Shown piece by piece: positions 1-32,000 of a stretch of DNA of 32,000 nt; positions within the stretch are counted from its first letter, which is position 1, and the number at the start of each line of letters is the position of its first letter. The position numbers were made by a program, and so were the translations under genes. The DNA is taken from the NCBI GenBank assembly GCA_001790095.1, contig MGBH01000001.1, positions 120,001-152,000 of the forward strand, written 5' to 3'. This stretch comes from Candidatus Saccharimonadota bacterium (GTDB taxonomy: Bacteria; Patescibacteriota; Microgenomatia; UBA1406; GWC2-37-13). A model generated the notes under the pieces. That model ran no database searches and had not been told where the DNA came from. It saw nothing but the letters and a program-made list of their open reading frames with translations.

Positions 1-13
1 TTAAATAGATAAT

Positions 14-412
14 ATGTTTATAAAACTTTATCTTATTGCTCTACCTGTATTTTTTGGAATCGATATGGTTTGGCTGACTTTGGTTGCCAAGAATTTTTAT
101 ACTAAAAAAATTGGATATTTGATGGCCAAAAATCCAAATCTCTTTGCCGCTTTCATTTTTTACCTTATTTTTATTGCTGGACTTGTCATTTTTGTCATAT
201 CTCCGGCTTTGGAAAAAAAGATGTGGTTATCAGCCTTACTTAATGGTGCTTTTTTTGGTCTTGTTACCTACGCGACATACGATCTCACTAATTTAGCAAC
301 GATAAAGGACTGGCCGGTTTTGGTAACAGTTATTGACTTGCTGTGGGGGATGTTTTTATCGGCAAGCGTTTCAGTTATTAGCTACCTCATTGCTACTAAA
401 ATTGGTTTATGA
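14..412 (+). CDS. DUF2177-family integral membrane protein
   Basis: 132-aa ORF with several hydrophobic helices. The pattern LYLIALPVFFGIDMVWL...TYATYDLTNLATIKDWP matches my recollection of DUF2177. Confidence 0.75.
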   Translation: MFIKLYLIALPVFFGIDMVWLTLVAKNFYTKKIGYLMAKNPNLFAAFIFYLIFIAGLVIFVISPALEKKMWLSALLNGAFFGLVTYATYDLTNLATIKDWPVLVTVIDLLWGMFLSASVSVISYLIATKIGL

Positions 413-440
413 GCTATTACTTGAGTCTTTCGATAAAACT

Positions 441-788
441 TTAATCCTTCTTGTCTAAAGAGTTAAAACAAAGACAATTCTTTTGTTTTAAAATATCAAC
501 CTGTTCATTTGGAGTATTTATTAAAACGTCTTGTTTTTTATTACCTGTTGCTTGGTGCACCGACAAATCACTTTTGTGATTATATCCCCTTCCGATAATC
601 TCTTTTACAAGTAGTTCGTGACGAATATAGAGAGCTTTTAATTTTCCAACCCAGCGCATGGTCTCAGGATGCTTTGAGTATCCTTTCTTCTTTTTTGTTA
701 TAACCGTCCAAACAGCGTGTAATTCACGGTGTTCGCCAAGTAAATGTTGATGACACAAAAGCGAGGGCGATATGTCCCAAATTCTCAT
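441..788 (-). CDS. pyrimidine dimer DNA glycosylase / endonuclease V-like (T4 DenV family)
   Basis: 115-aa ORF. N-terminal MRIWDISPSLLCHQHLLGEHRELH and the later HPETMRW motif resemble the Pyr_excise family. Confidence 0.65.
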   Translation of the reverse strand: MRIWDISPSLLCHQHLLGEHRELHAVWTVITKKKKGYSKHPETMRWVGKLKALYIRHELLVKEIIGRGYNHKSDLSVHQATGNKKQDVLINTPNEQVDILKQKNCLCFNSLDKKD

Positions 789-831
789 AAAGAAAAGTAT
801 TTAATTAATTAACAATCAATTTGTCTCTATA

Positions 832-2040
832 TTATTCATATCTCAAAGCATCGATTGGATTTAAGCTCGCCGCTTTGTGAGCAGGATACCAACCGAAGAA
901 AATACCGATGCTTACTGTAGTAAAGAATGAGAGAACATAGCTCCACCAGACAAGTACTACTGATACTTCTAAATTATTTAGCAAGAAATATACTCCAAAA
1001 GAGAGAATGCATCCAATGAGAAATCCAACAAGACTTAATATAAATGCTTCAAATAAGAATTGAAATAATATATATTCAGATTGTGCTCCAATTGCTTTTC
1101 GGATACCAATCTCCTTAGTTCTTTCGGTAACAGTAACATACATAATATTCATTATTCCGATTCCACCAACAAGTAAAACAACAATTCCAACCGATGCAAG
1201 TAGAACCGACATAGTACGTGATGAATTTACGGCTGCAGATACTGTTGTTCCCATATCTCGAACTCGAAAGTCATCATTCATTCCAGGTTTAAGTTTATGC
1301 GTTTCACGGAGTGACTTTGATATTTCATCAACTGCCTGGCTGATAAGTTTTACATCTTTAGCTTGTGCATTCATGTTAAATCGTCCATTGATACCTAGAA
1401 CATATCGATATGTCGAGGAATAGGGAGTAAAGATACTATCATCAATCGTTGTTGGTCCTACAGATCCACCTTTATATTCAAGAAGTCCTATTACCTCAAA
1501 TTCTTTTTTCCCCACCGTGATAGTTTTACCAATTACATCAGCATTTCTGTTGCCAAATAATTCTTCTGCAACAATGGCTCCAATTACCGCCACTTTTTCG
1601 TGGGTGTCATTCTCTTCTTCAGTGAAAAACCTTCCCTTAGTAAGCTTGAGACTTGCAAGTTGTTGAATATTTGGAGTTGTTCCAAGAACCGACAAGTTAC
1701 TTGATTGTCCATCATATTGAATTTGGACTCTTCCCGACAATTGAGGAATTGCTGTTTCAATAGAGGGAAGTTGTTTAATTGGTTCAACATCAGTATAACT
1801 TAATTTTGAAGCTGCTCCATCCACAGTCGAAGGCGCGTTTATAAGAATGGTCGTAACGCTCATACTTGAGTATTGTTGTTCAATATTCTTTTTTGCTCCT
1901 TCACCAAGAGCTACGACTATAATGATAGTAAGTGAGCCAATAATAATACCAAGAGTGGTAAGGAACGAACGCATAGGATTTGCCATTAATGCATTCCAAG
2001 AGAGTCGGAATAATTTTCTAACAACAGTTATATTATTCAT
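832..2040 (-). CDS. ABC transporter permease, MacB/FtsX type
   Basis: 402 aa. N-terminal TM helix, large periplasmic MacB-like domain, and C-terminal FtsX 4-TM block (ERTKEIGIRKAIGA motif). Overlaps the upstream ATPase gene by 8 nt. Confidence 0.9.
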   Translation of the reverse strand: MNNITVVRKLFRLSWNALMANPMRSFLTTLGIIIGSLTIIIVVALGEGAKKNIEQQYSSMSVTTILINAPSTVDGAASKLSYTDVEPIKQLPSIETAIPQLSGRVQIQYDGQSSNLSVLGTTPNIQQLASLKLTKGRFFTEEENDTHEKVAVIGAIVAEELFGNRNADVIGKTITVGKKEFEVIGLLEYKGGSVGPTTIDDSIFTPYSSTYRYVLGINGRFNMNAQAKDVKLISQAVDEISKSLRETHKLKPGMNDDFRVRDMGTTVSAAVNSSRTMSVLLASVGIVVLLVGGIGIMNIMYVTVTERTKEIGIRKAIGAQSEYILFQFLFEAFILSLVGFLIGCILSFGVYFLLNNLEVSVVLVWWSYVLSFFTTVSIGIFFGWYPAHKAASLNPIDALRYE

Positions 2041-2704
2041 GTACTATTTTTCCATCCTGCAAATGGATAATACTATGTGCTCGTTTAGCTATTAAAGGGT
2101 CATGGGTAACCATGAGGATTGTTTTACCCTGCTTCGTATTGAGATCAACGATAAGATCCATTATTTCTTTTCCTGTTTTACTGTCCAATGCGCCTGTTGG
2201 CTCATCGGCTAAAAGAAATGATGGATTATTCATTAGTGCGCGCGCTATTGCAACTCGCTGTTTTTGACCACCGGAGAGTTCATTTGGTTTGAACGCTGAT
2301 CGATCTGAAAGTCCCATCGATTCTAGCAATTCTTTTGCTCTTTTATAATTCTCTTTTCCTAAATAAAACGAAGGAAGAAGGACATTATCTATTACTGAGA
2401 GTGAGGAAATAAGGTTAAAGTTTTGAAATATAAATCCAATATGAATATTGCGTATTACAGCAAGTTCTCGTTCTGAAAGTCTTGAGACATTTTTGTCTTC
2501 AAGGATATATGACCCTGAGGAAGGGGAATCAAGGCATCCAATAATATTAAGAAGTGTTGATTTGCCACTTCCTGATGGGCCCATGATAGCAACAAAATCT
2601 CCTCTTTTTATTTCGATATCAAGACTTTTTAGGATATGATAGGTCTCTGACTTTATTTGATATGACTTCACAATCTTTTTGAGTGAAAGGAGAGTATTAG
2701 TCAT
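2033..2704 (-). CDS. ABC transporter ATP-binding protein (MacB/LolD-like)
   Basis: Walker A GPSGSGKST, signature LSGGQKQR, Walker B LLADEPTGALD, H-loop THD. Confidence 0.95.
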   Translation of the reverse strand: MTNTLLSLKKIVKSYQIKSETYHILKSLDIEIKRGDFVAIMGPSGSGKSTLLNIIGCLDSPSSGSYILEDKNVSRLSERELAVIRNIHIGFIFQNFNLISSLSVIDNVLLPSFYLGKENYKRAKELLESMGLSDRSAFKPNELSGGQKQRVAIARALMNNPSFLLADEPTGALDSKTGKEIMDLIVDLNTKQGKTILMVTHDPLIAKRAHSIIHLQDGKIVHE

Positions 2705-3708
2705 GGGATAATGACAGTGTCGCCTAGATTTAATCCAGAAGATACCTCAACCTCTTTTCCATCCGTAAATCCCGTTTCGATTACAACCTCTTTTACCTTA
2801 TTATCTTCAAGCTTTGCGGCATAATTTATATTATTTTTCCGATATACGGCACTATTTGGAATAATAAGAATTCCTGATTTTTCTTTTGTAATAAATTGTA
2901 TTTGTCCTGCCATTCCGTCTAGAAGCGAGTATTCTTTTTGATCAGAAATCAAAGCTCGAACTTTATAACTGGAAAGACCGTTTTGATCTACGGTTGCAAG
3001 ATTGGAAATAAACTCTACTTGTGAAGGAAAAGTAATATTTTGAATCGCATCCACTTTCACAACTGTTTTTTGATCTTTATCAATTTTTAAAATATCTGTG
3101 TCTTCTGCATAAGACTCAAATGCAATGGAGCCTGGTTTGGTTATGGTTATTACAACTCCACCGTTTTGTGTATTTGTTGCTTCTCCTTCTTTTATATTTA
3201 TAGCTGACACTATTCCGTCAATAGGTGAATATAAATATGACTCTTTAAGCGCTATGTTTTTTATTTCTACATCAAGAACGGATTTATCAAGAGTGTACTG
3301 AGTATTCTCAAGAGCGCGTTTCATCGTGTCATTCAAAGCTCCTGCAGGATATGTTACCTGTCCAGTCTGATCAAAGGTATTACGTGTAATTAAATAATCT
3401 TTTAAAGTTTTTTCTAAGTTCTTTTGAACATCTTGCGTATCAAGTGCCATTAAATATTGCCATTTCTTAATCTCTTGTCCTTCTTTAACTCCGATATCCG
3501 CTACTTTTCCACTTACAGTAAACTTAAGATCTCGTCTTTCAACTGCAGTTTTCCCATCGATAGAGAACGCAATTTTTAGCCCACCTCTTCTGACGGTTGT
3601 AGTTTTTATCTCTTTTTTACTTGTCACATTTTGTTTTCCGAATATGTAAAAACTTATTCCAAAGAGAACAAGAAGAGCTCCTAGTATAAATAATGTTTTT
3701 TTATTCAC
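2701..3708 (-). CDS. HlyD/membrane-fusion-family periplasmic adaptor
   Basis: 335 aa. N-terminal anchor helix, biotinyl-lipoyl-like and beta-barrel segments. ATGA overlap with the downstream ATPase gene; classic MacA position. Confidence 0.8.
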   Translation of the reverse strand: MNKKTLFILGALLVLFGISFYIFGKQNVTSKKEIKTTTVRRGGLKIAFSIDGKTAVERRDLKFTVSGKVADIGVKEGQEIKKWQYLMALDTQDVQKNLEKTLKDYLITRNTFDQTGQVTYPAGALNDTMKRALENTQYTLDKSVLDVEIKNIALKESYLYSPIDGIVSAINIKEGEATNTQNGGVVITITKPGSIAFESYAEDTDILKIDKDQKTVVKVDAIQNITFPSQVEFISNLATVDQNGLSSYKVRALISDQKEYSLLDGMAGQIQFITKEKSGILIIPNSAVYRKNNINYAAKLEDNKVKEVVIETGFTDGKEVEVSSGLNLGDTVIIP

Positions 3709-3711
3709 AGA

Positions 3712-4197
3712 TTATTGGGTAGAAACACCTTTTAACTTTACAAATTCAATCTTATCACCCGCTTTCCATATAGAAACATAAACACCCTTCGTAATTTCTG
3801 ACATTTCAGCCTTTATATTAGTTCCATCAGCTGCTCCTGATCCCTTTACTATTCCAATACCTACAGGAATAGTTATATTCACTGCTTTTTTTGTAAGATT
3901 CGCTGATTCTTGGGCTTTAAGAGCTTGTCTTTCCTCTTGAGTCAACTTCTGTCTTCGAGCGCGTTCTTCTTCCGTTATTTCTTTAACCCCAATTTCATTC
4001 GCAATAGTGACTTCATTGCCTTGGATACTCGTGACATAACCGTTTATCTCAGCAAGCCTTACTGGGGAAACAAGGGATTGGCTTGATATAGGTGGTGCTA
4101 CTATTTCAGAGTCTTTTTTCGTCGAATTTTTATAAAAAAAGATCACTCCTCCAACCACTGCAGCGATTATTAATCCTAAAATAATATTTTTCATCAA
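3712..4197 (-). CDS. membrane-anchored hypothetical protein, first gene of the ABC exporter operon
   Basis: 161-aa ORF with one N-terminal TM helix. Its stop lies 3 nt before the HlyD start. No family recognised. Confidence 0.55.
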   Translation of the reverse strand: MMKNIILGLIIAAVVGGVIFFYKNSTKKDSEIVAPPISSQSLVSPVRLAEINGYVTSIQGNEVTIANEIGVKEITEEERARRQKLTQEERQALKAQESANLTKKAVNITIPVGIGIVKGSGAADGTNIKAEMSEITKGVYVSIWKAGDKIEFVKLKGVSTQ

Positions 4198-4204
4198 ATG
4201 AATT

Positions 4205-4223
4205 TACGTATTTATAATACGTA
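4205..4223. promoter_or_regulatory. 8-3-8 inverted repeat TACGTATT-TAT-AATACGTA upstream of the ABC exporter operon
   Basis: Perfect arms read directly from the sequence. Lies 8 nt upstream of the 3712..4197 start and overlaps an AT-rich -10-like TATAAA/TATTAT on the minus strand. Confidence 0.4.
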
Positions 4224-4279
4224 TTAATACAAGTAGAATCTTAAATTATTACAAACAACCCAATTAAACAGTTACCTTT

Positions 4280-4978
4280 TTATCTTGCGAAGAACTTAAA
4301 CATCCATCCGAACATGCTTTTTGTTTTTTCCTCTGTATTTATTTGGTTTTGTAGAGCTGTATTTTGTTCAATTAGACTTTGTATTGTTGCTTGAACCATT
4401 ACTACATCTTCTTGATTAATAAGCTGTGTTTGTATTTGTTCAAGTTGAGTGATCCTAAGCTGGTTCATAGCAAGTTGAGCTTTTAGGGTCTTGATTGCAG
4501 AGTAATCTGTTCCTAATAATAATTTTTTTAGTGCTCCTCTTGAATTTAGTTTATCAACATTTTGTTTAATTACACTTTGTGCAATTGATTGTTCTTGTGC
4601 AATTTGTCTCACTTGCTCGCCTAGACCTCCTTCTTCACGAATCTGCTGGAGTTCTTGGACTTTTTTTGCAACTTCGCTCATATGTTCAACTGCATTTTGA
4701 TTTCGGTTTTGAGAATTGATTCCTTTTCCTTCATCTGTTCCTGTTTGTTCCTGCTCTTGAGTCTGTATCTGCAGTTGTTGATCTTCCCCTTGGTTTTGTG
4801 TTTGCACTTGATTCTGGTTTTGAACCTGCAAGCCTGTTGGTGTGGAAGAAATCATGAGTTGTTGTTGATTTTGCTGGCCTGTGTTTGTTTCAGCCGGTCT
4901 TCCATAGCTGTTTTGTGCAGCATGGACTGACACTGCGGAAAGAGTAGCAAACGTTAAGACGATCATCATTTTTTTCAT
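4280..4978 (-). CDS. secreted Q/N-rich coiled-coil protein (hypothetical)
   Basis: 232 aa. Signal-peptide-like N-terminus MKKMMIVLTFATLSAVSVHA, a Q-rich low-complexity block, then heptad-like helical sequence. Confidence 0.6.
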   Translation of the reverse strand: MKKMMIVLTFATLSAVSVHAAQNSYGRPAETNTGQQNQQQLMISSTPTGLQVQNQNQVQTQNQGEDQQLQIQTQEQEQTGTDEGKGINSQNRNQNAVEHMSEVAKKVQELQQIREEGGLGEQVRQIAQEQSIAQSVIKQNVDKLNSRGALKKLLLGTDYSAIKTLKAQLAMNQLRITQLEQIQTQLINQEDVVMVQATIQSLIEQNTALQNQINTEEKTKSMFGWMFKFFAR

Positions 4979-5084
4979 ATTTTAAATAAACTAACTAATA
5001 ATTAATTTTAAAAATTTAATGTCTAATATACTAATAGTATAGTATATTATTGCTTTTTTAACTCTGGTTGTTTTTTTCAGACCA

Positions 5085-6200
5085 TTACACACGCAACCAT
5101 TTTTTATTACTGGCTACAAAAGTTGCAATAAATGTTGTAATAGGAACCGAAAGTACAAGGCCGATGCTTCCCACAAGAGTTCTTATAATCTCATCAGCAA
5201 TTATTTCATAATTTATTATTTCTAAAAAAGGGCGTGGATTGTTAATAAACAGAAGAAGAAGGGGTAATCCTGCGCCTGTATAAACTAAAATCAGTGTATT
5301 GACCATTGAGGAAATATGGTCCTGTCCAACACTCATTGCCCGTTTATAAAGATCGTCAGCATTTAGTCTGTTATTTGCTTCTTTGAGTTGAAAAACAATG
5401 GCTGACTGGGAAATTGTGATATCATCAAGTACGCCCAATACACCAATTATAATACCTGCAAGAAGAAGTCCTTTCATGTCAATGGCTCCTTGTTTGGCTA
5501 TCTGCAAGAAACCCGCTTCCTCAGAAGCAAAACCAGTCAAGTGAGCTGCCTCAACGAAAATATTGGAAAGTATTCCTGTTATAAGTAGAGCTATAAGTGT
5601 TCCTCCAATTGCCACAAATGTTTTTTTATTCAATCCATGGGAAAGAAAAAATGACACGGGAATTATGATAAGCGACCCTAGGATTGCAGCGCTAACAGGA
5701 TCAGCTCCCGATGAGATTTGAGGGAGGATAATAAAAAAAATGACAAGAAACGATATACCCATACCAATCAGAGACGTGAGCCCCCGTGTTTTGGCAACGG
5801 CGACGGTCAGAACAACAAATATTAAAAACAATACAAGTAAAGAGTCCCTTCTTATATAATCGGAGATATAGTAGCTTTTTTTTCCATCAAGACCTTCACT
5901 TATTGAGATCATTACTTTATCATCAAGCTGATATTTCTGCTGACTTGCAAGAGGTATATTGCCGTTTTTAATAATGATTTTTTGCCCCATAAGTGTTCCC
6001 TTGGTAATCTCAAGCTCTAGTTTCTGGAATAGTTGTTTCTTTTGCATCACCTCAATCTGTTTTTCTTCAATTACCTTACTGACAACTGCCTCAAGTATCT
6101 CTTGTTTGGGTGGAGTATTAACAACCTCGGTTTGCGCAAAAACTGTTGAACTACAGAAAAAGACAATGAAAAACAGTAATATCAAAAATATTTTTTTCAT
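5085..6200 (-). CDS. YibE/F-family membrane protein
   Basis: Start moved to the internal MKKIFLILLFF (ATG at 6200..6198), which overlaps the upstream stop by 1 nt; the longer track ORF would run into the upstream gene. Signal/anchor, soluble domain, then a multi-TM block with GVLDDITISQSA...GQDHISSMVNTL typical of YibE/F. Confidence 0.75.
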   Translation of the reverse strand: MKKIFLILLFFIVFFCSSTVFAQTEVVNTPPKQEILEAVVSKVIEEKQIEVMQKKQLFQKLELEITKGTLMGQKIIIKNGNIPLASQQKYQLDDKVMISISEGLDGKKSYYISDYIRRDSLLVLFLIFVVLTVAVAKTRGLTSLIGMGISFLVIFFIILPQISSGADPVSAAILGSLIIIPVSFFLSHGLNKKTFVAIGGTLIALLITGILSNIFVEAAHLTGFASEEAGFLQIAKQGAIDMKGLLLAGIIIGVLGVLDDITISQSAIVFQLKEANNRLNADDLYKRAMSVGQDHISSMVNTLILVYTGAGLPLLLLFINNPRPFLEIINYEIIADEIIRTLVGSIGLVLSVPITTFIATFVASNKKWLRV

Positions 6201-7354
6201 TATAAAATCCCAAAAAGATAATAAAACCCTAAAGAAAACATAATTATGCTTTCTGCCAACGTGATCCAAGTAATAAATTTGGGAGAAGCTAACCATAATT
6301 TCATAGTAAAAAAAGCAATAAGAAAAATCAGTAGTTCATCAAACATGTAGAAAAGGACATAGAGAATAATATAAAAAATGTATAGCCATCCTGGGAGCTG
6401 AGCTTTAGTTAATATACCTGCAAAGGTAACAGGAACCGCAGCTGAACAAGGGAACTCAACAACAGTAATAACTAAGGCAAATAGTAATATTGAAATGAGA
6501 ATAGTTATAGTCTTTGCTTTATTATCCAAAAGAGATTGGAATTTTTTGGCAAACCCATTTTCAATTTTTTGAGCAGGGCCAATACTACATGTTGGTCCTT
6601 GTTTTTTAAATTTAATAAACTCTCTTAAAAAATAGATTCCTCCTCCAACAGTTAAAATACCAATTAGTAACTCCATTTGCCGAAGATAAGGAGTAATGAG
6701 ATTAAAAAGTTGGTACCAGAAAAAAATCAGTAATCCATAAATAAAAGCAGTAGTAAAAATAAAAGTACCGCCGAACACAAGCGTTTTGAATCGTGATTTT
6801 AGAGCCAATACCAGAGCAAGTATGATAAACAATGCACCCAATGAGCAGACATTAAATCCATCCATGATCCCAAGCAGAATAGCGATAACAGGTAAAGCGA
6901 ACTTACTTGGGTCAACTTTGCCGATTACGGGTATATAAATATTATTGTTTGTAGAACAATCTTTTTGATCGGTGGTTTCTGTTTTTAATTCTGTGTCAAC
7001 AATACATTGATTTATTTTCTTTTCTATTTCTTCGTTAAAACCAACAAAATATTGTTTATCAATAAATATCACCGGTACTAATCCTTGAGATTGGGCAGGT
7101 ACTTTGTATCTTTCATAAAATTTAAGCAATTGATGACTATTTTGAGAAACCTCATATTGGTCTAAAGTCAACTGAGGATAATCTCTTTTTAAATTCGCCA
7201 AAAATTCTTTTGCTTTTGCACAGTGAGGACAGGTTAAGCTATAAAAAAAATTAATTTGGATTGTTTGAGCAGAAAAGACACTGTTTTTAATAAAAAAAAT
7301 AAAAACTATATAAAATAGAAGGAAAATAGAAAATTTAATGGAGATATGTTTCAT
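6200..7354 (-). CDS. thioredoxin/glutaredoxin-fold (CPHC) domain fused to a CcdA/DsbD-like multi-TM domain
   Basis: 384 aa. N-terminal anchor, FFYSLTCPHCAKAKEF Trx-fold motif, then about 6 TM helices with membrane-embedded Cys (FNVCSLGA, EFPCSAAVP). ATGA overlap with the DUF134 gene. Confidence 0.7.
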   Translation of the reverse strand: MKHISIKFSIFLLFYIVFIFFIKNSVFSAQTIQINFFYSLTCPHCAKAKEFLANLKRDYPQLTLDQYEVSQNSHQLLKFYERYKVPAQSQGLVPVIFIDKQYFVGFNEEIEKKINQCIVDTELKTETTDQKDCSTNNNIYIPVIGKVDPSKFALPVIAILLGIMDGFNVCSLGALFIILALVLALKSRFKTLVFGGTFIFTTAFIYGLLIFFWYQLFNLITPYLRQMELLIGILTVGGGIYFLREFIKFKKQGPTCSIGPAQKIENGFAKKFQSLLDNKAKTITILISILLFALVITVVEFPCSAAVPVTFAGILTKAQLPGWLYIFYIILYVLFYMFDELLIFLIAFFTMKLWLASPKFITWITLAESIIMFSLGFYYLFGIL

Positions 7355-7626
7355 TTTTTTTCAAGCCTAATTGCCTTACCTTTGATAATTGCTAAGGCGG
7401 TCTTTTTTATAGCACTGTCCAGAACTCTTGCAAATGTCGGTTGAGAAATCTTCATCTTTTCCGCTGCTCTTTTTTGATCCAATCCATCGACCTCATATAG
7501 TTTCAGCGCTTCTAATTCGTCAGGCAATAAAACAACCTCCTCAAGATGTTTTAAAGGTATTCCTTGAGGTTTGAAATAAGAAACATTTGGATGAAAACGT
7601 AAACATCGTCTGATTTTCGGTCTCAT
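7351..7626 (-). CDS. DUF134 (UPF0251) putative DNA-binding protein
   Basis: 91 aa. RRCLRFHPNVSYFKPQGIPL...LLPDELEALKLYEVDGLDQKRAAEKMKISQPTFARVL matches the DUF134 HTH pattern. Confidence 0.85.
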   Translation of the reverse strand: MRPKIRRCLRFHPNVSYFKPQGIPLKHLEEVVLLPDELEALKLYEVDGLDQKRAAEKMKISQPTFARVLDSAIKKTALAIIKGKAIRLEKK

Positions 7627-7649
7627 ATATATTTTGGTAAAATTAGTAA

Positions 7650-7697
7650 AGTCCCTGCCTAGTCTAAAGCGTCTTAATTCATGACTAAGCAGGGACT
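7650..7697 (-). terminator. 15-bp-stem hairpin (1 mismatch) between the DUF5320 and DUF134 genes; candidate attenuator/terminator
   Basis: AGTCCCTGCCTAGTC (7650..7664) pairs with GACTAAGCAGGGACT (7683..7697) around an 18-nt loop. In minus sense it is followed by TTTACTAATTTTACC. Confidence 0.45.
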
Positions 7698-7709
7698 CTT
7701 AATAGAGCA

Positions 7710-7955
7710 TTAGTTTTTATCGGCTTCATTTAATTCTTTATCTATATCTTCTAATTCTTCCTGAAGAGCTTTTTTATAGTCTTTAATATCTTCTTTAGAC
7801 CAAGCTTGAGCTCCACAATAGAATCGATTAAGGCCTCTTCGCATACCTCTTCCAAAACCCTGTCCTAAACCTCTACTTTTTCCTCCGCATCGACCCATAC
7901 CTCGTCCTGTCATTGATCCGGTTCCTGTTGGTCCTGTTCCATCAAATGCTGGCAT
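7710..7955 (-). CDS. DUF5320-family small protein
   Basis: 81 aa. Gly-rich N-terminus MPAFDGTGPTGTGSMTGRGMGRCGG and coiled C-terminus. Strong SD (GGGGGTGAA) upstream; usual partner of DUF134. Confidence 0.8.
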   Translation of the reverse strand: MPAFDGTGPTGTGSMTGRGMGRCGGKSRGLGQGFGRGMRRGLNRFYCGAQAWSKEDIKDYKKALQEELEDIDKELNEADKN

Positions 7956-7996
7956 AGTTTATTCACCCCCGAATCTAGTATAACTAATAATATAGT

Positions 7997-8014
7997 AATG
8001 AATACGTATTCATT
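7997..8014. promoter_or_regulatory. perfect 18-bp palindrome AATGAATACGTATTCATT in the divergent intergenic region (candidate operator)
   Basis: Read directly from the sequence. The TGAAT...ATTCA arms resemble ArsR/SmtB-type operators. Sits between the divergent DUF5320 and ArsR operons. Confidence 0.5.
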
Positions 8015-8063
8015 ATAATATTTAAAGTGTGGTTTTGTCAAGTAGAAAATTGGTCATCTTTCA

Positions 8064-8092
8064 TTGACACCTACTGAATTGACTGTTAAACT
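8064..8092 (+). promoter_or_regulatory. sigma70-like promoter TTGACA-N17-TAAACT for the ArsR operon
   Basis: -35 at 8064..8069 and -10 at 8087..8092. The -10 ends 2 nt before the first ATG (8095) and 8 nt before the second (8101), so the transcript may be leaderless from 8101. Confidence 0.4.
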
Positions 8093-8094
8093 AT

Positions 8095-8403
8095 ATGAAT
8101 ATGAGTTCATATGGCTGTTGCTCGACATTTACTAAAGAATCAAAACAAGTTGCATCTTTATCTTCTCTACTAAAGCTTGTTTCTGAAGAAAGTAGACTAA
8201 GATTGCTTTGTGTTTTGCAGAAAGGCGAACACTGTGTCCGTGAGATGATGGAGCATGTTGGTTTTTCTCAAAGTCTTATTTCCCATCATTTAAAAGATCT
8301 AAAAGATGCAGGAATAGTTGAAGATAAAAAGAAAGGACTTCGTGTTTATTATTCATTAACAAAAAAAGGTGAACATATTATAAATTTATTATTCAAAATA
8401 TGA
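8095..8403 (+). CDS. ArsR/SmtB-family metal(loid)-responsive transcriptional repressor
   Basis: 102 aa. Winged-HTH pattern LLKLVSEESRLRLLCVLQKGEHCVREM...SQSLISHHLKDLKDAGIV, plus an N-terminal Cys pair (YGCC). The true start may be 8101. Confidence 0.9.
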   Translation: MNMSSYGCCSTFTKESKQVASLSSLLKLVSEESRLRLLCVLQKGEHCVREMMEHVGFSQSLISHHLKDLKDAGIVEDKKKGLRVYYSLTKKGEHIINLLFKI

Positions 8404-8696
8404 AAATTCAAGTCTTAGGAAGCGGATGCCCGACCTGCAAGAAGTTATATGAGATCACCCAGAAAGCAGTAGGGGAGATGGGGTTAAAGGAAAAAGTAGA
8501 ATATCTCAGTGGTGCGGAAGGCATGCAGGCATTAATTGAGATTGGTTCTATGACAAGTCCTGTTTTAGCGGTCAATGGAACCGTCGTAATGACAGGATTC
8601 ACTCAAGATATGGATAAAATAAAGAAGGTAATTAATAAAGGAATGAAGGTAAAAAATGAAACTTCCAAGTGCGGTTGTGGGGGAGGATGTTGCTAA
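8400..8696 (+). CDS. redox-active disulfide protein 2 (Thioredoxin_3 family) with Cys-rich C-terminal tail
   Basis: MKIQVLGSGCPTCKKLYE... is the canonical family N-terminus. An extra tail ends KCGCGGGCC. ATGA overlap with arsR. Confidence 0.85.
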   Translation: MKIQVLGSGCPTCKKLYEITQKAVGEMGLKEKVEYLSGAEGMQALIEIGSMTSPVLAVNGTVVMTGFTQDMDKIKKVINKGMKVKNETSKCGCGGGCC

Positions 8697-8702
8697 TATC
8701 AT

Positions 8703-9683
8703 ATGGATATATTTAAGCCCATTCAACTGTTTGCCAATCTTGCCACATATCAGTGGCTCCGCATTGTCCCTCATTCTTATTGGGGAGAAACTATTAATTT
8801 TTTTATTTACGATACCATAAAAATAGGCTTACTTCTTATTGTCATAAATTATTTTATGGCATTTACGCGCTATTACTTTCCAATGGGAAAAGCACGGGAT
8901 CTGCTTCTAAAACGAAGATGGTTTGGATTAGATTATTTCTTTGCTGCCATACTTGGAGTCGTTACTCCTTTTTGCTCATGTTCATCCATCCCTCTGTTTA
9001 TCGGATTTGTAGGAGCTGGTATTCCACTTGGCGTAACTTTTGCTTTTCTTATTAGCTCACCGCTGGTGAATGAATCATCTCTTTATCTTTTCCCCGCCAT
9101 GTTTGGGATGAAGGTGACAGTCATTTACAACGTGTTTGGTATATTAATTGCGATGGTTGGAGGTTTTCTTATTCAAAAGTTGGGCATCGAGAAATATGTA
9201 AAGCCAGAGCTCTTAAAATTTAAGTCTCGAGTCCAAGTTGAGAAGGAAAATGGGGGAGCACCACTTCCACTTGTCGAACTATTGAAGTACTTTTGGAGTG
9301 ATGGAATGAATATCACAAAAAATGTATTCCCCTATGTGGTACTTGGGGTGAGTATTGGAGCTCTTATCCACGGATTTGTTCCAGCCACACTTGTTGAGAA
9401 ATATCTTGCCATTAAGCAATGGTGGACGATTCCACTTGCTGCACTTTTAGGAGCCCCTCTTTATGCGAATTCAGTGAGTGTTATACCTGTTATGGAAGCA
9501 TTGGTCAAAAAGGGGGTTCCCTTGGGGACCGCACTTTCATTCATGACTGCAATCGTTACTATCTCAATTCCTGAATCGATGATATTAAAGAAAGTCATGA
9601 AATGGCAACTGTTGGCTGCATTTTTTGGGATAACAATAGTCGGAATCATGATAATGGGATGGATCTTTAACGCTATTTTATAA
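8703..9683 (+). CDS. ArsP-like permease (DUF318 family)
   Basis: 326 aa, multi-TM, with the family-typical TPFCSCSSIPLF motif. Confidence 0.8.
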   Translation: MDIFKPIQLFANLATYQWLRIVPHSYWGETINFFIYDTIKIGLLLIVINYFMAFTRYYFPMGKARDLLLKRRWFGLDYFFAAILGVVTPFCSCSSIPLFIGFVGAGIPLGVTFAFLISSPLVNESSLYLFPAMFGMKVTVIYNVFGILIAMVGGFLIQKLGIEKYVKPELLKFKSRVQVEKENGGAPLPLVELLKYFWSDGMNITKNVFPYVVLGVSIGALIHGFVPATLVEKYLAIKQWWTIPLAALLGAPLYANSVSVIPVMEALVKKGVPLGTALSFMTAIVTISIPESMILKKVMKWQLLAAFFGITIVGIMIMGWIFNAIL

Positions 9684-9692
9684 ATTCAATTA

Positions 9693-10190
9693 TTGAATAT
9701 GAAATTCAGCAAACAAAATGTTTTCTTTGGGATTGTAATACTTATTCTTGTTGGTCTCATCGTAAATGAACTTATGTCAAAAAAAGACATAGTGGTTAAG
9801 GAAGATACACAAGCACAAGTAGTTACACCAGGAGGAGCTGATGAGACCCCACAAGTAAAAAAAGCAGATAAGATTATCGTTGCAAATTTCCATGCAACAG
9901 CAAGATGTGCTTCTTGTACCGCACTTGGTAGACTATCTGAAAAGACTGTGATAGAGCAATTTACCAATGAAATAGCGAACGGAAAAATCGAATTTAAATC
10001 CATAAACGTTGATCTTCCAGAAAATGAAGAAATAGCAAAACTCTATCAAGCAACAGGATCATCTCTTTATATAAATGCCATAAAAGATGGTAAGAACAAT
10101 ATTGTTCAAAACATGAAAGTATGGCAGTACTTGTCAGATGATCAGGCATTTGTGAATTATTTAGAAGCACAACTCAAGGCATTATTATAA
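9693..10190 (+). CDS. membrane-anchored thioredoxin-like CxxC protein
   Basis: 165 aa. One N-terminal TM helix, then FHATARCASCTALG in a Trx-like context. Possibly the family annotated as ArsF-like; not certain. Confidence 0.55.
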   Translation: MNMKFSKQNVFFGIVILILVGLIVNELMSKKDIVVKEDTQAQVVTPGGADETPQVKKADKIIVANFHATARCASCTALGRLSEKTVIEQFTNEIANGKIEFKSINVDLPENEEIAKLYQATGSSLYINAIKDGKNNIVQNMKVWQYLSDDQAFVNYLEAQLKALL

Positions 10191-10192
10191 CT

Positions 10193-10921
10193 ATGGATCT
10201 AACTCGTCTTATTTATGGATTTATTGATTCACACAATATTCCTTTGCTATCGGCGTTTCTTATTGGATTGCTTACCTCAATAAGCCCTTGTCCGCTCGCA
10301 ACAAATATCACTGCTATTGCTTATATTTCCAAAGATATAAAGAAGCCTAAAAATACTGTATTAAACGGTCTTTTTTATACATTCGGGAGAGTAATAAGCT
10401 ACTCTCTTCTTGCAATACTTATTTATTTTGGTTTATCAACATTTAAGGTATCCCGTTTGTTTCAAGGATGGGGAGATAAGGTCCTTGGACCGATCTTAAT
10501 CATTCTTGGTTTGATCATGCTTGATGTAATAAAGCTCAACATAAAAACAAGTAATCCTCAGATTGAGAAGTTTAAAGTATGGATTGCGACAAAAGGATTT
10601 TTAGGCGCTCTTCTTTTGGGGATGTTGTTTGCTTTCGCGTTCTGCCCCTATAGTGGAGTACTCTTTTTTGGGGTTCTTATTCCACTCATTCTCAAATCAA
10701 AAGAGGCATTGCTACTTCCTCCTTTGTTTGCGCTTGGCACAGGTCTCCCGGTTATTCTTTTTTCATTTCTAATAGCATTTAGCATGAAGAGGATGAGCAA
10801 AGCATTTGCTGTTGTCTCCAAAATAGAAAAAGTAACTCGATACATTGTTTCAATTATTTTTATCGGCGTAGGTCTTTTCTATTTGCAGTATTTGATCAAC
10901 TATTTAGTTCGTGTTCTCTAA
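10193..10921 (+). CDS. CcdA/DsbD_2-like thiol-disulfide membrane protein
   Basis: 242 aa, about 6 TM helices, membrane Cys motifs SISPCPLA and FAFCPYSG. Starts 2 nt after the upstream stop. Confidence 0.7.
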   Translation: MDLTRLIYGFIDSHNIPLLSAFLIGLLTSISPCPLATNITAIAYISKDIKKPKNTVLNGLFYTFGRVISYSLLAILIYFGLSTFKVSRLFQGWGDKVLGPILIILGLIMLDVIKLNIKTSNPQIEKFKVWIATKGFLGALLLGMLFAFAFCPYSGVLFFGVLIPLILKSKEALLLPPLFALGTGLPVILFSFLIAFSMKRMSKAFAVVSKIEKVTRYIVSIIFIGVGLFYLQYLINYLVRVL

Positions 10922-10988
10922 GCAGTTTTAATTGGGTTTGAATCTATTTGCCCCGCTCTTATATAGAATGTTGTGGTGGGTAAAAGCC

Positions 10989-11020
10989 CGAACCCTTTAC
11001 ATATAAATTTAGAATAGTAA
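10989..11020 (-). repeat. degenerate outlying copy of the island repeat core
   Basis: CGAACCCTTTACATATAAATTTAGAATAGTAA resembles the core GAACCTTTTACGTWCAAATTTAGTATGGTAA. Lies 8 nt downstream of the CBS gene stop. Confidence 0.4.
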
Positions 11021-11027
11021 CTTTTGA

Positions 11028-12170
11028 TTAACTATCTCTTCTTGCTTGTTTTTTTACTTGATTGATCGCTTCCTTAGTATTTTGCATGAAATCCCTATCC
11101 TTACTACTTGCAAAAAAAGTAGCAGAGTCTGTAGTAATTTTGAGTTTAACTTCAAATAAAATAGGTTTTCTATCAGGGTTATATACTGTTTTGGATGAAA
11201 AGCGCACTAATTGTATTTTATATTGCTTGTTTATCCATACAGCAGCTGATCTTATTTCACGGTTTATTTTCTTTTTTTCTTCTTCGCTTAATTCTTGGGG
11301 AAGTTTACTTATTATTGTAAGAAGTGCAGGAGTTTTTTGAGTAATCCAAACAGCAGTCTTAAGAAGATCATTTGTTGTATAAATAAATAAAGGCTGACGA
11401 TCTTTATCAACAATGACAATGGAATTGTATCTACTTGTGATTAGAGTTTGAATAACTTTATATGTATCTATCGGCTCATAGAGTTCATTAAAAATCGGTG
11501 AAACAAACTTCATCAATAGTTGGCTATCTTGTTTTATTTTTTCTACATCAAATGAATAATTCTTTACCTTAGAGCGTGTTGAAAAACGCTGTTTGTTCGA
11601 GGAAGAATAATAAGGAGCAAAAATATCTCTTTTTGTTACCATTCCTTTTATTTTTTTATTACTATCCACAACAATTAACCGCGAAACTGAATATTTTTGA
11701 AACGCCTGATATACATTTCCAATATTGCTTTTCTCTGGAATTGTTAAGATATTTCTCTTTGGCATATTTTCTAATATTTCCTCATAAAAAACACTATTTG
11801 ACATAAGGTTTTTGAGAAGGGATTTTACCTTCACAAGGCCAATCACTTTTTCACTTTCATCAAAAACAGGGAGGGTATAAAGTTTTAATTCGCTCATTAC
11901 TCTCAGAATCTCTCCAATTGGAGTATCGATGAGAATTCTTGGAGGGGTTATGAGGCAAGAACGAATAAGCGTTGAAGAATTATGCTTTCTATTAAAAAGG
12001 GTATTTTGAACTGTCACTAAGCCCATAAATTTTTTATCATCTCCATATACCAGAAGTGGAGTATGGGTATTTTGGAAGCGATTAACTATCGCTGATATTT
12101 TATTGTCAATATGACAAATGAGACGAGACGGTATAACTTGCATTTTGAATCCATTATTTAAATTATTCAT
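11028..12170 (-). CDS. four-CBS-motif protein with C-terminal HPF/RaiA (S30AE)-like domain
   Basis: 380 aa. Two CBS pairs (residues about 10-280). The C-terminal ~95 aa (KIQLVRFSS...ILFEVKLKITTDSATFFASSKDRDFMQNTKEAINQVKKQ) follows the beta-alpha-beta-beta-beta-alpha pattern of ribosome hibernation factors by eye. Confidence 0.75.
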   Translation of the reverse strand: MNNLNNGFKMQVIPSRLICHIDNKISAIVNRFQNTHTPLLVYGDDKKFMGLVTVQNTLFNRKHNSSTLIRSCLITPPRILIDTPIGEILRVMSELKLYTLPVFDESEKVIGLVKVKSLLKNLMSNSVFYEEILENMPKRNILTIPEKSNIGNVYQAFQKYSVSRLIVVDSNKKIKGMVTKRDIFAPYYSSSNKQRFSTRSKVKNYSFDVEKIKQDSQLLMKFVSPIFNELYEPIDTYKVIQTLITSRYNSIVIVDKDRQPLFIYTTNDLLKTAVWITQKTPALLTIISKLPQELSEEEKKKINREIRSAAVWINKQYKIQLVRFSSKTVYNPDRKPILFEVKLKITTDSATFFASSKDRDFMQNTKEAINQVKKQARRDS

Positions 12171-12242
12171 GAATAAAGTATAAACAGTTCATTTCGATAT
12201 TAAATTGATTTCAATGACACTTACATAGGTATTTAAGTCAGC

Positions 12243-12554
12243 TCATCGAAAAACTGAGATTATGAGAGCTATAATGATTATGATCACGATAATGTTTGGG
12301 AGTCCGGCAAAAAACGCAAAAATTCCTAGAACCGAGAGTATCCAGAGTAGGAGTAATACAGAAGCTATAGCCTGAAAGGGCGGAGGCAACAAACCTATGG
12401 CCCAACCGACTACAAGTAATATAAGTACTTCCCATAAAGTAACCATGTGACCGTTGATCGAAAAAAGAGAGATATTCGGAATCGATAAACCCGTTATAGG
12501 AGCATATCCGAGGAACCAGAGAATCAAAAGAATAATAATTATTGCGATTATCAT
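12243..12554 (-). CDS. small hydrophobic membrane protein (lmo0937/DUF5670-like, apparently duplicated)
   Basis: 103 aa, almost entirely hydrophobic. LILWFLGY and LLLWILSVLG segments look like two family units. Its start is 3 nt after the yggT-like stop. Confidence 0.55.
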   Translation of the reverse strand: MIIAIIIILLILWFLGYAPITGLSIPNISLFSINGHMVTLWEVLILLVVGWAIGLLPPPFQAIASVLLLLWILSVLGIFAFFAGLPNIIVIIIIIALIISVFR

Positions 12555-12557
12555 AGA

Positions 12558-13007
12558 TTAAATTGTTTCAACATCTTTTGGTGTAATTGGGTAAATAATA
12601 TCTAGAAGATAGACCAATCCCCATACGATGCAAAGATATACAACGGCCGCAATTATCGTGGACCATTCAATGATAGAAGACCCTCTGGTAGATATATTAA
12701 AAATTCCCTGAAATGGAGCAGCCAAAGGATCAGTTAGTAAATAGATAAGTCCGGTAAATCCGGTGTATGCGTTTGCACCTAATGCTTTTAAAATTACCCT
12801 AAATCCAAGAAGTACCTCAATGAAACCGAATACATACCAGATAATTTGACTGAACCTGAATATTGTTTTTTTCTTTTCATACACTTTTTGAGGTGCTTCT
12901 CCTTTTGCCTGGGGTTCAACCTGCTTGGTTGTTTTTGTAACAACTGTTTGAGGAGTTTGATTGTCAGTCACGATAACCTCTTCTTGTATGTTGTCATTCT
13001 GTATCAT
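12558..13007 (-). CDS. YggT-family membrane protein with polar N-terminal extension
   Basis: 149 aa. IWYVFGFIEVLLGFRVILKALGAN...LTDPLAAPF fits the YggT repeat. Confidence 0.7.
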   Translation of the reverse strand: MIQNDNIQEEVIVTDNQTPQTVVTKTTKQVEPQAKGEAPQKVYEKKKTIFRFSQIIWYVFGFIEVLLGFRVILKALGANAYTGFTGLIYLLTDPLAAPFQGIFNISTRGSSIIEWSTIIAAVVYLCIVWGLVYLLDIIYPITPKDVETI

Positions 13008-13042
13008 AGTAATTTAAGTTTATGACGTAATGACAAAAAATA

Positions 13043-13101
13043 CTGTAATCTGTGAAGGTGTTTTAATGTGAGGTTGACGACAATTTTCCTGTAATCTGTG
13101 A
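13043..13101. repeat. 13-nt direct repeat CTGTAATCTGTGA x2, 46 nt apart
   Basis: Exact copies at 13043..13055 and 13089..13101, between the Crp/Fnr gene end and the yggT-like start. Contains a CRP-type TGTGA half-site. Confidence 0.5.
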
Positions 13102-13119
13102 TGCTAAACGTAGTATACG

Positions 13120-13764
13120 TCAGCTAAGTTCGAGCTCAAGATTTTTTATATTTTCAAAAAGTATAGAATGATCAACATATTTAATCAATTTTTTCTTCTC
13201 TAGTTTTATCATTTCAAGACTCGCTGTTTCCCTAGTGACTCCCACCAACGTAGCAATATCTTGTTGGGTAAAACGGTGTCCGACAAGTATTCCTTTATCT
13301 GTTGGTTCACCAAAATGTTTTGTTATATAAAGTAATATCGAAATAACTCTTCGGTAAGCGTCACTAAATACCAGATGCTCTACACGTTTTAGTGTTTCAG
13401 CGTAATCTTCTAGTAGTTCGCTCATAAGCTCGAAAATGACAGTTGGTTTATCCTTTATAAAATTGACTACTTTGTCACGGGGTGCGCGCCCGACTTCAAC
13501 TGGAGTCAATGCTTCAAAAAAGTAGACATTCGGAGTACCGTTGATTGCCCATACCATAGGAAAATAGGAAATTGGCTTGAGAATATGAAGCGATAATTCG
13601 TAGCCTGTTTTAGAAATTGTATATTGTCTAACATACCCTTTTAAGAGGCAAAAAATCCCTTGTGGATCATCATCAGCCCGGATAAGCATCTCATTTTTTT
13701 TATAGTTTCGAATACTGAATTGTTTGTAGAACGTTTCGAACTCTTTTGTATTGAGAGTATTCAT
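13120..13764 (-). CDS. Crp/Fnr-family transcriptional regulator (copy 1)
   Basis: 214 aa. cNMP-binding-like beta-roll followed by a C-terminal HTH (QQDIATLVGVTRETASLEMIKLEKKKLI). Confidence 0.9.
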   Translation of the reverse strand: MNTLNTKEFETFYKQFSIRNYKKNEMLIRADDDPQGIFCLLKGYVRQYTISKTGYELSLHILKPISYFPMVWAINGTPNVYFFEALTPVEVGRAPRDKVVNFIKDKPTVIFELMSELLEDYAETLKRVEHLVFSDAYRRVISILLYITKHFGEPTDKGILVGHRFTQQDIATLVGVTRETASLEMIKLEKKKLIKYVDHSILFENIKNLELELS

Positions 13765-13835
13765 AGGAGTGGGATTATATTTTACACAAACATTATATTA
13801 AATAAATCTACGATATGCAATCCCAATGCCGATAA

Positions 13836-13865
13836 GCCAGCAGTGCTAATGTTAGTACTGCTGGC
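13836..13865 (-). terminator. 9-bp perfect-stem hairpin downstream of the 42-aa micro-ORF
   Basis: GCCAGCAGT (13836..13844) pairs with ACTGCTGGC (13857..13865). In minus sense it is followed by TTATCGGCATT, a weak U-tract. Confidence 0.35.
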
Positions 13866-13885
13866 CTAGCATGGAAAATGCAACA

Positions 13886-14014
13886 CTACTTTGCATTCTT
13901 TACTTCCGGTTTTGAAGCAACATCTTTTGCGGCGATTTCTGTCTTTTTTACTTCCTCACCGATTTTAGCTGTTGCAGGCTTTATTTCTTCCTTTTTATCT
14001 TTATATTCCATCAT
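13886..14014 (-). CDS. 42-aa Lys/Glu-rich micro-protein (not in the ORF track)
   Basis: Hand translation: MMEYKDKKEEIKPATAKIGEEVKKTEIAAKDVASKPEVKNAK. Strong SD GGGGGGTGA about 8 nt upstream, the same SD style as the DUF5320 gene. The opposite-strand track ORF 13878..14060 has no SD. Confidence 0.45.
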   Translation of the reverse strand: MMEYKDKKEEIKPATAKIGEEVKKTEIAAKDVASKPEVKNAK

Positions 14015-14061
14015 GTTTTTTTCACCCCCCATTCAGTACTTTAATGTTTTGATAATCTAAA

Positions 14062-14259
14062 TCAGCCTACTGGTGAAAATAGTACATTGAATAAATCATT
14101 CAATAGGCTGCCCTTATATAGTTCATATGGCCATTTTTTGGAAACAAACTTTTTGATAAATGAACTATCCCATTTATAATTTTCCGTAACTGCAATTGAC
14201 TTTGCCGTCAATTTTGTAAGCGAGATTGAGTTTATTGATTCAGATTGTGTGGTGTTCAT
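14062..14259 (-). CDS. hypothetical 65-aa protein
   Basis: ORF only. ATGA overlap with the upstream 68-aa ORF. No family recognised. Confidence 0.3.
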   Translation of the reverse strand: MNTTQSESINSISLTKLTAKSIAVTENYKWDSSFIKKFVSKKWPYELYKGSLLNDLFNVLFSPVG

Positions 14260-14462
14260 ATAACTGGAGTATAATCTGTGGTTTTATTACGTTCAGTAAT
14301 GAAGATCTTAATAATGTAGCGATCTGGCTTGTCTAACTTTAATGACTTAGATTGCATATATGATGGAAGTCCAACCGGAGTAATAAATATTGGTCCGAAA
14401 TGATGAAAAACCTGCCTTCCGGCAGGTATTCGATCAATTAAATTTTCAATGATTTTTCCCAA
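14256..14462 (-). CDS. hypothetical 68-aa protein
   Basis: ORF only. Overlaps the TrmB 3' end by 25 nt. IPAGRQVFHHFGP faintly recalls GyrI-like domains; could be a decayed gene. Confidence 0.3.
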   Translation of the reverse strand: MGKIIENLIDRIPAGRQVFHHFGPIFITPVGLPSYMQSKSLKLDKPDRYIIKIFITERNKTTDYTPVI

Positions 14463-15223
14463 ACAGAGTAAAAATAATCTCTTAAGGCCTTTGAAAGACC
14501 GGAACTGTTTATTTTTACTGTAATTCTTTCTCTTGGATTCTTAGGGTTATTTACTGCTAAAAGTGATTTTTCACCATCAACTATTTGTAGATGAAAACCC
14601 CAATCTGGGAAATGGCGTATTTCCAATCCATTTTTTTCCAGATTTTTTAAAAATTCTTGATTTTCTTTATCGTATTTATGAGCAATCATTCGGACAATAA
14701 CACCTCTTTCTATTGCTCTTTTGTTGGCTAATATTAAGTCAGAAGTAGATGGTTCACCAATAGATACAATTAATACTTCTTTTTGGGAATCTTTTATTAA
14801 AGTTTCAGAAGCACTAAAGAAATCCTGTTTACCAGCAATAACATCAATTTTAGTTGAAGAAGATTGTGATTGTTTGTTTGCAAGAAATGTATTAATTTCT
14901 TTAGCCTCCTTTTCTAATTGTAAAGACTTTTCTTTCACATAAGCTGATAGTGCTAGCTCTGAGGGTAAAACATAAAAAGTTAAAGGAGAGCTGGTTATGA
15001 TGGCGACGAGTTTTTTTTCTTCAAGCTTTTTAATTATACGATAAACTGCATGAGGAAGAATATTCATACGTGAGGCTATCTCTTTAGCAGGCAAGACCCC
15101 TTCTTTAGTAAGGGTTAAATAAATCTCTGCTTCCTGTTTTGAGAGACCAAGTTTAACCAATTTTGGTAAAAGGGATAGGTCAATTTTGTGCTTAAAACGG
15201 GTTTTCATTTGATACTTCATCAC
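14438..15223 (-). CDS. TrmB-family transcriptional regulator
   Basis: 261 aa. N-terminal LGLSKQEAEIYLTLTKEGVLPAKEIASRMNILPHAVYRIIKKLEEKKLV winged HTH plus a C-terminal TrmB-type domain. Confidence 0.85.
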   Translation of the reverse strand: MMKYQMKTRFKHKIDLSLLPKLVKLGLSKQEAEIYLTLTKEGVLPAKEIASRMNILPHAVYRIIKKLEEKKLVAIITSSPLTFYVLPSELALSAYVKEKSLQLEKEAKEINTFLANKQSQSSSTKIDVIAGKQDFFSASETLIKDSQKEVLIVSIGEPSTSDLILANKRAIERGVIVRMIAHKYDKENQEFLKNLEKNGLEIRHFPDWGFHLQIVDGEKSLLAVNNPKNPRERITVKINSSGLSKALRDYFYSVWEKSLKI

Positions 15224-15275
15224 GATATTTTAACAAATTAATGTTAAGAAGTCAAACAGATGTTAACATATCTCT

Positions 15276-16727
15276 ATGAAGAGAAAAATCATATGGAAAC
15301 ATCTAATGAGCAGAAGGTGGACAATCCTTCGTACTGAACTATTTACCAAGGGTTACGTAGAGCCACTAAAAAATTATATTGGTATTCCCAATAGAGAATT
15401 GTTAGTAACTAAAGAATTGGAAACAAGTTCTCTTTACAATAGTTTGGATAGCATGAATGAAATCTCGTTGGCACTATTGAATAAATTAAAGAATGATAAA
15501 GATTTTGGCTTACGTATTTATAAAGACTGCATTAAATCTTGCGAATATCTTGTACAAGTTTCCAAAGATGTATCTCAAGGGAACTTTAAATCCCTTTCTT
15601 CACAGACTCTTGTAAAAATTTTTGATATTTATGTAGATACAGCTTTAAACTTCACACCATTTTTAGCACTTCCTCCTAATTACGAAATGTATATTATTGA
15701 TGAGATAAATCAGAGCCTGGTTGAAAAAGTGGGAGACAGTAAGTCTGAAGAATATCTCCAAAAACTAATGAGTCTCAAAGAATACCCCTTTCAAATGCTA
15801 GAACAGATAGATTTAGCAAATATTGCATTAAGAATAAAACTTAAAACTGATATCAATAAAGCATTGATAGTTCATAAGCGCAAATACCAATGGTTATCCT
15901 GTTACAACTTTGATGAGGTAGAATTTTCATTAGAAGACTTCAAGAAAAGGTTAGAGATTCTACAGGAACTTTCTTTTTCAGAACTTAGTAACAAGGTTAA
16001 TTGTATGATTGAAAAGCTAAATTCGGACAAAAATGAGTTTCAGAGAGTTATAAATAAGCTTGGTTTGTCAAACGGACTAATAAATAAGATAAAGTTGTTG
16101 AGAGAGTTTGTTTTTCTAAGAACCTATAGGATTGAGATGAATTCCCAGTCCAATTTCTATCTCAAGCCCCTTTTAAGAGAAATTTCAGAACGGGGAAATA
16201 TATCGGTCAGGCAACTTGCTATGATGCTGTCTGATGAAATTAAAACAATGCTATTAGAAGGAAAAGTTCCAAATTCCGTAAACTTCAAAGATAGGGAGAA
16301 ATATGCAGTGTTTTGGTTACATAATGCAAAATATCATTATGCTTTTGGTTCTAAAGCAAAAAAGGTTATTTCAAAACAGATCGTTGACGTGAAAAAAGGC
16401 AACCAAGCTTTATTTGTAAAAGGGACAACCGCCTCACTTGGAAAGATAATTACTGGGAACGTAAGACTAGTAAACAAACATAATATGAGCGAATTTAAAA
16501 AAGGAGAAATCTTGGTTACTACTATGACTTCTCCAGAATTAGTTCCAGCTATGCATAAAGCTGCTGGGATTGTGACTGATGAGGGAGGTGTCACTTGTCA
16601 TGCGGCTATAGTATCCAGAGAATTTAACATTCCATGCATTGTGGGAACAGGTAACGCGACCAAAGTATTTAAAGATGGAGATTTTATTGAAGTTAATACC
16701 GAATTTGCTACAGCAAAAATTATATGA
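15276..16727 (+). CDS. PEP-utilising-enzyme mobile (swivel phospho-His) domain protein, copy 1, with unrecognised N-terminal region
   Basis: 483 aa. C-terminal GEILVTTMTSPELVPAMHKAAGIVTDEGGVTCHAAIVSREFNIPCIVG is a canonical PF00391-type swivel domain. The N-terminal ~390 aa are helical, with no ATP-grasp motifs seen. Confidence 0.85.
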   Translation: MKRKIIWKHLMSRRWTILRTELFTKGYVEPLKNYIGIPNRELLVTKELETSSLYNSLDSMNEISLALLNKLKNDKDFGLRIYKDCIKSCEYLVQVSKDVSQGNFKSLSSQTLVKIFDIYVDTALNFTPFLALPPNYEMYIIDEINQSLVEKVGDSKSEEYLQKLMSLKEYPFQMLEQIDLANIALRIKLKTDINKALIVHKRKYQWLSCYNFDEVEFSLEDFKKRLEILQELSFSELSNKVNCMIEKLNSDKNEFQRVINKLGLSNGLINKIKLLREFVFLRTYRIEMNSQSNFYLKPLLREISERGNISVRQLAMMLSDEIKTMLLEGKVPNSVNFKDREKYAVFWLHNAKYHYAFGSKAKKVISKQIVDVKKGNQALFVKGTTASLGKIITGNVRLVNKHNMSEFKKGEILVTTMTSPELVPAMHKAAGIVTDEGGVTCHAAIVSREFNIPCIVGTGNATKVFKDGDFIEVNTEFATAKII

Positions 16728-17494
16728 GAATTAATAGAAAAGAATTTTGGATAAGATCAAACGATAATAATCTATATTGTCTATTTGAACGACCAGACAA
16801 TCCAAAAAACATATTAATAATGCTTCTACATGGATTAACTAATTCGCATATTGATTGTCCTCTTATAAGTGAATCAGCAGAGTTATTTCATTCAAAAGGA
16901 TTTCCAACATTTCGATTTGATTATTATGGTAGTGGGAAAAGTGACGGTGAATTTAAAGATAAAACATGGAAGGTTATGGTTAAAAATACAAAGGATGTGT
17001 TGAAATATGCCAAAACCAAGTTAAACTACTCAAAGATTGGAATTTGGGGTAGAAGCTTAGGTGCAATACTAGGAGCGACGATATCTGACGATCCTTCAAT
17101 TATTGCTTCTGTATTTTTGTCTATGACCATACATACAAATTTAAGTTTTAGTCGTTTTTTTTCAAAAGAAAAATTAGTATCTTTACCGATAAAAGGTACA
17201 GCGGTAGTTAAAGGAGAACCAATTCTTGATAAAAGATTCTATGATGAGACCGAATATATTGATAGATTACAAGAAAAACACCTTTCAAAAGCGAGAAACA
17301 TACTTATAGTACAGGGAACAAAAGATAAAACTGTTTATGATCAAACTTGGGCTAAAGAAATATACGATATCGTCAATAAATCAAAAAAATTAATTTATAT
17401 AAAAGGCGCAGATCATGCATATACGAATCATGAAGTAAGAGTAATAAGAGAAGGTTTAAAATGGTTTGATAAATGTAGTAATAATTTAACCTAA
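16724..17494 (+). CDS. alpha/beta-fold hydrolase
   Basis: 256 aa. Nucleophile elbow GRSLG, later QGTKDKTV and GADHAY. ATGA overlap with the upstream gene. Confidence 0.8.
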   Translation: MRINRKEFWIRSNDNNLYCLFERPDNPKNILIMLLHGLTNSHIDCPLISESAELFHSKGFPTFRFDYYGSGKSDGEFKDKTWKVMVKNTKDVLKYAKTKLNYSKIGIWGRSLGAILGATISDDPSIIASVFLSMTIHTNLSFSRFFSKEKLVSLPIKGTAVVKGEPILDKRFYDETEYIDRLQEKHLSKARNILIVQGTKDKTVYDQTWAKEIYDIVNKSKKLIYIKGADHAYTNHEVRVIREGLKWFDKCSNNLT

Positions 17495-17500
17495 GTTAAA

Positions 17501-18427
17501 TTAATTTATTTTATTTATTGGTTTTCCTTTAAGAATAGATAAAACTGTTTCAGTTGCGATTTGACCACGATTTAGCTGAGTGCCTAATGTGTAGTATGCC
17601 TGTTCGGGAAAAACCATAATATTACCTTTAAAATCTGTAATTTTTTTATCATTACTTTCAAAAGCATATCCACCAAGTTTCTTTTGAAACACCATACTTA
17701 AGACGCACTCTTCGTCAAATACATGGACGTCTGAAGTGCTTATAATAATGGCGGTTTCTTTTAATTTAGATAATAATTTTTTATTTATAAATCCTTTTAA
17801 CTCAGGTGGGGTTGCCAAGGTATGAAAGATAATGTCTGACTTTTCAAATAAATTATCTAGGGATACGGATTTAAAGGAAGTTTCTTTTTTACTTCTATTC
17901 CAATAACTCACCTTTAATCCTAAACCTTTGCAAAATTCAGCAACTTTGGTACCAATTCTTCCAAGACCTAAAATACCTACGCGTAATCCTTTAAATTCTT
18001 CGTTTAAGAAACGGTCGTAATCCATCCTCCATTCATTTTTGACTATTAATGGGAGTTTCCTTAATAAAGAAAGCATCATAAAGATATTGAACTCAGCGAC
18101 TGCTTGAGTAGGTGTTCCAGGTATATTTGTGACAATTATTCCCATTTCCGCCAGTTTGTTGGTATTAATCCAACTAAATGAGGAAGTTGTCAGGCATAAA
18201 GCTTTTAAACCTTTCATTCTTTTGACTCTTTCAACAGGAAAAGCATTCCAATTGTCTTTTAAGTAGGTTGGATTAACAATGAGAATATACTTTTCTGGAG
18301 AAAATAAACCATCAATTTTTTCTAAATCAATATTATTTCCTTCAATAAATTCAATTTTATGACTCTTAAATTTCTTCAATTGCTCATTAGTAAAAAATCT
18401 TCTTGGAAAAATGATTTTAATATCCAT
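17501..18427 (-). CDS. D-isomer 2-hydroxyacid dehydrogenase-family protein (catalytic residues apparently substituted)
   Basis: 308 aa. NAD-binding GILGLGRIGTKVA is intact. STSDVHVFD aligns to the usual xSRGxLVD, and VFPEQAYYT aligns to TPHTAFYT. Confidence 0.8.
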   Translation of the reverse strand: MDIKIIFPRRFFTNEQLKKFKSHKIEFIEGNNIDLEKIDGLFSPEKYILIVNPTYLKDNWNAFPVERVKRMKGLKALCLTTSSFSWINTNKLAEMGIIVTNIPGTPTQAVAEFNIFMMLSLLRKLPLIVKNEWRMDYDRFLNEEFKGLRVGILGLGRIGTKVAEFCKGLGLKVSYWNRSKKETSFKSVSLDNLFEKSDIIFHTLATPPELKGFINKKLLSKLKETAIIISTSDVHVFDEECVLSMVFQKKLGGYAFESNDKKITDFKGNIMVFPEQAYYTLGTQLNRGQIATETVLSILKGKPINKIN

Positions 18428-18519
18428 ATAAAATAAATTATAACAAAAAATAGGTTGGGTTAAAAAAAGGTATAAACGACGAAGTTTATTTGAATGTTTT
18501 TAAGATCTAAAACCTGAAA

Positions 18520-18576
18520 GTCCAGAGCAATGGAGATTACTCGAACCTTCTACGTACTAATTTAGCATGGTAAATT
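18520..18576 (-). repeat. island repeat copy R1 (57 nt)
   Basis: GTCCAGAGCAATGGAGATTACTCGAACCTTCTACGTACTAATTTAGCATGGTAAATT. Ends 9 nt from the stop of 18585..19163. Confidence 0.8.
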
Positions 18577-18584
18577 TCCAATTT

Positions 18585-19163
18585 TTATGTAACAATTTCT
18601 GTTGTACTTAAATCCTCAAGTTTTGAGATGAGTTCCTTCTTGCTATACATGGATGTATCAATCTGTTTCTCTTGAAAAATTCTCAGTCCCTCTATAATCC
18701 TTCGTGCATAAATAGCTTGCTTCTTCCACAAATAGCGTATCCTTACCTCATTCGCTTCAAATGTTTTTGAATAAATAACTAACTGTGCAAAGAAAGGTGC
18801 CATATTGATAAAGATATTAGATATATCCTTGATATCAACACTATGTACTTGAGATGATAGAAAAAAAGATCTGATTATAACAGTAACCCTTCCTTCTTCT
18901 ATATTGATAGTGTTGGGAAAAAAATCGAAAGGGAATCTATGCGTCGATATTGAAGCGAGTATCCTATTAGATTTTTTAACTAATTCAGCAACTATACTCT
19001 TACTCGTTTCCATGTTTACCTCACTTATCTTTACTGCATTCATGTTTTCTTTCCTTGTTAATATCTCCACTTTTTTCGTCAATACATCCATTTCATGCTG
19101 CAATGGTGGATTGTTCGGTAATACCGCAACCTTCGTTGGTTGATTATTTATTTTTATTTTCAT
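18585..19163 (-). CDS. hypothetical protein, possibly bacterial PH (bPH_2)-like
   Basis: 192-aa ORF. The segment EEGRVTVIIRSFFLSSQVHSVDIKDISNIFINMAPFFAQLVIYS resembles YdbT-type PH domains by eye only. Confidence 0.5.
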   Translation of the reverse strand: MKIKINNQPTKVAVLPNNPPLQHEMDVLTKKVEILTRKENMNAVKISEVNMETSKSIVAELVKKSNRILASISTHRFPFDFFPNTINIEEGRVTVIIRSFFLSSQVHSVDIKDISNIFINMAPFFAQLVIYSKTFEANEVRIRYLWKKQAIYARRIIEGLRIFQEKQIDTSMYSKKELISKLEDLSTTEIVT

Positions 19164-19329
19164 ATTATGTCTTCATAATGGTTGATACAATTCCACTTCA
19201 CTAACGCATTGAAAAGCCCGAAGGTGCTCATTTAATGCATGATTTTTTTTCTATGGGTTAATTATGCAGGTATAGCAATTATTTTATTGAATTAGATATG
19301 GAAAATCTGGTTCTTCCATGTTTCTATAG

Positions 19330-19509
19330 TTATGTATTATTATCAACTTTATTTCTCAAATCTGCTTCAATTTCATTTGCTTTTCCACGAACTTTATCTA
19401 TCGTTCCCTTAATTTTTTGACCAGACTTAATCTCAACATCTCCTTTAATTTGCTGAGTCATTCCTTTCACCTTTTGTCCAGTTATATCTAACTTTGTTTT
19501 GAAACCCAT
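19330..19509 (-). CDS. CsbD-like small stress protein (59 aa, below the ORF-track cutoff)
   Basis: Hand translation: MGFKTKLDITGQKVKGMTQQIKGDVEIKSGQKIKGTIDKVRGKANEIEADLRNKVDNNT. Shows the KG-repeat pattern of the CsbD family. Confidence 0.6.
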   Translation of the reverse strand: MGFKTKLDITGQKVKGMTQQIKGDVEIKSGQKIKGTIDKVRGKANEIEADLRNKVDNNT

Positions 19510-19533
19510 ATATTTAAATCAAATTTGTTAAAA

Positions 19534-19680
19534 TTATATTCGAAAACCTAATAAACGAGTCACCAATACAATTAGTGCGATGACAAGTAGTATATGAATA
19601 AGTCCACCTCCGACCTTGAGCGAGAATCCTCCCAACCATGAAATAACCAATATTAAGATTACAATATCTAGAAGTCCCAT
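19534..19680 (-). CDS. lmo0937/DUF5670-family micro membrane protein (48 aa, below the ORF-track cutoff)
   Basis: Hand translation: MGLLDIVILILVISWLGGFSLKVGGGLIHILLVIALIVLVTRLLGFRI. SD-like GGTTGGTGA upstream. Confidence 0.6.
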   Translation of the reverse strand: MGLLDIVILILVISWLGGFSLKVGGGLIHILLVIALIVLVTRLLGFRI

Positions 19681-20120
19681 ATTATTTTCACCAACCTTTC
19701 ATAAAATTCAATTTATAAGTCTTCGTTATTTCTCTATTTCTAAAGGTATTGTACGAATAAAGCAGGTATTAAACAGTCATTCCGCTTTCTTTTATTACGT
19801 AATCCAACTCACACAAATTAAGTAAGAAAGAATAGACCGAATAGTTTTTCCTCCCATGGTGATTTTGAAATATCTTTCCCTTCTGGTTGCGTCAGTTTTT
19901 GATAAATAGCATTTACAAAATAGTAGAGTAAATGGACCAGGATTTTGTATTCAGTTTCTCCACTTTATTTGTTTCTGGAGAAATTATCGCTTTTAGAGCC
20001 CCTTTATTTACATGAAAATAAACATTTTCATATAGGTATTTCAACGGTATTTTACATGATTAAGAACAAAAAATAACAATAAAACAAGCAAAGGTAAAGC
20101 TTCATGCTCAGCAAATTAAT

Positions 20121-20149
20121 TTGAAAGTAATATACTTATAGTATATAAT
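20121..20149 (+). promoter_or_regulatory. near-consensus promoter TTGAAA-N17-TATAAT placed for a leaderless transcript of the 430-aa gene
   Basis: -35 at 20121..20126 and -10 at 20144..20149. The ATG at 20156 begins 7 nt after the -10 and there is no room for an SD. Confidence 0.55.
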
Positions 20150-20155
20150 TACAGG

Positions 20156-21448
20156 ATGGATAGTCAAGAACGAAAGACACCAAGTAGTTATGATTCAGCT
20201 TCAATATCAGGGTTGGATTTAACCACTAAGTATCCAAATGCAGTTACGCATTTTAAAGGTGGAGAGTTTAGATTTGCTCATGGTAATCCACGTGCGCACT
20301 TTGCGTGTATGACAATAGCCTTGGGAGGAACTGGTGAAGGCTATAGAGAATGGTATGATGGGCAAATCAGGGATTTTAACGCTTTGAGGGAGGAGTTAGG
20401 ACTACCCCGTGAGCTTTCATACTATCTTTCCCGACTTGCACGGCCCGTCTTTACCGAGGGTGGTGGTTTTGTAAGATTAAACATATTTGACATGTATAAG
20501 TTGTTATATCACGCACCAGCCGAATTTAAACACGAAATGGAAGCACGATTATTGGATACAGCCAGATTATCTAAGGCGTTAATAGGCAAGGGATGTGAAT
20601 TACCCCCTATTGGTGGAATTAGTCTTTCATGTGAAACGAGATATGGTTTTCAAGAGGGAACTGTAGATATAATATTTAGCGCTGACACTCCTCCTGAAGT
20701 AGAAGCAGCTGCTGATGTTGAAATAAAGATAAAAAAACCTAAAAAAGAACACCTCTCTTTTATACCTGAAAGGCATAAGGTGCGCAACTTAATCCCAAAG
20801 AGACTGCCCCTATGGGCTGTAAGGTTGGTACCAGAGGAAGGTGGCGATGGGAATGTGAGGATTGGGATACATGCAAGTCAAAGGATAGTGGAAGAAACCG
20901 GCACTATACCAATACGAGCAGCTCACATTTTAGCTGCATTTCCAAGAGACAAGGATAAGGACCTGGTAATACCAGGAGACAATACTTCAATGATAGAAAA
21001 TGTAAGAAAATTACTTCTAGCATTTGGTTCCTCAAAAAAAGGTTTAGATAGGGCTATTTTATCTGTAGCTAATTTAGATGAATCAATAGATCCAAAGGTT
21101 GTGCCGTATTTGTACATTCTAAGTGGAATTCCGGGAACGTATATTGTTAAACGTATTGAACAAGCTTTAAACGGATTTCCATTTGAAGAATTTACGTTAA
21201 TTTTGGCGATCCAAATGTTGCAAAAAATGGGGTACAAAAATCTATATGCAATAGGCAAACCCAACTCAGTTTTTAGTCGTTATTTAGATCCAATTGAAGC
21301 GTATCCCTATTCATTCGGTTTGTTTCATGCAGGCACTGCTCTTGGATTATCCGAGCAAGGAAGAGAAAGACTTTTTCAATGTGGATTTGCGCCGGTTGAA
21401 ATTTTGTTAGAGAGTCAAAAAACACCAATAAAAAAAGTATACAGATAA
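20156..21448 (+). CDS. 430-aa orphan protein, no family recognised
   Basis: Long ORF in an otherwise minus-strand block. The 5' two thirds are visibly more GC-rich than the surroundings. I found no motif I can name. Confidence 0.7.
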   Translation: MDSQERKTPSSYDSASISGLDLTTKYPNAVTHFKGGEFRFAHGNPRAHFACMTIALGGTGEGYREWYDGQIRDFNALREELGLPRELSYYLSRLARPVFTEGGGFVRLNIFDMYKLLYHAPAEFKHEMEARLLDTARLSKALIGKGCELPPIGGISLSCETRYGFQEGTVDIIFSADTPPEVEAAADVEIKIKKPKKEHLSFIPERHKVRNLIPKRLPLWAVRLVPEEGGDGNVRIGIHASQRIVEETGTIPIRAAHILAAFPRDKDKDLVIPGDNTSMIENVRKLLLAFGSSKKGLDRAILSVANLDESIDPKVVPYLYILSGIPGTYIVKRIEQALNGFPFEEFTLILAIQMLQKMGYKNLYAIGKPNSVFSRYLDPIEAYPYSFGLFHAGTALGLSEQGRERLFQCGFAPVEILLESQKTPIKKVYR

Positions 21449-21480
21449 TTCCTTTCGCCAATATCCTAAACAATAAATAT

Positions 21481-21536
21481 TCAGAGCGATGGAAAACGCT
21501 CTAACCTTCTACGTATAAATTTAGTATAGTAAATTT
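21481..21536 (-). repeat. island repeat copy R2
   Basis: TCAGAGCGATGGAAAACGCTCTAACCTTCTACGTATAAATTTAGTATAGTAAATTT. Contains the 6-bp hairpin AGAGCG/CGCTCT. Ends 5 nt from the stop of 21542..22783. Confidence 0.75.
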
Positions 21537-21541
21537 GATTA

Positions 21542-22783
21542 TTAACTCATTCTGTTTTTTATTTCTTCTTCCACTTGATCGATAGGTTTACCATATCTCA
21601 TTTGAGAATCATTTTTAAACTTAGTGAGATTAACAGTATTTTCTTGATTGTTCTCTTTGGTTGTATTAATTTTTTTTATTTCAGTAATACTTCCGTTTTC
21701 TAAGGTTTTCAAAATTGCATGAAATTTCTTGAGTTCTGATATAGTTTTTATATCAATACCTATTACCTGAGAAATATCTTCAATATCATCTTTTATTGAT
21801 CTAAACATCACAATTGTGCCAGATCTTAAAACCTCATATTTTAATAAGGAATTTATTTGTTTCGCTCGAGACGATAATATTGTAATTGCAAGATTGTATA
21901 GACCGCTATATCGCATTAAGTCTATAATTACTTGAGGATTCCATAACCCAACTTCGTCTATATATAAAGATATTTGAACTTTTGATGTTATTCGAATATT
22001 TCTGAATAAAGTTAATAATTTTGAGAACAGTAATGAACTTATAATTCTATTAGCTTCTTTATCGTAATAATATTCGCTAAAATCGAGTAAAATTGTTTTT
22101 TTATCCTGGATTAGTTGTTGAAAGTTAACTGTATCATCAGATTGACATACTATATTTCTTAATCTTTTGTCAGACACAAATCTACTAAATTTTGACACGA
22201 TGTAATCAAGCACTTCAGACTTATGAAAATCAGAGGTTTGGGTAATTTGTTTAGTCCAATAGTTTTTGACTATCGGATCAGTAATTTTTTCAACTAGTTT
22301 ATTTACATAAATACTGTCAGTAAGACATCTCAATAATTCAAGAAACGTTGGCTTTTTATCATAAAAAATGGTCATTATTGCATTTCTTACTGCATGATCA
22401 AATCGAGGACCAATAACACCCGTTCTTTGAGGATCGTAGAGATCATACATTAATTTGAGTACTACATTTGCGACCTCTTTTTTATCAAATTCGTTTTGTG
22501 CTTGAAATATATTTAAGCCAACAGGAAGTTTTTCATTCCACACATTTATGTAGACAATATTTTTAAGCGCTGCTTCAGACGCATTACTAATGATTCTATT
22601 GGATAAGTTTCCATAAGGATCGATGACGACTGATGGCTGCCTTGCTATAATATCCTGCATTATTAAATCAGAAAAATAATGAGTAATACCGTTTCCTGGA
22701 AGTCCAGTAATAAAGGTGTTTCTTAGTCTATCTAATGATGATAATTCAATAGCAGTTTTTTTATCAAGAAGAATGTTCGTCAT
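21542..22783 (-). CDS. HerA/FtsK-VirD4-like P-loop NTPase with degenerate Walker A
   Basis: 413 aa. ITGLPGNGITHYF occupies the Walker A position (Ile where Lys is expected), VVIDPYGN matches the DUF87/T4CP pattern, and Walker B-like SLYIDEVG is present. Confidence 0.7.
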   Translation of the reverse strand: MTNILLDKKTAIELSSLDRLRNTFITGLPGNGITHYFSDLIMQDIIARQPSVVIDPYGNLSNRIISNASEAALKNIVYINVWNEKLPVGLNIFQAQNEFDKKEVANVVLKLMYDLYDPQRTGVIGPRFDHAVRNAIMTIFYDKKPTFLELLRCLTDSIYVNKLVEKITDPIVKNYWTKQITQTSDFHKSEVLDYIVSKFSRFVSDKRLRNIVCQSDDTVNFQQLIQDKKTILLDFSEYYYDKEANRIISSLLFSKLLTLFRNIRITSKVQISLYIDEVGLWNPQVIIDLMRYSGLYNLAITILSSRAKQINSLLKYEVLRSGTIVMFRSIKDDIEDISQVIGIDIKTISELKKFHAILKTLENGSITEIKKINTTKENNQENTVNLTKFKNDSQMRYGKPIDQVEEEIKNRMS

Positions 22784-22923
22784 ACGTTTAAAAAGAACTG
22801 ATAATTTTCATTATATAAAATAAGAAGTTAACTATCTATTAGGTTCGAACCCTTGGTTTGAATTTATATAACAAGGAAACTTATTCAATTTACTTATTTG
22901 AGTTCATTCTTATTTTATTAAAT

Positions 22924-22970
22924 CTTCCCAAGTTAGAACCTTTTACGTTCAAGTTTAGTATGGTAAATTT
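22924..22970 (-). repeat. island repeat copy R3
   Basis: CTTCCCAAGTTAGAACCTTTTACGTTCAAGTTTAGTATGGTAAATTT. The last four codons (NLPY) and the stop of 22955..23998 lie inside the repeat. Confidence 0.75.
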
Positions 22971-23998
22971 CTTTTTAAGATTGTGACGATTCCTTTATCT
23001 GCGTTTACTTCAACTAAATCTCCATTTTGTAATACTTCTGACGCATTTTTTGTTCCTACAATACAGGGCTTTTTAAACTCTCTTGCAATGATTGCCGCAT
23101 GACAGGTAATTCCACCCTCATCAGTAATAATTGCAGCTGATTTCTTCATCACAGGGACAAAATCAGGCATTGTCATGGGCGAGACAAGAATTTCACCTTT
23201 TTTGAAATCATTCATATGCTTCAATGCCATAACTTTACGTACTAGTCCTTTAGCACATCCAAGAGAGGCAGCGTTTCCTTTAATATGTGTAATTTTTTTA
23301 GAAGAGTGAGATAAATTTAGTTTTATGTTATATTTTGATTCAACAAGCTCTAACTGCTCTGGTCGAAATAGTATTTCATTTGTGAATATAAATCCTTTTG
23401 CTCGGCGACGGAGTTCTTCTAAAGAGGGTATTTTATCTGATCGAATTTCTTCAATTGTTAAAACTTGAGAGTATTCGGCGACATTAGAGTAAATTTGTCT
23501 TAGAGACTCCCGGATTAAATTATCCAAATCATCCGTGAGTGTGACGGTTGATTTTTTTAATTCCAGTATTTGAGATACGTTAAGTCCTACCAGCTTTTCA
23601 AGGTCTGATTCTCCAATTTCCCACATAGGTAATAACCATCGGTATGCGCTTTGGAACAAATCTAAAAAAAGCAGTAGTTCTTCTTTATCTAATATTACCT
23701 TTTTGCTTAAATAGTTATTTATATATTCTAAATCAGAAATAACGTGTGATTTAATTTCTTGAATAAAGTTTTTGTCTTTTTTTACTTGATTTAATGTTGA
23801 ATTGCGAGACCAATTTAATCCATCTATGTCGTAATAACTTGTAACAGTATCATCGTGACGAATAAATACAACGTATGGAAAAGATTTATTTAATTGGTTA
23901 TTCCAAGGTTTGGGAGTTTTTGCTTCACCTTTATACCATATTTCCAGCCAAGGCATAGTAAATTCTCTTGTAAATATTTTTTCGTATAGTTTTTTCAT
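22955..23998 (-). CDS. PEP-utilising-enzyme mobile (swivel) domain protein, copy 2
   Basis: 347 aa. C-terminal GEILVSPMTMPDFVPVMKKSAAIITDEGGITCHAAIIAREFKKPCIVG. The N-terminal region is unrecognised. Confidence 0.85.
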   Translation of the reverse strand: MKKLYEKIFTREFTMPWLEIWYKGEAKTPKPWNNQLNKSFPYVVFIRHDDTVTSYYDIDGLNWSRNSTLNQVKKDKNFIQEIKSHVISDLEYINNYLSKKVILDKEELLLFLDLFQSAYRWLLPMWEIGESDLEKLVGLNVSQILELKKSTVTLTDDLDNLIRESLRQIYSNVAEYSQVLTIEEIRSDKIPSLEELRRRAKGFIFTNEILFRPEQLELVESKYNIKLNLSHSSKKITHIKGNAASLGCAKGLVRKVMALKHMNDFKKGEILVSPMTMPDFVPVMKKSAAIITDEGGITCHAAIIAREFKKPCIVGTKNASEVLQNGDLVEVNADKGIVTILKRNLPY

Positions 23999-24146
23999 TG
24001 AATTGAATTTGATTTATTAAGTTCATATTTAATACGAGTCATATTTGATACATTATATCAATTTGGTTCGAACCCTCCGTTTAAATCGTTTGGACAAGTA
24101 AAACAACTCTATTTTTTGTTTTAGTCTAGTCTTCTTGTTCAAAGTT

Positions 24147-24191
24147 TTCCCGAAGTTAGAACTTTTTTTAGATTGTTCTAAAAGGTTAAAG
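24147..24191 (-). repeat. degenerate island repeat copy R4
   Basis: TTCCCGAAGTTAGAACTTTTTT matches R3's TTCCCAAGTTAGAACCTTTT; the rest is decayed. Confidence 0.45.
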
Positions 24192-24206
24192 TAGTGCTTT
24201 AATTTT

Positions 24207-24236
24207 TCTTCTATCCTAAGTCAAGAGGGGAGGATT
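24207..24236 (-). repeat. near-exact duplicate of the tRNA-Tyr 3' end plus 3' flank (att-like)
   Basis: TATCCTAAGTCAAGAGGGGAGGATTC (24211..24236) versus TATCCTGAGTCCAGAGGGGAGGATTC (25988..26013): 24/26 identical, same orientation. Confidence 0.75.
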
Positions 24237-24340
24237 CACGTTCGTCACCTCGTTCCTCAGTACTAACTGCCAGTAATCCTCACTTCGTATCGGAAACTGG
24301 CAGTTGAGCGAACCTCTACGGTTCTCATCCTTAAAATGCA
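24237..24340. other. GC-rich structured island of unknown nature (candidate ncRNA or recombination-site remnant)
   Basis: Perfect 10-bp stem AACTGCCAGT/ACTGGCAGTT around a 21-nt loop. Local GC is clearly above the AT-rich intergenic background. Abuts a strong terminator. Confidence 0.35.
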
Positions 24341-24341
24341 T

Positions 24342-24373
24342 AAAAAAAGACAGCACTTCGGCTGTCTTTTTTT
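24342..24373. terminator. bidirectional intrinsic terminator
   Basis: A7-GACAGC-ACTTCG-GCTGTC-T7, a GC-rich stem flanked by A and T runs. Lies 55 nt downstream of the HAD gene stop. Confidence 0.75.
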
Positions 24374-24377
24374 ATGA

Positions 24378-24434
24378 GTCCAGAACAATGGAGAGTATCA
24401 GAACCTTTTATGCTCAAATTTAGTTCAATTAAAT
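24378..24434 (-). repeat. island repeat copy R5
   Basis: GTCCAGAACAATGGAGAGTATCAGAACCTTTTATGCTCAAATTTAGTTCAATTAAAT. Overlaps the stop of the HAD gene. Confidence 0.75.
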
Positions 24435-25025
24435 AAGGTTTTGTTCAAGGAGATATTTTTCAAGTTCCTTGGGAGTAGTAAATAGAATAGTATTGATTCC
24501 TGATAATTTTGCTGGCTCCAGCATTATCTGTTTATCGTCAATAAACACAGTCTGTTCTGGTTTTGCGTTGCTTTTATTGAGAGCAAATTCGTATATCTTT
24601 GGATTGGGTTTTCTGACACCCACTTCATGTGAAAAAATCCCTCCTTTGAATAGTTTGAGAAAATTAAACTTTTTATCAAGCGTATCAACACGTTCTTTTA
24701 CATTATCCGATAGATAGTAGAGGTTATACTTTTTGGAAAGCTTCGTAATAATCAGCTTAGTATCTGGGATTATCTCATATCCATCAATCCACTGTTTCTC
24801 AAGGATGTTTGCAGATTCTTTTAAATGAAGTCTTTCAATTACAAGTCTCCAAAACTCATCCCGAGTAATTTTTGATTCGCGATAAAAAGACCCTATTTCT
24901 CCATCAATAACCTCTTTTACTTCATTTTCAGGGATTCTATACGAAAGACTTAACTCTCTTATAAATTTCTTTGTTCCATTAGTAAATAAAACTCCACCAA
25001 GGTCGAATAAAAAAGTCGTAATCAT
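24429..25025 (-). CDS. HAD-superfamily hydrolase (subfamily IA, YihX-like DxG variant)
   Basis: 198 aa. Motif I FLFDLGGVLF, motif III K in VRKPNPKIY, motif IV FIDD. Confidence 0.9.
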   Translation of the reverse strand: MITTFLFDLGGVLFTNGTKKFIRELSLSYRIPENEVKEVIDGEIGSFYRESKITRDEFWRLVIERLHLKESANILEKQWIDGYEIIPDTKLIITKLSKKYNLYYLSDNVKERVDTLDKKFNFLKLFKGGIFSHEVGVRKPNPKIYEFALNKSNAKPEQTVFIDDKQIMLEPAKLSGINTILFTTPKELEKYLLEQNLI

Positions 25026-25076
25026 TAAATAAATTATATCAAGAAGGTTCGAACGTCGTTCATTCGTCTTGTCAAA

Positions 25077-25133
25077 GTCCAGAGCAATTAAGGGCGTTAG
25101 AACCTTTTATGTACAAATTTAGTATGGTAAATT
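25077..25133 (-). repeat. island repeat copy R6
   Basis: GTCCAGAGCAATTAAGGGCGTTAGAACCTTTTATGTACAAATTTAGTATGGTAAATT; 45/57 identical to R1 by hand alignment. This is the only strong copy not at a gene 3' end. Confidence 0.8.
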
Positions 25134-25182
25134 ACATGCCTAGCTAATCGGAGCACAAATCCATTATGTAATTAAAATTATG

Positions 25183-25210
25183 TTGAAATACTATTTTGTG
25201 TTTATATAAT
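25183..25210 (+). promoter_or_regulatory. promoter TTGAAA-N16-TATAAT for Crp/Fnr copy 2
   Basis: -35 at 25183..25188 and -10 at 25205..25210. Followed by the small inverted repeat ATTAC-N6-GTAAT before the ATG at 25238. Confidence 0.5.
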
Positions 25211-25237
25211 TAGGATACATTACTTTAATGTAATACT

Positions 25238-25888
25238 ATGAATGAAATAGATACAACTAAGGAATTTGAACGTTTCTATAAGCAATTCCCCACTCGAACG
25301 TATAAAAAGAATGAAGTGCTCATTCGAGCGGACGACAATCCTCTAGGTATTTTTTGTTTGACAAAAGGATATGTGAGACAATACTCCATTTCTAAAGCGG
25401 GATTGGAATTAACACTCCACATCCTAAAACCAATTCAGTATTTTCCCAAAATTTGGGCGTTAAGTAAAGTCCCCAATATTTATATTTTTGAAGCACTTAC
25501 AGAAGTTGAGGTAATACGCGCACCCAAAGAGCAATTAATTGGCTTTATTAAAGATAAACCTCTCCTTCTTACCGAACTAATAAACCGTTTATTAGTAGAT
25601 TACTCAGAAACCTTGGCTCGAATTGAAAACTTAGTATTCAGTGATGCATATCGTAAGGTTATTTCTATATTGTTGTATATAGCAAAACATTTTGGGGAAA
25701 AGAGAAACAATGGAATCGTGATTACTTATCGTTTTACTCAACAAGATATATCAAACTTAGTTGGCGTCGCAAGAGAAACCGCAAGTAATGAAATCTCAAA
25801 ATTGGAGAAGAAAAAACTATTAAAATACATTGACCATACTATGGTACTTGAGAATCTCCAGGCATTAGAAAATGAGCTGTCACATTAA
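25238..25888 (+). CDS. Crp/Fnr-family transcriptional regulator (copy 2)
   Basis: 216 aa, collinear with copy 1 and roughly two thirds identical by eye. Confidence 0.9.
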   Translation: MNEIDTTKEFERFYKQFPTRTYKKNEVLIRADDNPLGIFCLTKGYVRQYSISKAGLELTLHILKPIQYFPKIWALSKVPNIYIFEALTEVEVIRAPKEQLIGFIKDKPLLLTELINRLLVDYSETLARIENLVFSDAYRKVISILLYIAKHFGEKRNNGIVITYRFTQQDISNLVGVARETASNEISKLEKKKLLKYIDHTMVLENLQALENELSH

Positions 25889-25996
25889 TAGATTGAGGTG
25901 AATTATATAGATAAACTAGACTGTCATTGCCTAACGATTCGCTATTCACATAATGAATATATGAAATAACTGAAAGGAGTATTCTTTTATCCTGAG

Positions 25997-26079
25997 TCCA
26001 GAGGGGAGGATTCGAACCTCCGTAGGGAAAACCCAGCAGATTTACAGTCTGCCCCCGTTGGCCACTTGGGTACCTCTGG
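25997..26079 (-). tRNA. tRNA-Tyr: tRNA-Tyr (anticodon GTA), class II long variable arm, CCA not encoded
   Basis: Hand fold: acceptor CCAGAGG/CCTCTGG, U8 A9, D-stem CCC/GGG, anticodon stem GCAGA/TCTGC with loop CTGTAAA, variable arm GGG-TTTT-CCC, T-arm GGAGG-TTCGAAT-CCTCC, discriminator A. Confidence 0.9.
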
Positions 26080-26091
26080 TTGATCTACTAA

Positions 26092-26343
26092 TTATATTAA
26101 ATTTTTTGATTGAATGCTCTTTTTTTCCAAATATCCCTTCGGACTCTTGAGATAAAATTCTCTCTTATAAGCTTTCTTTTTTTCTTCAAATTTCTCTTTA
26201 TAAATTATTTTCCACGGTCTAAAAGGCTTCGTTGATTTTGTCCATCCGGCGTTATGATCTTTAATTCTTTTTTCTAGATTCGATGTAACCCCTATATAAA
26301 ATCGATTTACAACCCCACTTTTTAAAATATAGACATAATACAT
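26092..26343 (-). CDS. small GIY-YIG nuclease-family protein
   Basis: Start moved to MYYVYILKSG (ATG at 26343); the 13-codon extension in the track ORF reads through the tRNA-derived duplicate. Motifs YVYIL...FYIGVT...R...E are present. Confidence 0.85.
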   Translation of the reverse strand: MYYVYILKSGVVNRFYIGVTSNLEKRIKDHNAGWTKSTKPFRPWKIIYKEKFEEKKKAYKREFYLKSPKGYLEKKSIQSKNLI

Positions 26344-26355
26344 ATAAGTAATACG

Positions 26356-26404
26356 CCGTTGGCCAAGCCGAAGGCTACCCATTGGGTCTTGGGTACCTCT
26401 GGTT
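26356..26404 (-). repeat. partial duplicate of the tRNA-Tyr 5' end (acceptor and D-arm) with a 22-nt insertion
   Basis: CTTGGGTACCTCTGGTT at 26388..26404 is identical to 26065..26081 (17/17). CCGTTGGCCA at 26356..26365 is identical to 26055..26064. The two blocks are separated by AGCCGAAGGCTACCCATTGGGT. Confidence 0.8.
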
Positions 26405-26455
26405 TTAGAAAATTATTATATCAAAAATAATCTTCGATATGGTACACTTAACTTT

Positions 26456-26920
26456 ATGTTTGTACCACCTGTTTATGCACAATGTCCGGTCTGTGTAGTT
26501 ACGGTTGGAGGAGGATTACTTATCGCAAAAAAGTTGGGGATAGACGATCTTCTTGTCTCTATCTGGCTTTCAGGTCTCAACACCGCTCTAGCTTTTTGGT
26601 TTGCCTCATCAATGAAACATAAATTACTAAAAAGCGGGCTTGGATGGGCGATTGGTTTCTTTATCCTGACGATAGGCTATCTGGTCTATTCCAAGCAACT
26701 AGGTCATCAAGGTAATACTTTTTTGGGTATAGATAAGATCGTAGTTGGTATGACGGTCGGATTCATCATATCGCTTTTTGCCATCTTTGTAGACAAACTC
26801 ATCCGCAAAAAAAACAACGGAAAAGTACTTTTTTATTATCAAAAAGTTATCATTCCAATCATCACGTTTATAATCACAACAGGCATTTTTGCGTTACTAA
26901 TTAAAATATATAGTAGATAA
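26456..26920 (+). CDS. hypothetical 4-TM membrane protein with N-terminal CPVC
   Basis: 154-aa hydrophobic ORF, first gene of the plus-strand block leading into hypC. No family recognised. Confidence 0.55.
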   Translation: MFVPPVYAQCPVCVVTVGGGLLIAKKLGIDDLLVSIWLSGLNTALAFWFASSMKHKLLKSGLGWAIGFFILTIGYLVYSKQLGHQGNTFLGIDKIVVGMTVGFIISLFAIFVDKLIRKKNNGKVLFYYQKVIIPIITFIITTGIFALLIKIYSR

Positions 26921-26922
26921 CT

Positions 26923-27474
26923 ATGACAGCTGATCTAGACGTTAAACAATTCATGGACAAGATAAAAAAGATGGAAAAAGGAGAGAAACTCGATCTGTCT
27001 TCAGGAGAAGATTTGTCAATTGGAATAATGAATCTTATCGCAATTGAAGAACATTTGTTTTTTTCAGGAGGTAAGACAGGAGACGTCAAATTTTATGAGC
27101 TTATAAATGAAGTGAGAAAAATGCGCGTACAATTATTGAGAGATATCATTAAAGAATATGGAGGGGAAGTTTGGTGTATAAGCAAACATCTTCTTGCTGC
27201 TTCCATGAGAGTGATGGAGGTTGGTACAAAAGCACAAACAAAAGGTGAAACTGAAAAAGCATATGATCTTTTTAAAAAATCATATGATCTATACAATCTA
27301 TTCTGGGGCTTGAATCTTGGGATAGTAAAGCCTACTACACTTTCCCAACAGACAGCACCCCATAAATCCGACAAGAAAGAAGAACCTATCGAGTATAAAG
27401 ACAAGCAAGGCAATAGTTTTATGGGAAAAATAAGCTCGATGATCGGAAAAGTTCTTGATTGTTGTAGAGAATAA
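26923..27474 (+). CDS. hypothetical soluble helical protein ending in CC-R-E
   Basis: 183-aa ORF starting 2 nt after the upstream stop. No family recognised. Confidence 0.55.
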   Translation: MTADLDVKQFMDKIKKMEKGEKLDLSSGEDLSIGIMNLIAIEEHLFFSGGKTGDVKFYELINEVRKMRVQLLRDIIKEYGGEVWCISKHLLAASMRVMEVGTKAQTKGETEKAYDLFKKSYDLYNLFWGLNLGIVKPTTLSQQTAPHKSDKKEEPIEYKDKQGNSFMGKISSMIGKVLDCCRE

Positions 27475-27484
27475 GGAGATATTT

Positions 27485-27655
27485 ATGTGTTTTTTGATAC
27501 CTTTAAGGGTTGAAAAGATTCTAGGGAAAAAAGCGCTTCTTGAAAATGGCATAAAGGCATATATTGATCCGAAAGTTGACACGATACGGATTGGAGACAA
27601 GGTAATGGTCTATGGTAATTTAATTATTCAAAAAATCAATGATAAAGCAAAATGA
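27485..27655 (+). CDS. hypC: HypC/HybG/HupF-family [NiFe]-hydrogenase maturation chaperone
   Basis: Start moved to MCFLIPLRVEKI (Met-Cys N-terminus diagnostic of HypC) with AAGGAG 7 nt upstream. DKVMVYGNLIIQKI matches the family C-terminal strand. Confidence 0.85.
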   Translation: MCFLIPLRVEKILGKKALLENGIKAYIDPKVDTIRIGDKVMVYGNLIIQKINDKAK

Positions 27656-28547
27656 TCTGATGAAAGGGATTTTATTGGCATTCATTACCTCCATAATCTC
27701 TGGAGTCGCTATATTCTATTCAAAGATCTCAGTTGCCAAGATAGATCCTCTTGTGCTTACTACCTTAAGGAATCTATTTGTTGGTCTTATATTTTTTTGT
27801 TTTTTACTATTTAATCGCAAACTAAGTCAGCTCAAGACTCTAACAAAAAGAGAGTTAATCTTACTTGTACTTATAGGTATTATTGGTGGCAGCGTACCGT
27901 TTTATCTCTTTTTTAGCGGAATCAAAATGATTGGTATGCAATCTGCCAACATCATACATAAATCGCTTTTTATCTGGGTGACTTTACTGGCGGGCTTATT
28001 TCTTGGAGAGAAATTGAATCTAGGTTTTATCGCTGCCGGATTATTAGTATTTATTGGCAACTTCTTCTTTGTACCAGTTCAGATGGTTTTCGGAAGAGGA
28101 GAACAACTAGTACTGCTTGCTACATTGCTTTGGTCTGTTGAAAATATATTAGCAAAAAGAGTATTGTCAAAAACTTCATCAGAATTGGTTGGCATCTTCA
28201 GAATGAGTATAGGGGGATTAGTACTTCTTTTTATTACCTTTGTCACAGGAAAAGCAGCGTTACTTTTTAGACTTAACTCTTCTGAACTTTTCACAATATT
28301 TATCGGAGGAAGTATTCTTTTCTTTTATGTATTTACATGGTACAAATCTCTTAAATATGCGCCAGCAAGTCTTGTTGTCTTGATTCTTACATTTTCACTT
28401 GTTGTCGGTAATATACTAAGCGGTGTTTTTGCGCAAACGAAGCTTTCGATGAAAGAAGTAGGATCAATTATCCTAGTAGGCAATGGCGTTGCAATCCTTC
28501 TTTTGACAAAACTATTGGCGGTTGTCAAACCAAAACAAGCAAAATGA
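27639..28547 (+). CDS. DMT-superfamily (EamA-like) transporter
   Basis: 302 aa, about 10 TM helices in two EamA-like halves. The start may instead be the ATG at 27660, just after the hypC stop. Confidence 0.8.
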   Translation: MIKQNDLMKGILLAFITSIISGVAIFYSKISVAKIDPLVLTTLRNLFVGLIFFCFLLFNRKLSQLKTLTKRELILLVLIGIIGGSVPFYLFFSGIKMIGMQSANIIHKSLFIWVTLLAGLFLGEKLNLGFIAAGLLVFIGNFFFVPVQMVFGRGEQLVLLATLLWSVENILAKRVLSKTSSELVGIFRMSIGGLVLLFITFVTGKAALLFRLNSSELFTIFIGGSILFFYVFTWYKSLKYAPASLVVLILTFSLVVGNILSGVFAQTKLSMKEVGSIILVGNGVAILLLTKLLAVVKPKQAK

Positions 28548-29281
28548 ACAGACAAGGTTTGCTTCTTTGCACAAAATATTCTGTTGCTCCAAACTACTTT
28601 GGCTACTGCGGACCGGATGAAAATATGTCTCTCATTGACCACCTTAGAGAAAATGTCATTGATAAAGAGGTACATTCTATACTTTCTGAGTTTGAGACAC
28701 TATTCCTTAATCTTACGTTTATTGCAAGGGAAAACAAAATTCAGGACGTTTTTGATAAACAGGTAGTTGAAGCATATTGGATAGGGAATAGATTACTTGA
28801 ATGCATATCCAATAAAGATTACGCCTATCTCTTAGCAGAAAAATTTAGTTTACCAAAAAAAATAGGAGACAAGACCTTTTTGAAAATGAAGCATAAGATA
28901 CTTACCTATAGGCTTTATCCACATCATTCATTTCATGTGTTTAATATTTTTAAGAGAACGGGTCATGATATTAGTTCTCATACCATAAAAACGATGGATG
29001 AATGCAGGATTGGATGGGGAAAAGTGATTACGATCAATGACTCAACGGTATTAGTTTTCACAAAACCGCTACAGCTTCAAAACAGAAAACTCCAGTTTGG
29101 AAAAGAGCTGAGGAAAAAAATCCGTCTGGAATATAAGGGCAAGAAATTTCTTAAACACATCAAAGCGGAAGACTGGGTGAGCTTTCACTGGGGACAGATA
29201 TGTGACGTGATACAGACAGAACAAGTAAAACAACTGAATTTTTATACACAAAAAGCTATAGAATTTTATAATTCTCCATGA
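28544..29281 (+). CDS. hypothetical protein with C-terminal HypC/HupF-like barrel
   Basis: 245 aa. DECRIGWGKVITI...AEDWVSFHWGQICDVIQTEQ parallels the HypC pattern MC-L-x-IPGKV...GDYVLVHVGFAI. ATGA overlaps on both sides. Confidence 0.55.
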   Translation: MNRQGLLLCTKYSVAPNYFGYCGPDENMSLIDHLRENVIDKEVHSILSEFETLFLNLTFIARENKIQDVFDKQVVEAYWIGNRLLECISNKDYAYLLAEKFSLPKKIGDKTFLKMKHKILTYRLYPHHSFHVFNIFKRTGHDISSHTIKTMDECRIGWGKVITINDSTVLVFTKPLQLQNRKLQFGKELRKKIRLEYKGKKFLKHIKAEDWVSFHWGQICDVIQTEQVKQLNFYTQKAIEFYNSP

Positions 29282-29667
29282 AAATATACGTTTTTGGTAA
29301 CCCTCTGGTCAAAGAAGATTCGTTGCCTCTTGTCATTTTACCTACTTTACGTGTTTGTCGTCCTCAGATTAACTTTATTGTTGTTGACCCCAATGAAAAT
29401 TTTCCTCCAGAGAATGAAAAAGATTTAATCATTCTTGATGCTGTAAAGGGAATCTCTTCCACGGCACTTCTGGATTTTTCAGACCTTGCCCAAGTTGAAA
29501 AAAGTCCTGTATCACCGCACGATTATGACCTTTTACTGCATTTGTTGCTTCTCAAAAAAATGGGAAAAGTAAATAAAGTTACCATCATTGGGATCCCTCA
29601 AGACAGTATAGATAAAAAAGCTGAAGTTATTGATCGTGTTTTAGCGTTCATTGATGGCTTATCATGA
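29278..29667 (+). CDS. [NiFe]-hydrogenase maturation endopeptidase (HycI/HoxW-like)
   Basis: 129 aa. FGNPLVKEDSLP, LIILDAV and SPHDYDL align with the GNxxxxDDG, D and H metal-ligand motifs of HycI. Confidence 0.75.
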   Translation: MKIYVFGNPLVKEDSLPLVILPTLRVCRPQINFIVVDPNENFPPENEKDLIILDAVKGISSTALLDFSDLAQVEKSPVSPHDYDLLLHLLLLKKMGKVNKVTIIGIPQDSIDKKAEVIDRVLAFIDGLS

Positions 29668-30999
29668 CCATTTAACTTTCAAGAAGTGTGATGCGCAAGA
29701 CATGCAAGGGTCAAAAGCGCGGATGAATTTCTCAACTTCATATATGATTTTTTCTTTTGTTGCACGTTTGATCAGTAACTCCTCAACTATCTCCCGTATC
29801 GCCCTCTCCATAATGACTTGGTTTTGGCCTGTTGGGACTACGATTTCGCCCTTTTTGATTGTGCCCTGGGATGAAAGTTCAAGTTTGTAATAAAGGGAAC
29901 CACGGGGTGCCTCAATAAGCCCAATTCCGGTTTTTTCCTCATAAGTCGTAGGTTTGATAGGTGTCTCAGGTAGAATATCTTTTAGGTTTTCGATAAGTTC
30001 GATGGATTGATCGATCGAATGAAGTATTTCTATAGCTTGGGCGAGGTTGTTATAAAAAAGATTTTTTGTGGGAAATAATGCAAGATGCGGAGAGACTGTT
30101 TCTTTGGTTTTGGGATGAAGATACGTTGAACTAAGCGTCAATCGAGCGATAGCACCTACCATTAATAATTCTCCATCAAAGGAAAAACCCCTCGCATGTG
30201 AGTAGGGTATGATAACTGCGTTTAGGTGATTATCAAAATCTTTTTCTTCAATGCTTATTCCTTCTGATGTTTGAATTTGACCATCAAGATAAGAAAAATC
30301 ATGAGAGACAAGCGAGGTAAATACAAAAGGAGCCTGTACTTCATGAAAAAAAGTTGTTTGTGCAAACAGATTGATGAGTTTTACTATTTTAGGACGTATT
30401 GCAAGAAGCGCAGGTACAAGTTTTTTTAAATCGTTAAGGTTTGGCAGTTTAATAAATCCTCCTACCATGGGAGTTGGAGCATGTACAGATCTCCCTCCAA
30501 CTACTATAGAGAGTTGGTTCCCCGCCTCTTTTACTGCAAAAGCATCATCTAAGAAATCATGTTCAATCGGATCATGCATATCAAAATCAAGAATAGAATT
30601 TTTCTTAAAAACATCAGGAAGTGCAAAGATGTAAAGATGAAGGGCATGGTCGCGAATGATCAGTCCATGATAGAGCAGCTTGCGAAATAGCATAGTCTGC
30701 TCAGTGGGTGTAATGGAAAGAGCATTTTCAACAGCTTTAATTGATGCCAAAAGATGTGCATTGGAACAGGTTCCACATATACGGCTTACCAAAGCAGGTA
30801 TGGCAAGTGCGGGTTTTCCCTGTATAGCTTGAGTATAAAAACGCTTCCACTCAGAGATGCTAAACTTCAAATCAACCACCTTATTTTCTTTGATCTGGAT
30901 ATCTAAAGAGGCTGCTCCCTCTATCTTTGAGATCTCATCAAGTGTTATAGAATAGCTACCCTTTTCTATGTCGGAAAGATCAAAATTGGGATCGTGCAT
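29662..30999 (-). CDS. [NiFe]-hydrogenase large subunit (group 3-like, cytosolic type)
   Basis: 445 aa. N-terminal RICGTCSNAH and C-terminal DPCMSCASH, followed by a 7-aa cleavable tail FLKVKWS. Confidence 0.9.
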   Translation of the reverse strand: MHDPNFDLSDIEKGSYSITLDEISKIEGAASLDIQIKENKVVDLKFSISEWKRFYTQAIQGKPALAIPALVSRICGTCSNAHLLASIKAVENALSITPTEQTMLFRKLLYHGLIIRDHALHLYIFALPDVFKKNSILDFDMHDPIEHDFLDDAFAVKEAGNQLSIVVGGRSVHAPTPMVGGFIKLPNLNDLKKLVPALLAIRPKIVKLINLFAQTTFFHEVQAPFVFTSLVSHDFSYLDGQIQTSEGISIEEKDFDNHLNAVIIPYSHARGFSFDGELLMVGAIARLTLSSTYLHPKTKETVSPHLALFPTKNLFYNNLAQAIEILHSIDQSIELIENLKDILPETPIKPTTYEEKTGIGLIEAPRGSLYYKLELSSQGTIKKGEIVVPTGQNQVIMERAIREIVEELLIKRATKEKIIYEVEKFIRAFDPCMSCASHFLKVKWS

Positions 31000-31023
31000 T
31001 TATCAGTTATAAAGTTTATAATT

Positions 31024-31497
31024 TTATTGTTGCTTGAGTACTTTATTCATAAGATCTAAGAATATCTGTTCATTCATAGGGCATCCGGGGATCACAACGT
31101 CTACCTTCACTACATCAGATAGTTTTAAAACTTTTTCTTTGTACTTAAATTTAGCCAATATCTCTTTTATTTCTACGGTTTGGTTTTCTTTAAAAAAATT
31201 CCTTTGATTTGAAGGGGCGCCGGTCACCGCGCACGAACCTATTGCAACAAGGGTAGTTGCCTGCTGGCGGATCTTTTTGAGTTTCTTTTCTTGCGTGTCT
31301 GAACTTATTGCGCCCTCAACAAATGCGATATCCATGTGTTGTATCTCTTTGGTATCATCTTTACGAAGGACTCTTGCATGTACAAACTCAAGGCGTTCAA
31401 ACCATTCTTTGTAGTGTTTATTCAAAAGCTCGGTAAAAATTATGGTTGAATCCTCACAACAAGTAAATGTAAACCAGCCAATACGAATTTTAGGCAT
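31024..31497 (-). CDS. [NiFe]-hydrogenase small subunit, short form (NuoB/20-kDa fold)
   Basis: 157 aa. Cys motifs FTCCEDS, GSCAVTG and IPGCP. Only enough length for the proximal cluster. Confidence 0.85.
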   Translation of the reverse strand: MPKIRIGWFTFTCCEDSTIIFTELLNKHYKEWFERLEFVHARVLRKDDTKEIQHMDIAFVEGAISSDTQEKKLKKIRQQATTLVAIGSCAVTGAPSNQRNFFKENQTVEIKEILAKFKYKEKVLKLSDVVKVDVVIPGCPMNEQIFLDLMNKVLKQQ

Positions 31498-31664
31498 AAT
31501 ATCATTGTAACATACGATAAAAGCTGAAATCCTAAATTATAAATCATAAATTCCAAACAAATTACAATACTAAAAAAACAATCGTTTGGAACATTGGATT
31601 TGGAGCTTGTTTGAGATTTGTTATTTGTAATTTTTCCTTTCAATTTTTTTGATATTATTACTAT

Positions 31665-32000
31665 ATGACTCTTACCGAGGTATCTTATTTCAGTCGTAAA
31701 TTTGCCCCTTTTATCATTCTTATCTTTGTGGTATTTCTTATCATGTTTTACTCGGTTAAATTTTTTTTTCTTTATTCAGAACTTAACAAATCAAAAATCG
31801 TTGAGTTAAATCCCATCTTCAAAGAATTAAAACCGCTTGAGATCTCTGAAGCGACAAATAGCGCAGGTCACACTTACGTGTTTGATACTATCGAGGGTGA
31901 GCCGGTGACTGCGACCGAAACCGCTAAAATATTCTTTTTCCCCAAGAGCCAGTTTAGATTTGGGTATAAAGAAAAAATGTATCTGATGGCAAAAAGTTTG
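31665..32000 (+). CDS. partial CDS, membrane-anchored hypothetical protein (continues past the window end)
   Basis: ATG at 31665, open through 32000 (112 codons by hand). TM helix FAPFIILIFVVFLIMFY. Not in the ORF track because no stop is reached. Confidence 0.5.
   Translation, partial: MTLTEVSYFSRKFAPFIILIFVVFLIMFYSVKFFFLYSELNKSKIVELNPIFKELKPLEISEATNSAGHTYVFDTIEGEPVTATETAKIFFFPKSQFRFGYKEKMYLMAKSL

Follow-up and report, generated by a model that had tools for sequence, protein, structure and literature searches.

We identified, in the 32,000-nt stretch of a Roizmanbacteria (CPR) genome analyzed here (the window), a 57-nt repeat that is most likely a DNA site for the insertion or exchange of gene modules. 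On balance, and with modest confidence, we favor the reading that each copy is an att-like junction of cargo modules inserted serially beside tRNA-Tyr. An nhmmer profile built from 35 copies and run over the whole window found six copies, all on the minus strand and spanning 0.9 to 15 kb downstream of tRNA-Tyr (Table 1), and the pattern TTACYATRCTAAAYTNNNNNNTARAAGGTT matched five times against 0.00 expected from shuffles, confirming the co-oriented repeat family described in the initial annotation; the identity of R1 and R6 was recomputed as the 45/57 reported there. tRNA-Tyr anchors the array: every copy in the window lies on its 3' side and runs in its direction, and the 10.9 kb searched on its other side held no copy. 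The closest copy, R6, is also the top match to the family profile, and copies in this genome decay with distance from tRNA-Tyr, from the best at 0.9 kb through a partial copy at 15 kb to a remnant at ~26.5 kb.

Table 1. Coordinates of the repeat copies, cargo genes, tRNA-Tyr anchor and spacer modules in the window
Feature	Position	Strand	Basis or description
R6	25077..25133	-	nhmmer 25132-25077, E=1.4e-17, profile positions 1-56; pattern match
R5	24378..24434	-	nhmmer 24424-24378, E=6.5e-12, profile 10-56; tRNA alignment z=6.3
R3	22932..22970	-	nhmmer 22968-22932, E=4.6e-9, profile 1-37; sequence reading
R2	21480..21536	-	nhmmer 21534-21480, E=2.5e-12
R1	18520..18577	-	nhmmer 18575-18520, E=2.1e-14; tRNA alignment z=3.9
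R0 (partial)	10986..11024	-	nhmmer 11020-10986, E=1.4e-4, profile 3-37; pattern with 2 mismatches
tRNA-Tyr(GTA)	25997..26079	-	ARAGORN; Rfam tRNA 54.7 bits
GIY-YIG nuclease ORF and tRNA-Tyr 5' fragment	26092..26402	-	Pfam PF01541; sequence reading
Crp/Fnr-family regulator	25238..25888	+	Pfam; antisense to array
HAD-family hydrolase	24429..25025	-	Pfam
Protein with PEP-utilising mobile domain	22955..23998	-	Pfam, NCBIfam
Cargo ORF	21542..22783	-	Matches C-terminal half of PHROG 5156, E=7e-26
Orphan ORF, opposite strand	20156..21448	+	G+C 0.39-0.41, somewhat higher
Cargo ORF without assigned function	18585..19163	-	ORF list, family searches
Terminator-like hairpin flanked on either side by A and T runs (AAAAAAAGACAGCCGAAGTGCTGTCTTTTTTT)	24342..24373		Direct reading
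Second kind of tRNA-Tyr 3'-end copy	24206..24332	-	24206-24237 91% identical to 25982-26013 (family D14)
Spacer unit 2 (TTAGGATAG...AAAAAGTTCTAAC...TTTGAAC)	24137..24219	-	~83 nt; no repeat-profile match
Spacer unit 3	24052..24136	-	Ends in GGTTCGAACC box (24065-24074) and TGATATAAT (24052-24060)
Short unit 3	25033..25076	-	CGTTCGAACC box (25046-25055) and TGATATAAT (25033-25041)
Spacer after R3	22810..22931	-	Family D4, 71% to 24056-24114; ends in GGTTCGAACC box (22842-22851) and promoter-like TAGATA-N17-TATAAT

Strong copies had been said to adjoin the stop codons of minus-strand ORFs. This held for two ORFs that end 5 to 10 nt from a copy (18585-19163, with R1 8 nt beyond its stop, and 21542-22783, with R2 5 nt beyond) and for two that overlap one; upstream of R6 there is no minus-strand ORF, and this copy faces the start of the Crp-family gene on the plus strand. 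R5, whose initial ~9 nt are degenerate, overlaps the stop of ORF 24429-25025 and is followed by a terminator of the kind seen 3' of genuine tRNA-Tyr in other genomes (flank comparison). ORF 22955-23998 overlaps R3, and its final codons, AAT TTA CCA TAC TAA, lie within the repeat, as described previously. R3 itself is a truncated hybrid in which the repeat left arm and GGTTCTAAC core are joined to a spacer-type tail; the interval 22924..22970, once listed as a well-conserved copy, is this hybrid. The 3' half of R2 is now a terminator-like hairpin between two converging genes (terminator-like site 21504-21481). R0, reported as a decayed copy at 10989..11020, comprises left arm and core only and lies directly 3' of the stop of the CBS-domain ORF 11028-12170. 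Across loci, the gap from stop codon to repeat has a median of 8 nt and is at most 20 nt in 57 of 69 cases.

The 3' half of the repeat (the last ~28 nt, AGGTTCKAAY...CTCTGGAC, ending in YCTGGAC) copies, in diverged form, the segment of tRNA-Tyr that runs from T-loop to 3' end. The 5' 28 nt (ATTTACYATACTAAATTTGWGCRTARA) form a conserved motif without tRNA similarity, which always travels with the end of the upstream cargo and often touches its stop codon. Similarity to tRNA-Tyr was significant over the T-loop, 3' end and flank only, with alignment z scores of 3.9 (R1), 6.3 (R5) and, in a copy from another genome, up to 9.6; the initial proposal that the resemblance begins at the anticodon loop was unsupported for that part. 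In every repeat class, T-loop and acceptor strand are 5-7 bases further apart; the tRNA-like half is thus no recent duplicate, and the copies descend from a diverged common ancestor.

Public genome and metagenome contigs yielded 63 further loci with the repeat, mainly from Roizmanbacteria-like genomes, giving 130 profile matches with the window included. The copies are functionally constrained: units are ~85-95% identical across genomes that share proteins at only 45-90% identity. Array polarity is strict and independent of transcription direction: none of the 34 multi-copy loci (87 copies) mixed strands, while of 105 copies, 69 have a close co-oriented ORF upstream and in 36 the upstream gene is divergent; 7 lie antisense to the genes on both sides. 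The 341 kb of loci contained nine tRNAs, eight of them tRNA-Tyr(GTA), which lay upstream of the copies and in the same direction in all eight loci where it was found. In six contigs of 40-380 kb, exact-pattern copies were confined to one stretch per contig. Cassette content differed between related genomes; with the tie to tRNA-Tyr and the polarity, this contradicts both a random scatter of copies and an identical gene content in relatives.

These counts bear on whether the repeat is instead a tRNA-half-like 3' UTR tag for mRNA processing, stability or termination, one of the explanations first offered. The co-oriented ORFs close ahead of 69 of 105 copies, the T-loop-like motif in the unit, the hairpin and T run after some copies and the terminator-like hairpin of R2 would fit such a tag. 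However, the repeat has no conserved RNA fold: the RNAalifold consensus of 32 diverse copies was -0.8 kcal/mol with no covarying pairs, a search of the repeat against Rfam gave no matches, and the acceptor strand lacks a partner. With one-third of copies facing a divergent gene and seven antisense to both neighbors, we consider an RNA role very improbable.

At the DNA level, the repeat edges are exactly where homology between related genomes ends. In loci L042 and L047, a genuine tRNA-Tyr precedes DNA that in L012, L019 and L015 follows a repeat copy; the shared downstream DNA begins at CTGGAC and, between L047 and L015, extends over 1.4 kb at 90% identity. In these alignments, the tRNA-Tyr 3' end and the repeat are interchangeable in front of the same downstream DNA. 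We also observed the same upstream gene and repeat followed by four different modules (L042/L058, L026, L031 and L041), in comparison contigs that are mostly short metagenome assemblies often ending at a repeat, such that some of the "different downstream" pairs could be artefacts or chimeras. Among the 24 contigs read for each of three exact proteins (flanking or cargo), the array never differed, and no ongoing movement was seen.

Breakpoints fell at the 5' edge, around position 18/19, in the cores and at the 3' edge; those linked to cassette variation lay at the 5' edge, after GGTTCT or after CTGGAC. The right half of the repeat moved with the upstream side in some cases and with the downstream side in others. 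With several breakpoint positions, exchange by homology between conserved blocks is at least as good a fit as one crossover site. The main rival to serial insertion, which we regard as rather unlikely, is that the mosaic intergenic repeat provides portable homology, with the repeat and spacer units 2 and 3 serving as arms when accessory genes are swapped or inserted by ordinary homologous recombination, as might follow DNA uptake; a site-specific enzyme would then be unnecessary, and promoters and terminators may likewise come from these blocks. Consistent with this, breakpoints lie at the edges of every identity block and not at one position, the right half goes with either side, deletion hybrids (R3 in the window and L051:7093) are joined at repeated GGTTCKAAC cores, spacers contain TGnTAWAAT promoter-like sites, and no recombinase was found (see below). 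It leaves unexplained, however, why arrays start at tRNA-Tyr in eight of eight loci, why half of the repeat is tRNA-derived and why inverted copies are absent; moreover, arms of 18-57 nt are short for efficient homologous recombination, and the 28-nt left arm is conserved beyond the needs of a homology arm.

The spacers themselves are modular. The hairpin at 24342..24373, absent from the list of a simple terminator scan, is nearly identical to DNA 3' of genuine tRNA-Tyr in L021. The second kind of tRNA-Tyr 3'-end copy consists of a T-stem-like helix, AAGGA...TCCTC, around inserted hairpins (~85 nt), followed by GAATCCTCCCCTCTTGAC and a 14-nt flank; it had no Rfam matches, and homologous modules in L003, L016, L020, L021 and L022 have T-stems that match the tRNA-Tyr of their own genome. 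Unit 2, of a type placed 3' of the repeat in many other genomes, includes 24147-24191; this interval had been taken for a decayed copy, but it belongs to a separate spacer module that has no repeat-profile match and shares with the repeat only the GTTCTAAC core. Unit 3 lies upstream of ORF 22955-23998 in an architecture that recurs in L012, L050 and L057, whereas its short form, also seen in L059, directly follows R6 upstream of the HAD-family ORF; the spacer after R3 lies upstream of ORF 21542-22783. The GGTTCGAAC boxes listed earlier as extra elements at 22842, 24065 and 25046 are all present (0.13 expected), and we now identify them as the ends of promoter-bearing spacer modules.

The cargo looks accessory in type, comprising across loci five GNAT acetyltransferases, HAD hydrolases, a beta-lactamase, methyltransferases and an orphan ORF. 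Modules range from 0.45 to 4 kb and are not always single-gene, as they can hold several genes and their own promoter-like sites, which sets them apart from classical cassettes. The earlier picture of tRNA-tagged single-gene cassettes thus survives in its link to tRNA-Tyr (eight of eight loci), its polarity and its varying content, but some modules are multi-gene and only the T-loop-to-3'-end half of the tag is tRNA-like. In the window, ORF 22955..23998 is a paralogue of 15276-16727 (inverted repeat I1), and ORF 21542..22783 had no matches in Pfam, NCBIfam or PDB. The orphan ORF 20156..21448 had no family or PDB matches and found only itself among 8000 word-matched candidates scored from a 5.8-billion-protein database.

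Crp-family genes are frequent cargo (two in the window; one cluster of 8 genes in 7 loci), and in L060 a protein 82.5% identical to the Crp/Fnr cargo at 25238..25888 occupies the same antisense place between two repeat copies. Such recurring regulators could bind the palindrome ATTTA-N6-TAAAT at the unit start, which has the CRP-like 5-N6-5 geometry, or the GGTTCGAACC box, which sits just upstream of promoter-like sites. We give this operator function very little credence: the distance from unit to next promoter varies from ~45 to >200 nt whereas that from the upstream stop is fixed, the palindrome alone is marginally enriched in the window (7 versus 3.4 expected), and a transcription factor site cannot account for the 57-nt conservation, the tRNA-derived half, the polarity or the breakpoints.

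GIY-YIG ORFs occur at junctions in 14 loci, either directly upstream of tRNA-Tyr (the window, L020, L021) or directly after the CTGGAC of a repeat, and in several cases a further tRNA-Tyr-like 3' end comes next. In the window, the small ORF 26092-26382, whose protein weakly matches homing-endonuclease families, sits between the intact tRNA and a tRNA-Tyr 5' fragment (26356-26402) that bears a promoter and, in its D-loop region, a 21-nt GC-rich hairpin. A PD-(D/E)XK nuclease (PF11645) takes the equivalent place upstream of tRNA-Tyr in L009 and L029. These placements would suit homing, in which either nuclease cuts tRNA-Tyr-like sequence, repair copies the nuclease gene together with adjacent cargo into the break, and the repeats are target mimics or leftovers. 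We think this improbable, since most junctions lack a nuclease gene, the predicted 96-aa nucleases have no recognizable DNA-binding domain, and their genes may be mere passengers at a shared hot spot.

No recombinase was found in the window, in agreement with the initial annotation, nor in the 10 kb on each side, where that annotation had suggested looking for a tyrosine or serine recombinase, nor in the other loci, which were searched crudely, by regular expression and by Pfam families that had at least two matching members. Because none was found, scars of serial insertion and an integron-like system are both plausible and cannot be separated.

The closest precedents are islands stacked in tandem at tmRNA or tRNA genes, along with integron arrays. 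In Dehalococcoides, several islands lie in tandem 3' of a single small-RNA gene, ssrA, with an insertion point inferred in the T-loop region (McMurdie et al. 2011, PMC3146451). As in our arrays, their boundaries are direct repeats of the gene 3' end with an adjacent conserved non-matching motif, strain-specific genes are concentrated in the region, and some islands lack integration genes. However, 16 of 31 ssrA islands carry a serine-recombinase integration module, against none found in ~65 loci here; they are ~12 kb in size, against 0.45-4 kb; and their repeat is a near-exact 20 bp, whereas ours combines a diverged tRNA-like part (with 5-7 extra bases) and a highly conserved 28-nt arm (PMC3146451). 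The target and host also differ, being tRNA-Tyr and CPR bacteria. In site-specific tandem accretion, cis-mobilizable elements (CIMEs) that have lost the integrase but retain att sites accumulate in tandem at a tRNA 3' end (reviewed in PMC5704250); unlike these decayed large elements with near-exact att repeats, our modules are compact, often one gene ending a few bases from the repeat, and share a repeat family common to many genomes.

Integron arrays (attI/attC) likewise have co-oriented repeats 3' of short, mostly single-gene cassettes, ORFs that end at or inside the repeat, content that varies at a fixed platform, and accessory cargo such as GNAT acetyltransferases and orphan ORFs. Here, in contrast, no intI lies beside the platform, which is a tRNA gene end; the repeat neither forms an imperfect palindrome nor shows a conserved fold; and many modules have their own promoter-like sites. 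REP/BIME elements resemble the repeat in being short conserved extragenic blocks in mosaic combination, often just 3' of stop codons, but they are palindromic, genome-wide and found in both orientations, whereas the repeat is non-palindromic, in one orientation and confined to a single stretch (six contigs).

Overall, our analyses lead us to favor serial insertion, in which the repeat would act as an attachment-type site. A module would insert, probably site-specifically, at the YCTGGAC end of the tRNA-Tyr gene or of an earlier repeat copy, with GGTTCKAAC cores in spacers as additional exchange points, and a recombinase or nuclease whose gene lies elsewhere, the array encoding none, would presumably catalyze the reaction in trans. 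As each module would bring its own repeat copy at its far end, copies would stack head to tail in the direction of the tRNA, uniformly oriented and with the oldest furthest from tRNA-Tyr.

The 57-nt repeat, read in its own sense (the minus strand of the window), has the form ATTTACYATACTAAATTTGWGCRTARAAGGTTCKRAY-(15-20 nt)-YCTGGAC. The repeat family proposed in the initial annotation is real. Its 5' part, searched as a degenerate 30-nt pattern, matched the window five times, against 0.00 matches expected from shuffles, and an nhmmer profile made from 35 copies recovered exactly six copies in the window, all on the minus strand. A seventh left arm, decayed and in the same orientation, lies ~450 nt past the left end of the window. 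We also reproduced the reported 45/57 identity of copies R1 and R6 and found copies placed at stop codons as described: two ORFs stop 5-10 nt ahead of a copy and two more run into one, among them ORF 22955-23998, whose final codons (AAT TTA CCA TAC TAA) fall within the repeat. Two assignments had to be revised. The stretch at 24147-24191, previously taken for a decayed copy, belongs to a distinct spacer module and has the GTTCTAAC core alone in common with the repeat. At 22924-22970, the left arm and core are indeed those of the repeat, and they are fused to the tail of the 24147-24191 type of spacer, making this copy a hybrid.

Repeat copies and accompanying features of the window, in order going downstream from tRNA-Tyr
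Order	Feature	Position	Strand	Detected by
	tRNA-Tyr(GTA)	25997-26079	minus	
1	Crp-family gene (antisense)			
1	Repeat copy R6	25132-25077	minus	nhmmer profile
2	HAD hydrolase			
2	Repeat copy R5	24424-24378	minus	nhmmer profile
2	Terminator-like hairpin			
2	Second kind of tRNA-Tyr 3'-end copy	24206-24332		
3	Spacer modules			
4	PEP-utilizer-domain gene			
4	Repeat copy R3	22968-22932	minus	nhmmer profile
5	Function-unknown gene			
5	Repeat copy R2	21534-21480	minus	nhmmer profile
6	Orphan ORF, then small ORFs		opposite (orphan ORF)	
7	Second function-unknown gene			
7	Repeat copy R1	18575-18520	minus	nhmmer profile
8	~7 kb of further genes			
8	Repeat copy R0	11020-10986	minus	nhmmer profile

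The window (G+C 34%; contigs MGBP01000017.1 and MGBF01000001.1) derives from a Candidatus Roizmanbacteria genome of the RIFOXYB2 samples. An exact-pattern scan of species-representative genomes returned nine stretches with the element, labeled mostly Roizmanbacteria, with one Paceibacterota and several Gammaproteobacteria, and metagenomes added 54 stretches; the profile total was 130 copies. Repeat-bearing loci outside the window are denoted by L numbers. The Gammaproteobacteria-labeled stretches have a G+C of 33-37% and CPR genes in common with the window. L002, L005, L006 and L009 are repeat-bearing GTDB contigs labeled uncultured Gammaproteobacteria or Pseudomonadales, and at least L002, L005 and L009 hold homologues of window genes, the best conserved reaching ~84% identity; all four are probably mis-binned or mislabeled CPR contigs. 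Proteins common to the window and these genomes are 45-90% identical and the 57-nt unit ~85-95%, which argues that the unit is constrained or recently exchanged. On six contigs of 40-380 kb, every exact-pattern copy (divergent copies fall outside this pattern) sat in one stretch of its contig, so by this pattern the element is not a dispersed high-copy repeat. The IMG/VR viral contigs gave no match to the element, and we rejected a phage origin on this absence. Many metagenome contigs (L016, L024, L026, L043, L046, L053 and L065 among them) start or stop within ~30-110 nt of a copy. With so many contigs ending in it, the repeat evidently breaks short-read assemblies, so chimeric assembly could affect some of the junction comparisons below; it probably also accounts in part for fragmented or chimeric CPR bins.

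The array is anchored at tRNA-Tyr and extends from it on one side. No copy was found in the 10.9 kb on the 5' side of the window's tRNA-Tyr. Across 341 kb of loci, ARAGORN detected nine tRNAs, eight of which were tRNA-Tyr(GTA); in all eight of these loci the tRNA lay upstream of the copies and co-oriented with them, at a distance of 0.9-5.9 kb. The ninth was a tRNA-Gln (L025), and both repeat copies at that locus end in ...CAAC, as does the tRNA-Gln itself, and not in ...GGAC; to judge from these sequences, the repeat ends may mirror the local tRNA end, although this is suggestive only. In the window genome, copy decay grew with distance from the tRNA (Spearman's rho ~0.7, n = 7, by our own ranking), a trend that fits serial insertion at tRNA-Tyr but is likewise no more than suggestive.

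The unit itself combines a tRNA-like half with an unrelated left arm. When the unit was aligned locally with tRNA-Tyr and the flank of that gene, the matched segment in every case began at AGGTTC (T-stem and T-loop), took in CTCTGGAC and entered the flank. The z-scores were 3.9 (R1) and 6.3 (R5) and reached 9.6 (L060), and the first 28 nt of the unit lay outside every such alignment. YCTGGAC is common to all tRNA-Tyr genes and repeat copies. The tRNA-like half contains 5-7 extra bases in every class, indicating that the copies descend from a diverged common ancestor and are not fresh duplications. As repeats of the tRNA-Tyr 3' end the boundary copies have thus diverged, and one near-exact copy (32 nt, tRNA end plus flank) is present at 24206-24237. 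The repeat class of a genome did not consistently match the T-stem of its tRNA. In R2, the tRNA-like half (21481-21504, minus) is now an 8-bp hairpin with a T-rich tail, situated where ORFs 21542-22783 and 20156-21448 converge; R2 seems to have been co-opted for termination.

We considered whether the unit functions as an RNA tag. A tRNA-like processing or 3' UTR element has a covarying fold and lies on the transcribed strand, whereas RNAalifold on 32 diverse copies found no structure (-0.8 kcal/mol, 4 pairs, 0 covariation). An anticodon-arm-like hairpin drawn by hand in the left arm was rejected, as frequent G-to-A and T-to-A changes were uncompensated. Rfam at a permissive threshold, applied to the window and 12 loci, returned tRNAs, 5S rRNA, a fluoride riboswitch and noise, and no family for the repeat; the fluoride riboswitch (L038 1478-1544, minus; 39.9 bits, above the gathering score) and the 5S rRNA gene (L025 7504-7621, minus) are unrelated to the repeat. 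A sigma-70 scan placed zero sites inside any copy, and promoter-like sites in the region numbered 26 versus 36 expected. None of the 34 multi-copy loci (87 copies) had mixed strands. A co-oriented ORF precedes 69 of 105 copies, with a median gap of 8 nt from stop codon to repeat; the remaining 36 face a divergent gene, and seven copies are antisense to both neighbors. The polarity of the repeat does not follow the direction of transcription. We therefore disfavor the RNA tag and regard it as highly improbable. Equally disfavored, and just as improbable in our view, is an operator at which Crp-family proteins would bind either the ATTTA-N6-TAAAT palindrome that starts the left arm or the GGTTCGAACC box, even though geometry of the ATTTA-N6-TAAAT kind is typical for sites of dimeric proteins. 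Polarity, the make-up of the unit and the spacer layout count against both readings.

Pairwise comparison of flanks revealed that homology between loci stops at the 5' edge of the unit, past GGTTCT, or directly past CTGGAC. Behind the same CoA-binding protein gene with its repeat stand four different modules (in L042/L058, L026, L031 and L041). In L042 and L047, the DNA 3' of the genuine tRNA-Tyr is the DNA found 3' of a repeat copy in L012, L019 and L015: homology between L047 and L015 begins at CTGGAC and continues for 1.4 kb at 90% identity, and L042 shows the same tRNA/repeat swap with L012 and L019 for a 180-nt module. This is the relation of an empty to an occupied site. Unit positions 1-18 always went with the upstream gene and positions 19-56 with either side, and hybrids (R3 in the window; L051:7093) are joined at GGTTCKAAC cores. 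The cargo includes five GNAT acetyltransferases, HAD hydrolases, a beta-lactamase, methyltransferases and an orphan ORF. On balance, we lean toward the reading with the best support, in which cargo modules were inserted one after another at the tRNA-Tyr 3' end and the repeat is their att-like junction. Such a junction would explain the anchor, a polarity that is strict whichever way the genes point, the derivation of half the unit from the tRNA, the interchange with the tRNA end, the tight fit of the cargo and its accessory character.

Two paralogue pairs were seen in the window, Crp/Fnr-family regulators (13120-13764 and 25238-25888) and PEP-utilizer-domain proteins (15276-16727 and 22955-23998). 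Both share 71-73% DNA identity and have one member proximal to the tRNA and the other further out, and the Crp paralogues have separate orthologues beside repeat copies elsewhere (L060; L003 and L008).

The spacers are themselves modular. L012, L050, L057 and the window present the full intergenic architecture, in the order stop codon, repeat, 85-105-nt module, box/promoter module and next ORF. The 85-105-nt module ends again in GGTTCKAAC-N20-CTGGAC and the following one in GGTTCGAAC(C) and TGnTAWAAT, so the palindromic GGTTCGAAC boxes recorded earlier, which we confirmed at 5 strand-hits versus 0.13 expected, are the ends of promoter-bearing spacers. DNA after CTGGAC falls into a few families, each of which can stand behind the repeat as well as behind a genuine tRNA-Tyr. 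A T-stem-like helix (window 24220-24332, minus; L003, L016 1497-, L020, L021, L022, L064 ~1590-) encloses a variable structured insert, in a module that ends in GAATCCTCCCCTCTKGAC. The helix tracks the T-stem of the tRNA-Tyr in its own genome (GGAGGA/TCCTCC versus GGAAGGA/TCCTTCC), and the inner motif AGTTTCCGAYAMGAAGTGAGGA(A)TTACT is common to the modules of the window, L016 and L064. The module had no Rfam match. A hammerhead-like reading of the CTGAGGA motif (24206-24332) was discarded on a core misfit and the lack of an Rfam hit.

Next to the array, we looked for an enzyme. The initial statement that the window lacks an integrase holds, since no integrase Pfam family was present among the scanned window ORFs; a recombinase just outside, as had been suggested, was not found either, with no integrase family seen within 10 kb on either side. 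Beside the tRNA lie genes for a GIY-YIG protein and for hydrogenase-related proteins. Among the loci, regular expressions for tyrosine- and serine-recombinase motifs gave no credible match in 464 ORFs, and Pfam found no recombinase among the families with at least two members in 150 cluster representatives, both being weak tests. Two candidates for a hidden recombinase were rejected. ORF 20156-21448 (plus; 430 aa; G+C 0.39-0.41 versus 0.27-0.33 for its neighbors) is an orphan with no PDB or family match, the sequence itself being the sole homologue among 8000 word-matched candidates scored from a 5.8-billion-protein database, and ORF 21542-22783 matched only an uncharacterized PHROG.

This missing enzyme makes exchange between conserved blocks, with no recombinase involved, a serious rival to the att-like junction, as do the multiple breakpoints and the lack of visible mobility in the window's own population: exact-protein look-ups revealed no strain-level cassette variation within the species, all contigs being identical. 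Because of short contigs, an all-against-all BLAST for clean insertions or deletions of a gene plus repeat between long loci left only a small number of pairs to draw on. We take this rival seriously while judging it unlikely.

Small nuclease genes recur at the joints. A ~96-aa GIY-YIG protein family is represented at 14 loci, and in the window, L020 and L021 its gene lies between a 5' fragment of tRNA-Tyr and the intact tRNA; the fragments there bear promoters and are expanded by GC-rich hairpins. In the window (26092-26423, minus), the fragment consists of CCAGAGGTACCCAAG, a 21-nt GC-rich hairpin and TGGCCAACGG, with its own TGATATAAT, and L020 and L021 have the same layout with more hairpin inserts. 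It looks as if the GIY-YIG gene was inserted into the tRNA gene and supplied a replacement 5' part. At other loci the gene starts ~70-150 nt past the CTGGAC of the repeat, and in the type seen at L038, L041, L057 and L060 a further tRNA-Tyr-like 3' end lies behind it. L009 (371-742) and L029 (6462-6833) have a PD-(D/E)XK nuclease (PF11645, E=1.6e-23) immediately upstream of tRNA-Tyr, where the window has GIY-YIG; two unrelated nuclease families thus occupy one site. Moreover, the T-loop-like core of several copies is interrupted by small GC-rich hairpins, and together with the nuclease genes these mark tRNA-Tyr-like sequence as a hot spot where insertions of different kinds occur. The hairpins, seen inside copies of L030, L036, L040, L044, L047, L056, L057 and L063, sit in the core or just past CTGGAC (e.g., TCCTTCGACAAGCTCAGGATAAACT and GCCTGCCTGCCGGTAGGCAGG) and may be a miniature mobile family of these AT-rich genomes. 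Nuclease-driven homing is a lesser rival than recombinase-free exchange, and we hold it to be improbable.

The array was compared with known systems. As in integrons, co-oriented repeats stand at the 3' ends of compact cassettes of varying content. However, an IntI-type tyrosine recombinase adjoins the integron array (attI platform) and none adjoins the tRNA-Tyr array; in attC sites, which are imperfect inverted repeats (R''-L''...L'-R'), it is the structure that is conserved, whereas the 57-nt unit is conserved in sequence and has no fold, and direct reading found no conserved GTTRRRY/RYYYAAC pair in it. The array resembles tRNA/tmRNA-specific integrative elements (accretion, CIME, ssrA islands) in extending from the tRNA 3' end on one side only and in having occupied and empty sites in related genomes (L047/L015; L042/L012 and L019). 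In those elements the boundary is a direct repeat of the target 3' end; here the boundary copy is significantly similar to that end (z 3.9-9.6) and yet diverged. Some of their islands contain an integration module, whereas our weak tests found none. The Dehalococcoides ssrA islands, bounded by a 20-bp repeat of the gene 3' end plus a 15-bp motif not matching ssrA, have the same layout as the tRNA-Tyr array (PMC3146451), and elements without an integrase are known to accrete in tandem at tRNA genes (PMC5704250). REP, BIME and MITE sequences are dispersed, in both orientations, and palindromic or flanked by terminal inverted repeats; by contrast, the unit keeps to one stretch per contig (exact pattern), in uniform orientation and with no hairpin. 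Xer/dif-type sites (IMEX, pdif modules) are 28 bp long, with two 11-bp arms recognized by XerC/XerD and a 6-bp center. The first 11 nt of the unit match the XerD arm of E. coli dif at 9/11 positions; we treat this resemblance as a lead only.

Tandem insertions at tRNA/tmRNA gene ends and cassette arrays are both known already. The literature searched contained no description of the element in CPR bacteria, nor the combination of a conserved 57-nt tRNA-mimic junction, very small modules, an integrase-less platform, nuclease genes at the joints and CPR hosts. Tentatively, Roizmanbacteria-like CPR bacteria may possess their own integron-like cassette platform with an unconventional enzyme, though we think this rather unlikely. 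The tRNA-Tyr 3' end would be the insertion site, the 57-nt tRNA-mimic repeat would take the role of attC, and the enzyme would be encoded off the platform, either as an unrecognized recombinase or as the small GIY-YIG or PD-(D/E)XK nucleases at the joints. If true, organisms with very small genomes would have an integron-like system that lacks the integron integrase.

CPR bacteria have tiny genomes in which few mobile elements are recognized, and little is known of the ways in which they gain and reshuffle accessory genes. A cassette array that is conserved, tRNA-anchored and one-directional would give them, a large share of bacterial diversity, a concrete mechanism of gene flux. If the enzyme turns out not to be a classical integrase, a new DNA-insertion system with a small and defined target would have been found. 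The 57-nt sequence can be used as a marker for the variable gene pool in metagenomes.

What the first reader, a model, noticed from the sequence alone, without database searches (positions are those of the whole stretch)
20121..21448. Compositionally foreign 430-aa orphan gene with a leaderless-type promoter
**No recognisable family.** I found no catalytic or fold motif I can name in the ORF.

**Composition.**
- Two 60-nt lines in the 5' part count 31/60 and 33/60 G+C (20281..20340 and 20401..20460).
- A line near its 3' end counts 18/60 (21001..21060).
- A line in the neighbouring ATPase gene counts 15/60.
- So the 5' two thirds look recently imported or mosaic.

**Expression signals.**
- A near-consensus TTGAAA-N17-TATAAT sits so that the ATG begins 7 nt after the -10, with no SD. 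This predicts a leaderless mRNA.
- Neighbouring genes use strong GGAGG/GGGGGTG SDs.
- The 330-nt upstream spacer carries two perfect 8-bp inverted repeats: TTTCTCCA...TGGAGAAA at about 19963..19991 and ATGAAAAT-AAAC-ATTTTCAT at about 20012..20031.

**Context.** The gene is the lone plus-strand ORF of the island. It converges on the degenerate ATPase gene, separated from it by a copy of the 57-nt repeat.
Basis: partly seen in the sequence, partly recalled or inferred. Interest (0 to 1): 0.7.

Follow-up and report, generated by a model that had tools for sequence, protein, structure and literature searches.

The report
Rare-family gene with typical leaderless promoter
This is a real, resident gene of a Roizmanbacteria (CPR) genome that encodes a soluble protein from a very rare, uncharacterised family; its extra G+C comes from its amino-acid make-up, and its "leaderless" promoter layout is the normal layout for genes in this genome, so it is less odd than it first looked.

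Summary
The ORF (20156..21448, +, 430 aa) is real. It is the NCBI hypothetical protein A2334_04670 of Candidatus Roizmanbacteria RIFOXYB2_FULL_38_10.

- **Family.** It has no Pfam, NCBIfam, PHROG, PADLOC or PDB match. It is not a strict orphan: a full scan of 1.84 billion representatives found five distant relatives of 370-405 aa. Where labelled, these are Microgenomates or Pacebacteria.
- **Structure.** The AlphaFold model is mediocre (pLDDT 53) and has no Foldseek match. The biochemical function stays unknown.
- **Composition.** GC3 (z=-0.1) and synonymous codon choice (z=-0.5) are typical of the genome. "Compositionally foreign" is not supported.
- **Promoter.** TTGAAA-N17-TATAAT followed by 6 nt and then ATG is present.
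- **Contrast with neighbours.** This contrast is wrong. None of 34 window ORFs has a usable SD. Of 54 genes in the window and its flanks, 21 carry a -10 box 3-10 nt before the start codon, most often 6 nt.
- **ATPase link.** None was found in five relatives' contexts or beside the ATPase's 75%-identical ortholog.

Overall this is an ordinary resident gene of a rare lineage-restricted family.

The parts
20121..20149 (+). Sigma-70-type promoter: -35 box TTGAAA (20121-20126), 17-nt spacer, -10 box TATAAT (20144-20149).
   Evidence: It is the best promoter-like site in the 3.8-kb scan, matching 11 of 12 positions. Only 5 sites this good occur in the whole window on both strands, against 2.0 +/- 1.4 in simulated sequence. 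Its function has not been tested.
20156..20158 (+). ATG start codon and predicted transcription start, giving a leaderless mRNA. Six nt (TACAGG) separate it from the -10 box.
   Evidence: Read directly from the sequence. An in-frame TAA at 20117-20119 leaves no start codon further upstream. The transcription start itself is inferred, not measured.
20156..21448 (+). Coding sequence of the 430-aa soluble protein (NCBI A2334_04670, OGK62122.1 and identical entries).
   Evidence: Distant relatives show that it is a real gene. No membrane-spanning segment is predicted: the maximum Kyte-Doolittle score over 19 residues is 1.13, and the pI is 8.4.
20156..20530 (+). N-terminal region (residues 1 to about 125). 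It is poorly conserved among relatives and about 20-30 residues longer here. It contains the two GC-richest lines.
   Evidence: Alignment A1. GC line counts. The model has pLDDT below 50 over most of this region.
20531..20941 (+). Conserved central region rich in beta strands (residues about 126-262). Its motifs are G-x-x-EG, PLW-x-VR and QRI. A lineage-specific insertion spans residues about 178-215 (20687-20800).
   Evidence: Alignments A1 and A4. The model predicts strands 146-252 with pLDDT 60-86.
21092..21415 (+). Conserved C-terminal helical region (residues 313-420). Its motifs are YL-x3-IPG, I-x2-IE, IQ-x-LQ-x-LGY and H-x-G-x2-LGL.
   Evidence: This is the region matched best by phmmer. 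Invariant columns are listed.
21466..21536 (-). Copy of a 40-70-nt intergenic repeat family, filling most of the 93-nt gap between the converging stop codons.
   Evidence: Six copies lie in the window, all in the same orientation and each just 3' of a minus-strand gene.
21481..21504 (-). Hairpin TTAGAGCG-N8-CGCTCTGA followed by a T-rich run on the minus strand. It looks like a terminator for the ATPase gene. It is also the only GC-rich stem available to stop the plus-strand transcript.
   Evidence: On the plus strand the spacer folds no better than shuffled sequence (z=-0.44).
19955..20031 (.). Upstream inverted repeats: TTTCTCCA/TGGAGAAA (19955-19983) and ATGAAAAT-AAAC-ATTTTCAT (20012-20031).
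   Evidence: Both are present, but their number is no greater than chance: 3 observed against 0.8 expected, P=0.09.

Best explanation
The locus is an ordinary, resident, single-gene transcription unit of a roughly 1.2-Mb Candidatus Roizmanbacteria (Microgenomates, CPR) chromosome.

**Shown**
- A near-consensus sigma-70 promoter (20121-20149) ends 6 nt before the ATG.
- The gene has no SD sequence.
- The ORF encodes a soluble 430-aa protein. It has a variable N-terminus, a conserved central part rich in beta strands, and a conserved helical C-terminal part.
- The protein belongs to a very small family of 370-430-aa proteins. Where members are labelled, they come only from Microgenomates or Pacebacteria.
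- The family matches no described family and no solved or viral predicted structure.
- The extra G+C sits at codon positions 1 and 2 and reflects an Arg/Gly/Pro/Ala-rich protein. Synonymous sites look native.

**Inferred**
- Transcription starts at or next to the A of the ATG.
- The mRNA is translated as a leaderless message. This appears to be the default in this genome: 39% of 54 nearby genes have a -10 box 3-10 nt before the start codon, most often at 6 nt, and almost none have an SD.
- The transcript ends in the 93-nt convergent spacer.

**Function (inference only, low confidence)**
- The protein most likely acts on its own in the cytoplasm as an accessory enzyme or binding factor. It is probably not a mobile-element, defence or secretion component.
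- My best guess, at about 0.2, is a nucleic-acid- or nucleotide-related role. In relatives the gene is translationally coupled to tyrS and followed by recG, or is followed by a NUDIX gene, or follows a Pol X fragment.
For: **Identity and source genome**
-.

**No known family**
- Pfam, NCBIfam, PADLOC and PHROGs gave no hit for this protein or for the five relatives.
- PDB sequence and profile searches gave nothing better than E of about 0.2.

**Relatives**
- Five remote relatives were found among 1.84 billion representatives, at E 2.5e-6 to 7e-4.
- They align over residues about 130-420 with shared motifs.
- Labelled members are Microgenomates or Pacebacteria.

**Composition**
- GC1 z=+1.15, GC2 z=+3.44 (rank 1 of 34), GC3 z=-0.11.
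- Synonymous-codon log-likelihood z=-0.47.
- R, G, P and A are each enriched 1.5- to 2-fold.

**Promoter and leaderless layout**
- Promoter geometry.
- None of 34 window ORFs has an SD, and 10 of 34 have a -10-like hexamer 3-10 nt upstream, against a 6.4% background (p=4e-5).
- In 20 further genes from the flanks, 11 have such a hexamer and 1 has an SD. Many read TGnTATAAT-N6-ATG.
- Pooled, this is 21 of 54 genes (p=6e-12), with the commonest distance at 6 nt.

**No mobile-element signal**
- There is no phage or plasmid relative.
- No viral contig encodes a relative.
- No direct repeats flank the gene.

**Stable in the population**
- The gene has the same context in all 24 contigs read. The only variant seen differs by one residue.

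**Contexts of relatives**
-.
Against: - No transcription start data exist. The promoter and the leaderless start are predictions from sequence alone.
- The family is so sparse and divergent (27-34% identity) that vertical descent cannot be told apart from old transfer among CPR lineages.
- No other Roizmanbacteria genome in a 15-billion-protein collection has an ortholog. In contrast, the neighbouring ATPase has a 75%-identical ortholog and hundreds of relatives.
- The gene is the local GC maximum and the only plus-strand gene in a low-GC stretch.
- The functional guess rests on three unrelated gene neighbourhoods and on no catalytic motif.
Confidence: 0.7

Rival explanations
1. The gene, or its 5' two-thirds, was recently imported by horizontal transfer into an island, and it brought its own promoter with it.
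For: - It has the highest GC of its neighbourhood: 39.3%, against 29-33% for adjacent genes.
- It has no ortholog in any other Roizmanbacteria, only distant relatives of 27-34% identity in other Microgenomates.
- It is the lone plus-strand gene, behind an unusually long 475-nt upstream spacer.
- Fragments of a tRNA-Tyr gene and a GIY-YIG gene lie 3-5 kb away.
- The ATPase's ortholog in a sister lineage has a different convergent partner.
Against: - GC3 (0.278 against a mean of 0.284) and synonymous codon choice cannot be told apart from the other 33 ORFs. Two other ORFs reach the same total GC of 0.392.
- The block-wise GC pattern shows no 5'/3' boundary.
- There is no integrase, transposase, flanking direct repeat, or phage or plasmid homolog.
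- The promoter layout is the native one for this genome.
- An old, fully ameliorated transfer cannot be excluded.
Confidence: 0.15
2. The gene is a functional partner of the adjacent degenerate VirD4/TraD-like ATPase. Together they would form a two-gene accessory module, for example one related to secretion, conjugation or defence.
For: - The two genes converge with only 93 nt between them, and the gap holds a shared hairpin and repeat.
- The ATPase belongs to the CPR family of type IV secretion coupling-protein-like ATPases and has lost its Walker A lysine: GLPGNGIT in place of GKTGTGKS.
Against: - Convergent genes cannot be co-transcribed.
- None of the five relatives' neighbourhoods contains such an ATPase.
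- ATPase orthologs at 75% and 43% identity have no relative of the target gene nearby.
- Neither protein hits PADLOC.
- The ATPase family has more than 350 members, while the target family has six clusters.
Confidence: 0.04
3. The gene is a very divergent member of an already known enzyme or fold family that the tools available here could not detect. In that case it is not novel at all.
For: - The alignment has only six sequences, so the profile is weak (Neff 2.6). The model is mediocre.
- CPR proteins are often highly divergent versions of known families; this is general knowledge, not tested here.
Against: - All HMM and profile searches were empty, even at E up to 1-10.
- Foldseek against PDB and BFVD gave a best E of 0.09 and TM-scores of at most 0.15 normalised to the query.
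- No classic catalytic signature is conserved: no P-loop, no HxH or DxD pattern, no Cys cluster.
Confidence: 0.3

Closest known systems
Uncharacterised Microgenomates/Pacebacteria hypothetical proteins (cluster of P0002/P0130: KKT31829.1, KKU01751.1, OGJ41575.1, HAX01097.1; also metagenomic P0004, P0005, P0006 and the frameshifted P0003)
   Same: - They are of similar length (370-405 aa).
- They share the same order of conserved blocks over residues about 130-420: GIxEG, PLWxVR, QRI, YLxxxIPG, IQxLQxLGY and LGL.
- They are soluble and have no Pfam domain.
   Different: - Identity is only 27-34%.
- The window protein has a longer, unrelated N-terminus and a 38-residue insertion.
- It lacks the roughly 20-residue segment carrying the SLSxHR motif that is present in the other members.
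- Every member sits in a different genomic context.
Leaderless genes of bacteria with extensive leaderless transcriptomes. An example is Mycobacterium tuberculosis (Cortes et al. 2013, seen only as a reference in PMC12641261); Deinococcus is cited from my own knowledge.
   Same: A -10 box lies about 6-7 nt upstream of an ATG, there is no SD, and a purine sits at the predicted transcription start.
   Different: - There is no transcription start mapping here.
- The organism is a CPR bacterium.
- I found no report of widespread leaderless genes in CPR in the held library.
- The one relevant paper reports loss of the anti-SD motif only in a subgroup of Parcubacteria, not in Microgenomates (PMC9297842).
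Taxonomically restricted (orphan-like) genes and horizontally acquired island genes
   Same: The gene has a patchy distribution, no annotated function, and locally deviant total GC.
   Different: Synonymous-site composition and promoter layout are native, and no mobility genes or att-type repeats flank the gene.

Membership tests
Leaderless bacterial mRNA gene | A -10 promoter element ends about 5-8 nt upstream of the start codon. | tested here: met
   TATAAT at 20144-20149 with the ATG at 20156, a 6-nt gap. A -35 box TTGAAA lies at 17-nt spacing.
Leaderless bacterial mRNA gene | No Shine-Dalgarno sequence and no usable 5' UTR. | tested here: met
   There is no SD core within 20 nt upstream. 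An in-frame stop at 20117-20119 rules out upstream starts. No downstream candidate start preceded by an SD was found.
Leaderless bacterial mRNA gene | The mapped transcription start coincides with the first base of the start codon. | not testable with these tools
   This needs dRNA-seq or 5' RACE on the organism or on a metatranscriptome.
Recently acquired genomic-island gene | Atypical synonymous codon usage or GC3 relative to the host genome. | tested here: not met
   GC3 z=-0.11 and codon log-likelihood z=-0.47 against 33 other ORFs. Only 32 kb of the genome served as the reference.
Recently acquired genomic-island gene | Flanking mobility genes, att-type direct repeats or a tRNA insertion site. 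| tested here: inconclusive
   Nothing flanks the gene itself. However, duplicated fragments of the tRNA-Tyr gene lie at 24206-24237 and about 26350-26402, with a GIY-YIG gene 2.8-5 kb away.
Recently acquired genomic-island gene | Patchy distribution, with the gene absent from close relatives. | tested here: met
   No ortholog was found outside this one population, and the nearest relatives are 27-34% identical. Close relatives are only sparsely sampled.
Any curated protein family (Pfam-A, NCBIfam, PHROGs, PADLOC) | Score above the family threshold, or E below 1e-3. | tested here: not met
   No family matched the protein. Its five relatives gave only chance-level hits, E of 0.058 or more, in Pfam, PHROGs and NCBIfam.
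Module with a VirD4/TraD-like coupling ATPase | The two families co-occur in the same neighbourhood across genomes. | tested here: not met
   None of five target-family contexts has the ATPase. Neither of two ATPase-ortholog contexts has a relative of the target.
PEP synthase / PPDK-type partner (an N-terminal ATP-grasp domain for the two nearby PEP-utilizers proteins) | Sequence or profile similarity to PPDK_N, or to the N-terminal parts of the neighbouring PEP-utilizers proteins. | tested here: not met
   There is no Pfam PPDK_N hit. hhalign against both neighbours gave probabilities below 1%.
Rare Microgenomates 370-430-aa family (P0002-P0006) | Shared conserved blocks in the same order over the central and C-terminal regions, with significant sequence similarity. 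| tested here: met
   phmmer E values were 2.5e-6 to 7e-4 against 1.84 billion sequences. The alignments show 9-20 invariant columns.

The most novel reading that the evidence does not exclude
The protein would be the Roizmanbacteria representative of a truly new, Microgenomates-restricted protein family. It would have a fold and activity unrelated to anything described. It would be expressed as one instance of a leaderless, SD-independent gene-expression regime that dominates this CPR genome and has not, as far as I could find, been reported for Microgenomates.
Probability: 0.3. Interest if true: 0.45.

Novelty: new member of a known kind. Interest (0 to 1): 0.27.

Why it matters
- **The gene itself.** It adds one more lineage-restricted protein of unknown function to the many that CPR genomes carry. 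It shows no sign of recent import or of an unusual expression mechanism, so its value is modest.
- **The re-reading.** Splitting GC by codon position shows a protein-composition effect rather than a foreign origin.
- **The context.** This is the more interesting part. In 52 kb of this Roizmanbacteria genome almost no gene has a Shine-Dalgarno sequence. About 40% of genes have a -10 box, often TGnTATAAT, exactly 6 nt before the ATG. If transcript mapping confirms this, a CPR bacterium with a reduced ribosome would rely mainly on leaderless translation. That bears on how translation initiation evolved in this radiation.

Tried and rejected
- **Family searches.** Pfam, NCBIfam, PADLOC and PHROGs were empty for the protein; Pfam, PHROGs and NCBIfam gave only chance-level hits for its five relatives.
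- **PDB searches.** A sequence search, a whole-protein profile and two domain profiles gave only noise, such as phycocyanin at E 0.2-1.3.
- **Word-indexed homolog search.** The single sequence and the family profile recovered only the protein itself and P0006.
- **Structure.**
  - The single-sequence AlphaFold model was useless (pLDDT 36).
  - The six-sequence model reached pLDDT 53 and pTM 0.56.
  - Foldseek against PDB and BFVD found nothing at E below 0.09.
- **Collection scans.**
  - The viral scan found no relative.
  - A second genome scan found one locus.
  - The metagenome scan found two loci.
- **Phage and plasmid tblastn** found nothing.
- **Link to the PEP-utilizers neighbours** was rejected by hhalign.
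- **A 428-aa unknown protein near an ATPase homolog (L013)** is unrelated.
- **Structured RNA.** Rfam found nothing in the upstream spacer or the 3' spacer. The 3' spacer folds no better than shuffled sequence.
- **Upstream inverted repeats as operators.** Their number is at chance level.
- **Flanking direct repeats as insertion scars.** None were found.
- **Literature on leaderless or SD usage in CPR.** Nothing was directly relevant except the report of anti-SD loss in some Parcubacteria.
Full report
**What is there**

The window comes from the roughly 1.2-Mb chromosome of Candidatus Roizmanbacteria bacterium RIFOXYB2_FULL_38_10 (GCA_001790045.1, MGBF01000001.1). The ORF at 20156..21448 (+) encodes a 430-aa protein deposited as hypothetical protein A2334_04670. 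The same protein in the same context was found on all 24 contigs read. The only variant seen differs by one residue, A15D. The finding's start coordinate, 20121, is the -35 box of the promoter, not the start of the gene.

**Checking the observation**

Confirmed:
ATPase lines count 13-24/60.
- TTGAAA-N17-TATAAT occupies 20121-20149. Six nucleotides (TACAGG) separate it from the ATG at 20156.
- An in-frame TAA at 20117-20119 leaves no start codon further upstream.
- The site matches 11 of 12 consensus positions. Only five such sites occur in the whole window on both strands, against 2.0 +/- 1.4 in simulated sequence. A site this good at exactly leaderless distance is therefore unlikely to be chance.
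- The second inverted repeat is at the coordinates given.
- A copy of the intergenic repeat lies at 21466-21536, between the converging stop codons.
- The gene is the only plus-strand ORF between 17.5 and 25 kb.

Corrected:
- The first inverted repeat lies 8 nt to the left of the coordinates given.
- Three perfect 8-bp inverted repeats in the 475-nt spacer, against 0.8 expected (P=0.09), is not beyond chance.

**Composition**

- Total GC is 39.3%, against a mean of 34.8% (sd 2.8) for ORFs in the window. Two other ORFs reach 39.2%.
- Split by codon position: GC1 0.497 (z=+1.15), GC2 0.404 (z=+3.44, rank 1 of 34), GC3 0.278 (z=-0.11).
- The log-likelihood of its synonymous codon choices, under the pooled usage of the other ORFs, is ordinary (z=-0.47).
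- Arg, Gly, Pro and Ala are each 1.5-2 times more frequent than in the other proteins.
- The GC excess is therefore a property of the encoded protein, not of a foreign mutational background.
- Block-wise GC and GC3 fluctuate without any boundary between the 5' and 3' parts. Two of nine blocks have GC3 of 0.42 or more, where 5.9% of blocks in other ORFs do, which is not significant.
- "Compositionally foreign or mosaic" is not supported. An old, fully ameliorated transfer cannot be excluded.

**Expression signals in context**

That contrast does not hold.
- None of the 34 window ORFs of at least 100 aa has an SD core 4-13 nt upstream of its start.
- Allowing any alternative start in the first 60 codons yields only a few scattered internal matches.
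- GGGGGTG-N8-ATG precedes only two small ORFs, 6 and 12 kb away. One is a DUF5320-family protein of 81 aa (Pfam assignment) and the other a 48-aa ORF.
- Ten of the 34 ORFs have a -10-like hexamer ending 3-10 nt before the start codon, against a 6.4% background (p=4e-5).
- I fetched about 20 kb more of the same genome on either side of the window. Eleven of 20 further genes show the same layout, many as TGnTATAAT-N6-ATG, and only one has an SD.
- Pooled, 21 of 54 genes have this layout (p=6e-12). The commonest distance is 6 nt, which is the target's own geometry.
- The leaderless-type layout is therefore real, but it is this genome's default and not a mark of foreignness.
- I found no paper in the held library that describes this for CPR. 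The closest reports loss of the anti-SD motif in a subgroup of Parcubacteria only (PMC9297842).

**The protein**

- No Pfam, NCBIfam, PADLOC or PHROG family matched, and no PDB sequence did.
- The word-indexed search of 5.8 billion clusters found only the protein itself.
- The exhaustive phmmer scan of 1.84 billion representatives found five relatives at E 2.5e-6 to 7e-4, each 372-405 aa, plus a fragment.
- They align over residues about 130-420 with shared blocks: G-I-x-E-G, P-L-W-x-V-R, Q-R-I, Y-L-x3-I-P-G, I-x2-I-E, I-Q-x-L-Q-x-L-G-Y and H-x-G-x2-L-G-L.
- The N-terminal 125 residues and an insertion at about 178-215 are specific to this protein.
- Labelled members come from "Microgenomates group bacterium" and Candidatus Pacebacteria/Paceibacterota.
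- The proteins are soluble (no hydrophobic segment) and have pI values of 6.2-9.1.
- AlphaFold2 with the six-sequence alignment gave pLDDT 52.9 and pTM 0.56. The model has N-terminal helices, a seven-strand sheet (residues 146-252, pLDDT 60-86) and a helical C-terminal part.
- Foldseek against PDB and BFVD found nothing better than E=0.09, with TM-scores of at most 0.15 normalised to the query.
- Domain-level profiles against PDB were also empty.

**Genomic context of relatives**

No neighbourhood is conserved.
- **P0006:** it sits between an aldo-keto reductase gene and a NUDIX gene. The NUDIX gene is 43 nt downstream on the same strand.
- **The Pacebacteria gene:** it follows tyrS and precedes recG. 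The tyrS stop codon overlaps a candidate internal ATG start (Met16) of the gene by one base, so the two may be translationally coupled; the longest ORF starts 45 nt further upstream, inside tyrS.
- **P0004:** it lies between DUF4256 and a CARDB-domain protein.
- **P0005:** its neighbours have no annotation.
- **The L007 copy:** it is frameshifted and lies between what I read as a Pol X fragment and a LemA-like gene. I identified both from their sequences by eye, with no tool check.
- None has a VirD4-like ATPase neighbour.
- From the other side, the window's ATPase belongs to the large CPR family of type IV secretion coupling-protein-like ATPases. It falls in a subclade that has lost the Walker A lysine: GLPGNGIT in place of GKTGTGKS.
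- The ATPase's 75%-identical ortholog converges on a ribonucleotide reductase gene. A 43%-identical homolog also has no relative of the target nearby.

**Mobile-element tests**

- There is no phage, plasmid or viral-contig relative.
- No direct repeats flank the gene.
- No integrase or transposase lies within 10 kb on either side.
- Duplicated fragments of the tRNA-Tyr gene and a GIY-YIG gene lie 2.8-5 kb away. They do not bracket the target.

**Interpretation**

Best explanation (0.7): this is a resident single-gene unit that encodes a member of a rare, Microgenomates-restricted, uncharacterised protein family. It is transcribed from its own sigma-70 promoter and translated without a leader, as is usual in this genome. 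Its GC excess comes from its amino-acid composition.

The biochemical function is unknown. The protein is soluble, stands alone, and has conserved polar residues (E168, R224, Q243/R244, Y320, E335, Q353/Q356, H391). From this I infer a cytoplasmic enzyme or binding protein that acts on its own. I lean weakly, at about 0.2, towards a nucleic-acid or nucleotide-related role because of the tyrS/recG, NUDIX and Pol X neighbours of relatives.

Rivals:
- Recent horizontal import: 0.15.
- Partner of the degenerate ATPase: 0.04.
- Undetected divergent member of a known fold: 0.3. This rival is compatible with the main explanation.

**Verdict**

The gene is an ordinary, if unannotated, lineage-restricted gene. 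The more notable result is the genome-wide promoter layout without SD sequences and with the -10 box next to the ATG, seen in passing.

Noticed in passing
window 1-32000; L014 12029-20953; L015 400-9335: Genes in this genome almost never have an SD sequence (1 of 54). About 39% have a -10 box 3-10 nt before the ATG, most often at 6 nt and often as the extended form TGnTATAAT-N6-ATG. This suggests a mostly leaderless transcriptome in a Microgenomates (CPR) bacterium. I found no report of this in the held literature.
   Followed up: partly
window 10986-11023, 18507-18577, 21466-21536, 22932-22969, 24377-24434, 25064-25134: A family of 40-70-nt intergenic repeats has six copies, all in the same orientation. 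The minus-strand consensus is AAATTTACCATACTAAATTTGTACGTAAAAGGTTCGAGC..TCTCCATTGCTCTGGACTTT. Five of the six copies start at or within about 10 nt after the stop codon of a minus-strand gene. The sixth (25064) lies about 40 nt upstream of the start of the 24429..25025 gene. One copy (24377) is followed by a canonical terminator at 24340-24366, so the element appears to lie in 3' UTRs. It has no Rfam match and no conserved hairpin.
   Followed up: partly
window 24206-24237, 25996-26079, about 26350-26402: The last 18 nt of the tRNA-Tyr gene (minus strand) plus about 14 nt of trailer are duplicated 1.78 kb downstream. The duplication brackets a HAD hydrolase gene and a Crp-like gene. The first 25 nt or so of the tRNA are duplicated just upstream of a GIY-YIG endonuclease ORF (26092-26382) that abuts the tRNA. 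These look like scars of insertions at the tRNA gene.
   Followed up: partly
window 21542-22783 (-): The neighbouring 413-aa protein belongs to the CPR VirD4/TraD-like ATPase family. It falls in a subclade of roughly 40 listed relatives (about 40-75% identical) in which Walker A is degenerate (GLPGNGIT, with no lysine) while Walker B (DE) is kept. It is probably a paralog that cannot hydrolyse ATP.
   Followed up: partly
window 7710-7970 (-) and 13886-14030 (-): Only two small ORFs carry a strong SD-like GGGGGTGA-N8-ATG: an 81-aa DUF5320-family protein and a 48-aa Lys/Glu-rich ORF. SD-dependent initiation may therefore be reserved for a few small genes.
   Followed up: no
window 20130-20167: The promoter spacer contains a perfect 6-bp palindrome, ATATAC-N5-GTATAT (20130-20146). 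A 10-of-12 promoter-like site on the minus strand (TTGACT-N16-TATACT, 20167..20140) overlaps the gene's start. This could be a divergent promoter or an operator.
   Followed up: no
window 22833-22891 and 24056-24114: A two-copy 59-nt repeat at 71% identity contains GGTTCGAACCC, which resembles a tRNA T-arm. It lies in the intergenic regions upstream of the ATPase gene and of the PEP-utilizers gene.
   Followed up: no
window 15276-16727 (+) and 22955-23998 (-): Two proteins carry only the PEP-utilizers swivel domain at the C-terminus, behind N-terminal regions that match no family. They flank the region.
   Followed up: no
L006 7674-8891; L007 486-1675: In Pacebacteria the stop codon of tyrS overlaps a candidate internal ATG start (Met16) of the target's homolog by one base, and recG follows. 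The metagenomic copy in L007 is split by a frameshift.
   Followed up: partly
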